From Rhina ancylostomus (Eukaryota): a DNA stretch of 64,000 nt. Both the position numbers and the translations under genes were made by a program. Shown here one piece after another: positions 1 to 64,000 of this stretch. The DNA is taken from the NCBI GenBank assembly GCA_030265395.1, contig JARFYF010000065.1, positions 6,031,907 to 6,095,906 of the forward strand, given 5' to 3'. The notes beneath the pieces were generated by a model, which did not search any database, was not told where the DNA came from, and saw nothing but the letters and a program-made list of their open reading frames with translations. Position 1 is the first letter of the stretch. Every line of letters starts with the position of its first letter.

Positions 1-1879
1 TGTGACCCTTTTTTTGATGGAAGGGGGCCTGATGCATAGGCTGACCTCACTTAGCCCTTGGCAGTGACGTGGTTGAGATGAAGGATGCTTTATGGATACC
101 CATGGTACTGTAATTACTGTCTTATGTTGAACTGATACTCTTAAGGATTGATACTTAAACAATATTTACCTAATGGTAGTAAAGGTTTGTATTGTTGTGC
201 TTAATTTAGACATATTAGAAATGCACTGACAACTGGTGAAAGGTATACTTTGTTCAGACTCTTAATTGCAAACATATAATTACTCACAGCTTGCATAGTA
301 TGCTACCCATCTAGACACGAGGTAATCTGTCTCAGACCTGTGGTACCTAGCTTTGAGTCCCAGACACTGGATTTTTTGAGAGTTTTTCTTGTGTTGTTCC
401 GGGTTTGGCAAAGAGTTAAATACTTTTTCCCAGAACCCATCTTCCTTCTGTTTTCCTCCAATGACATGGTACCATATCCAATAGTCCAGGTATAACCCAT
501 TCACTGTATCAACCTCGTTTTCTGCTTTATTTGTGCAACATCCTAGTTATTAGCATTGAGTCAATTGAATGTTCCTGACACTACAAGGACCTAATTTCCC
601 ATATGGGCTAGGCCTCATCACTTTTCTGCCCTTTAGGTATTTTTCTGACTTTTGGGTTTTAGTACCATAGGAATGGCTAGTTCTTCTGCCTGCTGCTGAG
701 GCTCTAGGTGCCAGTGGAGATGTCTTGGTGTGAACCCATTGTTTCTTTTCTCACTGCAACTAGATGGTTACTTTCCTGTTGCTTGCATTTTATTAGGTTA
801 TTGAAACTTTGGGTCTTAGTAACGCAAGTTAACTTCACAGTTCATGGCTGCTGCATAGTGAAGCTGAGCAAATGTTACTTTAGGATACTGTTCCTTGTGC
901 TGATCTGGTTCTAGTCTGTAATTCTTTTTTTTCCCCTGCACAGTTTTGCTATTGATGAAATTTTAAAATCTTAATTCACAATTCTTTGATCGATCAATAC
1001 TGGAGATTCACTTTTGTTTAAATTGTTATCTCCTTATTTATATTTTCTTAAAATTTGTAGAGGACTTCACAGATCATTAGCCACACTTAACCTCAATGTC
1101 TATTAAGGCTCTAGATATTATGTATTCTATTTTGATGGCTGTTTAATCCTTTGCCTACCACAGTCTTTTGATGCTCAGGCATCATATATACTGGACTTTA
1201 TTGCGCAAGATATGTCAGAGTGCTCATGGAATCAGCACTGAAGTGTGTTATATGGATAATGGGTATTATGCATGAAAACCTGCTTATGAAGGCTCTTGGG
1301 TGGGCTGGAGTGAGTAGTGCAGCTGCTCGATGTTGAAATTGGAGATTCAGAGCTTGATGGCCCTTTGCATCTGGGATTTCATGGAAGCTGCTGTCTCCCT
1401 ACCCCCTCTTTGTTTGTCTGCAGAGCTTACCCAAGCTTGAAGACTTCGTGGTTTACAAAAAAAATTAAACGGCCAATAAACACTGGCAGTGCAACATTAA
1501 ACAATAGAGAGTGCCAGGTTTCTGCTGTGGCCTGAAAGCATGTCTTCAGAAGGATATGTACTTGTTGGACTGCAGAACCAAGAGCACTGTGGAATGGTGC
1601 TAAATGGAGTATCAGTGTATTAGTTTATTCATCTCTTTAAGAGTATAGTATAAGAAATAGGAGAAGGAATACCCTTTTTTTTCCTTTTTGCTTTGTCATT
1701 CATCAAGATCATTGCTGCTCCTCTATCTCAATACTGTCCCCATATCTTTAATTCCTGTCTTGCCCTGGAATCTATGAATTTATTTTGAATGAACGTATGT
1801 GCAGCACTGGTGTAACAGCTGCCCTCCAAGCACCTGGCCTATCAAGCCACTTAAGAATTTTGCAAGGTACTTGCTAGCT

Positions 1880-3320
1880 AATTATTAGCCTGTGCCTGAG
1901 TGTTGTCTAGGTTTTGCTGCATGTGGGCTGACTGTTTCATTTGCTGAGAAGTTGCTGATGGAATTCAATATTGCACAATCATCAGTGAACATGCCCACTT
2001 CTGAAATTAAAGCAATATCATTGATGAATTGATTGAAGGTTCAGTGTGGGACATTACACTGAGGAGATCCTGCAATGAAGTCCTGGATCTGGGGTGATCA
2101 CTATTAATCACTTGACTTTCTGTGAGGTAACTATTGGAATGTTTTCCTCCATGCCCATTAACTTCATTTTTATCAGAGTTTCTTGATATTACAGTCAGTC
2201 AAATGCTGCCTTAATGTTAAGAACATTCACTCTAATCTCATCTACTGGAATTTGGTTCTTTGATCCATGTTTGTAGCAAGGGTGTGATGAGGTCTGGAGT
2301 TGAGTGATCTGGGGAAACTGGTTGTTATTGAGCAAGTTATTAGTGAGGAAGTGCTATGATGATTTGACAGGTACAAAATCACAAAATGTTGGTCAGGCAG
2401 TATCTGTGGAAAGAGCAACATTCTCTGACCCTTCAGAACTGTGAAAGAAAGATGCAAGTTGGTTTTCAGTCGGAGAAAAGATGGGGAGCAATGCGCAAAA
2501 CAAAAGGAATGTCTACAATAGATGTCAAAATTTGTTTTTATTTGGCAATGGAGCAGTTACCAGTGCATTGTCTGTTTAATATGATAAGGTGGTGGGACCT
2601 GCCTGACAGGCTAGTCTTCTACAAGTAGAATAAGGAAGAACTGAATTTGCATGATGTTTTTAAAAAAAAACAATGAGAATACTGAGGAAACTTTTGAGGG
2701 TAGATTAAGTAGGTGGTAATTAGCCAGATTTGATTTACCTTTATGATATGACATAGGTGGGTAATTTTCAATATAGTTAGATAGAAGCCAGTGTTGTAAT
2801 TGTAGTGGACCAACTTGTCTAGCAGTATAACTAGTTCCAGAGTGCAATACAACAGTACTCTCGTGCTCTTGATATCATGTAAGATTATTTGAATTGGCTG
2901 AAAACTGGCTTCTGTGGTGATGACCTCAAGACAGATCATTGACATCCACAGTACTTCCCACAGTACATGCTTGTGAATGCTTCAGTCTTCAGTACTCACC
3001 TACTGTGGCCCACCATCATTAAGGATAGGTCTGTTCTTGGAGCTGCCTTTTCCTGTTGTTTAATTGATCGCACCATTCACAATTACATGTGACAGGATAG
3101 CAGAGCTTTGGTCTGCTGTCCTGCCAGTGTTGCAGTTTCACAAGGTCAGTACCTCAATTTCAGGTACGTCTTGTTTTGCATCTGGCAAGTCCTTCTGTGC
3201 TGCAGTTTGAAGTAGGGTTGATCTCCTGGCTTGATGATGATGGTAGAATGAGGGCTGCGCTGGGCTTGAGGTTATAGATAGTTTCAGTATAGATTGCTGC
3301 TGATTGTCCACAGGAATTGC
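1880..3320 (-). mobile_element. Decayed CR1/L2-clade LINE fragments, interrupted by a Penelope-like hairpin element near 2380-2520
   Basis: About 2240-2310 is reverse-similar to the LINE segment at 41234-41290; same family as other copies in the window. Boundaries approximate. Confidence 0.55.
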
Positions 3321-4039
3321 CATAATCAAAAGGTGGTTTACTGCAACATATGTTTTTTCTTGGGTACTTAATTTCTTTAAAGTTCATGCCTCTTCAATGC
3401 TACTATCATGCTTTAGCTGTTTCAGAATTGAAGTGTGAAAAATGTTTTTTGGAACCTGGTCAATGAAATTCAGATTTTAATTCATTTTCCCTAGAGTTAA
3501 ACTTTAGGTAAGTCATGCTGGATCTCTCAGGTAATTTGTTACAAGCAGCTTATTTGACAGTTGTTGAATCGGATATATTGGGGAGGATATCCATGAAAAA
3601 CTATCCTGTTCACCTGCTATCATACAGAAGTGTGTAATGAGATTGTTTGCAAATATTGGTTTTCCTTTCTACTGATAGAATCTTGGTCCTTTTTAGAAGA
3701 TTTTGTTAGTTATCAGATAACTATTGAGAAGAAGAATTTGCCTTGTTATATAGTTATTATAGTATAAAAGTATGAAGTTTGATTAAATACAGTTGATGAA
3801 AATATTAGGAACAGCACAGTGCCATGGCGGACACTGCTCCCACAGCCCTTAGGAGCAGGGCCCTTCATCCAGGAATCAACCTAGTGAACCTTCTCTATAC
3901 TACATCCATTGTGACGATATCCTTTCTCAAAACAAAAATCAAAACTGTAGATGTTCAACATTTCCTGAACATTGTTTTTGTAAGCTGAACAACATGGATA
4001 AGATTTCTCCATTTGCAAACAATTTACATGGAATATAGA

Positions 4040-4460
4040 ACATTGCAGCACAGGACCAGGCCTGGGGGAGGGGTCTCTGATGTCTGTGCTGACCATGATG
4101 CCAATCTAAACTAATTCCATCTGTCTGCACGTTGTCTATGTCTACTGGAATGGAGGGATATAAACCATGTGCAGGCAGATGGGATTGGTTTGGATTGGCA
4201 TTGTGGTTGGTACAAACATTCTAGACCATAGTGTCCTGTTCCTGTGCTCTACTGTTCTGTGTACAACCCATGAGCCATTTATAACAAGCTTTGGTATGGT
4301 AGAAACCAATCTCAGGACCATTAGTCAAAACATAAGTTAGGAGTGGGAATAGGCTCCTCAGCCTCTCAAGCCTGCTCTGCCGTTTAATCATGGCTGATCT
4401 GATTGTAACCTCGAGTTCAATGCCCATCTTTCCACAGTAACCTTTCATTCACTTGCTTAT
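4040..4460. mobile_element. CR1-type LINE/SINE 3' end fragments in both orientations
   Basis: Motifs such as 'gaacattgcagcacaggaccaggcc' and 'ggagtgggaataggc...tttaatcatggctgatct' recur at 9670-9730 and, reversed, at 33610-33700. Confidence 0.5.
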
Positions 4461-5089
4461 CAAAACGTGATCTATCCCTTGTTCTGAATTTGCACTTGTA
4501 TTAGGGACATTCTGCTTACAACTAGTGAAAAGTGTACTTAGATTTATTCAAAAACAATGCACCTTCCACCAGTCTAAACGTTACATGATTGACCTTGCTC
4601 AGACTTGTGGCCTCCTGTTTAAGTTCCAGCCTTGGAGTTTCTCCTGACTGTTAGTCCTGGGGTCTCTGTGTGATCTCAGGTGTTGTACAATTTTGGGATT
4701 TGGTAAGGCATTAAATCCTATTCTTAATTGTCATCTTAAACCAATTGTTCTGTCCTGAAGACAGTACCACATTGTTCTGGCCCATTTCATCCATCTTTGT
4801 TGCAGCTGGACTATTGATTGCTGCAATATCACCATTTCTATAGCATCCAGTTATTTCTGAGCCTATCGGGTACAGAAGAGTGTGGAATTGATTGCTCCTA
4901 ACAGTTTGTAAAAGAACCTTGCACCCCACTCCTCGCCCCTGTCGTGGGTCTCATGAGCAAGCATTTTCACTAAGTACTTCACTATGTTAACCTTGATCTC
5001 TATCTCTTAAATACCATAATAATAATAGCCAACGCTTCTGCTTGCTGTTGAGATCTTGGATGTCATCAGAGATGTCTTGGATTGAACCA

Positions 5090-5900
5090 TTGTTTCTTAT
5101 CTTGTGACCAGCAGATGGCTACTTAAGGTCTCTGAGATGTTGAGTTCAGCTTGAAGGACTTTTTTTTTGTCTACATCATTGCTACTGATATGCACCACCA
5201 CAACCTTCCCTCTCTGGAATGCCCTGCAGCTCCTCCAAGTCATTCTTGACCCAAGCATCAGGAAGGCAACATGCCATTTGAGTCTCGTTTGTGGCTGCAC
5301 AAATGATCATCTGTAACAGCTGAATGCCCGATCACTCTACTCCTTGCAATAGTTCCTCCCCTCCTGTACAACAGAGCCACCTATGGTGCCATGAACTTGG
5401 CTGCTGCTGTTGCCTGCATTCACCCAGTGATATCCAAAGCAGCATTTCTGTTGGAAAAGGGGACAGAAAGAGTATTCTACTCTGCTTTGGGTCACCCCTT
5501 CCCCCTTAACTGCATTTTTTAAACCTGAGGTGTGACCACATCTCAGCATCATGGTTACAGCACCTTGAATCCATTTGCATCTTTAGCTCTGTAATGTAGT
5601 TAAGCAACAACTGCAGCTGAATCTATTTCCTGCATGCATGGTTGCTGGGGATAATGGAAATATCCTTGGTTTCTGGGCTTTCCTACCATGGCTTGCCCTC
5701 AAATTAAAATTAAATTGGATTTGAGCCAACTAATTGTACCAAGGTCTTATTTTACTCTGAATGCTTCAGCCATACGAAGACTTTCTTTGCTTAACTAGTA
5801 ACCTGTAGAAGTAGAAATACCTGCTTACCTGTTGCCTTCCTTGCCATTTATCACTTTCTGAATCATGACATCAGCTCCAACTCTGCTGCTGGCTGCTGAG
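5090..5900 (-). mobile_element. CR1 LINE ORF1 remnant (SGNH esterase-like)
   Basis: ORF 5097-5300(-) contains VVVVHISSNDVDKKKVLQAE, resembling the CR1 ORF1 VVVHxGTND block. Confidence 0.6.
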
Positions 5901-7758
5901 TAAGTAAGCTTCCTCGCATGTTCTCTTCCACTTGCTGCTCCCACTGCTGTCAGCTGTCACTGGATTAAGATCTTGCACTGTTAAGTCTGTATGATAGTGT
6001 GCCATTGCTGCCTCAAGTTAGAAGATGTCAATTATGGACAGTTTTTCTATGTATTTAAGTGCCTGGTACCTCAGGTCCTCATGGGCCCCAAAAGCAACAG
6101 ATTTCCATGTCACTCAGAGAATCACTGTTCATATGGATCTTGCATTTCCAGAGTAGCATAGATTTGTTAAGAACTATTGAATGTTTCTTTAAAATTGCTT
6201 GTAGGTAATATTTAATCTAATTTTCCAGGCTATATTGGTGGTGTAGCTACAGCCTTAAATTCAACATCTATTACTCTCTATGAAATTCTGTCATATTGTG
6301 ATTACTTTTTTCCCTGGAGGATTTCTTACAATAAAAATAACCCCATCTGATTACATGACTAGATGTGCTACGTATAATATGGACAGCCTCCAAACTACAG
6401 CTAATTTAATTTTCCCCTCTTCCCATTGAAGACTGAAGTCCCCTATCTTTCTTGGTGTTGCTGACAAAGCCAGCATTTTTTTACTAGTCTATAATTGATC
6501 ATGAGAAGGTAATGTGTTGGCACCCTGAACTGCTACAGTGCTGTTCTTTGCTGAAAAATCCTTTTAATGCCTGTTAATGTTGCTTTACAGTGTCTTAGAA
6601 TGTTTAATGTTAAAGGTACTTTGTAAATGCAAATTGTAATCATTATAGAGTTAGGTTGAATTAATACTTTTTTTCCCCTGTGGCTCAGTTTTACTTGACA
6701 GCCTAAGGAGAATCTGAACTGTTTTCTTAGGGTGCGTTAGAGGACTAATTCTCTCATTTGCTTATTTATGTGTTGCACCTTTGGATCAAATGATCCAAGA
6801 ATTAGTGAAAGAAAAGTGCAAGTCATAAATATAGTCAATGATATTGGGAATCCATATCACAATAGTAATGGTTATTTGTTTATTTGTGTTATTATTGTGT
6901 GGAACCACAGCATGATCATGCTAATTATTTTTTTGAATATGCTTCAGTAGGAATTTCTACCTTGACCTATAATAGAACTTAATTAGCACAACTGAGTTGA
7001 ATATGCTTTTCAGTAGTTTATGAATATTTGGGAACATTGAAAAATTTCCAATATCATTTAAATGATCACAGCTTTCGCGTTTACAAATTAATTTGTGTGC
7101 TTAGCTTCATAAGGAACCATCTTAAATTTGGGGCTGATATTTTATCCTTTAATATAATCAGATAAATGTTATAACCAAGGTGATTCGGGTTGCTTCTGTA
7201 TTTAGTGTCAGCAGCTTCCAATTTTTGAGTTCTAGCAACAATTCGGAAAAGGAGGTAACAGTTTTATGGAATTGAAGGCGTTTTATGTTGAGTCTTCTGC
7301 AGCACTTCAGTGTTGTGGAAGAGGTCCTAGTCCAGATGTCATGAATGTCATTCTTGACAATTGTGAATTGGTTATACAAAGAAATTCTTAACTAATCTTG
7401 GTGTGATAACACACTGACGTCATGACCACTATGCACAATTAGCTGTAAGTAGCATGTTTGTAAAATATTGAATGTTTGTGTTCTTTTGGCAGGGACTGAC
7501 TAAGTGAAAATAGTTGTAGGATATTTGAGTTGCTCTCTTGCTGTTTTATGCAGTTGGATTGTGAAACCTATGAAAACTTTCCAGAGAATATCATAGAATA
7601 AATGTTTCTTGATTCCTTATAAGGAAGCTCATATATAAAGATCATTATCAAATTTAAAATACATGGGGGTACATTTTAAAAAAAATTGCATTGGACATGA
7701 AATATACAAGTTTGCAATGTGGAGTTTCAAGTTGCTAACTCCATTGTTCTTGTTACAG

Positions 7759-7792
7759 GCTACCAGGTGAGGTCTACAATGGGATCAATGGT
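7759..7792 (+). other. brd4: 5'UTR portion of brd4 exon 2 (first coding exon)
   Basis: Pyrimidine tract and acceptor 'ttgttcttgttacag' ending 7758, 34 nt before the ATG at 7793. Confidence 0.8.
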
Positions 7793-7826
7793 ATGTCGAG
7801 TGAGAGTGGCCCAGGGAAGAGACTGA
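7779..7826 (+). promoter_or_regulatory. Out-of-frame uORF overlapping the brd4 start codon ([15 protein letters not shown])
   Basis: ATG 7779 in acaATGg context, second ATG 7788, TGA 7824-7826; function inferred. Confidence 0.6.
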
Positions 7827-8074
7827 GAAAATTACCAGCGATGGGGGATGGCCTAGAAAGCACACAGATGTCTTCAACACAGTCACAAGCTCAACCCCAA
7901 CAAAGTAATGTTATTGGTAATCCTCCCCCTCCTGAAACATCCAATCCCAACCGATCCAAACGACTGACAAACCAGCTTCAGTTTCTGTCAAAAGTGCTCC
8001 TGAAGACGATATGGAAACACCAGTTTGCTTGGCCTTTCCAACAGCCTGTGGATGCTGCAAAACTAAACCTACCT
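7793..8074 (+). CDS. brd4: BRD4 exon 2: N-terminus and start of bromodomain 1 (WPF shelf)
   Basis: [27 protein letters not shown]...[21 protein letters not shown]; N-terminus matches BRD4 ([22 protein letters not shown]), not BRD2/3/T; donor CCT|gtaagt at 8075; 282 nt, phase 0. Confidence 0.97.
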
Positions 8075-10589
8075 GTAAGTTGCCTATTTTCCTTCCCAAC
8101 AAACCCTGTCAGTTTTAATTTGAACTAGTGGATGTACAATAAATAGTAATATAATCAGAAATAGTTACTATGTACAAGCTGATTTTTGGATCACATTGCA
8201 TTTCTATACTTGCATTTTCATTTTCTTCATGTTACATAGTGATCATGAAGTATCCTCTATGCCTGTAAGTTCCTCGCCTCCCCAGTTCCCGGTTTACAGG
8301 GAAGCATTTTTCCAATGGGCAGAACAGGCAAAATGTGGACTCGTATCTGCAATTTTCTATATTGCCACTGTGTCAGAAAGCAGCAACTAGATAATATCAG
8401 ACGCTGTATTACAAAGAGGAAGCAATTGCCTGTATGATTTGCAGCATGTCAATGGGGTTCACAATTCAACTTCTGATTCTCCATTTGTAATGATCAAACG
8501 TGATGATTGCAAACTGCCTCTTTCTACTTCATTATTCAACTACCCTGCATTTTATTCAACCTTTGTAAATACCTTAAACCATTTGGTTCTCAATCTTGGT
8601 CACATTTTTGGTTGTGTTTCTAATGACTTGTACGAAACCCACTTGTGCTGTTAATTTGTCCATCTAGTTGAATGCTGCATGCACTCATTTTAAGTACAAT
8701 TGAAATTTTTTTTACACCTATTTACAGATACATTTTGACCACTGAGTTCATTCTCTTCCTGTTTGTTATCCAAATTATTTTTTCTGCTTGTTTTCTCTTA
8801 ATTACTCTTATCAGAACCCTGGTTGTCAGCTGTGCATAGGTGCTTGTTCTAGCCTATTTTAAGTGGAGGCTGTCCAGCAGAACAGAGCAGAGCTTGTTCC
8901 TTTTGGGTATCCTTTTACTCAAGTGTCACTTTTCAATTTAAGGCCGTAAATCAAAATGTCTAAGGTATCTTAAAGTAATTTGGGAGCAAATATTTGGATG
9001 CCTTCGGATCACATGATTTTTTTTTCAAAAAACAATTGGTGGTCAGGTAATGTTTGTGGAGAGAGAAATGGGTGAATTTTCAGGTTGATGACTTCATCAG
9101 AGTATCTGATAGCTTTGGTTTCCAGCATCTGTCTTTTATTTTAAGGGTTTTCTTTTATGGTTGATGACTTGTGAGAAGTTGGCTATTTTTCCTGTGCTTA
9201 CGAAGTACTTTATAGATATGAAATGTCTAGCTTCTTTGAATCTTTAATATGAACTCTGAGAAAATGCTTCAAGTACCCAGTAGTTTGGGGGAGAGAAATG
9301 GTAAATATTTCAGGTCAGTGACCTTCCAGAACTGGAAAAGGTTAAAAATGTATTGAAAGGGGAGAAGAGAATATAGGGATGCTTGGGATATTGGAGAGAT
9401 TAAATGATAAGGAATGCAAGTCCAGAAGCCAAAGCTCAAGGAAGAGGTGACGTACATGAAGGAACCAGAATATTTGAATTAACAGAAGAGAGATACTGCA
9501 GTTGCTGGATTTGTTCATTATTTGAAATTGCTGAAATGTTGAATCTGAACAGTTCTAATTTGCTTAGTTGAAAAATGGGCTGCTCCTTGAGCTTGGATGG
9601 AATTTCATTGGAATAATGTAGGAGGCCAAGTGCAGGATTATCGGGAGTTTGGGGTCAGAAATCATACAAGAAAATAGGAGCAGGAGTTAGACTATCAAGC
9701 CTGCCCTGCCTGCTTAATATGATCATGGCTAAATTATGATAGCCTCAGCTTCTCTTCCAAGCTATTTCTTCATACCTCTTCTTCAATCTGTCCAATGTTT
9801 ATGCACCTCCACTTTAAATACTTCCAATGATCCAGCTTCTACCACCTGCTGGGGCAGAGAATTCCAATGATTCACCACCCTCTGAGTAGTAGTTTGGGTT
9901 ATACTTGGAGACTGATTTTCTGCAAACTATTTACTCAGTATACATTTGTGCTCCCCATTGTAAAGGGTGAATAGTGAACGCAGTGTGCAAAATTTAAGTA
10001 TCAGTTAATTGTTGTTTCACCTGGAAATTGTGCCTGAGGCTCTGGTTGGTAAAAGGGAAGGATTGATTGCAAGTCCACTAGATGCAATGGAAGGCGGATG
10101 TGTACTGGCAGAAATGAGTAAACCCCATTGGAAATGGTTGTTTGGTATGCTGAAAGGGGAAGCAATGACTTGTTTGGTGAAATCACGTTGAAGACGTGGG
10201 AGAAACTTTTGAAAGATTTTTTCAGTGGATTTTAGTACACGTGGCACAGAGACTTTTTATGGGGATTTTCTGAAATTATAAAATTCTGTTATGTTATTTC
10301 TTTCATGTTATGACCATTTACACTAGTGGTACATTTGGTCTGTTACGTGATACTTTTTTTTACTTATAGATTTTACAATCCAGGGTTGTAGTTTTAAACC
10401 AAATGGGATTCTAATTGAACATGTAAGAGAGAGAGGAATTTGTCATGATTTTTATTTTTAATGTTATCTTTTAAATCCTTCGCTCTGGATTTGTTCACTG
10501 CAGTAATTGTTTTTAAATATTGTTGGTGACATGAGCAATTTTCATAAAGCAAGATCCAACAAACAATGCAGGGATGAAATGACCAGTTT

Positions 10590-10930
10590 GGCACTGTGGT
10601 ACTACATGTAGTGCAGCTATCTCACAGCTTCAGCAACCTGGATTTAATTCTGACATTTGTTGTTTGTGTGGAGTTTGCACATTTCTCCTTGTTATCATGT
10701 GAGTGTCCTTGGGCACTCCAGTTTCTTCGTGCATCCCAAAGATGAGCTAGTTATGTTAATTGATTACTGTAAAGTGCTGGTAAACCTGGTAAGAATTGAT
10801 CAGGTTGGGAGGGGACATTTTGTGTGAATGCAATGTGTGAGTGTTTCGTGGAAATAAATGAGGGATTTGGATTGATGAGAATTCTCTGAGAACTGGCAAA
10901 GACTTTTGGTCAAGTGACTGCCTTCTAGGC
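10590..10930 (+). mobile_element. Old V-SINE copy
   Basis: 'tgtgtggagtttgcacatttctcc...ctccagtttc...catcccaaagatg' matches the V-domain of the copy at 62657. Confidence 0.65.
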
Positions 10931-11199
10931 TGTAAAAGAATACAAAAGTACTGAAATGGTGTCAGATCCATGACCTTCCAAGTTTACTGCAATCAACTGA
11001 GCTAAATTATCAATTTTTAACACTAAAGCAATGTTTTCAAAAATACTTGCATTTCTCATTAAAGCCTGTATCTGACTCCAGGAGGTTTCAGATATTAACA
11101 CAATGGCTTTTTCTTGGGGACCAGTTAGTTATAATATGAAATAATGCCAGAGTTTTTTTTTGTTTAGTTGATTTTTCTGGTTGGCATGATGTCATGAGT

Positions 11200-12080
11200 G
11201 GTGTGCCACAGTGTGGTACTGGAGCATTGCAAACTGTGTAAATAATCTGAAGGCATCAAAGGTATGATTGCTGAATTTGCTAATGACAAAAGGAAATAGG
11301 AAAGTAGGTTGTGAAGAGGACACAAAATCCCAATGCTTAATGATGGGTTGAATAAGTGGGCAAAGATCTGGCAGATGAAGTATATCAGGGAAAAATGTGA
11401 TATTACCCATTTTGGCAGGAAAAATGAAAAGAAATATTCACTAAATGGCAAGAGATTGCAGAGCTCTATAATGGAGTGGAATCTGGGTATCCTAATGAAT
11501 ATTTGTGAAAGGTTAATGTAATGGGATAGCAAGCATTTGGGAAGGCTAGCAATCTTTATTGTTAGGAGAATTGAATACAAAAGTAGGTAGTTTATGCTTC
11601 AGTTCTGGAAGGCATTGGTGAGACCCTACAAGGAGGAGTGTATATAGTATTGGTCTCTTTTAATTAAGGAATGTGGTTGTTGTGCTGGAAGCAGTTGAGT
11701 GGAGGTTTACTAGACTGCAGACACGAATGGGAGAATGAGAGAAGATTAGGTTTGGTTTATCTGTTGGAGTTTAGAAAAGTGACAGGGAAATTGAAATAAA
11801 AACCTTAAGGTCCTGGGTGAGTGTGGAAAAAGTTGTTCCCTTTTGTAAGGGAAAAGTTTGCCCAACTCAGACCATCTTGTTTGAGTTTTACAAGTCATTG
11901 TAGTTCTGTGGTGGCAGAATAATTTTTTAAAAATCGATTCTTGAGAAAGGGGTGAAAAATTACTGTAGGTAGGCACGATGCGGAGTTGCAATTACAGCCG
12001 GATCAGCCCTGACATTTACCAACTTGGCGAGGTTTTATGTCAGTTTCCGTAGTGGCCTACTCCTAGTCCATATGTTTGTA
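11200..12080 (+). mobile_element. CR1 LINE ORF2 (RT C-terminal) remnant and 3' end
   Basis: ORF 11333-11521 LNKWAKIWQMKY..EKC..HFGRKN; upstream 'tttgctaatgacaaaa' (FADDTK-like); frameshifted. Confidence 0.85.
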
Positions 12081-14593
12081 TGAATTGACAGAGAGACTTC
12101 TGGCATTCAGATTGCTATGCAAGATGTTTCTTGTTATGCCATCTTTGTGTCTGAAATCCTAGCCCCAAACCCGAGTAACAATTTTTACTCCAATAGCACT
12201 TTGAAACATTGCCATCTGTTGGGGTGACTTACAGTTTCCTTATTCTCTGGCCGCCTTTGAACTTTCCATGGGGAAGTGATATCATATCAGCATTCTGCCA
12301 GACAAAACTAATGATCTGTCTGCTGGTTTTGTATTTAGATTGTAGAATTCATCCAGCTTTTACATGCTAATAGAAGAGCATTTAATACAGTTTCTAAATA
12401 AGTTTCTAAATTGCTGCTTTAGATCTGATAACATTTCATGGCTCACTGCTTTGTTTAGTTTCTTGATGAATTTTTGAGAATTGAGCTCCCTGCCGATATT
12501 TAGATGGCTTAGTAGTAACTACGGAATTTAACTGAATTCAAGCTTCCCCCATTACATATTGGGGGAGGAAAAGTGAAATGAAATTGTCGGCAGTCTAGGT
12601 ATCTAAAAGTGATTTTTATTTTTAAAAAAATTAAAATGGAGTGTAAAAAGAACTCTTTCGGGGGGGGAAATGGTTAATATCCAAAATAGTGTAAAAAGAT
12701 TTTTCCTGTAATCACTTACTATGCAAAGTTTTTGTGGTGATTTATATAAAGGATGGAGTTCCACTTCAGTCACTTGTGCAACAGAATAGTCTTTTGGGAG
12801 TGGGACATCACGGAAATTAAGTTTTGCTCTGTTGATAATGTTACATCAACTTCATAGTGGAGTTTAATAAAAACACAAGCGTTTCTTTCTCTTGGCCTTG
12901 GTGGTGGTGCAGCAGTTTCAAATTTCATTATGATAGCTAATAATATGAAATGACCATGAGGCTATTGATCATTGAACCTAGTCTGGGCAGTATGCGATTC
13001 CAGGCCCACCAATGTGTCTGACTCCTAAATGGCACAGCAAATTGTACAAATGCTGCTGTGTTGAAAAGGAAAATGAAATTGGGTTGCCTAGTATTGACTT
13101 AACCACCAAATTCAGATACAACAAAATTCCTGCTAGCCCAGTCAATCTTGCAAAGTTCTTCTCGTATTCATCTAATGACTGATCACAGGCCACCTCCACA
13201 CAATGAATGGGTTCTGTTTTTACAGACGTCCATAAGCCAAGATTTCCGTCTGTAAGTTGGAAAATACAGAAAAACCACTCTATGGTACCCATACGTTCAT
13301 GATATTGTAATAAATGTTATCAAAAGCACACTTGTCTGATTAAAGAACAATAACTGAAAGTGGAGAGGGGAAAATGGTTCTACCAGTCGTAGGAACATTG
13401 AATTTAATAATACCATGGGAGTTTGTTCTTGTGTAGGGGTGTCCATTAATAGGGCATTCATAACCCAGGGATGGCCTGTGAACTGTTTAAATTGGGTTAG
13501 CTATCCCACAGTCTAATTGTACTTGGAAAATCAAACCTCTGAAACAATGTACCAGTGCTTCCATCACAGCCTCCAAAGTGGCAGCACAGAGGTGCACAGG
13601 CTGAAGGTGGTAGTCCTGTATGTGGTCAATGTTGGTTCCAGGACCTGTGAATTCACATTGTGTCAGTTCAATAAAAGGATGAAGATTTCTGATTATCACC
13701 TGCAGTCTACTTGGAAGAAGCACTGAATGTAGCAAAGGCACAGAATGTACATACCTGGAGGTTTTCAATGTCCATCAGCAAGAGTAGTTTGGTAGCACCA
13801 TCACTGTTCAAGCCATCTGAGTTCTGAAGGATATAGTTGTCAGATTGGATCTTCAGCAGGTAGTGAGTGAACCAATGAGGGATAACTCAGTTTGTCCTGA
13901 TTATCACCAGTTAATTCATGACATGCATCTCTCCATAGCAGTGCTGCTTGAAGCTCTAATCTTACCACATCTAGTCATGAATGGTGATGTACATTTAATC
14001 AGTTTAGAAGGAAGCTCCAAGAAGATTCCCTTCTCAATGATGGCTGGGGTTGGTGTGCGTCTGCTAAAGACGAACATTCTCAGTGGTGATCCAACATCAC
14101 TGAATGAACAATCTTCCTTGGCTTCCTTCTGACATCTCCAACCTGGAAGTCAGTCTTCAGCTAATTTGACTCATGATGTCATTGAAAATGTTGGGGACAG
14201 CTGTCTAACCAAACAGTATTCCTACTATAGTATTCCAAGATTTACTTGCTCCTTTGGCCAAGTTGTGCCAGTACAGTTACAACACTGGCATCCACTTGAT
14301 TTGTGGAAAATTGGCTAGTTATATTTGGTTTAGAACAAGTGCAATCTGGCTTTTACTTTGTAATTGATGTACCCTTAGCCATCAGAACTAGCCAATCATC
14401 CAGAACACAGAATGACAGCAGAGCCCACATCAACTGTTTAACCANNNNNNNNNNTTCTGTTTGTAGCTACTTTGCAAGTAAGTAAACAAGGGTTGTATAG
14501 AGAGAGACAACATTTAAGCAAGAGCCTTTGAATGCCATGTGGCATTTGTGCCACAAAATGGCAGGCAGTGATCATATTCAACAACATAGCATT

Positions 14594-15437
14594 TGTTACG
14601 AACCAGCAACAAAAACACATCAAGTCATGTATAAGTGTTTAAAAAAAACTGCTTTATTAATAACTACTTGTGATATTAAGTAAAATTGAAGTAAAAATGT
14701 TAAACCCTAAACATTAACCCCAAAACTAACTAGACTCATCGTGTGTGTGTGTGTGTGGGAAATTCCCAAACTCCACGTCCAGGAATGGTTCTCAAAGTTC
14801 AGTTCAGCAAGCCATAAGGTGAACCATGAGCCAAGGCTTCTTCAACAACCACCGTTGACTGAAGACAAGATGTAGAGGGAAAATAGAGAGTAATTACGAA
14901 ATCCAAATGTTCCATGATGGGGAACCCAAACGACTTGGTATTTACTCAGCAGTGACTACTCCACTGCATCTTCCTCACCCCGAAAGGCTCTTGAATGTTC
15001 CATGATGGAACCCAAATGACACCTCAGTGTCTACTCAGTAGTGACTTCTTCACCCTGAAAAATATCTGAATCATGGCCGTTCACACAAAATACCTGTTTT
15101 CTTCTACAGGTCAACAACAAAATGGACTCCACCGCTTTGTTCTGAAGTGTCTGCCACACCCAAAAGCATCCGTGACATGGCTGTCCACACACACATACCT
15201 GGTTTCCTCTACAGGCTAATGACAAAGTGGACTCCACTGAATGACTCCCAAAAATCTGTCTGTGGATTGTAGTGACAGTCACAGTTATTGTTTCTCATCC
15301 ATCGATAGAGAAAACAAGCAGGCTGGGGTCGTCCTCGTGCCCCCCCCCCCCCCCCGCCAAAACTGGCTGTTCCAATAACATCATGACATCCTTTACCTTC
15401 TGTTGGCGTAAGCACCACACACCCCTAATCTGTAACA
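14594..15437 (-). mobile_element. Solo LTR, 844 bp (probably Gypsy or ERV)
   Basis: Termini TGTTAC...GTAACA; 4-bp TSD CATT (14590-14593 / 15438-15441); minus-strand AATAAA about 60 nt from the 3' end; two pairs of internal duplications. Confidence 0.85.
14741..14757. repeat. (GT)n microsatellite inside the solo LTR
   Basis: gtgtgtgtgtgtgtgtg. Confidence 0.9.
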
Positions 15438-17789
15438 CATTGAAATTGAATCAATAAAATCCCATGCAATCAACTTGCTGTTGGTTACCATTGATATAAC
15501 CCAGCTGGACCAGTTAGATGCCTGTTATTGGTACAGGAGCAGTGCAAAGGCTAGATATTCTGCTCCAAGAAACTTGCCTGACCATCTTCCTCCCCCCCCC
15601 CCGAGGCAATAATCTATAATAAGGTAAATTAGGAGAGTAATGGAATACTCTCCCCTTGCCCGTATGTCGTCGCACTGTTGCAGTATCTGTACCAGAGGAC
15701 AACAGCAGTACAAGAAGGTAGCTCATCACCTCTTAGAGGCAGATAGAGATGGGCAGTAAGTGCTGGCTTTACTAATGCCCAGACCCTGTTAAGTGAACAA
15801 GTGCTTGAAACTTTTTCATCTGAGTATTAGAGTAGGACAGACCATATTTCTGAAATAGAAGGGGTATTTCTTGACCTTGGGAAGAAAACGTGAAATGGCA
15901 TTAAATTTCTGTGACTCAGTCAATTTCATGTATTTGCAAAGCAGGTGGTACAGCTATCAAAATAGCAACTTCAGTGATGCACTAATGTTCCTTAAGTTGA
16001 AAAGAGAATGATATAACATTGAACATTCTATAGTGCAAATTGATCATGTATTCCATATGGTGGGAAGGGATAATTTAGCAAGCCAAATCAAAACTAATTT
16101 CCTTCCAATAAAGATGGGGAGGAAAATAGACTGCCATAACAAATGTAAGACACTAGAATTTAACTCCACTGTTAGTCATTTATGTCCTGATAGTGCTGAT
16201 AACCCAGATTTGCAATCACAGTGTTAAATTAAGTCTTTTAGGCTTTCACTTCAAAATCGCTATTAGATTTCATTAAACTATTTCACTCGCCAGTTATGTT
16301 TGCACCCAGCACTAACGTGCCTGTTGGATACTTTCCAACTTGGGGCCCAGCTTAAGTAAACATTGGGTAGTTGTAAGTCTACTTGGATCACTGACATAAA
16401 TAAAGTAAACTGATAAATTTGCCAAGTCTTAGGAAACATGTTAGGTGACCTGACAAACCAGCAGTACCAGAAAAGAAACCACATGGGTTGAACTAGCTCA
16501 GACCTGGCATTTAAAATTGTTTTAAAAGTGTGGGTGTCTTGTATAATTTTGACTTTTGATGTAATAAACTGACATTTTAAAGGTTGTTAATAATTTGGAT
16601 GAATTGTGCTTCTCTTCAGTACTCAATCTTTGGGAAACATTTGTCATGTTGAAGCTACTTAAAATTGCATGTCTAGATTTTTTTCTCCATTTTCAATTGA
16701 TCTCCTAAATGTCTAATAGAGTATCCAATTATCTGAATTAAATAGGGAGCTTTAATTTATGTAGGTTCTTAGATCATTAAAAAAAAATACAAAGCCTTGC
16801 AGCTCATGAATCATTTTGGAATTATTTCATGGTTTTGTACCAATCAGCACAAGCCCCAGAAACAGTGTGGTGACCAATTAATCTTTCTGTTTATGGTGGT
16901 TTATGGATGAATGATTTCTAGTGGAGCACCACTCCTCTTTGAATTATGCAATGAAATTTTATTCCCACCCAAGAAAGCTTAGTTTTAACATTTTTGCCCT
17001 AAGTCTCTCAGTGCTGCAACTGTATTGATCTGGATTATGTGATTAAGTCTATGGAGTGAAATACTGCAGACAACATGTATCAAAGAATCACAATGATTAC
17101 AGCATAAAAGGCCATTTGTCCTGTTAAGTCACCAGGCCTGTGAATGAACAATTCTTGTTCCATTCCCCAGACTTTTCCCTTAGCCCTACAAATTGTTAAT
17201 TGAGGTCAGACCTATTAAATTGGAGTACAGTGTAAAATGTATGGCTGGATTGGTTTATCGTTAAGTGTTTATATTGTCTAAGCAGTAATGGAAATAGATG
17301 ATTTGGTGGCACAATGGATTGTTTAAAAAAAATAATTAGCTAAAATCTGAAGTTGTCTGGGAAGTCACAACAGGTGAGAGAACCTGTTGGTGTACATAGC
17401 TGATTCATTTCCCTTTTTTAAGGGGATATTTTGGCAGAATAAGGTGAGGCCATAAACTGTGCCTGCTCATTTTTTAACCTAATGGACTGTTCTCTAACCA
17501 AGGCTCTGAACCCTCCATGTCTAGAAGGAACTTGATGGTTTTATGCAAGACTGCACATCTGATTGACCCAGGGTGAATCCTATCTGTGGTGAGACTAACA
17601 GAGGTCCATATATTTTCTATTGTTGTCTATTTTTGTTATTGTCATCTGGTTACTTCTAGAGCCATTTGATTGATAGATTAATGAGAACAGCTGGAGACGT
17701 TATGTTTTCATGTCAGATTTCTGGCATCTGCAGTATTTTTCTGATTTGTGAAAAATCATTTGCTTCAGTTTCAATGATGCCAAAAAGAA

Positions 17790-18043
17790 TGGTATTGGTT
17801 TATTACTGTCACTTGTACCTAGGTACAGTGAAAAACTTGTCTTGCATACCATTCATACAGATCAATTCATTACACATTGAGGTACTACAAGGTAAAAACA
17901 ATAACAGAATACAGAGTAAAGAATCATAGCTACAGGGTAGTGCGTTGCAAGTAGACAATAAGGTGCAAAGTCAAACAAAGTAGATTGTGAGGTCAAGAGT
18001 CTATTTCATTGTATAAGGTCAATATCTCATTAGTCTTATTACC
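17790..18043 (-). mobile_element. Rex/Babar-like LINE 3' end, running into an N gap
   Basis: 'ggtattggtttattactgtcac...tacagtgaaaaacttg': reversed AATAAA plus short-repeat tail; related to 21300-21375 and 61130-61300. Confidence 0.5.
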
Positions 18044-18439
18044 NNNNNNNNNNNNNNNNNNNNNNNNNNNNNNNNNNNNNNNNNNNNNNNNNNNNNNNNN
18101 NNNNNNNNNNNNNNNNNNNNNNNNNNNNNNNNNNNNNNNNNNNNNNNNNNNNNNNNNNNNNNNNNNNNNNNNNNNNNNNNNNNNNNNNNNNNNNNNNNNN
18201 NNNNNNNNNNNNNNNNNNNNNNNNNNNNNNNNNNNNNNNNNNNNNNNNNNNNNNNNNNNNNNNNNNNNNNNNNNNNNNNNNNNNNNNNNNNNNNNNNNNN
18301 NNNNNNNNNNATGGAGATATGATCTCCATTATGATCCTAAGCAACTTTGTTCAGAAAGGAACGCTGGGTGGTACTGTGGGCTGTAAGAAGGATGCATTGG
18401 AGCTCTGGGGGGTGGGGGGGGGCGGGGAGGAAGAGTGGG

Positions 18440-19260
18440 AAATGGCATGTAATGTAGAGATGATGTAGGTTAAGTGAATGAATGAGGGTGTGGAAAATTA
18501 TGCAGGGAGAAAGAGTGATGTTCACTTTGGTAGAAGTAAAGTAGGGTTGTGTTTTCTTCAAATAGCAAGCGATTAAAAGGCGTTGGTATTCACAAGGACT
18601 TTCGATCACCTGAGCTAAGAAAGGATGTATGTAGTGGGCATGCAGTAAGAATTTGCTAGACTGGTTTTATGGAGAGTTGCTATACGAGGAGTGAGTGAGC
18701 AAGTTGGAACAATATTCCTTAGACTTGAGAAGAATGAGAGAGAACATAATTTTAAAAAATTGGTTAAAAGGGCTTGACAGGCTTGATGCAGAGAAAATGA
18801 TTCTTTTAGATGAGGAGTCATTAGTTGTGCTTATTCAAAACAGGATTATTGATCCTGACCTTGGGGGCTGTCTGTGCAGAGTTTGAACATTTTCTTCATG
18901 ATTGCTTGGGTTTCTTCTGGCTGCCTCATTCCCACATCCCAAAGATATGCTGATGTTAATTGGCTACAGTAAAGTAACTCCTAATGTAGGTTAATAGCAA
19001 AAAAAATTAAGGGGGAGTTATTAGGCTTGTGTGAGAGAAGTTGCAGGGGTATGGGAAATAAGGAGAGGGGACTGGACTAAAGGGAGCGGGTGCAGACCTG
19101 ATGGGCTGAACCACAGCCTCCTGTGTCTTTACAAGATAGATTTCTGGGTATTAAGTGATTGAAGATTGTACTTGGAAATGATGCTGAGTTGGATGATCAG
19201 CCATGATCTTGATGAATATAGAGCAGGTTCAAAGAGCCAAGTGACTTGTTGCTCTTTTAT
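18440..19260 (+). mobile_element. CR1 3' fragment with a nested old V-SINE (about 18830-19130)
   Basis: CR1-like 'LRRMRE..KGLDRLDAEKM' in ORF 18695-18886; V-domain 'gtctgtgcagagtttgaacattttc...cccacatcccaaagat'. Confidence 0.6.
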
Positions 19261-20519
19261 TACTGAATCCTCCATCACTATAACCATTCCAGTAAAACTT
19301 CTTCACTTCAGTCTTTACATCCTCAGCTTCTCCTGTCTATCTATGTATCTGAAATTCCTCAACCATGGCACCATTCTTATACAAGTCATAAGTTGATTAG
19401 TCTGTGGAGCTGTTTTAATTTGGATATGAATTCCTAGTTGTTAATGAGAAGTTTGCATGGTTCACTGGGCTGAGATTGCCCAGATTTTGTTTCAATAGAG
19501 TCCTTGGATTGCATTTGACCATCCTTTCTCTTGTATAATCAAAAATACTGAGTGGCTTGCTGTTCCACTTAAATTTCAAATTCATAGTGTGGGACTGGAA
19601 TAAATTGTGCATTGACCAGATAAGTTAACATTCTTGCCTGAAGCACATTGGTGAATATTTTTGCTTGTATGATAATCCAAAAGCTTTCTGGGTATTTGTC
19701 AATGTCCACAATTTGTCAAATTTATTGAGTCAATTATTTAATCTGGCAAAGTGGCATTATACCTTGTAATATAATATTCAGATGTCCAATGGGAATTGAT
19801 CGCAATCTTGGAGGGAGGTGTATGATTTGGCCTTAATTTATCCACCCAGAGGACTTACTTTGCCTTGCAGTGGAGAAACATTCAGGAATGTTAACCAGAG
19901 GCAGATTGAGCACACATTGTAAATTGACGTGGGAAAAACTCGCATGGATTTGTTTAAGGCTAATTTAACTAATCTGAAGATTTTTTGATGAGGAAACAGT
20001 GGATCAGTGGCCTTTTTTTTAATTGTTTCTTTGCTATATAGTTCCAACATTTTTTGTTGGTTTTGTTCACTGCTCTGCATTATCTTCAACTCCATCCAAT
20101 GCTATTTCAACACCATTTGCAGCACAATTTATTTAACCTGTGAATACGAAGATCACATATTACAGTGCAGGAGGTCATTATTTGACCCATTGGGTTCATC
20201 CTGCTTGTCGGTAAGAGCATTTAAGCAAGTCTTGCTGTTCAGAGGCCTCAATTCTGTCAAGGACCTATCTACTTTTTTTAGTGCTATAATTGAATCTGCC
20301 TTCTCTTGCCCACCCCATCCCAACACATACTGCGGTTCAAATTCTAACCACTCCCTGTGTTTTTTAAAGAAATCTTTCCCCATGCTATTTCTGGTTCTTT
20401 GGCCAATTACTTGCATTTTTTTTAGTCTTCATAACCATCTTAAGACTGTCAATCAGAACTTGACACAATGCAAAAGATCTGGCTGAAGCAATGTTTTGAA
20501 GTTCATTTATGATTTCCCT

Positions 20520-21170
20520 AAAACCAAAGAATCCTATACACTACCTCAGTTTGCCTTGCCGCTTCAATGATTAATGTAAATGGACCTCTACCCCAGTATC
20601 ACTTCCAGAATTCAGCTTGTTTATTCTTCCTATGTAAATCTTCATGTTTATGTGTATTAAATTTCATTTGCTCTTACCACAAGCCTATCCATTTCCTTCT
20701 GAATTCTATTACCATCATCCTTGCAGTTCATTAAGCTTCTAAGTTTTGTAATGTCTACAAATTTGGTTACTGTATCCTATACACCCAACTATGAATATAA
20801 ATTGGCAAAGGCTGTGATTCTGGTACAAGCCGACTGGGGAACATTACTGTATACTTCCCTCTAGTCCAAAAAGAAGCTGTTGACTATTGCTGTCTTTTAC
20901 TTAACAAATTTTCTATATGTGCTGCCACTGCCCCTTTTATTCCACTATCTTGATGACAGCTTATTACACAGTGCTTTATGAATATCTTTTTGAAAAGCCA
21001 CATTGCATTTTTCTCCACTGATCCACTGTTTCCTTATCAAAAAATTTTCAGAATAATTAGCCTTTAACAAATCAATGCTAGTTTTTCCCACATCAATTTA
21101 CAATCTGTGCTTAATCTGCCTCTGGTTACCATTCCTGATTGTTTCTCCACTGCAAGGTTAAACTGGATGA
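20520..21170 (-). mobile_element. Decayed CR1 ORF2 fragment
   Basis: Reverse similarity to the CR1 RT segments at 11200-11500 and 32000-32450. Confidence 0.5.
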
Positions 21171-21935
21171 CTTCTAGTGGCTGGGTCTGTGGAAAGAAAG
21201 AATTAACATTTCAGGTTGAAGGCTCTTCATCAGAACAAGGAAAGAGATTTAAAGGTGATTTTAATTCGCAGAACAGGTGGAGGGAATGATGGATAGGACA
21301 AAGTCAAGTTCATTGTCATATGTACAGGTGCAATGAAAAACTTGCAGCAGCACCACAGCATCATATAAGCAGCATTCAGAAAATTTGAGCAACATTGCAG
21401 AAAATACATCAAAATCTGCCTTGGGGTATTTCCTTCATATAACTTGAAACTATTTTGGAAGTTAATGTTGATGAGATCCTGAGTTTTATTAACATAGTGG
21501 CCCCAAAGGTGCTCGTATTTGGAAATTGCTATTAGTTCAATTGGACTCTGGCTCTCAGGCATGTATGTTGTTCATCAGTGATACACTCTTCAAATTTTAT
21601 TTCTCAACCCAAAAACAAATTGATTCAATGAAGTTTAATGTTTTCAATTAAGACTTGTTCTGTTTATCTATCATGAATGCTGTAGTCATCTTGAGTGCTT
21701 ATTTCCAACCTGAGTCCTATTATAATTTTTCTAGTCTGTTTTACTGACATTGAAATTGACCATATGTATACTTCAACACAAAAATCCAGTGTACTGTACC
21801 TGTAACAGCATTGCAAGCAGTGGTATGTCAGTGGTACTGATGAATGAGTTTTTTTTAAACTGCTCTAGTTTATCACCAGCTTGTATAATTTAAACCAAAA
21901 ACATGAATGAATGTCTTAAATCACTGGCAAAATGA

Positions 21936-22136
<201 letters not shown>

Positions 22137-22456
22137 TGATGCATCTACATTGAGATAATGAAAAATAAGCAAAACTTTTCTTGCAGAGAATTCCTGAAAT
22201 AGATATTGGGGTAAATTGTATGCCTTGCAAGGAATAAGTTTTGTTTGACTTCCAGATTGTTGCTCTCCCTGTCCAAGCCCTTTTTGAAGTATGGTTCTGC
22301 TGCTCAAGCAATTGTCCAGTAGTTCGCTCAGCTGTGATTTTTATAGAAATTTTGATAAACTGTTTGTTCCACGATGGAAATTCTCTGATACAAGAATATC
22401 TGCTCTAAGATGTGTGTATTTATTTGTGTATTTCAACATGTTGCATTTTGTGAATT

Positions 22457-22772
22457 CACCAAGTCCTTGTTATTTTTAGGGAAAGGGACAGGGGTGACTT
22501 TCAGATGGGGGATAAAAGTGGAGATGCCACTCAGGCTGCCGGCAATGACATACAGTGGTCAACCCCCTCCACGAATATAACAGCTGTTAAAGCAAGTTTC
22601 AGGTTGTATGTTTCAGCTTACAAAAGTAAGCTGATCCCAACTCCGGTTCCAGCTGCACACTGACCATTGATAATTCACTCCATTACATTTGTCAACATTC
22701 CTATTAATGCACAGCCAACCTCATGGGTATGCAGATCTGCAGATAATGTCAGCAGATAACAAGGACTTGGTG
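22457..22772. repeat. Perfect 17-nt inverted repeat flanking the candidate poison exon
   Basis: caccaagtccttgttat (22457-22473) is the exact reverse complement of ataacaaggacttggtg (22756-22772). Confidence 0.95.
22480..22625 (+). other. Candidate PTC-containing (poison) cassette exon in intron 3
   Basis: Acceptor ccttgttatttttag| at 22479; in-frame GGA AAG GGA CAG GGG TGA (stop 22495-22497); donor aaa|gtaagc at 22626, weaker alternative cag|gttgta at 22603. No transcript evidence. Confidence 0.45.
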
Positions 22773-23689
22773 TGAAACACAAGTAAACTGAATTACAAAA
22801 ATCCACGTCTCAGACCGCTGCTAGATTCTAGCATTAAAATAACAAAGAATTTGGGCAGTTGTATTTTATACAGTCATTCCATAAGAGCTTTTCTTGACAA
22901 GATTAAGTGGTAATTTTAAGTTTTTAATGCAGAAGTACCACCAGTATTTCATGTGCATTTTGATAAATCTGGTGTTTTGGATCTTAACTGAGGGAAATGG
23001 AATATCCAAGGAGACATTCCAGGTCACCTCAATATTGGAAATAGAAACTGAATATTCTGACAATTCAATCAAAATCTTTTATTGATTGACTTGAGGGGAC
23101 CAGTGTACTTGTGGAGAACCAATGAAGAATTGGATGGTGTTTTCTGTTTACTTCAGCTGAAAGGTTTTCAGCATGACTTATGACAAAGTTGTAATGGATG
23201 GCTCCTAAGTATAGTGTCCTTCTGTACTGTTACTGTCATGATTTAAAGTAACTTTTCAATGAATGTAGCAAATAGAATTGCAATTTATAGAATGGGCTGT
23301 ATTTGTGTTTCACTTGATACGTCTGGGATTAAATTTAAACTGCAGATTGAGATCATGAGTGTGACGCTCAGATTTAACTGCCCACCACTACTCCTTCCAG
23401 AGTGCTACATTTCAGTAAGACACAGAATAACATAGAATGAGTATCATGTCCATTTTTGCTCTCTCTACCCAAAAGAAGATGTAGAGAAGGTGCAATGAAG
23501 ATTCACCAGATAATTTCCTCAGATGTAGGCATGTCCAGTGAGAAAAGAGATACACAAGAAATTGTAGATGGTGGTAACTGGAGCAAAAAACAAGGTGCTG
23601 GAGGAACTCAGCAGGTTGAGCAGGAGCTGTGGAGGCAAAGGGATAGTTGACATTTAGGGTCAAAGCTCTGCATCAGGACTCTAACTCAG

Positions 23690-24200
23690 TAACTGCAGTG
23701 TATTTTGTAGATGGTACTCACTATAGACACTGTGGTGGACAGAATGAATGTGTAGGGTAGTTGACGGTGTGCCAGTCAAGTGGCTTAGTTTATCTTTAAT
23801 GATGTTGAGTATGTTCAGAGTTATTGATTCTGCACTCATACAGCCAAGTAGAGAGATTCCATTATCCTCCTGACTTGTGCCTTGTAGATGGTAAAGAGGC
23901 CTTGGGGTGTTAGGAGGTGAGTCACTTGCTGCAGGGGACCAAGTCTCTGACCTGCTCTTGTAGCCACAGTATTTATGTGGCTGGTCCAATTGAGTTTCTG
24001 GTCAATAATGTACCCCAGGATATTAATTATGGGGCAACTCAGCGATGGTAATCCATTGAATATCACGGGTGGATTGTTAGTCATTGTCTTATACAGTTAT
24101 GATGAGAATGTAATTTGTCGCTTCTCAACCCACGCCCAATATCATCTAGGATTTGCTGCTCTAAGATATGGGCTGCTTCATGTGTTAAGGGATTATGAAT
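23690..24200 (-). mobile_element. CR1/L2-clade LINE RT C-terminal remnant
   Basis: ORF 23836-24084(-) INILGYIIDQKLNWTSHINTVATRAGQRLG..LFTIYKAQVR; reverse match to 48040-48250. Confidence 0.85.
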
Positions 24201-25974
24201 AGATTTGTCAGTTGCCACAATTGAAAAGTCACAGATCAGCCTGAATACTTGCCTTTTTTGGCTAACTTCCTTGCCTAGTTATTTGTTACGTAGAGGGGAT
24301 TAGTTATTTCAGCTTGCTCAAAATCATCATCTTGCTCCAGGTGATGGTAAGCTGTCCCCTTGGTGGAGGTTGTGATCCAAAGTTATTTTTAGATACATCT
24401 AATAGTGTAGTTAGAAACAATGAATGTATAAGACCATTGACAAATGCATAATTAATTATTGTGCCATTCTGAACTCTATGTCAAAATTTTGTATCTTGGA
24501 AAAGGAAGCAGTATGTATTGATGCCAATGAAATTTTTGCATTGTCCATGAAACTTCAGGTTCTGTGATATAATCACCGAAGAGCTGCTGCACTACAGCTA
24601 TAACAGGTTGTGGGTGAATCAATGCAAGGGCAAAAATCTATGTGAACCCAACTGATCCAGGTGCCTCTATCCAGAACTACACTGGCTGGTGTAACCACGG
24701 CACAGCCCTTGTGTTGAGTGAGTTCTGTCTTCATACCAAGGACAGCCCACATCTTTTTGCGCTACCTTATATTATCTTGTCAAATGGGATACATTAAGAT
24801 CTAATCCAGCAGTTTAAATCTGGACATATATGAGGTACCACAAGCAATGAGCAGTGGCGTAAATCTATTCCANNNNNNNNNNNNNNNNNNNNNNNNNNNN
24901 NNNNNNNNNNNNNNNNNNNNNNNNNNNNNNNNNNNNNNNNNNNNNNNNNNNNNNNNNNNNNNNNNNNNNNNNNNNNNNNNNNNNNNNNNNNNNNNNNNNN
25001 NNNNNNNNNNNNNNNNNNNNNNNNNNNNNNNNNNNNNNNNNNNNNNNNNNNNNNNNNNNNNNNNNNNNNNNNNNNNNNNNNNNNNNNNNNNNNNNNNNNN
25101 NNNNNNNNNNNNNNNNNNNNNNNNNNNNNNNNNNNNNNNNNNNNNNNNNNNNNNNNNNNNNNNNNNNNNNNNNNNNNNNNNNNNNNNNNNNNNNNNNNNN
25201 NNNNNNNNNNNNNNNNNNNNNNNNNNNNNNNNNNNNNNNNNNNNNNNNNNNNNNNNNNNNNNNNNNNNNNNNNNNNNNNNNNNNNNNNNNNNNNNNNNNN
25301 NNNNNNNNNNNNNNNNNNNNNNNNNNNNNNNNNNNNNNNNNNNNNNNNNNNNNNNNNNNNNNNNNNNNNNNNNNNNNNNNNNNNNNNNNNNAGATCCTGC
25401 ATCAGAACTGGAGCCCCATGATAATTACTGAGTTGATTTGGCCTTTACATTCTGTAAAGAGGTGATCTCTAAAAGTTATAAAATTCTTACAAGACATTGC
25501 AGTATTGCTGCAGGGAGGATGTTTTCCCTGGCTGAGGACCAGGGGATCACAATCTCTGAGAGGCAAACCATTTAGGACTGAGATGAAGAGAAATCTCATC
25601 ACTTGAGGGAGGATATTTTTCTTTAAAATTGTGACCCAACAGATCCAGAATGAATGTAGAGCTGAAAGAAATTAGCCTCAGTTTAACAAAGAAAAGTATT
25701 TTTTTTTATAAAAGGTTTTAAAAGAGGTGGCTGTGTAAATTATGGAATAGTTCCACCCAAAATCAGTCCATCCATTGATTCTTGAGCTGTTTGGAAGGTA
25801 ATAAATCTAATCCTGCTAATCAAGAAAGGTGAATGAGAGAAAAAGGGCAGTTGACCAATGGGGAATGGAAAAGTTAGCCTGATATCAGTCATGGTAAAAT
25901 TGCTATAATTTATTATAGAGGACGTGAACATTGGGCAATGAAATAGAATTGGGCAGAGTCGGTAGGCATTTATT

Positions 25975-26325
25975 TAGACTCAGCCAGCTCCATCACAGGC
26001 ACAACCCTCCCTGCCATCAAGGATATCTTCAAGGGGTGATTCTTCTTCAAGAAGGCAGCATTCATCATGAAGGACCCTCACTACCTGAGACGTGCCCTCA
26101 TCAGGTTACTACCATCAGGGAGGAGCCTGAAGACCACACTCAATGATTCAGAAACAACTTCTTCCCCTCCACCATCAGGTTTCTGAACGGTCCACGAACA
26201 CTACCTTGTTGCTCCACTTGCACTATTTATTTATTTTTGTCACTTATAGTAATTTTTGTGTCTTGTTATGCAGCAGTTGTATAGTGCAAGTTCCACACTA
26301 TATGTCAGTGATAAATCTGATTTAT
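25975..26325 (+). mobile_element. Rex1/Babar-like LINE 3' end
   Basis: 'aaggaccctcactacc...ctaccatcagggaggag...ttcagaaacaacttcttcccc' (KDPHHP..LPSGRR..FRNSFFP-like), followed by an AT-rich 3'UTR. Confidence 0.7.
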
Positions 26326-26818
26326 GAAATGGAGACCAGTTTGAAAAGTCCAAGTTTTCTTAAAACTTGTAACAAGTGAAATAGTAGTTCTAAACCACTA
26401 ACAGCATCTTTATTGCTATTCTTATTGAAATTAGTAAATTTCTCGAATATGCTGGGCTCCAGGCCATATCAGGCTGTATGTGTAACAATCAACTGTCTTA
26501 TTTTTAATGTCATATCTGAATTCTATTTTTTAAGCTCGTCTATGCTCACATAATATTTTGAAAATGGCTCAAACATTTAGGCATTTTGGTGACCATAAGT
26601 CTAGTTTCATTTAGAATGTCATTCCTTTCATTGATTTTGTGGAAGTGGAGGGAATAGATTTAAATTGATAGCAGCATTTTTCTAGAACAGTTGATTTCCT
26701 TTTGTTTCCCTTCCAAATGTAAAATTAAGAATTGATAATCTATTGTTGTACTTTTACTGTTTAAACAGTGTAAATCATAATAACTGTACAAAATAGATTT
26801 TTTTCCTTTCCTTAACAG

Positions 26819-26957
26819 CAAGGGGATGATATAGTCTTAATGGCAGAAGCTTTGGAAAAGATTTTTCTTCAGAAAATTTCAGAGATGCCCCAAGAAGAGA
26901 TTGAAGTACCTATACAGCCTGCTAAAGGATCACGGGGTAGAGGCAGAAAAGAAGCAG
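26819..26957 (+). CDS. brd4: BRD4 exon 4: end of bromodomain 1
   Basis: cctttccttaacag|CAA GGG GAT GAT; [46 protein letters not shown]; G|gtaggg; 139 nt, phase 0-1. Too short for the ORF track. Confidence 0.96.
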
Positions 26958-28089
26958 GTAGGGGATGTGTGTGTTTTACTTTCAAACTGGATTAGTGCTA
27001 AATTTAATATCAGTGGAATAAGGGTCATTCCACTATGATCAATGGTATTGCAAACTGTTAAGCAATTGGAATTCCTAAGGGTCCATTTCCTCGTCCTTCC
27101 CCCAGATAAGCCTTATTTTGGAGGTGAAATATTTGATAGTGATTTGGTTACCGCACTTGTCACTTAATTTTATAAAAATTATTTGCGTGTATCCCCTTGT
27201 GTAGAGGATTTTTAACCAGCTTTTCTTTAAACCTATAGTTTCCCTTAATAGAATTGGTGTTGGCCATGAATGATGTTAAATAATTTGCTGCATACTGGGT
27301 CTCATTTGATGGACTGAACAGAGCCTCTCTCATGCAAGCCTTTTTCCCTAATGAAAGCATTGAGAGATCATGTTACTGCTACATCTGAACTGTCAGTATT
27401 GCTGTTACTGATCGGCAAAGGGGTTGACTACCCCGGATGCAGAACACTGAAATATCTCTAAGTATCATGTATAGTTGTGAACTTAACATCTTTTCTGAGG
27501 TGTGATGAAGGAATCAATTTTGAGAGATTTTACAAATTGAACTCTTCCAATCCGTTCATGAAAAGCTGACAGCTTTAAATTTTATTTTTAGTTTAGTATT
27601 CACATAAGATTGTTAGCAATTATCTACATGATTACAGGGACAGATGCTCAAACAGATTTAAGTGCAGTTTTTCCATTCTAACTGGTGGGTGCCTACATGT
27701 CTTNNNTATTCCTCCTACCAGCAAAAGTTGAAACCATGCTGGAAATGTCTTTTTGTAATGTCTTCTATGATTTTCCAGGAGTTAAAACAATCAAGAGGTC
27801 ACTTAAATATTGAAAAGTTATGAACTGTACATCATCCTCTGTTCACTCATAAATGTTTTATAGCTAATCAAGTGGCTTAGAATTGCTTTTTGCACATAAA
27901 GGTTCTCAGTCACACTTGATAAAATTTAATTGATTTATATTGGTTCTTTAATGTATTAATTAAATTCGGCTGATCCAGGAGATGGTTTAGCATCTCCTAT
28001 GGAAGGCAAACACTGATTTTTATGGTGTTCCACCTATTTGTAATAGTTTTTGAACTATTATATTGTGGCGGTCTTTTTACACTAGACAA

Positions 28090-28420
28090 GGGTGGCACAG
28101 TGGCGTAACAATCAGCCCAGCTGCTTCATGCCTCCAGAGACTTGGACTCCATTCTGACCCTCCAGTGTTATGTGTGGATTATGCATGTTCTCCCTTTTGA
28201 ATGTGTGGGTTTCCTCTAGGTGCTTCAGTTGCCATCCACATGCCAAAAGCATGCTGGTTGGTAGGTTAAGTAACTACACATTATCCCTAATGCAGGTGTG
28301 TGGCAGGTAAATCATGTGGGAGAGGGAGAGTTATTACTGATGAGAAAGATAAAATAGTATTAATATAGATGGGTGTTTGATGTTGGCATGGATACAGTGT
28401 GTCAAATTACTATTTTCTAT
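28090..28420 (+). mobile_element. Old V-SINE copy
   Basis: tRNA-like head 'gggtggcacagtggcg' and V-domain 'gcatgttctccc...gtgtgggtttcctctaggtgct...tccacatgccaaa'. Confidence 0.75.
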
Positions 28421-29470
28421 GCTCTGACTCTGGTAATGAGATTTAACTTAAGTGATAATCGGCAGTCCCAAAAAGCATCAAAAACAAGTTGCACGGCAGA
28501 ATTACTCTTATTAAGCACATCATTGTCCTTTTTGGTTTCATGGGGTTTATTTTTATGTGACAGGATGAGTGAGCTTAATGTGATACTTCAGTTTGTGAGT
28601 CAACGTGTTCTTTTGATGTACCACCACTACAAAAACCTATTGTACATGAAGCCTGGGTGGGGAATGGTTAGGAAGCCGGAATTAGTTGTTGGGAAGGATA
28701 ACTGTTGCCATCAGGTAGTGGTGGTGGAAACTGAGGTTTTAGTTGACAGTGGGTGAGTGTTTGGAGACATGGATGTTAAGATTAGGCAGGAGCAGGGTGA
28801 AGGGAGACCTGTAGTTAATTTGAAGGGCATCCACCTGAAACCAGGTCTTTGTGCTGAATTCTCCAGGCTGGGACCTACCCTGGCAAATTCCCCTTGAGTC
28901 TCCCTGAAACAGAGCATACAACTGTCTGAGTAGCCATAATATCCCCTGACCGCATGCATGTTTACTTCATGAAATTGTGTTCAGACATATGCATGATGTT
29001 GGACGCCATTGTGTATCCTCGACACTTCCGTGCATTGGTGCATCGTGCATGGAGGAACCAAAATTACAATCCCCTCCCCAAAGATGCAATAACAGAATTT
29101 TATCAGAAAACTGATCATGTAGTACATGTAATTGGTTGTGCTATTTCATAGAATTTCTAGGCTCCTGTGTTAGTTTTCCACATAAATGTTGTTAGACTTC
29201 AGTGTTGAGCAATTTCTTCCTTCAGTATCCCACCAGGAGTGAAGTTTGTGCTTTATTTTTGCTACCTTCAAAATTCTGTTCCCTTGCTCTTGCATCCTCT
29301 CGGACCAAAGAGTGGTTTATACAGTGGATCATGCCACAATCCACTGAACCTTAATATTGTTACATTTTATGTATATATTAAACTTGTGGTTACTGGAAAG
29401 TTTTGTTTTGAACTCTACTTGAGTATCCATCTCTCTGAATATTTAATATAAATGACGTTTTGTTTTTTAG

Positions 29471-29775
29471 TTCAGTCTAAAACCAACGTGTCAACTGTAC
29501 AGACTGCCCCCCAAGTGACAATGCCAGTATCGGCACCGGCACAACCACAGCAGCCACCACCCCAGCGGGCACCTCAGGCATATCAGCCTGCACCATCTCA
29601 GCCACAGCTTCCATAAGTATCTGTGCCGGCACCCACACCCCAGTCATTTCCTCCTGCGACTCCTGACTTGATTGTCCAGCCACCAACGACAACAGTGTCT
29701 CCTCATACTTCAGCTCCCCCAATGCCGACACTCACGCCAACAACTGTGATGACAACAGCACCACAGCCTTTAAAG
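29471..29775 (+). CDS. brd4: BRD4 exon 5: Pro/Gln/Thr-rich BD1-BD2 linker, containing an in-frame TAA at 29614-29616
   Basis: tgttttttag|TT CAG; (V)QSKTNVSTVQTAPQ...QPQLP*VSVPAPTPQSFPPATPDLIVQPP...TAPQPLK; TPDLIVQ and PQP(L/V)K recall human exon 5; AAG|gtaatt; 305 nt, phase 1-0. Confidence 0.88.
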
Positions 29776-30456
29776 GTAATTCCCTCTTGAGTAGCTTTTC
29801 CACTAGAGTGCCTAAGCTGGGATGTGGTTCTAAGCATGTGATTTAATGGCCTCATCTAAATGTACCCATGATGATCTCAATAATTTGTAGGAGTGGAGGA
29901 CAAATTGCTTGTTAATAACTGATTTTCCAAATTGTAGACTACAATTGGTTTATTTTATTCCTTTTTTCTCAAATTGGAAGATGATTTAATGACTTTTTTG
30001 TTCACTAATTTCAGGGGAGAATTTGAGGAATAAGAACAGTGAGAAAATTTAGAGGGCAGAACTATGGATGTTGGTATAATCTCGATTTTGATCGAAGCAT
30101 TTAGTTCTATATGCACATCTCTGGTTTAGTAGCCTAATTTTGAAAAATCTGATTAAAATTTGTAGACATTTAAGACAAATTCTGTCTGACAATACAAGCA
30201 CTATCTGTGGGTTGGGATGTTACCATGTCACGCCTTTCATTCCGTCATCAGAAATTGGCTCACCATTCCCTCCTGATGTGGTCAAAACCCAGGAATTATC
30301 CATTATGTGGGGAAAAATTAGGACTTTGCCCACTTTATAGGTCATTAGGATGTTAAATTAATTCCCTTCTCAACTGCCATATATGTATGCTGTTCATTTA
30401 CTATTTTCTAGTAGGTTGGGATATTTGAATCTAAAATGTTCTCTTTTATTTTCAAG

Positions 30457-30870
30457 CATAAAAAGGGTGTGAAAAGGAAAGCTGACACAACAACTCCGAC
30501 AACCAATGTTCCAGTGAAGAGTCGAGAGTCTTCTCCATTAATGACTGAACCCAAACCTGCAAAGATCCCTTCCAGGAGTGGTAGACCTCCAAAGCCCACT
30601 AAGAAAGAGATTCCAGACTCCCAACAGCAGCAACATCTTGAGAAGGGTGGGGGTGGAAGTGTTGGGATTGTAGGTGGTGGTGGGGTTGTGGTTGGCAGTG
30701 GAAAAGTTTCGGAACAATTGAAGTACTGCACTGGCATTCTTAAGGAAATGTTCGCCAAGAAGCATGCAGCCTATGCCTGGCCCTTCTACAAACCTGTGGA
30801 CGTAGACGCCTTGGGACTGCATGATTATCACGACATTATAAAACACCCCATGGATCTCAGTACTATTAAA
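30457..30870 (+). CDS. brd4: BRD4 exon 6: [12 protein letters not shown] motif and first half of bromodomain 2
   Basis: ctcttttattttcaag|CAT AAA; [16 protein letters not shown]...[38 protein letters not shown]; AAA|gtaagc; 414 nt, phase 0-0. Confidence 0.97.
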
Positions 30871-31749
30871 GTAAGCCATACCTTACAGTATTTTACAGCT
30901 GTAACTTTAGAGCTTGGATTATGAAGCATCATTGAATCTGTATTGATTATTCTGAGGTGTCAGTCATATTATTTTGAATCTTTTATGGATGTTTAAAATG
31001 TGTGCATTATTTCATTGTTGGCCTTAAGACAATGTATTGTCAAAATATCAAAAAGATTGGTTGAAGGCATAAGTTGCTTGGGTTGAGACCTTGGTGCACT
31101 TGACAATATTCTGGTGGTGGTTTGAGTTCTTACATGTGGTCAGTGTAAAGAACAAATTGATCCCAGAAGAGCTTTGAACTCCCAGCTTCTAGTTGATTTG
31201 ATGAGATGGTTTGATGATCTCCCTAGCCTGGGGAAACTAGAGGTTAAAAGTTAATTCTAAGTATTATTTAAAGTGTTATACATTGGTCAACAAAGTTTCA
31301 TAAATACAAAGATTATTTGAAGTAACATTTAAGGCAATGTCTATTTAACATTATATTAAAAAAAAGTATCAATGAAACCTATCCAGAATCAAGCTTCATC
31401 TTTTTAATTAAAAGAACATGTTGAGACAGCAGATCTGCAGGCCATCTGGTAATTAGACAAACTGTTCCATTGTTTATAGGAAAGATAACCAAAGTAACCC
31501 CATTCATTTGTAATCTCTTGGCAAAAGTAAACACAGAATTAAATCAACAAGTTACTAAATTCAGTAAATTATGTACACTTTGTAAAGTTTAGTAATTGAC
31601 ACTTGATGGTGGTCATCTGCTTTATATTATTGTCTCACTAAAACTTCAGTTTAGCGGGATAATTAAATTTGAATTTAAAGTTTAACTTTGAGACAAATTG
31701 GTAAATAGCTGTATACTTTTCCAACTAAACATGTAATGAGGGCAAGGTC

Positions 31750-33700
31750 CTGAATTGCGATGGGCTTCATACTAGGTTCTTAAGAAGTGGTTAGTAAGAC
31801 AGTTGATGCATTGGTTTTAATTTTCCAAAATTCCCTAGATTTGAGGAAGTTTCCATTGGATTAGAAAATATCCATTGTTCCTCTAGGCAAAAAGTGAGAG
31901 AGACAAAGCAAGAAATTACAGATCATTTATCTTATGTCATGGGGAAAATTTTAAAATCTATTTTTAAAGATAGAGCAGGACATTCAGATAAATTCAAGAT
32001 AGCCATGCAGAGTCAATGTGGTTTTGAGAAAGGGAAATCGTGTTTGAACAATTTTATTGAAAAAAGTGATTGTACCTTGCATAGTATTCCAGAGGGCCGC
32101 ATCAAGGGATTTTGTGCAAATAAAAGCTCATGGTGTTGGAGGTAATATAAATGTGGATAGATGGCTGGCTGGTTAAGAGGAAAAATTAGGCATTAATGTC
32201 TTTCTAATTAGTGCGAAATAACAAGTTCAGTGCCACAAGGGTTTGTGCTAGATCCTTAGTTATTCACAGTTTATGTAAATGGCTTGGATGAAGGGACCAA
32301 AGGCTTAGTTGTGAAATTTGCTGATGCACAAAGATAGGGAGGAAAGCAACTGGCGAAGGGGACATAAGAAAATACAAAAAGATATAGATAAGTGAGTGGG
32401 CAAAAATATGGCAAGTAAGTAAAATGTAGGAAAATGTGAAATTGTCCATTTTGGTAGGAGTATTTAAAAAAAAAAGAATACTATCTAAATGTGTGAGATT
32501 GTAGAGCTCTGAGAAGCAGAGGACCTGGGTGGCCTACTGCAGGATTCGTAGAAACCCAAAATGCAAGAACAGCAAGTAATCTAAAAATTGTTTATTGTGA
32601 GTGGAATTTAATTCAAAAATATTGAGATTATGCTTTAGTTATGTGGGGCATTGATGAGCCCATGTGTGGGATAATGTGTACAGTATTAGTTTCCTTTTTA
32701 AATAAGGATATTAATGAATTGGAAGGAGTTTGGAGAAGGTTTACTGGACCCTTACAGTCCACCACATCCATGCCAACCATGATGCCAGTCTATGCTAATC
32801 CCATTTGCCTGTGTTAGGTCTGCAGCATTCTACATCCTTCCTATCCAAGGACCCTGGACAAATGCCTTTTATACATTGTATCTACCTCTACCACTTCCAG
32901 TTTGCTCCAGATAGCTGCTACCCTCTATGGGAGGATGGTGGGGGGGAATCTTGCCTGTCAGATCTCCTTTAAATTTATCCTCCCCCTCAAACCTGTGCCC
33001 CCGAGTTTAGATCTCCTGCCCTTAGGAAAAGACTGACTATCCTATTTATGCCTCTCATAATTTTAATAACCTCTAAGGTCTCTCCTTAGCCTCTTCCATT
33101 CTGGTCTACCAGTCTATCTAATCTCTTGTATTTGAAGCCCTCCTTTCCAGTCGACATCCTGTCTGTGCTCTGTTGCTACCACACCCTTCCTGTAGTGTGC
33201 TGAGCGGAACTGTACACAATGCTCTAGTGTATGATCTAACCAATGTTTTGTACAGCTGTAACGTGTTCCATTCACTTAGAATGGATGGGTTGTCTTATGA
33301 GGAGAGGTTGTCGTCACCAACTTTTATCTGCTGGAGTTTAGGAGCAGGGAATTGTATCCACTAAGATCCTGAAAGGGTCTTGACAGTATGGGCCTGGAGA
33401 AGATATTTCCTCTTGTGAGGAAAATCTGGAACAAGGAATAGTAAGGGTCTCCTAATAAAAGATATTGCAGTCTCAAAGGATCATGAGTTTTTGGAACTTT
33501 TTTTTCAAAGGGTAATGGAAGCAGTCTTTAATTTTAAGGCAGAGGCAAATAGATTCTTATTGGCAATGGGTGAAATAAAACTGGAGTAAGTGGGAGTGCA
33601 GAGTTGAGGTTACAGTTAGATCAGCCATGATCTTATTAAATGGCAGAGCAGGCTTGAGGGACCCAGTTGCTCTCTGCTGCTCAGTTCGTATTCTTGTATG
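31750..33700 (+). mobile_element. CR1 LINE ORF2 and 3'UTR remnant with a nested antisense CR1 3' fragment (about 32751-33262)
   Basis: SQCGFEKGKSCLNN (ORF 31894-32145); 'aaatttgctgatgcacaaag' (KFADDTK-like); GLSYEERL resumes after the insert. Confidence 0.85.
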
Positions 33701-36700
33701 CTATAGTGAACATTACCAAATGGAAGACTGAGTTTTATTGAAAACTGAGCCTCATGACTGATTACCTTGTCAATCTTGTTTGTGAAGAGTAAAACCGTTA
33801 ATTGTGAAATTATATTTTTGAGTTTAATGATGAGCTCCACTGGTATTGTCTTGTGTTTATAAATAACCATTCAGAAATGTTGACCTCTTAAGTTATTTCA
33901 TACCCTGATTTAAAATCAGTTTTGATTACAGATATGCACATGTAATTATTTTCTTTCTCCCTGCATTATTTGTCATTCAAGTTGGTAAATATATAAAGAA
34001 ATGTCCAGCAGCTTGTAAGTTTAAAAAAATCAGTTTTGTTTCCTATATCTGTAAGTTACAAGCCTAGGAATATAATTACTGTAGTGTAAGCCTTTGGAGG
34101 GTGGTGAATCTTAGGAATTTCCTACCCTGGAGAGCTATACAACCTTGGTCATTGTGTTCACATGAAACAGAGATTGATAAATTTCTAAGCATTGGAGAAA
34201 TTGAGGGATATATGGGGATAGTCCTGAAAAATGTTGCTGAAGTGGCACATCAGCTATGATCTTGATGAATGGGGGTAGGAAGGTGCATATTGCCTGTTCC
34301 TATTTCTAATATTCTTATGTGCTACCCACTGGGTTTGTCCTGGAAATTCAGGCTTTCCCACGTTTGTTGCAATTTTACAATAGCTGGTTTGTTGAAGTAA
34401 AATTTATTGTTTCNNNNNNNNNNNNNNNNNNNNNNNNNNNNNNNNNNNNNNNNNNNNNNNNNNNTACATTAATTGTTTGGGATTATGAAGTGATAAATTA
34501 CGAATACAAACTTCTTTTCAATATCTCATCCATAATATACATGAAACACGGCTTTTGCAGTGCCAACACTTGACATTATTATACATAGAGCATTAGTTTA
34601 TAACTACAGTCCACCCCAACTCTCTATTTACAAATCTTCAGTCTGCCGTTGAAGTGCTAGATTGGTTCCAAGCATTGTCTGCATGTTAGCTGAGATAATC
34701 TTGGTAATTTAAACTGTATAAGTTGTGCCAGTGAAGCCAGAACAACAACACTTAAAGGGATTCACAAAGTGGTGAATCAGAAGAGAACTTGAAAGCTATT
34801 GTGACAAGGAAAGCTGAACAAAATTCTGCAAACCCTGAAGATTACAATTGATTTTGGTCCTTATAATTGAAAGGATAGTCCAAGTATGAAATTCCATTTC
34901 ACTGATTCCATTATTTCAATAATATGTTGAAAATTAGTATTCCAGGCTAAAGCATCGGCAGGAAATAACTACATGAGTAGGATTCGTCCAATGAGCCCTT
35001 GAGCCTGCTTTGCCATTTGATATAATTTATTGTCTTGGCCTCAGCACCATTTTCTGCCCATAGCCTTTACTTCTCTTTTTGTTAAAATACCTGCTGTGTT
35101 TCAGAAATGTAATGCCTTGCTTTGCACCTGCACTCATTAGGCATTCTTTGCATAAGTTGTTTAAGATTATGAAGTGATTTTATGTTCAATGACACTGCCT
35201 CCAAAGCTCTCTGGGGTAGAGAATTCCGAAGATTCATGATACTAGAAGAAATTCCTTCCCTTTGTATTAAACATGTGACCTCTGCCTTGCTTTATAGAAC
35301 CATGCTAGGAAATATCTTTTCAGCATTCATCCTGTCAACCTCCCTCAGAATCTTATTTTCAAGGCTTACCTCCCATTCTTTTGAACTCGTGTGTAGCCTC
35401 AGCCTCATGTCAATTCCTTCAACCCAGTAATACATCTAGTGAGCCTTCTCAAATAAATTGAACTGTATCATGCAATCTTGTGAAAGCAGAGAAGTTGAAT
35501 AGGATAAAAATAGAGGAACTTAAAAGCTGGTGGTCTCTTTTGAAGTATCATTCATGATTGTTGAGGTAAACAATGTGGCAGAGGACTACTGGATTGAACA
35601 TGTGGAAACTTCTGGAGATGAATACAAGCAAAGGTCTGAAATGGAAAAGTATGGAGGCTAGCCACTGATAACCTGTGGTGAATATATATGTGGATATTAG
35701 GCTTGGGTATATAGGACATCATTTATTGTTGAAACAAAGTTCACAAAGCAGCACACAGTGAAAAAGATAGTAAACATAAAAGGATATAAAATATGGGAAT
35801 GGGTGGATTTAATACAGAAAATTGTTAAGCTGTACATTTAGTAAAGAATGAGAAGCAGTTTACATTGGATGGCAAAGTGTTTTTAAATATGGTTCAGGAA
35901 GAGAGAAATTATAAGCCAGTTGGGGTTTGCAAATATTTAAGGAAGTAATGATAAAGAAGCTTGATGTATGTTAATGCATATTTATGACATGTTGACTTCT
36001 GTTTGGTTGCAAAAAAATTCAATTTATAAGTTGGGTCATGTGAAGGAATGACTTGGGAAGCACTGACCTAGAATCTCTGCACATATCAATCTGTAGGTAA
36101 GTCCATCTTTCAGAAAACTTCATGGACCCTTGGCATCACAAAATTATGGGATAATTTGCCAAATTAAGGAAGTTTATTAAAACTATTTCTTTCATGCTCA
36201 GCCACAATATTGCTCAGCATTACATGTTAAGAAGGCTATCAAACAAAGCCTTGTATTGGGTGCAGCAGCGATGAACTGAAATAAGGTGGTTTGGTATAAA
36301 GCATGGAAATTTTAATGATGTTAAAAGACTAGAGAAGCCAAAAGCACTCTGCCTGATGCATGGAGGGTTAAGGGAAGATTTAATAGAAGTATTTACAATG
36401 TCTTCTGACCGAATTAGTGAAAACAGCCTCTCCTGGCAGAGGGACAAGTAACTGGGCGATGCAGATTTAAAGTAATTGGCGAGACAGATAGTATTGATCC
36501 AAGTAGTTATCTCCCATGCTGTAGGATTCTCTGGTGACTAGCATCAAGAAAGTGGAAATGCATTTAAAAATCAAAAATAGCACATATGCTGGAAATGAGA
36601 AATAAAAGCAGAATTATGGAAATAGACAGCAGGTAGATAAAGAGCTCAGTGCCGACAGGTCATTTACCTGTAACGTGAACTCAGTTTCACTCACTACGGG

Positions 36701-39700
36701 TCTGTTTGACCACCTGAGTTTTTCCAACCTTTGTTACAATTTGGAATAGCAGTCTCTGTGACAGTGGGAAATTGAATTTGGGTTAATTCCTTAAGGTAAG
36801 TTCCAATAATAAATCTCAAATTTAATTTAGTGCTGGCAAATCCAGATGTTCAGAATTCAGTTCTTCCATAAAACCAGTAGATGTGGTTTCTGACCAGTGT
36901 TCTGTCAATGTAACAGGTGGTTGGAGACCAACAGATGTCTGAACTCTTGGTGGTGTATTAACATCTGTGAAATAGTGAGATGGTATAATGGTTTGAATAG
37001 TGAGGTTTTAGGTAGTAAATAAAAATAATCAGGCTATTAAGTTATGGTAATTTAGAGAGGTCAGATGAGATGTTTTTGGACTTTGCATTGTAGCTTCACA
37101 TTCTTTTAATGTCATTTGCAATTTTTTGTGGATTTTTTAACAATATTCTAGGGAGGTTTTTTAGTAACTTTATTAATCTTTCTCCAGAATTTACTAATTT
37201 GGGTTGATGATTGTATTGGAAGTATTTGAACAAGTATCTGAAGGTTTGTGACTGTACAGCTAAATTAGATGGACTCTTTTTTTTTCTCATTTTCTGAAAT
37301 GCTTTGAAATTAACTCTACAGAAGAGATTGAGCACAGATATAATTGCCAATTTGTGTTCCACTGCTTACCATAGCTATCCTTTGTCACAGCTGGAATAGT
37401 TATCCTTGGATCTTTTCATTACTGGTGAAAGGTAATATTTTAAGGTACATGTGCTACACAAAACAATTGCTTATTTGTTAATCCATTGATCATTTCTACT
37501 TTGAAGAATTCATATTTAGTTACGGTATTGATGAATTTCCGAAATATACCGACATTGGCAATCAGGGTTGAACAACAAGTAGGGATGTGATTTTCTCCAA
37601 ATTGCATTAATCTCTCAGATTAAATTTCAATTAAAACCAGTAGATTATAATATCACAAAATATATACAATAACAAGCTATCTTGTCTAAAAAGCAATCTT
37701 AGTTCCTGACACACATGACTTGCCTCTACTGGTGTTGTCTAGAATATGTGCACAAAAAACATTAGTAGAATGATTAACGGCAGTGAGTATAATCGTCACA
37801 GGCACAGGAACAGAATGTGGTCAGAGTTGAACATAGAAATTGCTTTGGAGTGTTGCTAATATCTTAAGGATCACTTAAAAATGCGGCAGAGAATTTGTGT
37901 ATCATTGAAACTGTCATTTGGCTATTAAAAAATATTAAGGAAATTCCTCAAAGTGATGGGTATATTGTCCTGATCTTGTAAGTGTTTCAAATCACTGACC
38001 CATTGTAGTTTGATAACAATGCTGCATGCTGCTACAATTACAGTTATTTGTGGCAGAAAGGAGGCTTCCATAATTGATCCTGTACTTTCATTCTCCATTG
38101 TGTTTCTTTGCCCCAATGCAATATGTTTTAATGCTTCTCTTCACATTTAATAATTTGAACTTTATTCTACTGTGAATCCCAATATAATATTTAAGTGCAG
38201 TTGGAGTAGATTTTTCTGTAGTACAACTTTGAAGGATTTCATTGATTTTGTAAAATGAAAACAGTAAGTGCAATTATTTACACTAGAGATATATTAATTT
38301 GTTGAGGAATCCTTGAATATTTCCAAAAAAGAAACTGATCAAACATTTAATTGAAACTACAACTTTTGCAGTTAAAATTTAATTTTCACTGAAATTAAAT
38401 ACTTTTTCCTGCATTTGAGTGAATAAGATTACAATTTGAAAGTCCAAAAGCAGCTGTAAAGTGACAAAATGTTGCAGTTTTATCACCATTGTAGATTGTT
38501 GTTCCATAGTCTCATCATATGCAGAATAGTTTTAGCAAATGTGTGAGAACTGGTTTATACACCTCTGAAGTTTTGGGAAATTTTTGGAGTTAGTTTTGCA
38601 GGCTGTTTTAATAACAAGGAAGCCCCTTTTGTAGCCCACAGGCATGGTGTTGGAAGCATATGTGTATGCTCATAGCAAGGTTAGTGCTTTTTATTTCTGA
38701 TCATAGTCTTGGGATGCTTCTGGCAATGTTTTCTCCTTAGTACCTTGCCATTTTTTTTTCTTTTTGGCCCTGTTGCTTTCCTTGGTGAAATTACTCTTTT
38801 GTGATGTTTGTTTCTGCACCATTTTAAAACTTAAGTGATGTAAGAAGAGAGAAATGGGCTTCAGTTTAAATTGAATTAATAGAATTTCTTACAGGTTGCA
38901 TTTTCTCCTATTCCCATAATCTTAACCCAGTTTTATTGCACAAAATAAAGATTTTCATACTTGAGTGAATTTTGAAGCGGGTAAATATCTGTTCTGGTTA
39001 TTTGAACATTGGAGAAATTATGGGTAAGTGTTAATTAAACAGTTTTGAAAAACAGCATAATCTCAAAATTTCAGAACTACAAAGAATTCAAGATGTAGCA
39101 GGAATTTCAAAGGCAAAAAATGAAATAGAGCACAGGAGAAAATGTGTGATAGACTGATGTAGCAATACAACACTGCGTTTTTTTTTCGTAGCTTAGTTCA
39201 CTTAGGGATGGTAGCCAGTATGGATAATGCCTTTATTAGGGTATTGTGTATTTTCCTGATTTGCCATGCCATATTTTGGAGCCATCTAACTATCCGATGG
39301 AGATTATAGATTCCAAAATGTAATTTACTGTTATATTCAATCTGGATTAACAGAAAATTTGGGCAAAAATTTAAATGACATCTAAGTACCAATTCTTCAA
39401 ATGCAAAAAGATTAAGATTTCTTCATTAATCACATATACATCAAAACGATGCAGTGAAATGCATCTTTGTTTAGAATGTTCTGGGGGCAGCCCGCAAGTA
39501 TCGTCATGCTTCCAGAGCCAACATAGCATGCCTACAACTTCTTAACCCAGACGTCTTTGAAATGTGGGAAGAAACCAGAGCAAGTAAACTATATGTTCTT
39601 GGGAGTTTCTGATTAATTTGTGGCCAAATAGTCCATTTCTTACGCATTTCATTTCTTGGAAATCTTAAAACATTCTTTTCAGAGTAGCTGTTAGCTTGAG

Positions 39701-40199
39701 TGATCTTATTGGTTGACATTCACATACCATAACCAGATGTTATTCCTTTCCTCTCAATTTCCTTTGCTAGCAGTAATGCCACTATTTAAGGAATCTGTCT
39801 GATCGCAATCTGGCGCTCTTGGTGCTGCATGGATTTAAGTTTTTAAGTTTACATAGCAATTATGTGTTCAATTAGTTCCTAAATCAAAAACAATTATCTA
39901 TCGGGCAAGAGTCTGTGAGTAAGGTGAACTTTAAGCCATATTTGTTCTGTGCTAAGAATCTCTACCATATACTATTTTAGCATTAAGTAATTGGAATTTT
40001 TCTGCCATGTTTCCTGTATTACACCAAAAGCACACAGTTTGTGATGTAATATTGCAGCATCTGTTGGTGATTCATTGAATTTAGTGGGCGGAAAGGCAAA
40101 ATGGGATAAAGTAATTTAACAGACAGGGAACAGGTCTGTGCTTAAATGTTTGACAGCTCGGACCTGTACGTAATAATGGGATATGGTTCAATGAGCAGT

Positions 40200-42140
40200 A
40201 CAAAAACGATATCAGGAAGGGGGCAATGTATACCTGAAAATGAAATGCCAACTTGAATTAAATCTTTCACATCTGGTTGTGAATGGTGATGGACAATCAA
40301 ACAACTAACAGGAGGAAATGGCTCCAAGTATGTCCACATTTTTGAGGGGCTTGGGGTTTGACTGCTGAACTCAAGGTGGATGCAACGCAATCATTTTCTG
40401 CCATGTGCCAAATTGATGATCCATCCTTGTTTCCTGTGATTCCCACCATCACAGAAGTCAATCTTCAACCAATTCATTTCCCTCTGATACCAAGAAACGG
40501 CTGAGAGCACAGGATATAGCAAAGACTATGCAACTGGATAACAGCCCACTGCAGTACAGTAGATCACTGTAATATTTCAGAACTAAGCACAGCTCTGGCC
40601 CATGCTATTTCAATGCAGTTATGATACTAGCATCTACCCCCAACAATATGGGAAATTGCCCAGGTAAAGCAAGTTTCCAGCAAGCAACACAAATCCAGTC
40701 CAGCTACTTGCTGTCCAAGCACTCGGCCATTAGCAAATTATTGGAAGCAGCACTTATCAAACACCAGTTCACTGAGGGGCAGTTTCGTAGGACCGTGGCT
40801 CTATCGGATCCAGTTATTTTCAAATCCACAGGTTCTTTCAGGAGTCCAGGAATGAGTTGAAAACAACTTGGTGCTTCACAAAGTTTTATTAGAAAGTTTA
40901 AAACAAAGAAACAGTCACAGAGCACTTGGCACTAGCTTTGATGAATTGAGACACAGGGAACAAAAGAAAGCTCAGGCCAGGAGGGCAGCGAGCAAGAGGG
41001 AGATTGCTTTTTTACACTTTTTATACTTGAAATAAGAGATGCTCTTTAGCTAACAATAGTCCAATCAGGAAACCTATTAGATACTTGTGGCCAAACCAAC
41101 CAATGTAAAAACTACATTCACCTGATGGACAAACCAATAAGCTGGTAAGCGGCCATTCCTTGTGGAGCCACTTGAGGTGTATTAAACACTATACATGTTT
41201 AAAAAAAACTAATTAAAACAGTCGAATCCAACAGCTCCTTACCTTATCACAGCCTTTGTCCAAGTGTGGTTCAGAGAACTGAATTCCTGAAATAGAAACA
41301 AAACACTCAGCAGGTTGGGAAATCAGCTGTGGGAATCAAAACAGTGTTAATGTTTCATGTTGAAGACACTTTCTCAGAATTGCTTTCTGCCACTTTGACA
41401 GCTGATTCCCTGGTCCCAGCCAGCTCACCTTTAGGATAGGGAGCTGGATTGCAGAGGTTCAATTCCATTTGCAACTCAGCAAATGAATCCATACACTTGC
41501 AGAAATGCAATAGGCAATAACCTATGAGAGTGTTGAACCAATCACCTTTGATGTTAAATGGCATTACCATCACCAGTTCTCCACTCTTGACCAGAAACTC
41601 AAAGTACCAGCCACATAAAGACTGGCTTTGAGAGGCAGGGTATCTTGAAGCAAGTGACTTGCCTGATACCAGAAATCTTTTTCTTATCTGCAAGACATAT
41701 CAGAAGAATATTCCCTGCCTGGATGGGTGCACTCCCAACAATCAGAGCTTGTCACCAATCACGACAAAGCTGTGTGCTTGATTGGCATCCCATCAACCAT
41801 TCCAACAATTAAATCCTTCCTACATAGCATGCTGTAGCTGCAACATGTACCATCAACAAAATGCACACAGTTACTTGGCTAAGTTCTTTCTGACAGCTTT
41901 TCCTAAACTAGCGTTCTGTATCACCAAGATAGGCAAGGACTTGAGGCTCATGGGAACATCACCTGCAGACTCCTTGGAGGTTGCACACCATCCGGATTTG
42001 GAAATGTATCACATTTCTTAATCAGCACTAGGTTTAAAATCCTTATTCCCTTGATCAGAAGAACTCAAGATGGCAGCTCACTAGAATTTTAAGGACATTT
42101 GGAGATGGGTAATAGATGTTGCCCTTGCCAGTGATGCCCA
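40200..42140 (+). mobile_element. CR1/L2-clade LINE remnant interrupted by a solo LTR and a hairpin element
   Basis: 41560-42140 is collinear with 48040-48680; 40200-40600 is collinear with 63560-63900. Confidence 0.75.
40802..41233 (-). mobile_element. Solo LTR, 432 bp, with CCAAT/TATA/poly(A) layout antisense to brd4
   Basis: TSD GCTC (40798-40801 / 41234-41237); imperfect inverted ends TATCGGATCC...GAATCCAACA; minus-strand TATAAAA 41019-41025 and AATAAA 40885-40890; CCAAT at 41061, 41100, 41134. Confidence 0.75.
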
Positions 42141-42945
42141 GATCCTGTTAAGCATGTGCATTTATCTGTGGGCTAGATCTATGCTTTGTTACTGCTATTA
42201 AATTGGAGTTCCATACAGTGCTACATTCAGCAGATGATTTTTGCAAGTGGCAGAGATGCAAAGGCCATGGTAAATATTAGAAATTTAAGGTTCCTGTTGG
42301 TGCCCATGTTTCATTTGGCAGGGGTTGGGGTATTCTGGTGTAATTTCATGTTGGATTAGTGGGTGAAGGAAAAACATGATCAGTATCCTCAAATGCTGTT
42401 GGAATATGAAGAACACTGGAGCAGTAAAATAAATTCATGTTCATTGAAGTGAGACCTGTACGTGAGATTTGTATGTATTTTGTGAACTTGGGAGAATAAG
42501 GATCTTTGAAAGCTTTTTACTGTTTTGAAGATGTACAAGTAGATGGATTTTGGAAAATTACTGAAAAATACTTCACTGCATTTGCCATAGGGCAAGATTA
42601 GCTTTTGTGTTTTAAAATTGAGACAGCATTCTTGAATGAAGAATATACTCAGTATTTTGAAATATTTTTTATGAAAGGGTCTTTTCAAAGTCTGTTCCAA
42701 GCTGGTCAGCTTCATCCAAAAGGATTCATTCAGGTTATGCTGTTAACCTTTTTTGTTCTGGAAATGTGATTCCTTGTTTGGCATAACTTTGTACAGTCCA
42801 GGAGCAAATGCTCAGGTCTTAGTTATTTTGATTTAAATTAATTTCAATAACTAATATATAAGGAATCTTAAGATGCTTAATAATTTCAGAGTGATTAATA
42901 GCTTGCCTGTGAGTTGTAACTAATGTTTTTATCTTTTGTTTTTAG

Positions 42946-43089
<144 letters not shown>

Positions 43090-44613
43090 TGAGAAGGATA
43101 TGCTGCAATGGATATTTGGTTTATTGGAGTGCAGATCCTTCTGATTCATCCTTCTGCACTAGAAATGTATATTGCTTAAATACAGCGATCTGTAGTTGAG
43201 GATAATAAGTAGGTGAGGATAATAGGGAAAGGCTGAAAAAGTTTACTAAATTAAATTTGTTAACTTTTCACTGGAAGGTATGTACCAGAGTAGCCTGAAA
43301 ATGAAAATTTCCTGCAAATGAAAATATATTTTCCATCTTAGTTGTAAATTAACATCCAATTCTTTGGCCCTATGTCAGTGAGACCCATAAAGGCATAAGA
43401 CCAGAAAACTGGGATGTAGCAAGCAACCTTTAAAATTAGGAGTGCAAGAAGAAAAGGTCAGAGTAAATAGGTCAGATTTTGGGTCTTGGCTCAGTGATCT
43501 CATTTTTGCCTAAATCAAGAGGTTCATGAAATTCAGGTTGTGTTCCAAAAATTTAAGCACCTTATCCAAATTGACACCTGATTGTACAGCATACTCACCT
43601 AGTACTATTTGAAGCAGCAACTCACATTTTACATTGAATGTCTATCCAGTCAAATGTGCACACATGCTCCTATGGCACTATTCGAAGAGGAAGAGAAAGG
43701 GACTTCATAACCATATTTCTTAATCAGTGTTGTTCAAAAGATTTTTGTGGCCATTTATCACATTGCTGTTGGTGAGACTTTGTGCAAAGCAGCTGCAGTT
43801 ATTTTGTACATTTCCTTAATAACTGTACTTCAAACCAACTTGATGGTGAACTGCTGTGGGACACCAAAAGGATGTAAAAGCTGCTGTGTTGCAAATGCTG
43901 TACTACTTGACCTATGGAGTCACTGAAAATAAAAGCAGATCAATGATGTTGAATTATTCCATAACACTGGATTGTGTACAATTAAAATATTGTCCCTTAT
44001 ATTTTTGGAGCAGTGAAAAGGATGCATAGTGTACTCAGTAAAGCACCAAGAATATTTTTTTGCCATGAGAGGAGTCAAAATTGAGATTTCGTAGAAATAG
44101 AAAATTGAGAATAGTTTTCATTGTTTTTGAGAGGGTAAATAGTGAATTACTCTTTCTGCTGAATGGGCAATTGGTAATGAAGGGTGTGTGTCAGGAATTT
44201 ATTAGAGTTCAGCCCTGTTAGGTTTAGATTGGTTGTGGTCAGTTTGGGGTATAGAATCCTTGGTTTGGTTTGGGTTTTAATATTATACTTGAGCAGATCT
44301 CTAGTGCAAAGTCCCCCTCTGATGGATTAGTTTTAGGGAGTTAAAATATTGTCACAATGATAACTGCAACCACCATTATTGTAATTCAATACTGTTGAAA
44401 GGCAGTAGGAAGCAAGGTCCCTGCAGTTATTTTGAGACTCACATCTACTGTAGCTTTAGTACACTTACCCTTCAATTTTCAGTGCAGAAAATTCATAAAA
44501 ATCACATTTTTTCCCATTTTCACATATGACCATTTTTATTGAGAAAATGTTTCAACTTCAATGTGGCATCTTTTAGCCGGGTGTTTAAAATGTGGAAATT
44601 ACGCCTGGTTGTG

Positions 44614-44678
44614 ACCTTTCTTACACGTGTTAAGAAAAAAAGAGTAATGCCCCTATTTTTAACACGTGTAAGAAAGGT
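44614..44678. repeat. Perfect 20-bp inverted repeat (25-nt loop), each arm containing CACGTG
   Basis: acctttcttacacgtgttaa (44614-44633) / ttaacacgtgtaagaaaggt (44659-44678). Confidence 0.95.
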
Positions 44679-44760
44679 GCATCTCTGAACGCATTGTATA
44701 CAAAGCAAGCCAATTTAGGTGGAAGTTGGATTTCATACTTTGGTTTGTATTTTTTTCTAG

Positions 44761-44967
44761 GATGTTTTTGAGATGCGTTTTGCAAAAATGCCAGATGAGC
44801 CTGTTGAACCAGTTGTTCCATCTCCTCCTCCTGTGCCACCTCCAACCAACCAGGTGTCATCCTCATCCTCGAGTGATAGTAGCAGTGACAGCTCCTCTGA
44901 CAGTGACAGCAGCACGGATGATTCTGAGGAGGAGCGGGCACAGAGGCTGGCTGAACTTCAAGAACAG
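44761..44967 (+). CDS. brd4: BRD4 exon 8: end of BD2, Ser/Asp-rich NPS, start of motif B
   Basis: ttttttctag|GAT; [14 protein letters not shown]...[30 protein letters not shown]; CAG|gtacca; 207 nt. Confidence 0.97.
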
Positions 44968-47854
44968 GTACCATCTGTGAGGCCTCGTTATCAATCGTGG
45001 TGGGACATGATTTCAGTATCCTAGCTCCATATTTCTGCAGTAGGCAGGATGAAGGGAATTTATTTTAAGTTATTTTATGTTACCACTTTAAGATGATGAT
45101 GGTATTTTTAAATCATTTGAGCTGGACTGTGAGGAGTTATTTCAAATGAAACTGTAGTGGTTCCCACTTGGTAGATTGGAAAGGTTGAATGGGCTGTTCC
45201 CTTTTCTGATGCTGGCTAAGGAATAGATTGTTCAAAGTGAAGTGTTCACCTGTGAATACCCACGTTCAAGGTCAAAAAAGGCAATTTCATATTTCTGTAT
45301 TCATGTGATTTACTGTTTCTAAAGACTTGTGTGTCTACATGGGTGGCATAGCATTAATAAGAAATTTCAGCGCTGTTACTGGCCATGTAGCTCTGGCAAT
45401 CAGGATTTGCATTTATCTTGGCTATATGGGATATATTTACTCAAGTGAGTCTGTTTCTTTTTATTTCACTTATGTGCCCACTATAGAATGCTTTGGTTAA
45501 ATGTTGATTTGGCTAATTCTTGGTCATACTACAACACTCAATGTGTTTTGGCTGTTTATTATTAACACATTTTCTTCAGAGTTGGATGGCCTACCACGTT
45601 CTCTTGAATCATTCTCCTTTAAGCTGTGGAGCAAAATATTGCCTAATTTATCCTTGAATGTTACCAGTTAACCAAATGTTTTAGTAGTGCCCTATTTTCC
45701 AAGCATTACAATTTTCTTTAGTTTTGATCTTAAGTAGTTGGTGTCTATAGTCTGCATTGACTGACTTAGCATCTTTTTATCGGCATTATTGCACCTCAAC
45801 AAATGGCAGGCAGCCAATTAAGTGTGATTTCCCATACCTCCTAATGCAATTATAATTCTGGATGGAGCAGTGATTGGAAATGCAGTGAAGAGTGAATGTT
45901 TGCTTAGAGCACTGAATATAGTTTTCTCTTTACCAGTTCCTATTTTTACAGCTGAAGTATTGTATTTGGTCAGAAAGAAACCTATCAAATTACACGCTTG
46001 AAAGCCATATTATGAGTTTATTTCTTGGGCCCTGGATATTGTAGTAGAGGGAAGAAAAAGTGTCAGTAAATTAGGAGAAAGATGGGGAAAAATAGCGGAC
46101 TTTCGAGTAAGTGATCAAAATTCAGTATTGTCAAATAAAAGGTGATCTGATCAATGTTCTTGATTTCACTAGATTTTGGGGAAATCAACTTTAATTTGTA
46201 ACTAAGCAAGGAAGATCACAATTTAATCAATGTTTAAAAGCGTGAACTCTATCAGTGTTGTGGAATTGTCTTGGAACATTACATAAAGTTGCCAACGCCA
46301 CCATAAATGATACATAATCTTTTGAGGAAGACCTTGATACTAGCTAACTCATATTTTTGACTTTGCTAATCTGTACATTGAAATTCAATTCGATCGAAGT
46401 CATAATTTGAGAACTGAAAATGAGTTAGAATGTTATTCGAGCTGATTAGAAGAAGAAAAGCTCTTTGCAAAACTATTTAGCATCTTGTACAAACATACTG
46501 CTTCAGAATTGATTCCACTTTGAAACAAAGTGGTGGAATTTAGATGGAAGGCACTTGTAAATTCACGACTGAATCATGTTGATTGAATATTGTACAACTG
46601 AAAGTTTGGAGTAAACACTTAGGTTGGAAATGAGTTTGTTTAATTGCATATTGTGCTGTGGCTAGAGATGATGTCTGTCACATGTAAATTGTCTTTGGAT
46701 ACAGGGTGTTTCTTTTTTTCTTTGTGATGTGAATTACTTTTTAGTGATTGCAGACAGAATTCAGGGGTAAAAAAGGAGATTGTCTACCCAACTGGAGAGC
46801 AAATTATACATGACATTTATTTGGAATGTGTAAATTCAGGTACATGTTGGAAATATGAGTAACATTTTCAAAATTGTCTTGGATTTTTAAATTTCCTCAA
46901 AGTTCTTACAATTGATCAGCAGTAACAAAATATACTTGGGAATTTGAGGCTCAAGATAAAAATTAATGGATAATACTAGATTATTTGCTCAAAGGTCAAA
47001 CACTGATATTCTGATCTGTATGCAGCTTTTTATGAAGAGATCAGTCTCAAAGCATTGGAATTTTGCTATGTGGGTGTTGCCGTTTTGCCACCTTCCCACT
47101 TGTCCAGGCATTTCATTGTTACCTCATGGTAGCAGTGGTTTAGTACATTTAGTTCAGAATATGCTATGCTTCAGCCAACCACTTTAAATACACCCAGCTT
47201 AATTGAGAACGCCAACATCAATTTTAAGTGACAGTGTCAAGAGGAAAGTAAGTGAGAGGAACTAAGGACTAAGTTGCTTACCATGTTAGGAATTGATTCT
47301 TTCCATAGCTGAAGGACAGGTATGATTTGACTAATTTACAACAGTTTGATTTGTATGTTAACTGGAATTCTTAAAATTTAGAGTTTGCTGAATGACAATT
47401 TGGAAAATATTTTAATCCTTCAAGGATGTGACTGAATCTACTCAATCTATAGAATTACTTGACTGAAATAAAAGCAGAAAATCCTGGAAAATCTCAGCAG
47501 ATCATGCATGATTTACAGTGAAACAGTTGAGTCAATGATCTGTCATCAGAACTGGGAAAAGTTTAAAAATAAGTTTTAAGTTGCAGGGGAGGCAGAGAGA
47601 ACAAAAGGAGCAACCTGTAATAAGGTGGAAATCAGGATAGATTAAATAACATAGAAACATAGGGAAGAGGAGTAGGAGTAGGCTAGCTGGCCTCTTGGCC
47701 CTGAACCTTGATTCAGGACTGGAATGGTAATTATTAAAAATTACTGAAGCTTAAGATAAGCTCAGAGCAGCTGCTCATCTTCCTAGAGCACACCTTCAGG
47801 GCATAACATGAAGTTCAATGATTTCAGATAATTATTGCAATCTTTTATCAAAAG

Positions 47855-48680
47855 TAGGATGTTTGCTGATTGCAGAATGTTCAGCACCACTGAAGATGGC
47901 TCAGGTAATTAAGCAGTCCACATCCAAATGCAGCAAGACCTGGTCAATATCCAAACCTGGGCTGATGGCTGGTAAGTGCCAGGCAATGACAATACCCAAC
48001 AAGAGAAAATCAAGCTATCACCTCTTGACATTAAGTGGCATTATCATTACTGAATCCCCCACTATCAATATCCTTCGGGTTTACCCATTGACCAGAAACT
48101 GAACTGGAGTAACCACATACAAATGTAGCTACAAGAGCAGGTCAGAGGCTAGGAATCTTGCAGCGAGTAACTCGCCTCCTAACTGTAAGGCCTGTTCATC
48201 ATCTGCAAGACTCAAGTCAGGAGTCAGAAGGAAGAATCTCCACTTGCCTGAATGAGTGCAGCTTCAACAGCACTCAAGAAGCTTGACATCATACTGGACG
48301 CAGCAGCCGACTTGATCAGCAATCCATCCACAACCATTCACTCACTCCACCACTAACATGCAATAGAATTAGTTTGCGCCATCTACAGAATGTACTGCAG
48401 CAACTCACCAAGACTCCTTGGATAAAACCTCAAGTTCTGCCAGTGAGAAAGACAAGGGCAACAAAGGCATGGGAACAGCATCACCTGGAAATTGCCCCCG
48501 CAAGCCACATACCGTCCTGACTTAGAAATGTATTGCTGTTCCTTCACTGTCGCTGGGTCAGCGTCCTGGAACTGACTCCCGAACCACACATCGAGCACTG
48601 CAGCGGTTCAAGGCACCACCTTTTCAAGGCCAATTAGGGTTGGGGAATTAAATGCTGGCTTAGTCTGCAAAGTCCATCCC
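47855..48680 (+). mobile_element. Best-preserved CR1/L2-clade LINE 3' portion, nested between arms of a Penelope-like element (47460-47640 / 48800-49010)
   Basis: KCQAMTIPNKR..LTLSGIIITESPTINIL; 'accagaaactgaactgg'; 3'UTR ending 'aaatgctggcttag'. Confidence 0.8.
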
Positions 48681-49479
48681 TTAAATGGAAAAAAGAGAAT
48701 TAAAGCATTGTTTTATTTTAGTTATCATCTATACCTCCTGCAGACGTGCCCTGACCACTGTCATGTAGTAGTGTCATTTGTCATTCAGCCTCTGCTGGTC
48801 TCCACCTTATAAACTCTTCTCTCTGCTCTTCCCCTGTTCCTATGCAATTTAAAACCTTAATTTTTAAATTTTCCAGTCTGCTGAAGGCTGTTCAAACGGA
48901 AATATTCTTCTTGTCCTCAGTGGCTGCCTGATCTGCTGGGTATTTCGAGCATTTTCTGTTTTTTTTATATTATATGTCTAGAATTCTGGTATCTGCAGAA
49001 CTTTGTTTTGAAATAATTTGGCTGCATCTGTTCCAAGAAGCCAAAGGAATAATCATGTTGCACCAGAGAGATGTGGAAAATCATACCCAATTTCATTCTC
49101 AATGTGGAGTTTATTGAATAAATAAACGGTAGACTATTTTTGAACTAGTATTTTTGACTCTCAATAATACTAATGGTTTACAGCATTGCTGATAAGTTGA
49201 AAAATATGTGAAGTGGAACTTGTATGCTCTGCTTGCCTAGTATTCCTGGAAGGCAATACTAATAAGGTGGCAGTCACTAGGTATTTATAAAATAAAAGCA
49301 GGAAAAGTTGCAAGTATTCAGTGTGGAAACAAAAAACAGTTAATGCTTCAGGTCAATATCCTTTCATCAGAATTGTTCATCTATTCATATGAAATGCCAT
49401 TTATCTCTGTTTCTCTCTGCATAGATGCTGCCTGATTTGCTATTTCCAGCTGTTATTGAAACATTTCTGTCCTTGTTTC

Positions 49480-50650
49480 AGGATATCTGGCCCCTCCTGC
49501 CAGTTACACTGTTAAGATTATATCTAATCTTTCTCCTCAGTTCCACTTTCTTGCACTTACTGTATATTCCTTAACATCTAAAAATGTATATATTGATCCC
49601 TTTGAAGGTACTAAATGAGTCTACACAGCCCTCTTAACTGGTGGTCTCCAAAATTTCACCATCCATGCTTGAAGAACTTTTCTTTTGTCATCTTGGCCTC
49701 TTAAAAGATCATAACCCCTAGTTCTAGAAACACTAGCTAGGGAAAAACCAACTCTACAACTATCCTGTCAAGCCTTTGTAAGAATTTTGTAAGTTTCATG
49801 AGATCCTCTTGCTCTCTCAAACTATAGAGAGCAAAGGCCCAGTCTGCTTAATCTTTCCTCAGTGGACAAATCCTCCATCTCAGAAATCTGCCTTTGTTAA
49901 ATTCTCACTATTGCAAGTATGCTCTTCCTTTGGGTAGGGAGATCAGACTTGTTGACAATGTTTCCAGATGCAGTCTTACCAAGCCACGTTTATAATTGAA
50001 GCAGGCCTTCTCTACTTTTCTACTCAAATCGGACATGCCGATTGCCTTAATGACTTTCAATGATTCCTGTACAACATTTCCTCTGAATATCAATATGTTT
50101 TGAACTGCTCAGTTTAAAAAAAATTCCCTTTCTATTTTTTTTCTGCCAAGTGGATGACCTCACATTTTTTGTTTTATTCCATCCACCCATTCACTTTGTT
50201 TATTCATGTTTCTTTAAGGCACTTCTGCAATATCTTCGCAACTCATCATGCCACCTAGCCTGTACTGTCATTAGCAAATCTGCGTGGATTACATGATCAT
50301 GTCATCTAAATTATTGATAGATTATATACAACTGGGATCTCAGCACCAATCCTTTGGCATCTTGTGTACCTCCCAGCCCATTTAATACTGTTTTCTCTAT
50401 TATCAATCCTCCAATTATTCCAATATGTTAAACTTAATAGCATGTGTTCTGGTTTTTAATCTCATGTGTGGCACCCTATCATAGACCTTCTGAAAATACA
50501 CCACAACCCTTATCTATTTTGCTGGTTATCTCAAACATAAGATTTGCTAAACGTGATTTCTCTTCCATAAATTCATGTTATTTTTGAAGTGCTTTGTTAC
50601 CGCCTCCTTAATAATTCCAGCAAATTCCTCCTTATTGATGTCTGACTATA
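49480..50650 (-). mobile_element. CR1 LINE 3' remnant
   Basis: ORF 49908-50093(-) YKRGLVRLHLE (YKxLVRPHLEY-like); reverse similarity to 11200-12080. Confidence 0.75.
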
Positions 50651-51158
50651 TCCTTTGCATATAAATAATCAGGAAAAGATTTTTGTATAGTGAGTAGTTA
50701 GTTTGGTGTGCATTGTTGAGGTAGTAATGGAGGCAAATTGTAGAGTTGAAAAGTATTTGGGTGAATATCTCAATTTTCAGGGCTGTGGAGAGAGGGTGGG
50801 TGTGGGACGAGCTGCATTTATTTTGCAGAGAACCAATACAAAATTGATAGACCAATGGGTGGCCTCCTGTACTGTAACCATTCTGTGATTCTGGGTAATT
50901 GAGTGTTACATTATATTGTAACTAACAATCAGCATTACATCTTTGTAGTACCTTCCATTGGATAAAATTACTATAAATTATTTATGTAGTAAAATAAGTG
51001 TTTCCTGCCTCTTCAAACTACACTTGATGTGAATGTGCATCCATCAGAAAGATAAAAACAAAGAACAGCTGTTAAAGGCAAATGCATGCAAAATGTTCTT
51101 GTATTCAAAATCTGAAGTAAACTGTAATTAAGTTTGAGCACTGTTTTGTATCATACAG

Positions 51159-51370
51159 TTGAAAGCGGTACATGAGCAGCTGGCTGCCCTTTCCCAACCA
51201 CAACTGTCAAAACCAAAGAAGAAAGAGAAAGATAAGAAAGAGGAGAAAAAGAAAGAGAAGGAAAAAGAAAGGGAAAGGCATAAAAAGAAAGATGATGTGG
51301 AGGAAAAGAAGAAAAGCAAACCTAAGGAGCAACAGCCAAAAAAATCAAAGAAGAACAATGCAAATACCAG
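51159..51370 (+). CDS. brd4: BRD4 exon 9: motif B end and Lys-rich basic (BID) region
   Basis: tcatacag|TTG AAA; [32 protein letters not shown]...KKNNANT; AG|gtaaac; 212 nt, phase 0-2. Confidence 0.96.
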
Positions 51371-51589
51371 GTAAACCTTCCCAGCTGTACAAAATTTATT
51401 CACATGTTGGTTTAATCTCAGTCATGGTTAAATCTCACTGTCAGTTGTCCTGTTTTCTGCTTCAGAGTCCTGAAATCTGGAGCTCCCATTGATAGAAGGT
51501 TGCAAAGTATTTGGAAATACTCTTTTAGGTCTTGCTGCAATATTTTTTGTATGTTACTGATGGGAATGACTACTCTTCTGATTGTAAAT

Positions 51590-51946
51590 ATGCAGGGATC
51601 TGTGCTGGGACCTTTGATGTTTGAGATGCATTAAATGACTTGGATGTGAATGTAGGAGGTATAATCAAGTTTGCAGATGACAAGACAAAAATTGGTGGTG
51701 GCCTGGATAGTGAAGAAGATTGAGGCTACAGTATGATATGAAATAAATGGAAAGTTGGGCAGCGCATTGGCAGATGGAATTTGATCCCAACAAATGAGGT
51801 GATGCATTTTAGGATGGGAGGTGGGGATGGGACCTACTTTAAATGCCAGGGCGCTAAGGAATGTTGATGAATAGAGAGACCTTGGGTTTCAATTCCATAG
51901 TTCTCTGGATGTGGCAGCACGGTGGTGAAGAAAGCATATGGCACAC
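51590..51946 (+). mobile_element. CR1 RT remnant running into an N gap
   Basis: 'cagggatctgtgctgggacct' (QGSVLGP), 'aagtttgcagatgac' (KFADD), 'tggcagatggaattt' (WQMEF). Confidence 0.9.
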
Positions 51947-52567
51947 NNNNNNNNNNNNNNNNNNNNNNNNNNNNNNNNNNNNNNNNNNNNNNNNNNNNNN
52001 NNNNNNNNNNNNNNNNNNNNNNNNNNNNNNNNNNNNNNNNNNNNNNNNNNNNNNNNNNNNNNNNNNNNNNNNNNNNNNNNNNNNNNNNNNNNNNNNNNNN
52101 NNNNNNNNNNNNNNNNNNNNNNNNNNNNNNNNNNNNNNNNNNNNNNNNNNNNNNNNNNNNNNNNNNNNNNNNNNNNNNNNNNNNNNNNNNNNNNNNNNNN
52201 NNNNNNNNNNNNNNNNNNNNNNNNNNNNNNNNNNNNNNNNNNNNNNNNNNNNNNNNNNNNNNNNNNNNNNNNNNNNNNNNNNNNNNNNNNNNNNNNNNNN
52301 NNNNNNNNNNNNNNNNNNNNNNNNNNNNNNNNNNNNNNNNNNNNNNNNNNNNNNNNNNNNNNNNNNNNNNNNNNNNNNNNNNNNNNNNNNNNNNNNNNNN
52401 NNNNNNNNNNNNNNNNNNNNNNNNNNNNNNNNNNNNNNNNNNNNNNNNNNNNNNNNNNNNNNNNNNNNNNNNNNNNNNNNNNNNNNNNNNNNNNNNNNNN
52501 NNNNNNNNNNNNNNNNNNNNNNNNNNNNNNNNNNNNNNNNNNNNNNNNNNNNNNNNNNNNNNNNNNN
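51947..52567. other. Assembly gap next to exon 10 (other gaps: 14445-14454, 18044-18310, 24873-25391, 27704-27706, 34414-34464, 58889-58911, 60994-61093)
   Basis: Runs of N. Confidence 1.
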
Positions 52568-52569
52568 AG

Positions 52570-52856
52570 GAATATGAAGAACAATAAACCTGGACCCACG
52601 TACGACTCCGAAGAGGAAGATAAATGCAAGCCGATGACCTATGAAGAAAAGAGACAGCTGAGTTTGGACATAAACAAACTTCCTGGTGATAAATTGGGGA
52701 GAGTAGTTCACATCATTCAGTCCCGTGAACCCTCACTGAGAAACTCAAACCCTGATGAGATTGAAATAGACTTTGAAACATTAAAACCCTCCACATTGCG
52801 AGAGCTAGAACGATATGTTACATCATGTTTACGGAAAAAAGCGAGAAAACCTCAAG
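52570..52856 (+). CDS. brd4: BRD4 exon 10: ET domain (5' boundary uncertain, abuts N gap)
   Basis: [95 protein letters not shown]; G|gtgaga at 52857. The ag at 52568-52569 is phase-compatible with exon 9, but the true acceptor may lie in the gap. Confidence 0.93.
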
Positions 52857-54521
52857 GTGAGAGTTTATCCCTTGCATGTGAGAGAGCTAATTAAATTTTT
52901 GGATCAATTTCACACATTTGATTTCTGCGTGCAAATTTACAGAAGCTATTCCTGAAATCAATAATCCTCTTTACTGATATTATTCTCCACTTTCACGTCC
53001 CACGCTATTTCTTATTTGTAGGGTCAATAGGGAGATTTTTTTCCTCTAGGCTTTTCCTAGTATTACCTCTGAAAGCTGGCTGTTGGCGATGTATAAGACT
53101 GACATGGAGTGACTGTTTCTTTCCTGAGCCCTAAGCTGGGTCCTGGGCCACATTACTGGTGTTCTGTGAAATGTCAGCACACTGCATTATTGCCAGAGAC
53201 TAATTTATTGAAAGAATTGTCAATTTTAGAGAACAAAAACAATCACACATACTAAAAGCTGGAAATTTAAAACAACATTTTGGACTTGCATCTGAGAAGA
53301 AAAAAGTTCTTTTTACTCACTGATTGAAATAGTATCACCTCAAGCAAAAAGAGCCTTAAGTGACATCTTGGAATCTAACACAAGGGGTGTAATATTCATT
53401 GGAATGGCCTTCCTTACAATTTCAGTCCCTAGCTCTAACATTTGGAATTCCACAAAAGAAATTTACTTCTGTTGCCTTGCTTGGTGGTGGATAATTTGAA
53501 TCCCATTAGAGTGTTGTCTTGGCAGTTTCCCTTTATTCCATTCCTAATGAGATCACCTTTTATTTACTGTTTAATATGAAGTGTAGGAAATGACACTACA
53601 CTTTTATATTGTAACTTTATAATTCTGCATTCCTTTTTCTTCCCTCAACTTTTGAGGCATCATAGCTTGCTAGAATGACCATTCTTCCCTGATGAGGAGC
53701 CAGTGAGACTTTGCTGATGAGCTGGAGGGTGTTGCAGAAATGCCTTTTTTCTTTTACGATCTTATGATCACATTTTTCTAGCAGTTGGCTTTGATAGTAA
53801 GCAGAAACAGGAATGCAGGGTGATATTTTCCCCTCCCAAGTATCAGCTTGACATTTCAGTGCAAATGCATTTTTGTTAACACTAATATTTCCTCATTTCT
53901 GTTTGGCCAGACTAGTAAATTGTAGCCAAGAATTTGATTAGTGTCATAAAGTTTAAAAAATGTTGACAAGTCAGCATCTGACTTTTTTGATGTTTTGCTT
54001 CCCACACTCATCCCCTTTCTGCTCTCCAGAAACTTAAGTTGAGAGAGAAATTGAAACAACACAGCAAAATCTGGTAAACTAATATTTTGGCTGGTTGTCC
54101 TGAGGCTCGGCACATCATACATGATAGATTAAAGGACTATTTTTTGTTTATTTTTATTATTGTTTATTAAAATGATCAATAATGGTGCAGTATACAAATC
54201 CCTGAAGTTGATGACGATGAAGCCATTTTGTCAAAACTGTAGAATGTGAGAATAATCTGAGTTTAAAAATGAAGCTCTTTAGGTTACTCCCACTCATTTC
54301 TATCTGCCACTTGTGGTTAAATCTGTTCAGGTGTTCATCCTTTTAAGTGGAACAGGAGTTATTGCTTCCCCACCCTTGCCAGGCAGCAAATTCCAGATCC
54401 CCATAATTTTTGGGTGAGGATTTTTGCTCATATCCCCTGGTTTCTTCCTGCTAATTAAAGCCTGTGGCGAGGTCATTATTTTAAGTGAGAGTCAATGGCA
54501 GAGGCAAAGGTGAAATTACTT

Positions 54522-54551
54522 AGAAGAAGAGGAGGAGGAGGAGGAGGAGGA
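54522..54551. repeat. (GAA)n(GAG)n microsatellite
   Basis: agaagaagaggaggaggaggaggaggagga. Confidence 0.9.
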
Positions 54552-56699
54552 ATATATAGATGGTTTCTTGAATAATTGGACTACATAGAGTGATACAGGT
54601 GCAGGAAGAGAATATGCTAGAGTTGGAGCCTCAGAATTAAATACACAAAAATGAAAATGTTAGCATTCGTGATCGTAATCTTGATGGACATTAGAAGATG
54701 GAAAGAAAAGAAACACCAACTCTACTTCAGGCTAAGCCTCAGGCTAGTATGGATTTCATCTCCAGAAATGTAAAATCCATGTAGGAGATAACAGTGACAT
54801 TGATGCCTAAATAAAACAGTTCAGGAACAGCTGATGTAAGTTTTATCTCATAAAGGTAGATAAACATCAACGTTAGGAAAGATACTGGTGTAAGTCTTGT
54901 TAAAATGTATATGAGAGTTTTCATCTTGGTTGAAAGCAAAAGCACTGCAAAGCTTCACATTGAAGTTCTAATTAATTATGCTTCTGAAGTAGACCCCTTA
55001 TGAATTGTGTTAGCAAAATTCACCAGTTTAGTAGTATCATAGTCAACATGCCTGTTGTTTTCCAATAATTCCTTTCAGATTTCACGGGGATAGAAGTTCA
55101 CGTGCAAGGTGAAAAGAGATGATTAGGTGGAAAGGACTTGTACTCAGTGTGGGGCCAGTTAATTAACTTTTCTTGTTAGATAAAAGAGCTAATGGTCCTT
55201 TATTCATTTGGGAATCTAGAAAAACCTCATGAATTTAAAAGTTTGGTGACATGTATCAATTACCAGGAATCGAGATGGAATTTGTGTTTTGCAGATAAAA
55301 TTTGACACCAACCAGTTTCCATGGACCTCTCAGTTGCAACCTGTTCTGTGGTTGAGTTACTTTTATGAAGTTATGGTGTGTTTGGCTTCTGAGATCATGA
55401 GTTTTGTTGCAGTATTTTTCTGGTGTCTTAAGCTCCATATGTTTCATAAATGGAAAAAAATTATGGCTGACACAAGTGAGTTGGAAACTTCCTCTTTGAT
55501 GCAGGAAGTAGTTCTGCAGGAAGATGTAATTTGCAGAGCTAAAGGGAGCATCGGTCACTTTTTGTACTATAGAATGTGTTCTATATAGAATATGCAGTGA
55601 ACCTCAAATTCTGGAAAAGGTTTGAATACAGGCTGAGGTTTTTGGCCCAAAATTATGTTTGAAGCCTGTTAACTTCACTGAAGTGAGTAATAAAATCTAT
55701 CAACTTTGAAGCCAATTTCAGTCTTGCAAACCACATTTCATTTTGTTTTTATTTTTGATTACTTTTGAAATATTCTGGGCATACTTTACAGTTTAAACTA
55801 CCGTTCCCCTCTTTTATTTGGTGCTTGTCAAATGGATCCTCTTTGTGCAGAAAAATGGGCCTCATGTTTGTGTTAGGAACCCAGGGGCAAAACCAAACTA
55901 TCCTAACTCGCAGCATATCCAAAAGTGCAGACAAACAATGTTCCCTAACTCTGAATGCACAGGGAACCCACGGGGCGATCCAAGTGCTCTTGGGCCCCTA
56001 GTAAGTTATCCACGCATTCATTAAGATTATTAATGCTGTACTTGGGTTTTTGGCCTTTAAGGAGTTGACATAGTACAAATTCATTTTGCCTCATGATCTT
56101 GTAATGCAATCGCACAAAATAAATTGAACCCAGGTATAATTTTCTCTGCTTGTCCCTTCTGACCAAAGTGATTAACAAATACATGACCTTGGACCTTTTT
56201 TATTTGAAGATTGTCACTGGTGATGCTTATATGCCATGATATAATGATCCTCACTATTGTGGGGACAGGTGCTGTTACAAGTTTACCCATGCTGTCAGCA
56301 TTGTTACTGTAACATTAACTGATTGAAACCACAAAAAAAAAGCCTTTTAATGCAGCAAAATGTCCCAAAACACGAGAGCAACGTTGGTATCCTTTTGATG
56401 GTGACACAGGCTATATCAATGACAGTGATTGAAATTTGGTGTTTGGAGTAGATTTGCGGGACAGTTTTATGAGGAGAATTATAGAGCATGTTGGCAAGGT
56501 AACCAGTGATGAGGTGATTAGAGTAGAGGGTGTGCAAGAGGCCAGAAATGGGGGGACAGGGGGTCTTGAGATCTTGTTGAGCCGAGGGGGTGGAGATTGA
56601 ACCTCAACATTGAGGACTTTAAAATGAGGTATTTGTTGCCAGGACCTGTATAGTTCAGAGCATATGTTATGTATGATTTAAAACTCATAGCAGTGAGTT

Positions 56700-57090
56700 C
56701 AGTTGTGCTTCTGCCAGGGGAAAATAGGAAAGAAGTATATTATGAGAGACTTCCGAGATGCAGAGGCATCTGGGTGAACTAGTGCACGATTTGCAAAAAG
56801 CTAGAATGCATACACCCGAAATAATGGAGAAAGCCATCACTGTCAGTGCTAGGGAGATCAGTTACAGAGGACATTGGTTAGACCACATCTGGAATACTAT
56901 ATGGCATTAATCTCCTCTGAAAAGAAAGGATGTTAATATTATTGGAGGCAGTTCAGAGGATTTCAGGACAAATAACTAAAATGAGGTTGGATAGGCTTTG
57001 CTTGTATGTGGCAGAGCTTAAGAGTGAGAGGAAAGTTGATTGAAACCTAAGATCCTGAGGCGTCTTGACGGGATGGGAGAAAGTGTTTTT
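56700..57090 (+). mobile_element. CR1 ORF2 3' remnant
   Basis: 'cattggttagaccacatctggaatac' (LVRPHLEY); collinear with 11420-11830. Confidence 0.7.
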
Positions 57091-59184
57091 CACATAATAG
57101 ATCGAAATACTGTGTTTCTGAGAGAAAACATTTCACAAAACTAACCCTTACTCAATTCAGGTGCAGTTGAACTGACTTTAGTCGAGTCTTAGCCAGAAAC
57201 CACAGTGTGATGCTCCAGGTAAGCCATGACAGATGTACATCCCCAATGAATTAAATGTATGTGGGAACAGGCAACCCTAATCCTAAATACAAAGAAAGAC
57301 ATTTGACGTTCCTGTATTAGTGTGCTTATCATGGCTTTGCTCATTGGATCGGGCAGAATTGGTACATTACCACTATCCTTAAAATTAGCTCCAAACCTTT
57401 AGGATTGTGGAATTAAGAATGCTTAATTTAAACAAAATCACAAAATATTTTCTTCCACCTCCTGGTTTTTAAAAAAAGTTCCTTTACCAATACCTACTGT
57501 GCTAAACTGCAGTTTGAATAACAGGTAGTAGAACTCTAGGAAATTTTTCTACATCATCAGTCCTTGAAAACTTGCTGGCTCTTTTTTTTGGACAGTTTCA
57601 TTTTCTGTATTCCAAATGCCAGGAGCATTCCATTGAACATTAAAATGTCCTGTCCATTAAAATGCTTTTGGAATGTAGAGCAACTTCAACCAGTTGCTTT
57701 GTAATTTGGTGCTTCCTGTACCAATGATTTGACCTTGAGGTTGTGACGGATATCTGAATTTGCATGTTCTTGGTAGCTAACATCTGTATGCATATATGAG
57801 GTCTAGATTTGTTCCAGATCCCAGGTTACAGCATTTTCTCCCTAATTAGTTCATGAACAGTTAAGACAGAATATGTTCTTCTGCTCACACATCTAAGATG
57901 TGATTGTATTCTTATGAAGACCATTGATAATTATATTTGTAAGATTCATGTATGATGCTGGGGAAAAGGACTTGCTGTACTGTAGTCAAATAGAAAATTT
58001 GCCTCAATGCATTTTATTGATAACTTGAGCATTGGTTGCCAGTGAGAGATAACCAATATGTCCATGGATTACAGTAAGGACAGTGAAAAATAGTTAATTT
58101 TGGTGTAGTTATTGTAACATGATGTGATTTTCATTGTGCTCTATGTGAATGGGTTCTTTGGCCCTAATCTGGGTGATATCTACCTTGTTTATTGGAAGAT
58201 ACTGTAATATTCAGTTTTTTTGTGACAATGATTGTCTTTTTACTTTGGATATATCATTTGTTAAATGATCTACACTGTTACAGCATCATTGGACTTGTGA
58301 ATGGGCATGCACAGGTTGGGTATTGACATCTTTGGGGCTGCTTAACTTAGAGGTCAGAACAACAGCTGGTTTTCAGAGGTACACTATTTCCTTTTTAATT
58401 TTGAATCAGATTTGACTTCTCCAGTGAAATAGATTTTGAATTTGGCAAGTGCTGAATTTCAGTAGTGATGTCATGATACAAAAGTTTAAATTTTATTGGG
58501 GGGGCGCTGGGGGAACCATAGGTGGATATTTATGGGGATAACAAAAAAATTATGCTAATTACGCTAACCCTGCTACTGCGGATGCCATAGAGTTCTCTGG
58601 CTGTCATGGCAGCTAGTTTTTGGTTTTGGATCCCTTCAGATGGTTTGACCATTGCTCTTTTGACATGAGTGAAAGTAGTTAAAAATTAAATTGGTCCAAT
58701 TTTTTTTAAATGGGAAATTTTTTTTATCCCTCAATTCTTGAGCCTCGGGCTTTTTGCAATGAATTTCTGAAGTTGACCTCTTTGTAAGCAGTGACCAGGG
58801 ATCATTCCCCTCACTCCCCTTCTCTCTGTCCTGTATTTTTGTGCAGCTCTTTACAGTAGCACAACCTGAGGTTGGAATGTGTTTAGCANNNNNNNNNNNN
58901 NNNNNNNNNNNACTTCAATTTTTTACAATGTGATTTCATGTTTTAAGGCAAAATTATCATGAGCTCACTTCGTGCTTCCAAGCATTTGCTAAAGTCTCTT
59001 TAGATTATTGGCCTTCTAAGTTGCAAACAATGAATAGATCCTTTTTTCCTTTAGCTGCTTTTCCTTCCTTCAATTTGCATCTGATCCCATGTGCCAAATT
59101 AGATTAATTTTATTCACTGTGTTGTACCTGTGTAATGGTACCAAAGAGCTTGGTCCAAATCTTGTTGTGTGATGCTGTTTGCAG

Positions 59185-59304
59185 TGAAAAAAGTCCCAGG
59201 GAAATCGAACGATGAGCTCCAGCTAGACTCGAAGAGTGAGCTGGATACCAGGTTACATGACGTTAGCGGCCAGCTGAGCTCTGGGAAGAAACCAGGCAGA
59301 AAAG
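59185..59304 (+). CDS. brd4: Post-ET exon of BRD2/BRD3 type (putative coiled-coil segment)
   Basis: tgctgtttgcag|TG AAA; (V)[39 protein letters not shown]; G|gttggt; 120 nt, phase 1-1, open and in frame with exon 10; resembles BRD3 [22 protein letters not shown]. Confidence 0.9.
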
Positions 59305-60409
59305 GTTGGTGTAGTGCAACCTTGTGAAGTAGATCCTTAGGTGAAATAGGTCGGGGCCAAGGTTAAAATTAATTTGTGCAACTATGTAATAGCTTTAATT
59401 TTGTTGTGCACATACCTCTCAAACTGCAATGTAATTGGCAGAATTCTGGTTCATGCTTGCGGAAGAGTGCGGCTTTTGGTGGCATTTAGTAAATTGGCTG
59501 ATTTTCATTGGTTGCATTTGGCTGCTATTTCTCCAAGTGTTGCAGCTTTACATTGGGTCACAGTGATTTTTAAAACCATACAGTTGAGAGGTATGGTGGT
59601 AATCTCATCAGTATTTGATTTATTGGATTGAAACAGGGTTTAATTCTGGATATATACTGCAGGTAATGATTCACACTGCAATTGTAGGTAGAGGGTAAGA
59701 TGTAATTTTCTGAAATTTTGCTATGAATAGAGATGTTTACTTTGTCCTGTGTTCTGCCTATAATGAGCAATCAATAATAATGTTGGTTTTTGTAGAAAAT
59801 ATTTCTTGGGAGTCAATGTAGTATCTGAAACTAACAGTTCCTTAATCTTTTCTGCTAATGGAAAATTGCTTGTATACAAATATTTAACTTTAAAACAGGA
59901 AACTGGTGATGCACTCGTTTTTTTTAAAAAATGAGAGCATAGCCTTTAAATGTTCAGACCAGAGCAATGGGATTAACATTGTGTTTTCTCCTGGGTATCT
60001 TCCAATGTTGTACATTGAACCTAAGAACTAATGATTTGCAGATTCGATATTAAAGGGGATATCAAAAGCACCGATTCCAATACACATGGCAGCCATCAAT
60101 TTGATGAAACATACTATTTTCTCTCCCCTCCCTGTTCCAGAAAAAAAAATTGGACAGTGCATTATTTCTCTTTACCAAAACAGTATACATCTATAATGTA
60201 CACACTAGAGGCAGTGCAACTCTTTATTTAACCAATGTTGGGTGCCTTGGACAGTTGAAGCATTTGGCACTTTATGCAGTGCCTTCTTATACTGCAAAAT
60301 GATGCACATTGCAAGTCTGTACTCGTTTATATAACAGTGCCCTAGATTAATTCCTTGGATGAGCAGAATTTGCTCTATTAGTAGAGATTAAGCAGACTTG
60401 ATCTATATA

Positions 60410-60770
60410 TTACTATGAAAGGTGATCTCATTGAAGCACAAAAATTTCTAAAAGGGGTTGACAGGTTGATGCAAGGGTTATGTTTGTGTGGTCACTGTCT
60501 CAAAATAAGGCTCGGCCATTCTGGACTGAAATAAGAACAAATTTCTTCACAAAAGTTGGTAAATCTTTGGAATGGAATTTGTTACCCAAGGGGCTTGAGA
60601 GGCTCAGTTGCTATGAATATTCAAGACAGAAGCCAATAGATGTTGAGGGAAATCAGTGAAGTAGGGTTGGTGCAGGAAAGTGGCACCTGAGTTAAAAGAT
60701 TAGTCATGATCTTATTAATTAGGGAGCAGGCATAAAGGATACAATGGCTTAATCTTATTTCATGTTCTTT
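60410..60770 (+). mobile_element. CR1 3' end
   Basis: 'ggtgatctcattgaa' (GDLIE); 3'UTR matching 33540-33700 and 34100-34320. Confidence 0.7.
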
Positions 60771-61129
60771 GTCGGTGTTTGAAGTCCTTGTGATAAAAGC
60801 TGGATGTTGCCTCCCCTTGATATTGATGTATTTAAACTTGCATTAAATGGTTGAAACATTAGACTTTTCTGGCCTCCACTCCAATCTCCCAAAAGGTTGG
60901 ACATTTCATTCAATGTACGTGGCTAGTAACGAGCTACTGAAAGTCCTGACCTCATTGTTCCCAGTTATCATTGCTATACAGAAACACTCACTTNNNNNNN
61001 NNNNNNNNNNNNNNNNNNNNNNNNNNNNNNNNNNNNNNNNNNNNNNNNNNNNNNNNNNNNNNNNNNNNNNNNNNNNNNNNNNNNNNNNNNNNNCTTGCTT
61101 AGGAGGGTATTTTGATCAGCATGGACCAG

Positions 61130-61300
61130 TTGTATAATTTTTGTACAATTTATGTTTAATTTATGTTTTTCTTATAAATGTTAAGTTTCTAACACTATGT
61201 GCCTGTGATGCTGCTGCAAGTAAGTTTTTCATTGCACCTGTGCATTTATGTACTTGTGCATATGACAATAAACTCGTCTCTGACTTTGGCTTTGACTTTG
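61130..61300 (+). mobile_element. Rex/Babar-like LINE 3'UTR with a (GACTTT)n-like tail
   Basis: 'tgctgctgcaagtaagtttttcattgcacctgt...gacaataaa...gactttggctttgactttg'; reverse copy at 21300-21375. Confidence 0.6.
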
Positions 61301-61391
61301 GTTGGGACAAAGGTTCTGTTTCCATGCTGTGTGACTCTCTGACACATTTTAACATTTCTACTTGGTGCCAATGAAGCAATTGCATTGATGA

Positions 61392-61581
61392 CGATGCAAG
61401 AGAGAGCAGATGCTGGAATCTGGAGCAACACACAATCTGCTGGAAGAACTCTAGTGGGTCAAGCAGCATCTGTGGGAGGGAAGGTCCTGATGCGGGGTTT
61501 CAACCCAAAATATCGACAATTCCTTTCCTCCCACAGATGCTGCTTGCCCCTCTTGAGTTCTTCCAGCAGGTTGTTTGTTGC
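61392..61581. mobile_element. Foldback element, probably Penelope-derived, with TSD
   Basis: About 60-nt inverted arms 61425-61484 / 61522-61581; direct repeat ttgcattgatga at 61380-61391 and 61578-61589; relatives near 2385, 9040, 21180, 23570, 36580, 41295, 47460, 49290, 62455. Confidence 0.7.
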
Positions 61582-62656
61582 ATTGATGAGTTTGGCTGAA
61601 ATATGTATTTTTTTACCTTCTATTACTGCCTTGTTTACTTTCAATGGATTTCTCCAACATCGTTTGTAAAATACTTTGTCATATATTGAGATCACAGTCA
61701 ATAAAATTGTATTGAAGAACAGTTCCCACCATAGTGTGAGAACAGCAATCAACTTGTATCACAAAAACAGTAATGAGCTGGATTACCAAATCATTTGTTG
61801 GTTGGTCAGGGTTGGGCGAGACAACAAGACAACACCCATGTTCTTCTGCAAAGATACTCCATGCCCACCCAAGGAGGTGGGGTGGGGCTTCGGTTTAGAA
61901 TGTCATTCACCTCCAACAGTGCAGAACTCACCTTAAAATTGCACTGTAGTGTTGACCTGGATTATGTCCTCAAGTCTTTGGGTAGATGTTGCAACCTTGT
62001 GTTGCAAAGGCAAGACAGTAGCTACAGAGAGGCAGAACTTAAGCTCCATCAGCATTGCTATTCACTAAAGCATGCACAATTTGGCATTTCCCTCACTTGC
62101 AAGCAGTCTATTTTATCTGCTGGAAATAATAGTTCCCTATCTTGTGGACCAATATAGTTATCTTCACACTTGCAGTAATCTAAAACCTGCAATAATTCCA
62201 TGTACCCAGCATTATTTACAAGCTATTAATCAAACTTTTGAGGGTATCAATTAAATGACTAACTCCAATTTAAGCAATTATTACCATGTAGGGCTCTTAT
62301 TAATTGACCAGATTGGGAACACCCAACTTTAGTTTGAAGGTGGCCTTTTAAAACATGTTGGAAGTAAAGTTGCATAATGGTATAGCAGTGAAGTCAGCAT
62401 TTTGACTGTTAAATGAGCCCAGGTTACTTATCAAAAAGTGAACAAAGACTAAAGTAGCTGGAAATCTGAATAAAATCGAAAATGTTGGAAATACTCAGCA
62501 GGTCGGGTAGCATCGGTTTGGAGAGAATGAGTTAATGTGTCTTCAGAATTAGGAAAAGCTAAAATTCCAACTTGTTTTATGTTGCAGAGAAAGGGAAGGG
62601 GTGGAGTGAACCGGGGAATGTCTGTGACAGGGAGGTCATCAAAGAGACAAAAGATT

Positions 62657-62905
62657 GGGGCGGCACGGTAGCATAGTGGTTAGCACAACGCTATTACAGT
62701 GCCAGTAACCCAGGTTCGATTCCCACCGCTGCCTGTAAGGAGTTTGTACGTTCTCCTGTGTCTGCGTGGGTTTGCTCCGGGTGCTCCGGTTTCCTCCCAC
62801 ATTCCAAAGACGTACAGGTAGGTTAATTTGGGGGTTTAAAGTGGGCGGTGTGGACTAGTTGGGCCGGAAGGGCCTGTTACCACGCTGTAAATAAAATTTT
62901 TAAAA
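62657..62905 (+). mobile_element. Young tRNA-derived V-SINE (HE1-like)
   Basis: A box TAGCATAGTGG 62669-62679; B box GGTTCGATTCC 62713-62723; V-domain 'gtaaggagtttgtacgttctcc...ccgggtgctccggtttcctcccacattccaaagacgtac'; CpGs retained; AT tail. Confidence 0.9.
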
Positions 62906-63479
62906 ATTTAACATTTTAGATGAGAGTGTACAGTTAAAGCCAAATTTGGACATTTTACATAACTTAAGGTACGTGATACAGAATCATTTTTTTGTGTAGA
63001 ATTTGAGATCAGGCAAGTGGTTTCTTAGGAAACTGGCTTATCCAGAAACGTGCACTGTTGTAAAATTAAGTATAATTTGTGGCATTTTGGAATTAAATCA
63101 AGAGCATGAGGTGTTGGATAATTTGGGTTTCACGAGCATGAAGGCCTTGACTCATTTTGCAGCCCTTTTGGGATTGATGAACTTGAGATATTTTTACACA
63201 TTTTAAATGTTTGGATCCAGTGCACAGACAATTGTAGTCTTTTTTTATCATTTACTTCTGTTTACAGGTTTAAACTTTGCTGAATTTTTCTGCTGATGCT
63301 CCTCTTCCCACTAACCATGAGGGCACTGAAATGAATTGTATGTTGACTGCTGACTTAGTTGAAATTGTTTTGGACCAGAAACCTACTCCCCAAAAAAAGC
63401 CACGAGTTATAATTTTAATCGTATAGGTTTTCACTTAAAACTTCAAGATTTCTCGATGCTGTCTGTCAGCTTCCAACTT

Positions 63480-64000
63480 GAAGCCGCAAACAGAGGGCTA
63501 AACAGCATGCAATCGGCAGAGCTAAGCAGTCTCTCAACCAACTGATCAGATCAAATCAAACCTCTGCACTCCAGCCACATTTAGTCATGTATGATGGACA
63601 ATAAGAGGCTTTTGGGAGGCAACAGCTCCAAAGTCATTCTCATCCTTGACAATAGTGGGCAGCCAGCAAGTTAGTGCTGAAGATAAGGCTGACTCTTTAG
63701 CCATTATTCAGCCAGGAGTGCTGAACAGATGGTGCATCTCGGCTCCATTCTGAATTCCCACCATCATAGAAGCCGGTGTTCAACCCACTTGATTCACTTC
63801 ATGTGATATTATGACACTGCTGAGAGGTCTGGCTATCATAAAGGCTGTGGGTTCAGATATCAACAAAGTTGTAGAACTGTACCTCGAGCAAAGCTGTTCT
63901 AATATAGTCACAGCACTAATCCAGCTGATCATTTGTTCACTAAAAGAAAAATAACCTTGCTTATAACAGCCCAGTCCGCACTCAATCATCAAGATATTGA
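63480..64000 (+). mobile_element. CR1/L2-clade LINE ORF2 remnant, continuing past the window end
   Basis: Collinear with 40200-40640 (e.g. 'gatggacaat', 'ttcccaccatca'). Confidence 0.7.

Follow-up and report, generated by a model that had tools for sequence, protein, structure and literature searches.

Does the BRD4 gene of a cartilaginous fish encode, directly behind its ET domain, a coiled coil that mammalian BRD4 lacks, and is the exon concerned a relic or a part still in use? The question arises from a 64,000-nt stretch of the Rhina ancylostomus genome (the whole of which is hereafter called the window), in which a first-pass annotation had described a symmetric, in-frame 120-nt exon at positions 59185–59304 of the forward strand. 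That description holds in all its parts: this coiled-coil (CC) cassette exon of brd4 is bordered by an AG at 59183–59184 and a GT at 59305–59306, the 120-nt frame between them is open, its phase is 1-1, and the encoded peptide is the one reported. Because the ET exon ends in phase 1 at its donor and the Ser/Glu/Asp-rich (SEED) exon that follows also starts in phase 1, the reading frame is kept whether the CC exon is in or out.

Identity and architecture of the gene

The Rhina ancylostomus genome (2.2 Gb) contains four loci encoding ET domains, on contigs C65 (the window gene), C68, C56 and C63; the last two exons of the C68 gene are nearly identical to skate BRD2 proteins P0022–P0026. The window gene, together with 43 kb of downstream sequence, is collinear with newt and gar BRD4, and in tblastn the match to newt spans from the first residue to the C-terminal domain (CTD). 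The last 22 residues are 95% identical to newt BRD4, and the long Pro/Gln-rich C-terminal half is present. Searches with the first exon return BRD4-type proteins as best matches, with up to 80% identity. In a maximum-likelihood tree of the BD1–BD2–ET region (29 rows, cut just after ET, with CC, SEED, CTD and exon 5 left out), the window gene is sister to the seven bony-vertebrate BRD4 rows with support of 100/99; these rows form a clade of their own, also at 100/99, and a quick tree has the same shape. On contig C65, AKAP95-family matches are located 68–160 kb upstream and one Notch gene (paralog not assigned by tree) ~790 kb downstream, a neighborhood that we take to correspond to the human gene order AKAP8/AKAP8L–BRD4–NOTCH3. 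The earlier identification of the gene from its N-terminus is sustained: N-terminus, tree placement, AKAP95-family and Notch neighbors, and CTD exons all agree that the window gene is BRD4. There is one Notch on every BET contig, four in all. The match on C68 (G000:C68:7297342-7297497, L036) is a fourth, more divergent Notch NOD match ~2.9 Mb from the BRD2-like gene and, by position, a candidate for the NOTCH4 counterpart in cartilaginous fish.

The exons listed here for the window lie on the forward strand. The first coding exon (7793–8074), which encodes a BRD4-type N-terminus and the start of BD1, is followed by a BD1 exon (21990–22127) and by exon 4 with the end of BD1 (26819–26957). The borders of exon 4 are approximate, and its exact 5' border is uncertain owing to a tandem acceptor at 26816–26822 (CAG CAA GGG after ...TAA). 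The Pro-rich exon 5 (29471–29775) contains, in the assembly, an in-frame TAA at 29614–29616; the flanking sequence on both sides aligns to newt BRD4, and the stop is probably a base error or an allele of the assembly. Exon 6 (30457–30870) encodes motif A and the start of BD2, and includes a Gly/Val-rich insertion (30640–30700) directly before BD2. The gene continues with a BD2 exon (42946–43074), an exon comprising the end of BD2, a Ser/Asp-rich stretch and the start of motif B (44761–44967), and an exon for motif B and the basic region (51159–51370), the phase 2 donor of which matches the acceptor of the ET-domain exon (52570–52856). From the donor of the ET exon, splicing leads to the CC exon or directly to the SEED exon, the latter situated 5.4 kb beyond the end of the window (L005:5401-5523). 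A single match to TGCATG, which we take to be an RBFOX-type motif, occurs 17 nt into the intron behind the ET exon (52873–52878, forward strand). The introns flanking the CC exon measure 6.3 kb on the ET side and 10.1 kb on the SEED side. In the BRDT-like gene of the same genome (L026, C63), the ET, CC and SEED exons are found within ~800 bp, with introns of ~90–100 nt.

Origin of the CC exon and its absence from bony-vertebrate BRD4

When searched against its own genome, the CC peptide identifies a post-ET exon in each of the other three BET genes, with E values of 2.7e-5, 1.3e-4 and 5e-3, and its resemblance to BET post-ET segments is no accident. The exon is present at 4/4 BET loci, in phase 1-1 at each, with lengths of 120, 120, 129 and 120 nt. 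The peptide also matches residues 100–131 of the BRD2 chain 6cui_A (E 2.4e-5), and a representative protein library yielded 33 further matches at E<=1e-3, of which all eight with sequence inspected are BRD2/3-type post-ET segments. The top match in this library, P0236, is a tandem-repeat protein and was rejected as spurious; a near-identical copy of the CC exon was not found in the library. Protein identity to the three paralogs in the genome is 44–56% over 32 residues (codons), and third-position identity to the paralogous exons is 22–28%, which is chance level. Since the third positions are saturated relative to the paralogs, the exon is not a recent conversion or import, and it descends from the genome duplications. 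The CC segment also occurs in hagfish, arthropod and ribbon-worm BETs, in mammalian BRDT and in the BRDT-like gene of this genome. The designation "BRD2/BRD3-type" given by the first-pass annotation is thus apt as to homology with the BRD2/3 post-ET exon but too narrow, as BRDT and the hagfish and arthropod BETs share the segment. With the CC so widespread among BETs, bony-vertebrate BRD4 is the exception. CC and CTD motifs are found together in 92 of the 183 retrieved BET proteins of at least 600 aa, including arthropod BETs and mammalian BRDT, a count made with motif patterns that miss some cases (for example, P0081 and P0092, in which the CC is visible in alignment); this combination is likely to be the ancestral BET layout. 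Separately, the CC has degenerated independently in two lamprey BETs (P0151 and P0155) and in reedfish BRDT (P0142), so the CC helix has been weakened more than once.

Of the bony-vertebrate BRD4 proteins covering the ET–SEED junction, 0/28 contain the CC exon. These derive from 11 named species (alligator gar, two teleosts, newt with seven named isoforms, three lizards and four mammals) plus four unnamed entries; BRD4-type fragments running from ET into the intron were left out as uninformative, and BRD4 of bichir, sturgeon, coelacanth, lungfish and chimaera lies outside the retrieved set. The reported absence of the exon from mammalian BRD4 is thereby borne out for four mammals and extends to the other tetrapods in the set. 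A second claim, that ancestral BRD4 had the exon and that bony-vertebrate lineages lost it, stands as regards the ancestral state and the loss; separate losses need not be invoked, because the BRD4 proteins of gar, teleosts and tetrapods, all without the CC, group in a single clade. One loss on the bony-vertebrate stem suffices and is the simplest reading, although it is not proven. Full-length cartilaginous-fish BRD4 was not found in a CC-exon search of longer proteins (15 candidates), nor among the 120 matches listed for each of the ET-exon and first-exon searches; the only cartilaginous-fish BRD4 among the matches listed is an intron read-through fragment, P0002, with its two cluster members. 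The CC isoform may well already be included in automated public annotations of sharks and rays.

An ET-CC (ETCC) module of BRD2, BRD3 and BRDT was reportedly defined by Werner et al. 2020. The module is treated in PMC8446420, PMC11335234 and PMC11939847, and its structure is given in PDB 6cui. Like the ETCC segments of BRD2, BRD3 and BRDT, the window exon comes directly after ET, with the same exon phase and length and the same hydrophobic seam; unlike them, it belongs to BRD4, is optional, and encodes a less basic surface and a shorter predicted helix. The gene resembles bony-vertebrate BRD4 in the order of its parts (N-terminus, BD1, BD2, motif B, ET, SEED, Pro/Gln-rich region and CTD) and differs from it in the extra cassette exon between ET and SEED, such that the skipped isoform has the bony-vertebrate ET-to-SEED layout. 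An included long isoform would carry CC and CTD in one chain, as do BRDT and the arthropod long BETs (Fs(1)h-L type), although the CC of these proteins is canonical in most entries (basic, with a full-length helix), unlike that of the window. Mammalian BRD4 is described in PMC11939847 as having no coiled coil after ET, a trait that in the window gene only the skipped isoform shows, and PMC8446420 and PMC11939847 present the CC as the chief sequence feature mapped as separating BRD2/3 from short BRD4. Within the literature covered, we found no paper on the CC exon in cartilaginous-fish BRD4; most subscription journals lie outside this coverage, and the alignments or supplements of Werner et al. 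2020 may mention fish. The word "shark" is absent from the available part of PMC5133849. In the gene described here, the known ET-CC module is encoded by an exon that is conserved yet optional, and it stands in the very paralog that has been described as having none.

Splicing in related species, sequence constraint and surface change

Twenty-two runs, with 11 organism labels, hold part of the interval 59100–59400, and seven of these runs were aligned in detail. Each of the 11 labels holds at least 23% of the sampled words of this 301-nt stretch, and four of the 11 are represented in the alignments. The runs are coded and come as contigs only, with tissue labels not given, so that species and tissue effects are not separated; their RNA origin is deduced from GT..AG joints, not from run records. 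One contig of run X1 crosses a GT..AG joint from 52856 to 59185 (ET to CC), and joints from 59304 to SEED (CC to SEED) are present in another X1 contig and in X9. In X5, a 2174-nt contig passes from ET directly to SEED, and the CC exon occurs only inside intron-containing contigs. The predicted skipping to a mammalian-like form is thus observed in X5, and the inclusion joints of X1 and X9 dispose of the concern that the exon might never be spliced in. X9 displays the included form and X5 the skipped form, in contigs that drop rare variants. Among the joints listed, direct ET–SEED and ET–CC joints do not occur in the same run. X1 and X10 continue from SEED to the next exon of long BRD4. X4 (no cover of the exons) and X2 and X6 (no cover of the SEED exon) are uninformative.

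The points at which contigs break off provide a further indication. The ET and CC exons both end in AAG, and the intron acceptor before SEED ends in CAG. With 31-letter words, a contig that reaches SEED should stop after 27 letters where two AAG-ending exons meet and after 28 where the intron is the only alternative; without an alternative, it should continue. The extent into SEED is 27 letters in X1, 28 in X5 (six as a chance match and 22 loose) and 153 in X9, which runs on. The SEED contigs of X1 and X10 both start a single unaligned letter ahead of the acceptor AG. The break points of X1 and X10 indicate two AAG-ending predecessors, from which we infer that both splice forms coexist within X1 and within X10. 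That the CC exon is real, ancestral, part of BRD4 and skippable is, in our estimate, close to certain.

Differences from X1 were counted for three neighboring exons in this one species pair, without a genome-wide control. The CC exon differs at 1/122 nt (a Glu-to-Asp change) versus 25/286 nt in the ET exon (p=0.0014); 17/17 individually listed ET-exon differences are synonymous, and the CC exon has no synonymous change in 40 codons. The SEED exon, with 3/125 differences, is also below the ET exon (p=0.019). With SEED conserved too, the constraint extends over the region and may operate at the RNA level. In X1 and X5, intron sequence on either side of the CC exon is conserved across species at >=85% identity over ~110–240 nt on the 5' side and 130–300 nt on the 3' side, corresponding to a U/G-rich upstream flank (58943–59184) and a UG-rich downstream flank (59305–59600), both on the forward strand, a level that most of the 6.3-kb intron does not reach. 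Further upstream are short conserved intronic blocks within 58258–58405 (58258–58315 in X5, 58353–58405 in X1) and a block at 58762–58832, found on the X5 contig that bridges the gap at 58889–58911; these too are on the forward strand. The CC acceptor has a weak polypyrimidine tract, with 11/19 pyrimidines and 7 G, versus 11–16 pyrimidines and 0–3 G in six other acceptors. Its donor scores 7/9 against the consensus and is not notably weak, since most other donors of the gene score the same. Counts of splicing-factor motifs, made without a control, are given no weight here. An exon that preserves the frame, diverges little and has conserved flanks fits the profile of a conserved regulated cassette.

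At the protein level, the 24-residue core keeps its heptad seam (K10, L13, L17, V20 and L24; register assigned by hand) and the flanking residues E12, R16 and D19. Core positions 2, 8, 9, 11, 14, 15 and 18 carry residues seen in 0/50 other distinct cores, a comparison whose search pattern itself fixes position 14 and passes over the degenerate cores of lamprey and of reedfish BRDT. All seven replaced positions lie outside the a/d seam of the hand-assigned register. The net charge of the core is −4, versus 0 to −1 in the paralogs, and its mean helix cost is 0.454 versus 0.329+/-0.022 (maximum 0.385) on the Pace–Scholtz scale. Single-sequence AlphaFold2 predicts a helix at 17–32 (16 residues, mean pLDDT 75) for the CC peptide and at 9–31 (23 residues, 85) for the BRD2-like exon of the same genome, a comparison of one pair in which the control resembles a solved structure and may profit from it. 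The erosion of charged residues noted at first reading is therefore confirmed and can be specified: the replacements fall outside the seam, the net charge has reached −4, and the predicted helix is shorter.

Possible function and competing explanations

We consider a constrained cassette to be the best reading of the CC exon, and assign a probability of roughly 55% to its acting as an in-frame, regulated switch for a weakened BRD2/3-like protein-binding helix beside the ET domain. Judging by conservation, splicing factors would act on the weak U/G-rich signals and the conserved flanks to regulate inclusion. By analogy with work on human BRD2, inclusion may equip the protein with an ET-CC module for contacts to initiation or PAF-type partners; these contacts would probably be weaker, since the prediction leaves the helix unwound over its N-terminal half. 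Skipping would give the bony-vertebrate BRD4 layout. The retention of the seam under a rewritten surface suggests that the helix still packs on something and that its affinity or partner has changed. Given the seven replaced core residues, the charge of −4, the helix cost and the shorter predicted helix, its BRD2-like activity may be gone. As a history, the first BET gene would have possessed both CC and CTD, and BRD2/3 would have lost the CTD; BRD4 would have made the CC optional and rewritten its surface, after which the bony-vertebrate ancestor likely lost the exon outright.

A wider proposal can be offered tentatively, although we think it rather unlikely to be right in full: one locus would, through two splicing choices, produce BRD2/3-like (CC, no CTD), bony-type (CTD, no CC) and ancestral (both) proteins, TFIID-linked initiation and P-TEFb-linked elongation would be switchable within BRD4, and the human-type split would have been completed when the bony ancestor fixed the skipped form. 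A putative short isoform that includes the exon would have the exact layout of BRD2/3.

According to 10.1101/2025.09.20.676678, deletion of a C-terminal fragment of BRD2 that contains the CC, and is larger than it, abolishes TFIID binding; the same preprint proposes that BRD4 gained its P-TEFb domain and later lost its initiation function. Yeast Taf7 is reported to bind the ET domain itself (PMC13373324), so the contact with TFIID may lie elsewhere than in the CC. Moreover, arthropod BETs and BRDT carry the CTD alongside the CC, which makes the CTD look like an ancestral feature and not an acquisition of BRD4. The window exon gives a date and a route to a loss that current BET papers invoke: on this evidence, BRD4 of the last common jawed-vertebrate ancestor still had the CC, which then turned optional and is absent from the proteins of bony vertebrates. 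The two natural isoforms constitute a ready pair with which to ask whether the CC alone turns BRD4 BRD2-like; the seven surface replacements indicate which face of a proposed drug target likely binds the partner.

Several other explanations bear on the reality and present state of the exon. An artefact, whether a chimeric scaffold, a misassigned paralog or a recent brd2/brd3 conversion, has a negligible chance of accounting for it. The assembly is a draft with many gaps and has one in-frame stop in exon 5, and the gap at 51947–52567 is not bridged by the contigs aligned, for which the stretch compared began at 52568; yet newt and gar BRD4 are collinear with the sequence on either side of that gap, the downstream sequence by itself gives 4–7 HSPs to BRD4 versus 1–2 to BRDT, and the gap at 58889–58911 is bridged by single contigs in X1 and X5. 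Of the two places at which a chimera had been feared, one is thus closed by contigs, and the other has collinear BRD4 on both sides. RNA joints link ET, CC, SEED and the next exon of long BRD4, which already refutes an artefact for the ET–CC–SEED stretch, and separate loci for all three paralogs, saturated third positions, the tree and synteny also oppose it. A processed pseudogene was considered as a source of the spliced contigs and rejected, the search of the assembly with the CC peptide having returned only the four BET loci. The earlier reading of the exon as a decaying vestige drifting towards loss is already disfavored, and we regard it as very improbable: the charge-eroding replacements, shorter predicted helix, weak acceptor, skipping in X5 and the comparable weakening of the segment in lamprey BETs and in reedfish BRDT would suit it, but the low divergence relative to the neighboring ET exon, the persistence of the stretch under 11 organism labels, the conserved flanks and the spliced inclusion in X1 and X9 do not. 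The phrase "intermediate of exon loss" accordingly suits what happened in the gene family over time but not the exon as it is today, judging from the X1 difference counts and the conserved introns; the erosion looks old and now frozen, and the exon maintained rather than decaying. Inclusion could instead be fixed by lineage, constitutive in some cartilaginous fishes and silenced in others (organism D, for example), as the included-only path of X9 and the skipped-only path of X5 might suggest at contig level in different organisms. The two-predecessor signature in X1 and X10, and the conservation of the skipped exon region in X5, where the listed gaps fall in intron positions only, make this highly improbable.

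Two further explanations accept the constraint and assign it a different cause. The exon may be kept as RNA, for splicing or 3'-end regulation such as a coupling to the choice between short and long isoforms, with the peptide a tolerated spacer without BRD2-like binding; we deem this possible though unlikely. It agrees with the lack of synonymous changes set against the many in the ET exon, with the conservation of the flanking introns, the SEED exon and the intron behind it, and with the replacement of surface residues that are near-invariant in other BETs. It is harder to reconcile with the retention of the seam and of E12, R16 and D19 despite saturated third positions, and nucleotide constraint is also typical of regulated cassettes that code for protein. 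Being in frame and free of stops, the exon is not a poison exon. Alternatively, the helix may have been repurposed as an acidic, CK2-phosphorylated extension of the following Ser/Glu/Asp-rich region that tunes BRD4 by phosphorylation. The core does contain three S/T-x-x-D/E sites versus one in each paralog, with its net charge of −4, and control of BRD4 by CK2 is described in PMC8578508; against this, matches to so short a consensus are common, the sites are putative, and the seam is still conserved, so we hold it to be very unlikely. The regulated, protein-coding cassette thus remains our preferred reading.

The SEED exon itself merits a separate observation. Its donor GT is directly followed by TAG, and read-through into this intron would yield a short BRD4 ending at SEED, resembling the short gecko BRD4 entries P0288/P0290. 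The nearest AATAAA/ATTAAA is located ~1.16 kb downstream of the SEED exon. The first 74 intron letters after SEED (L005:5524-5597) are conserved in X1, on a 6-kb contig that may represent unspliced RNA.
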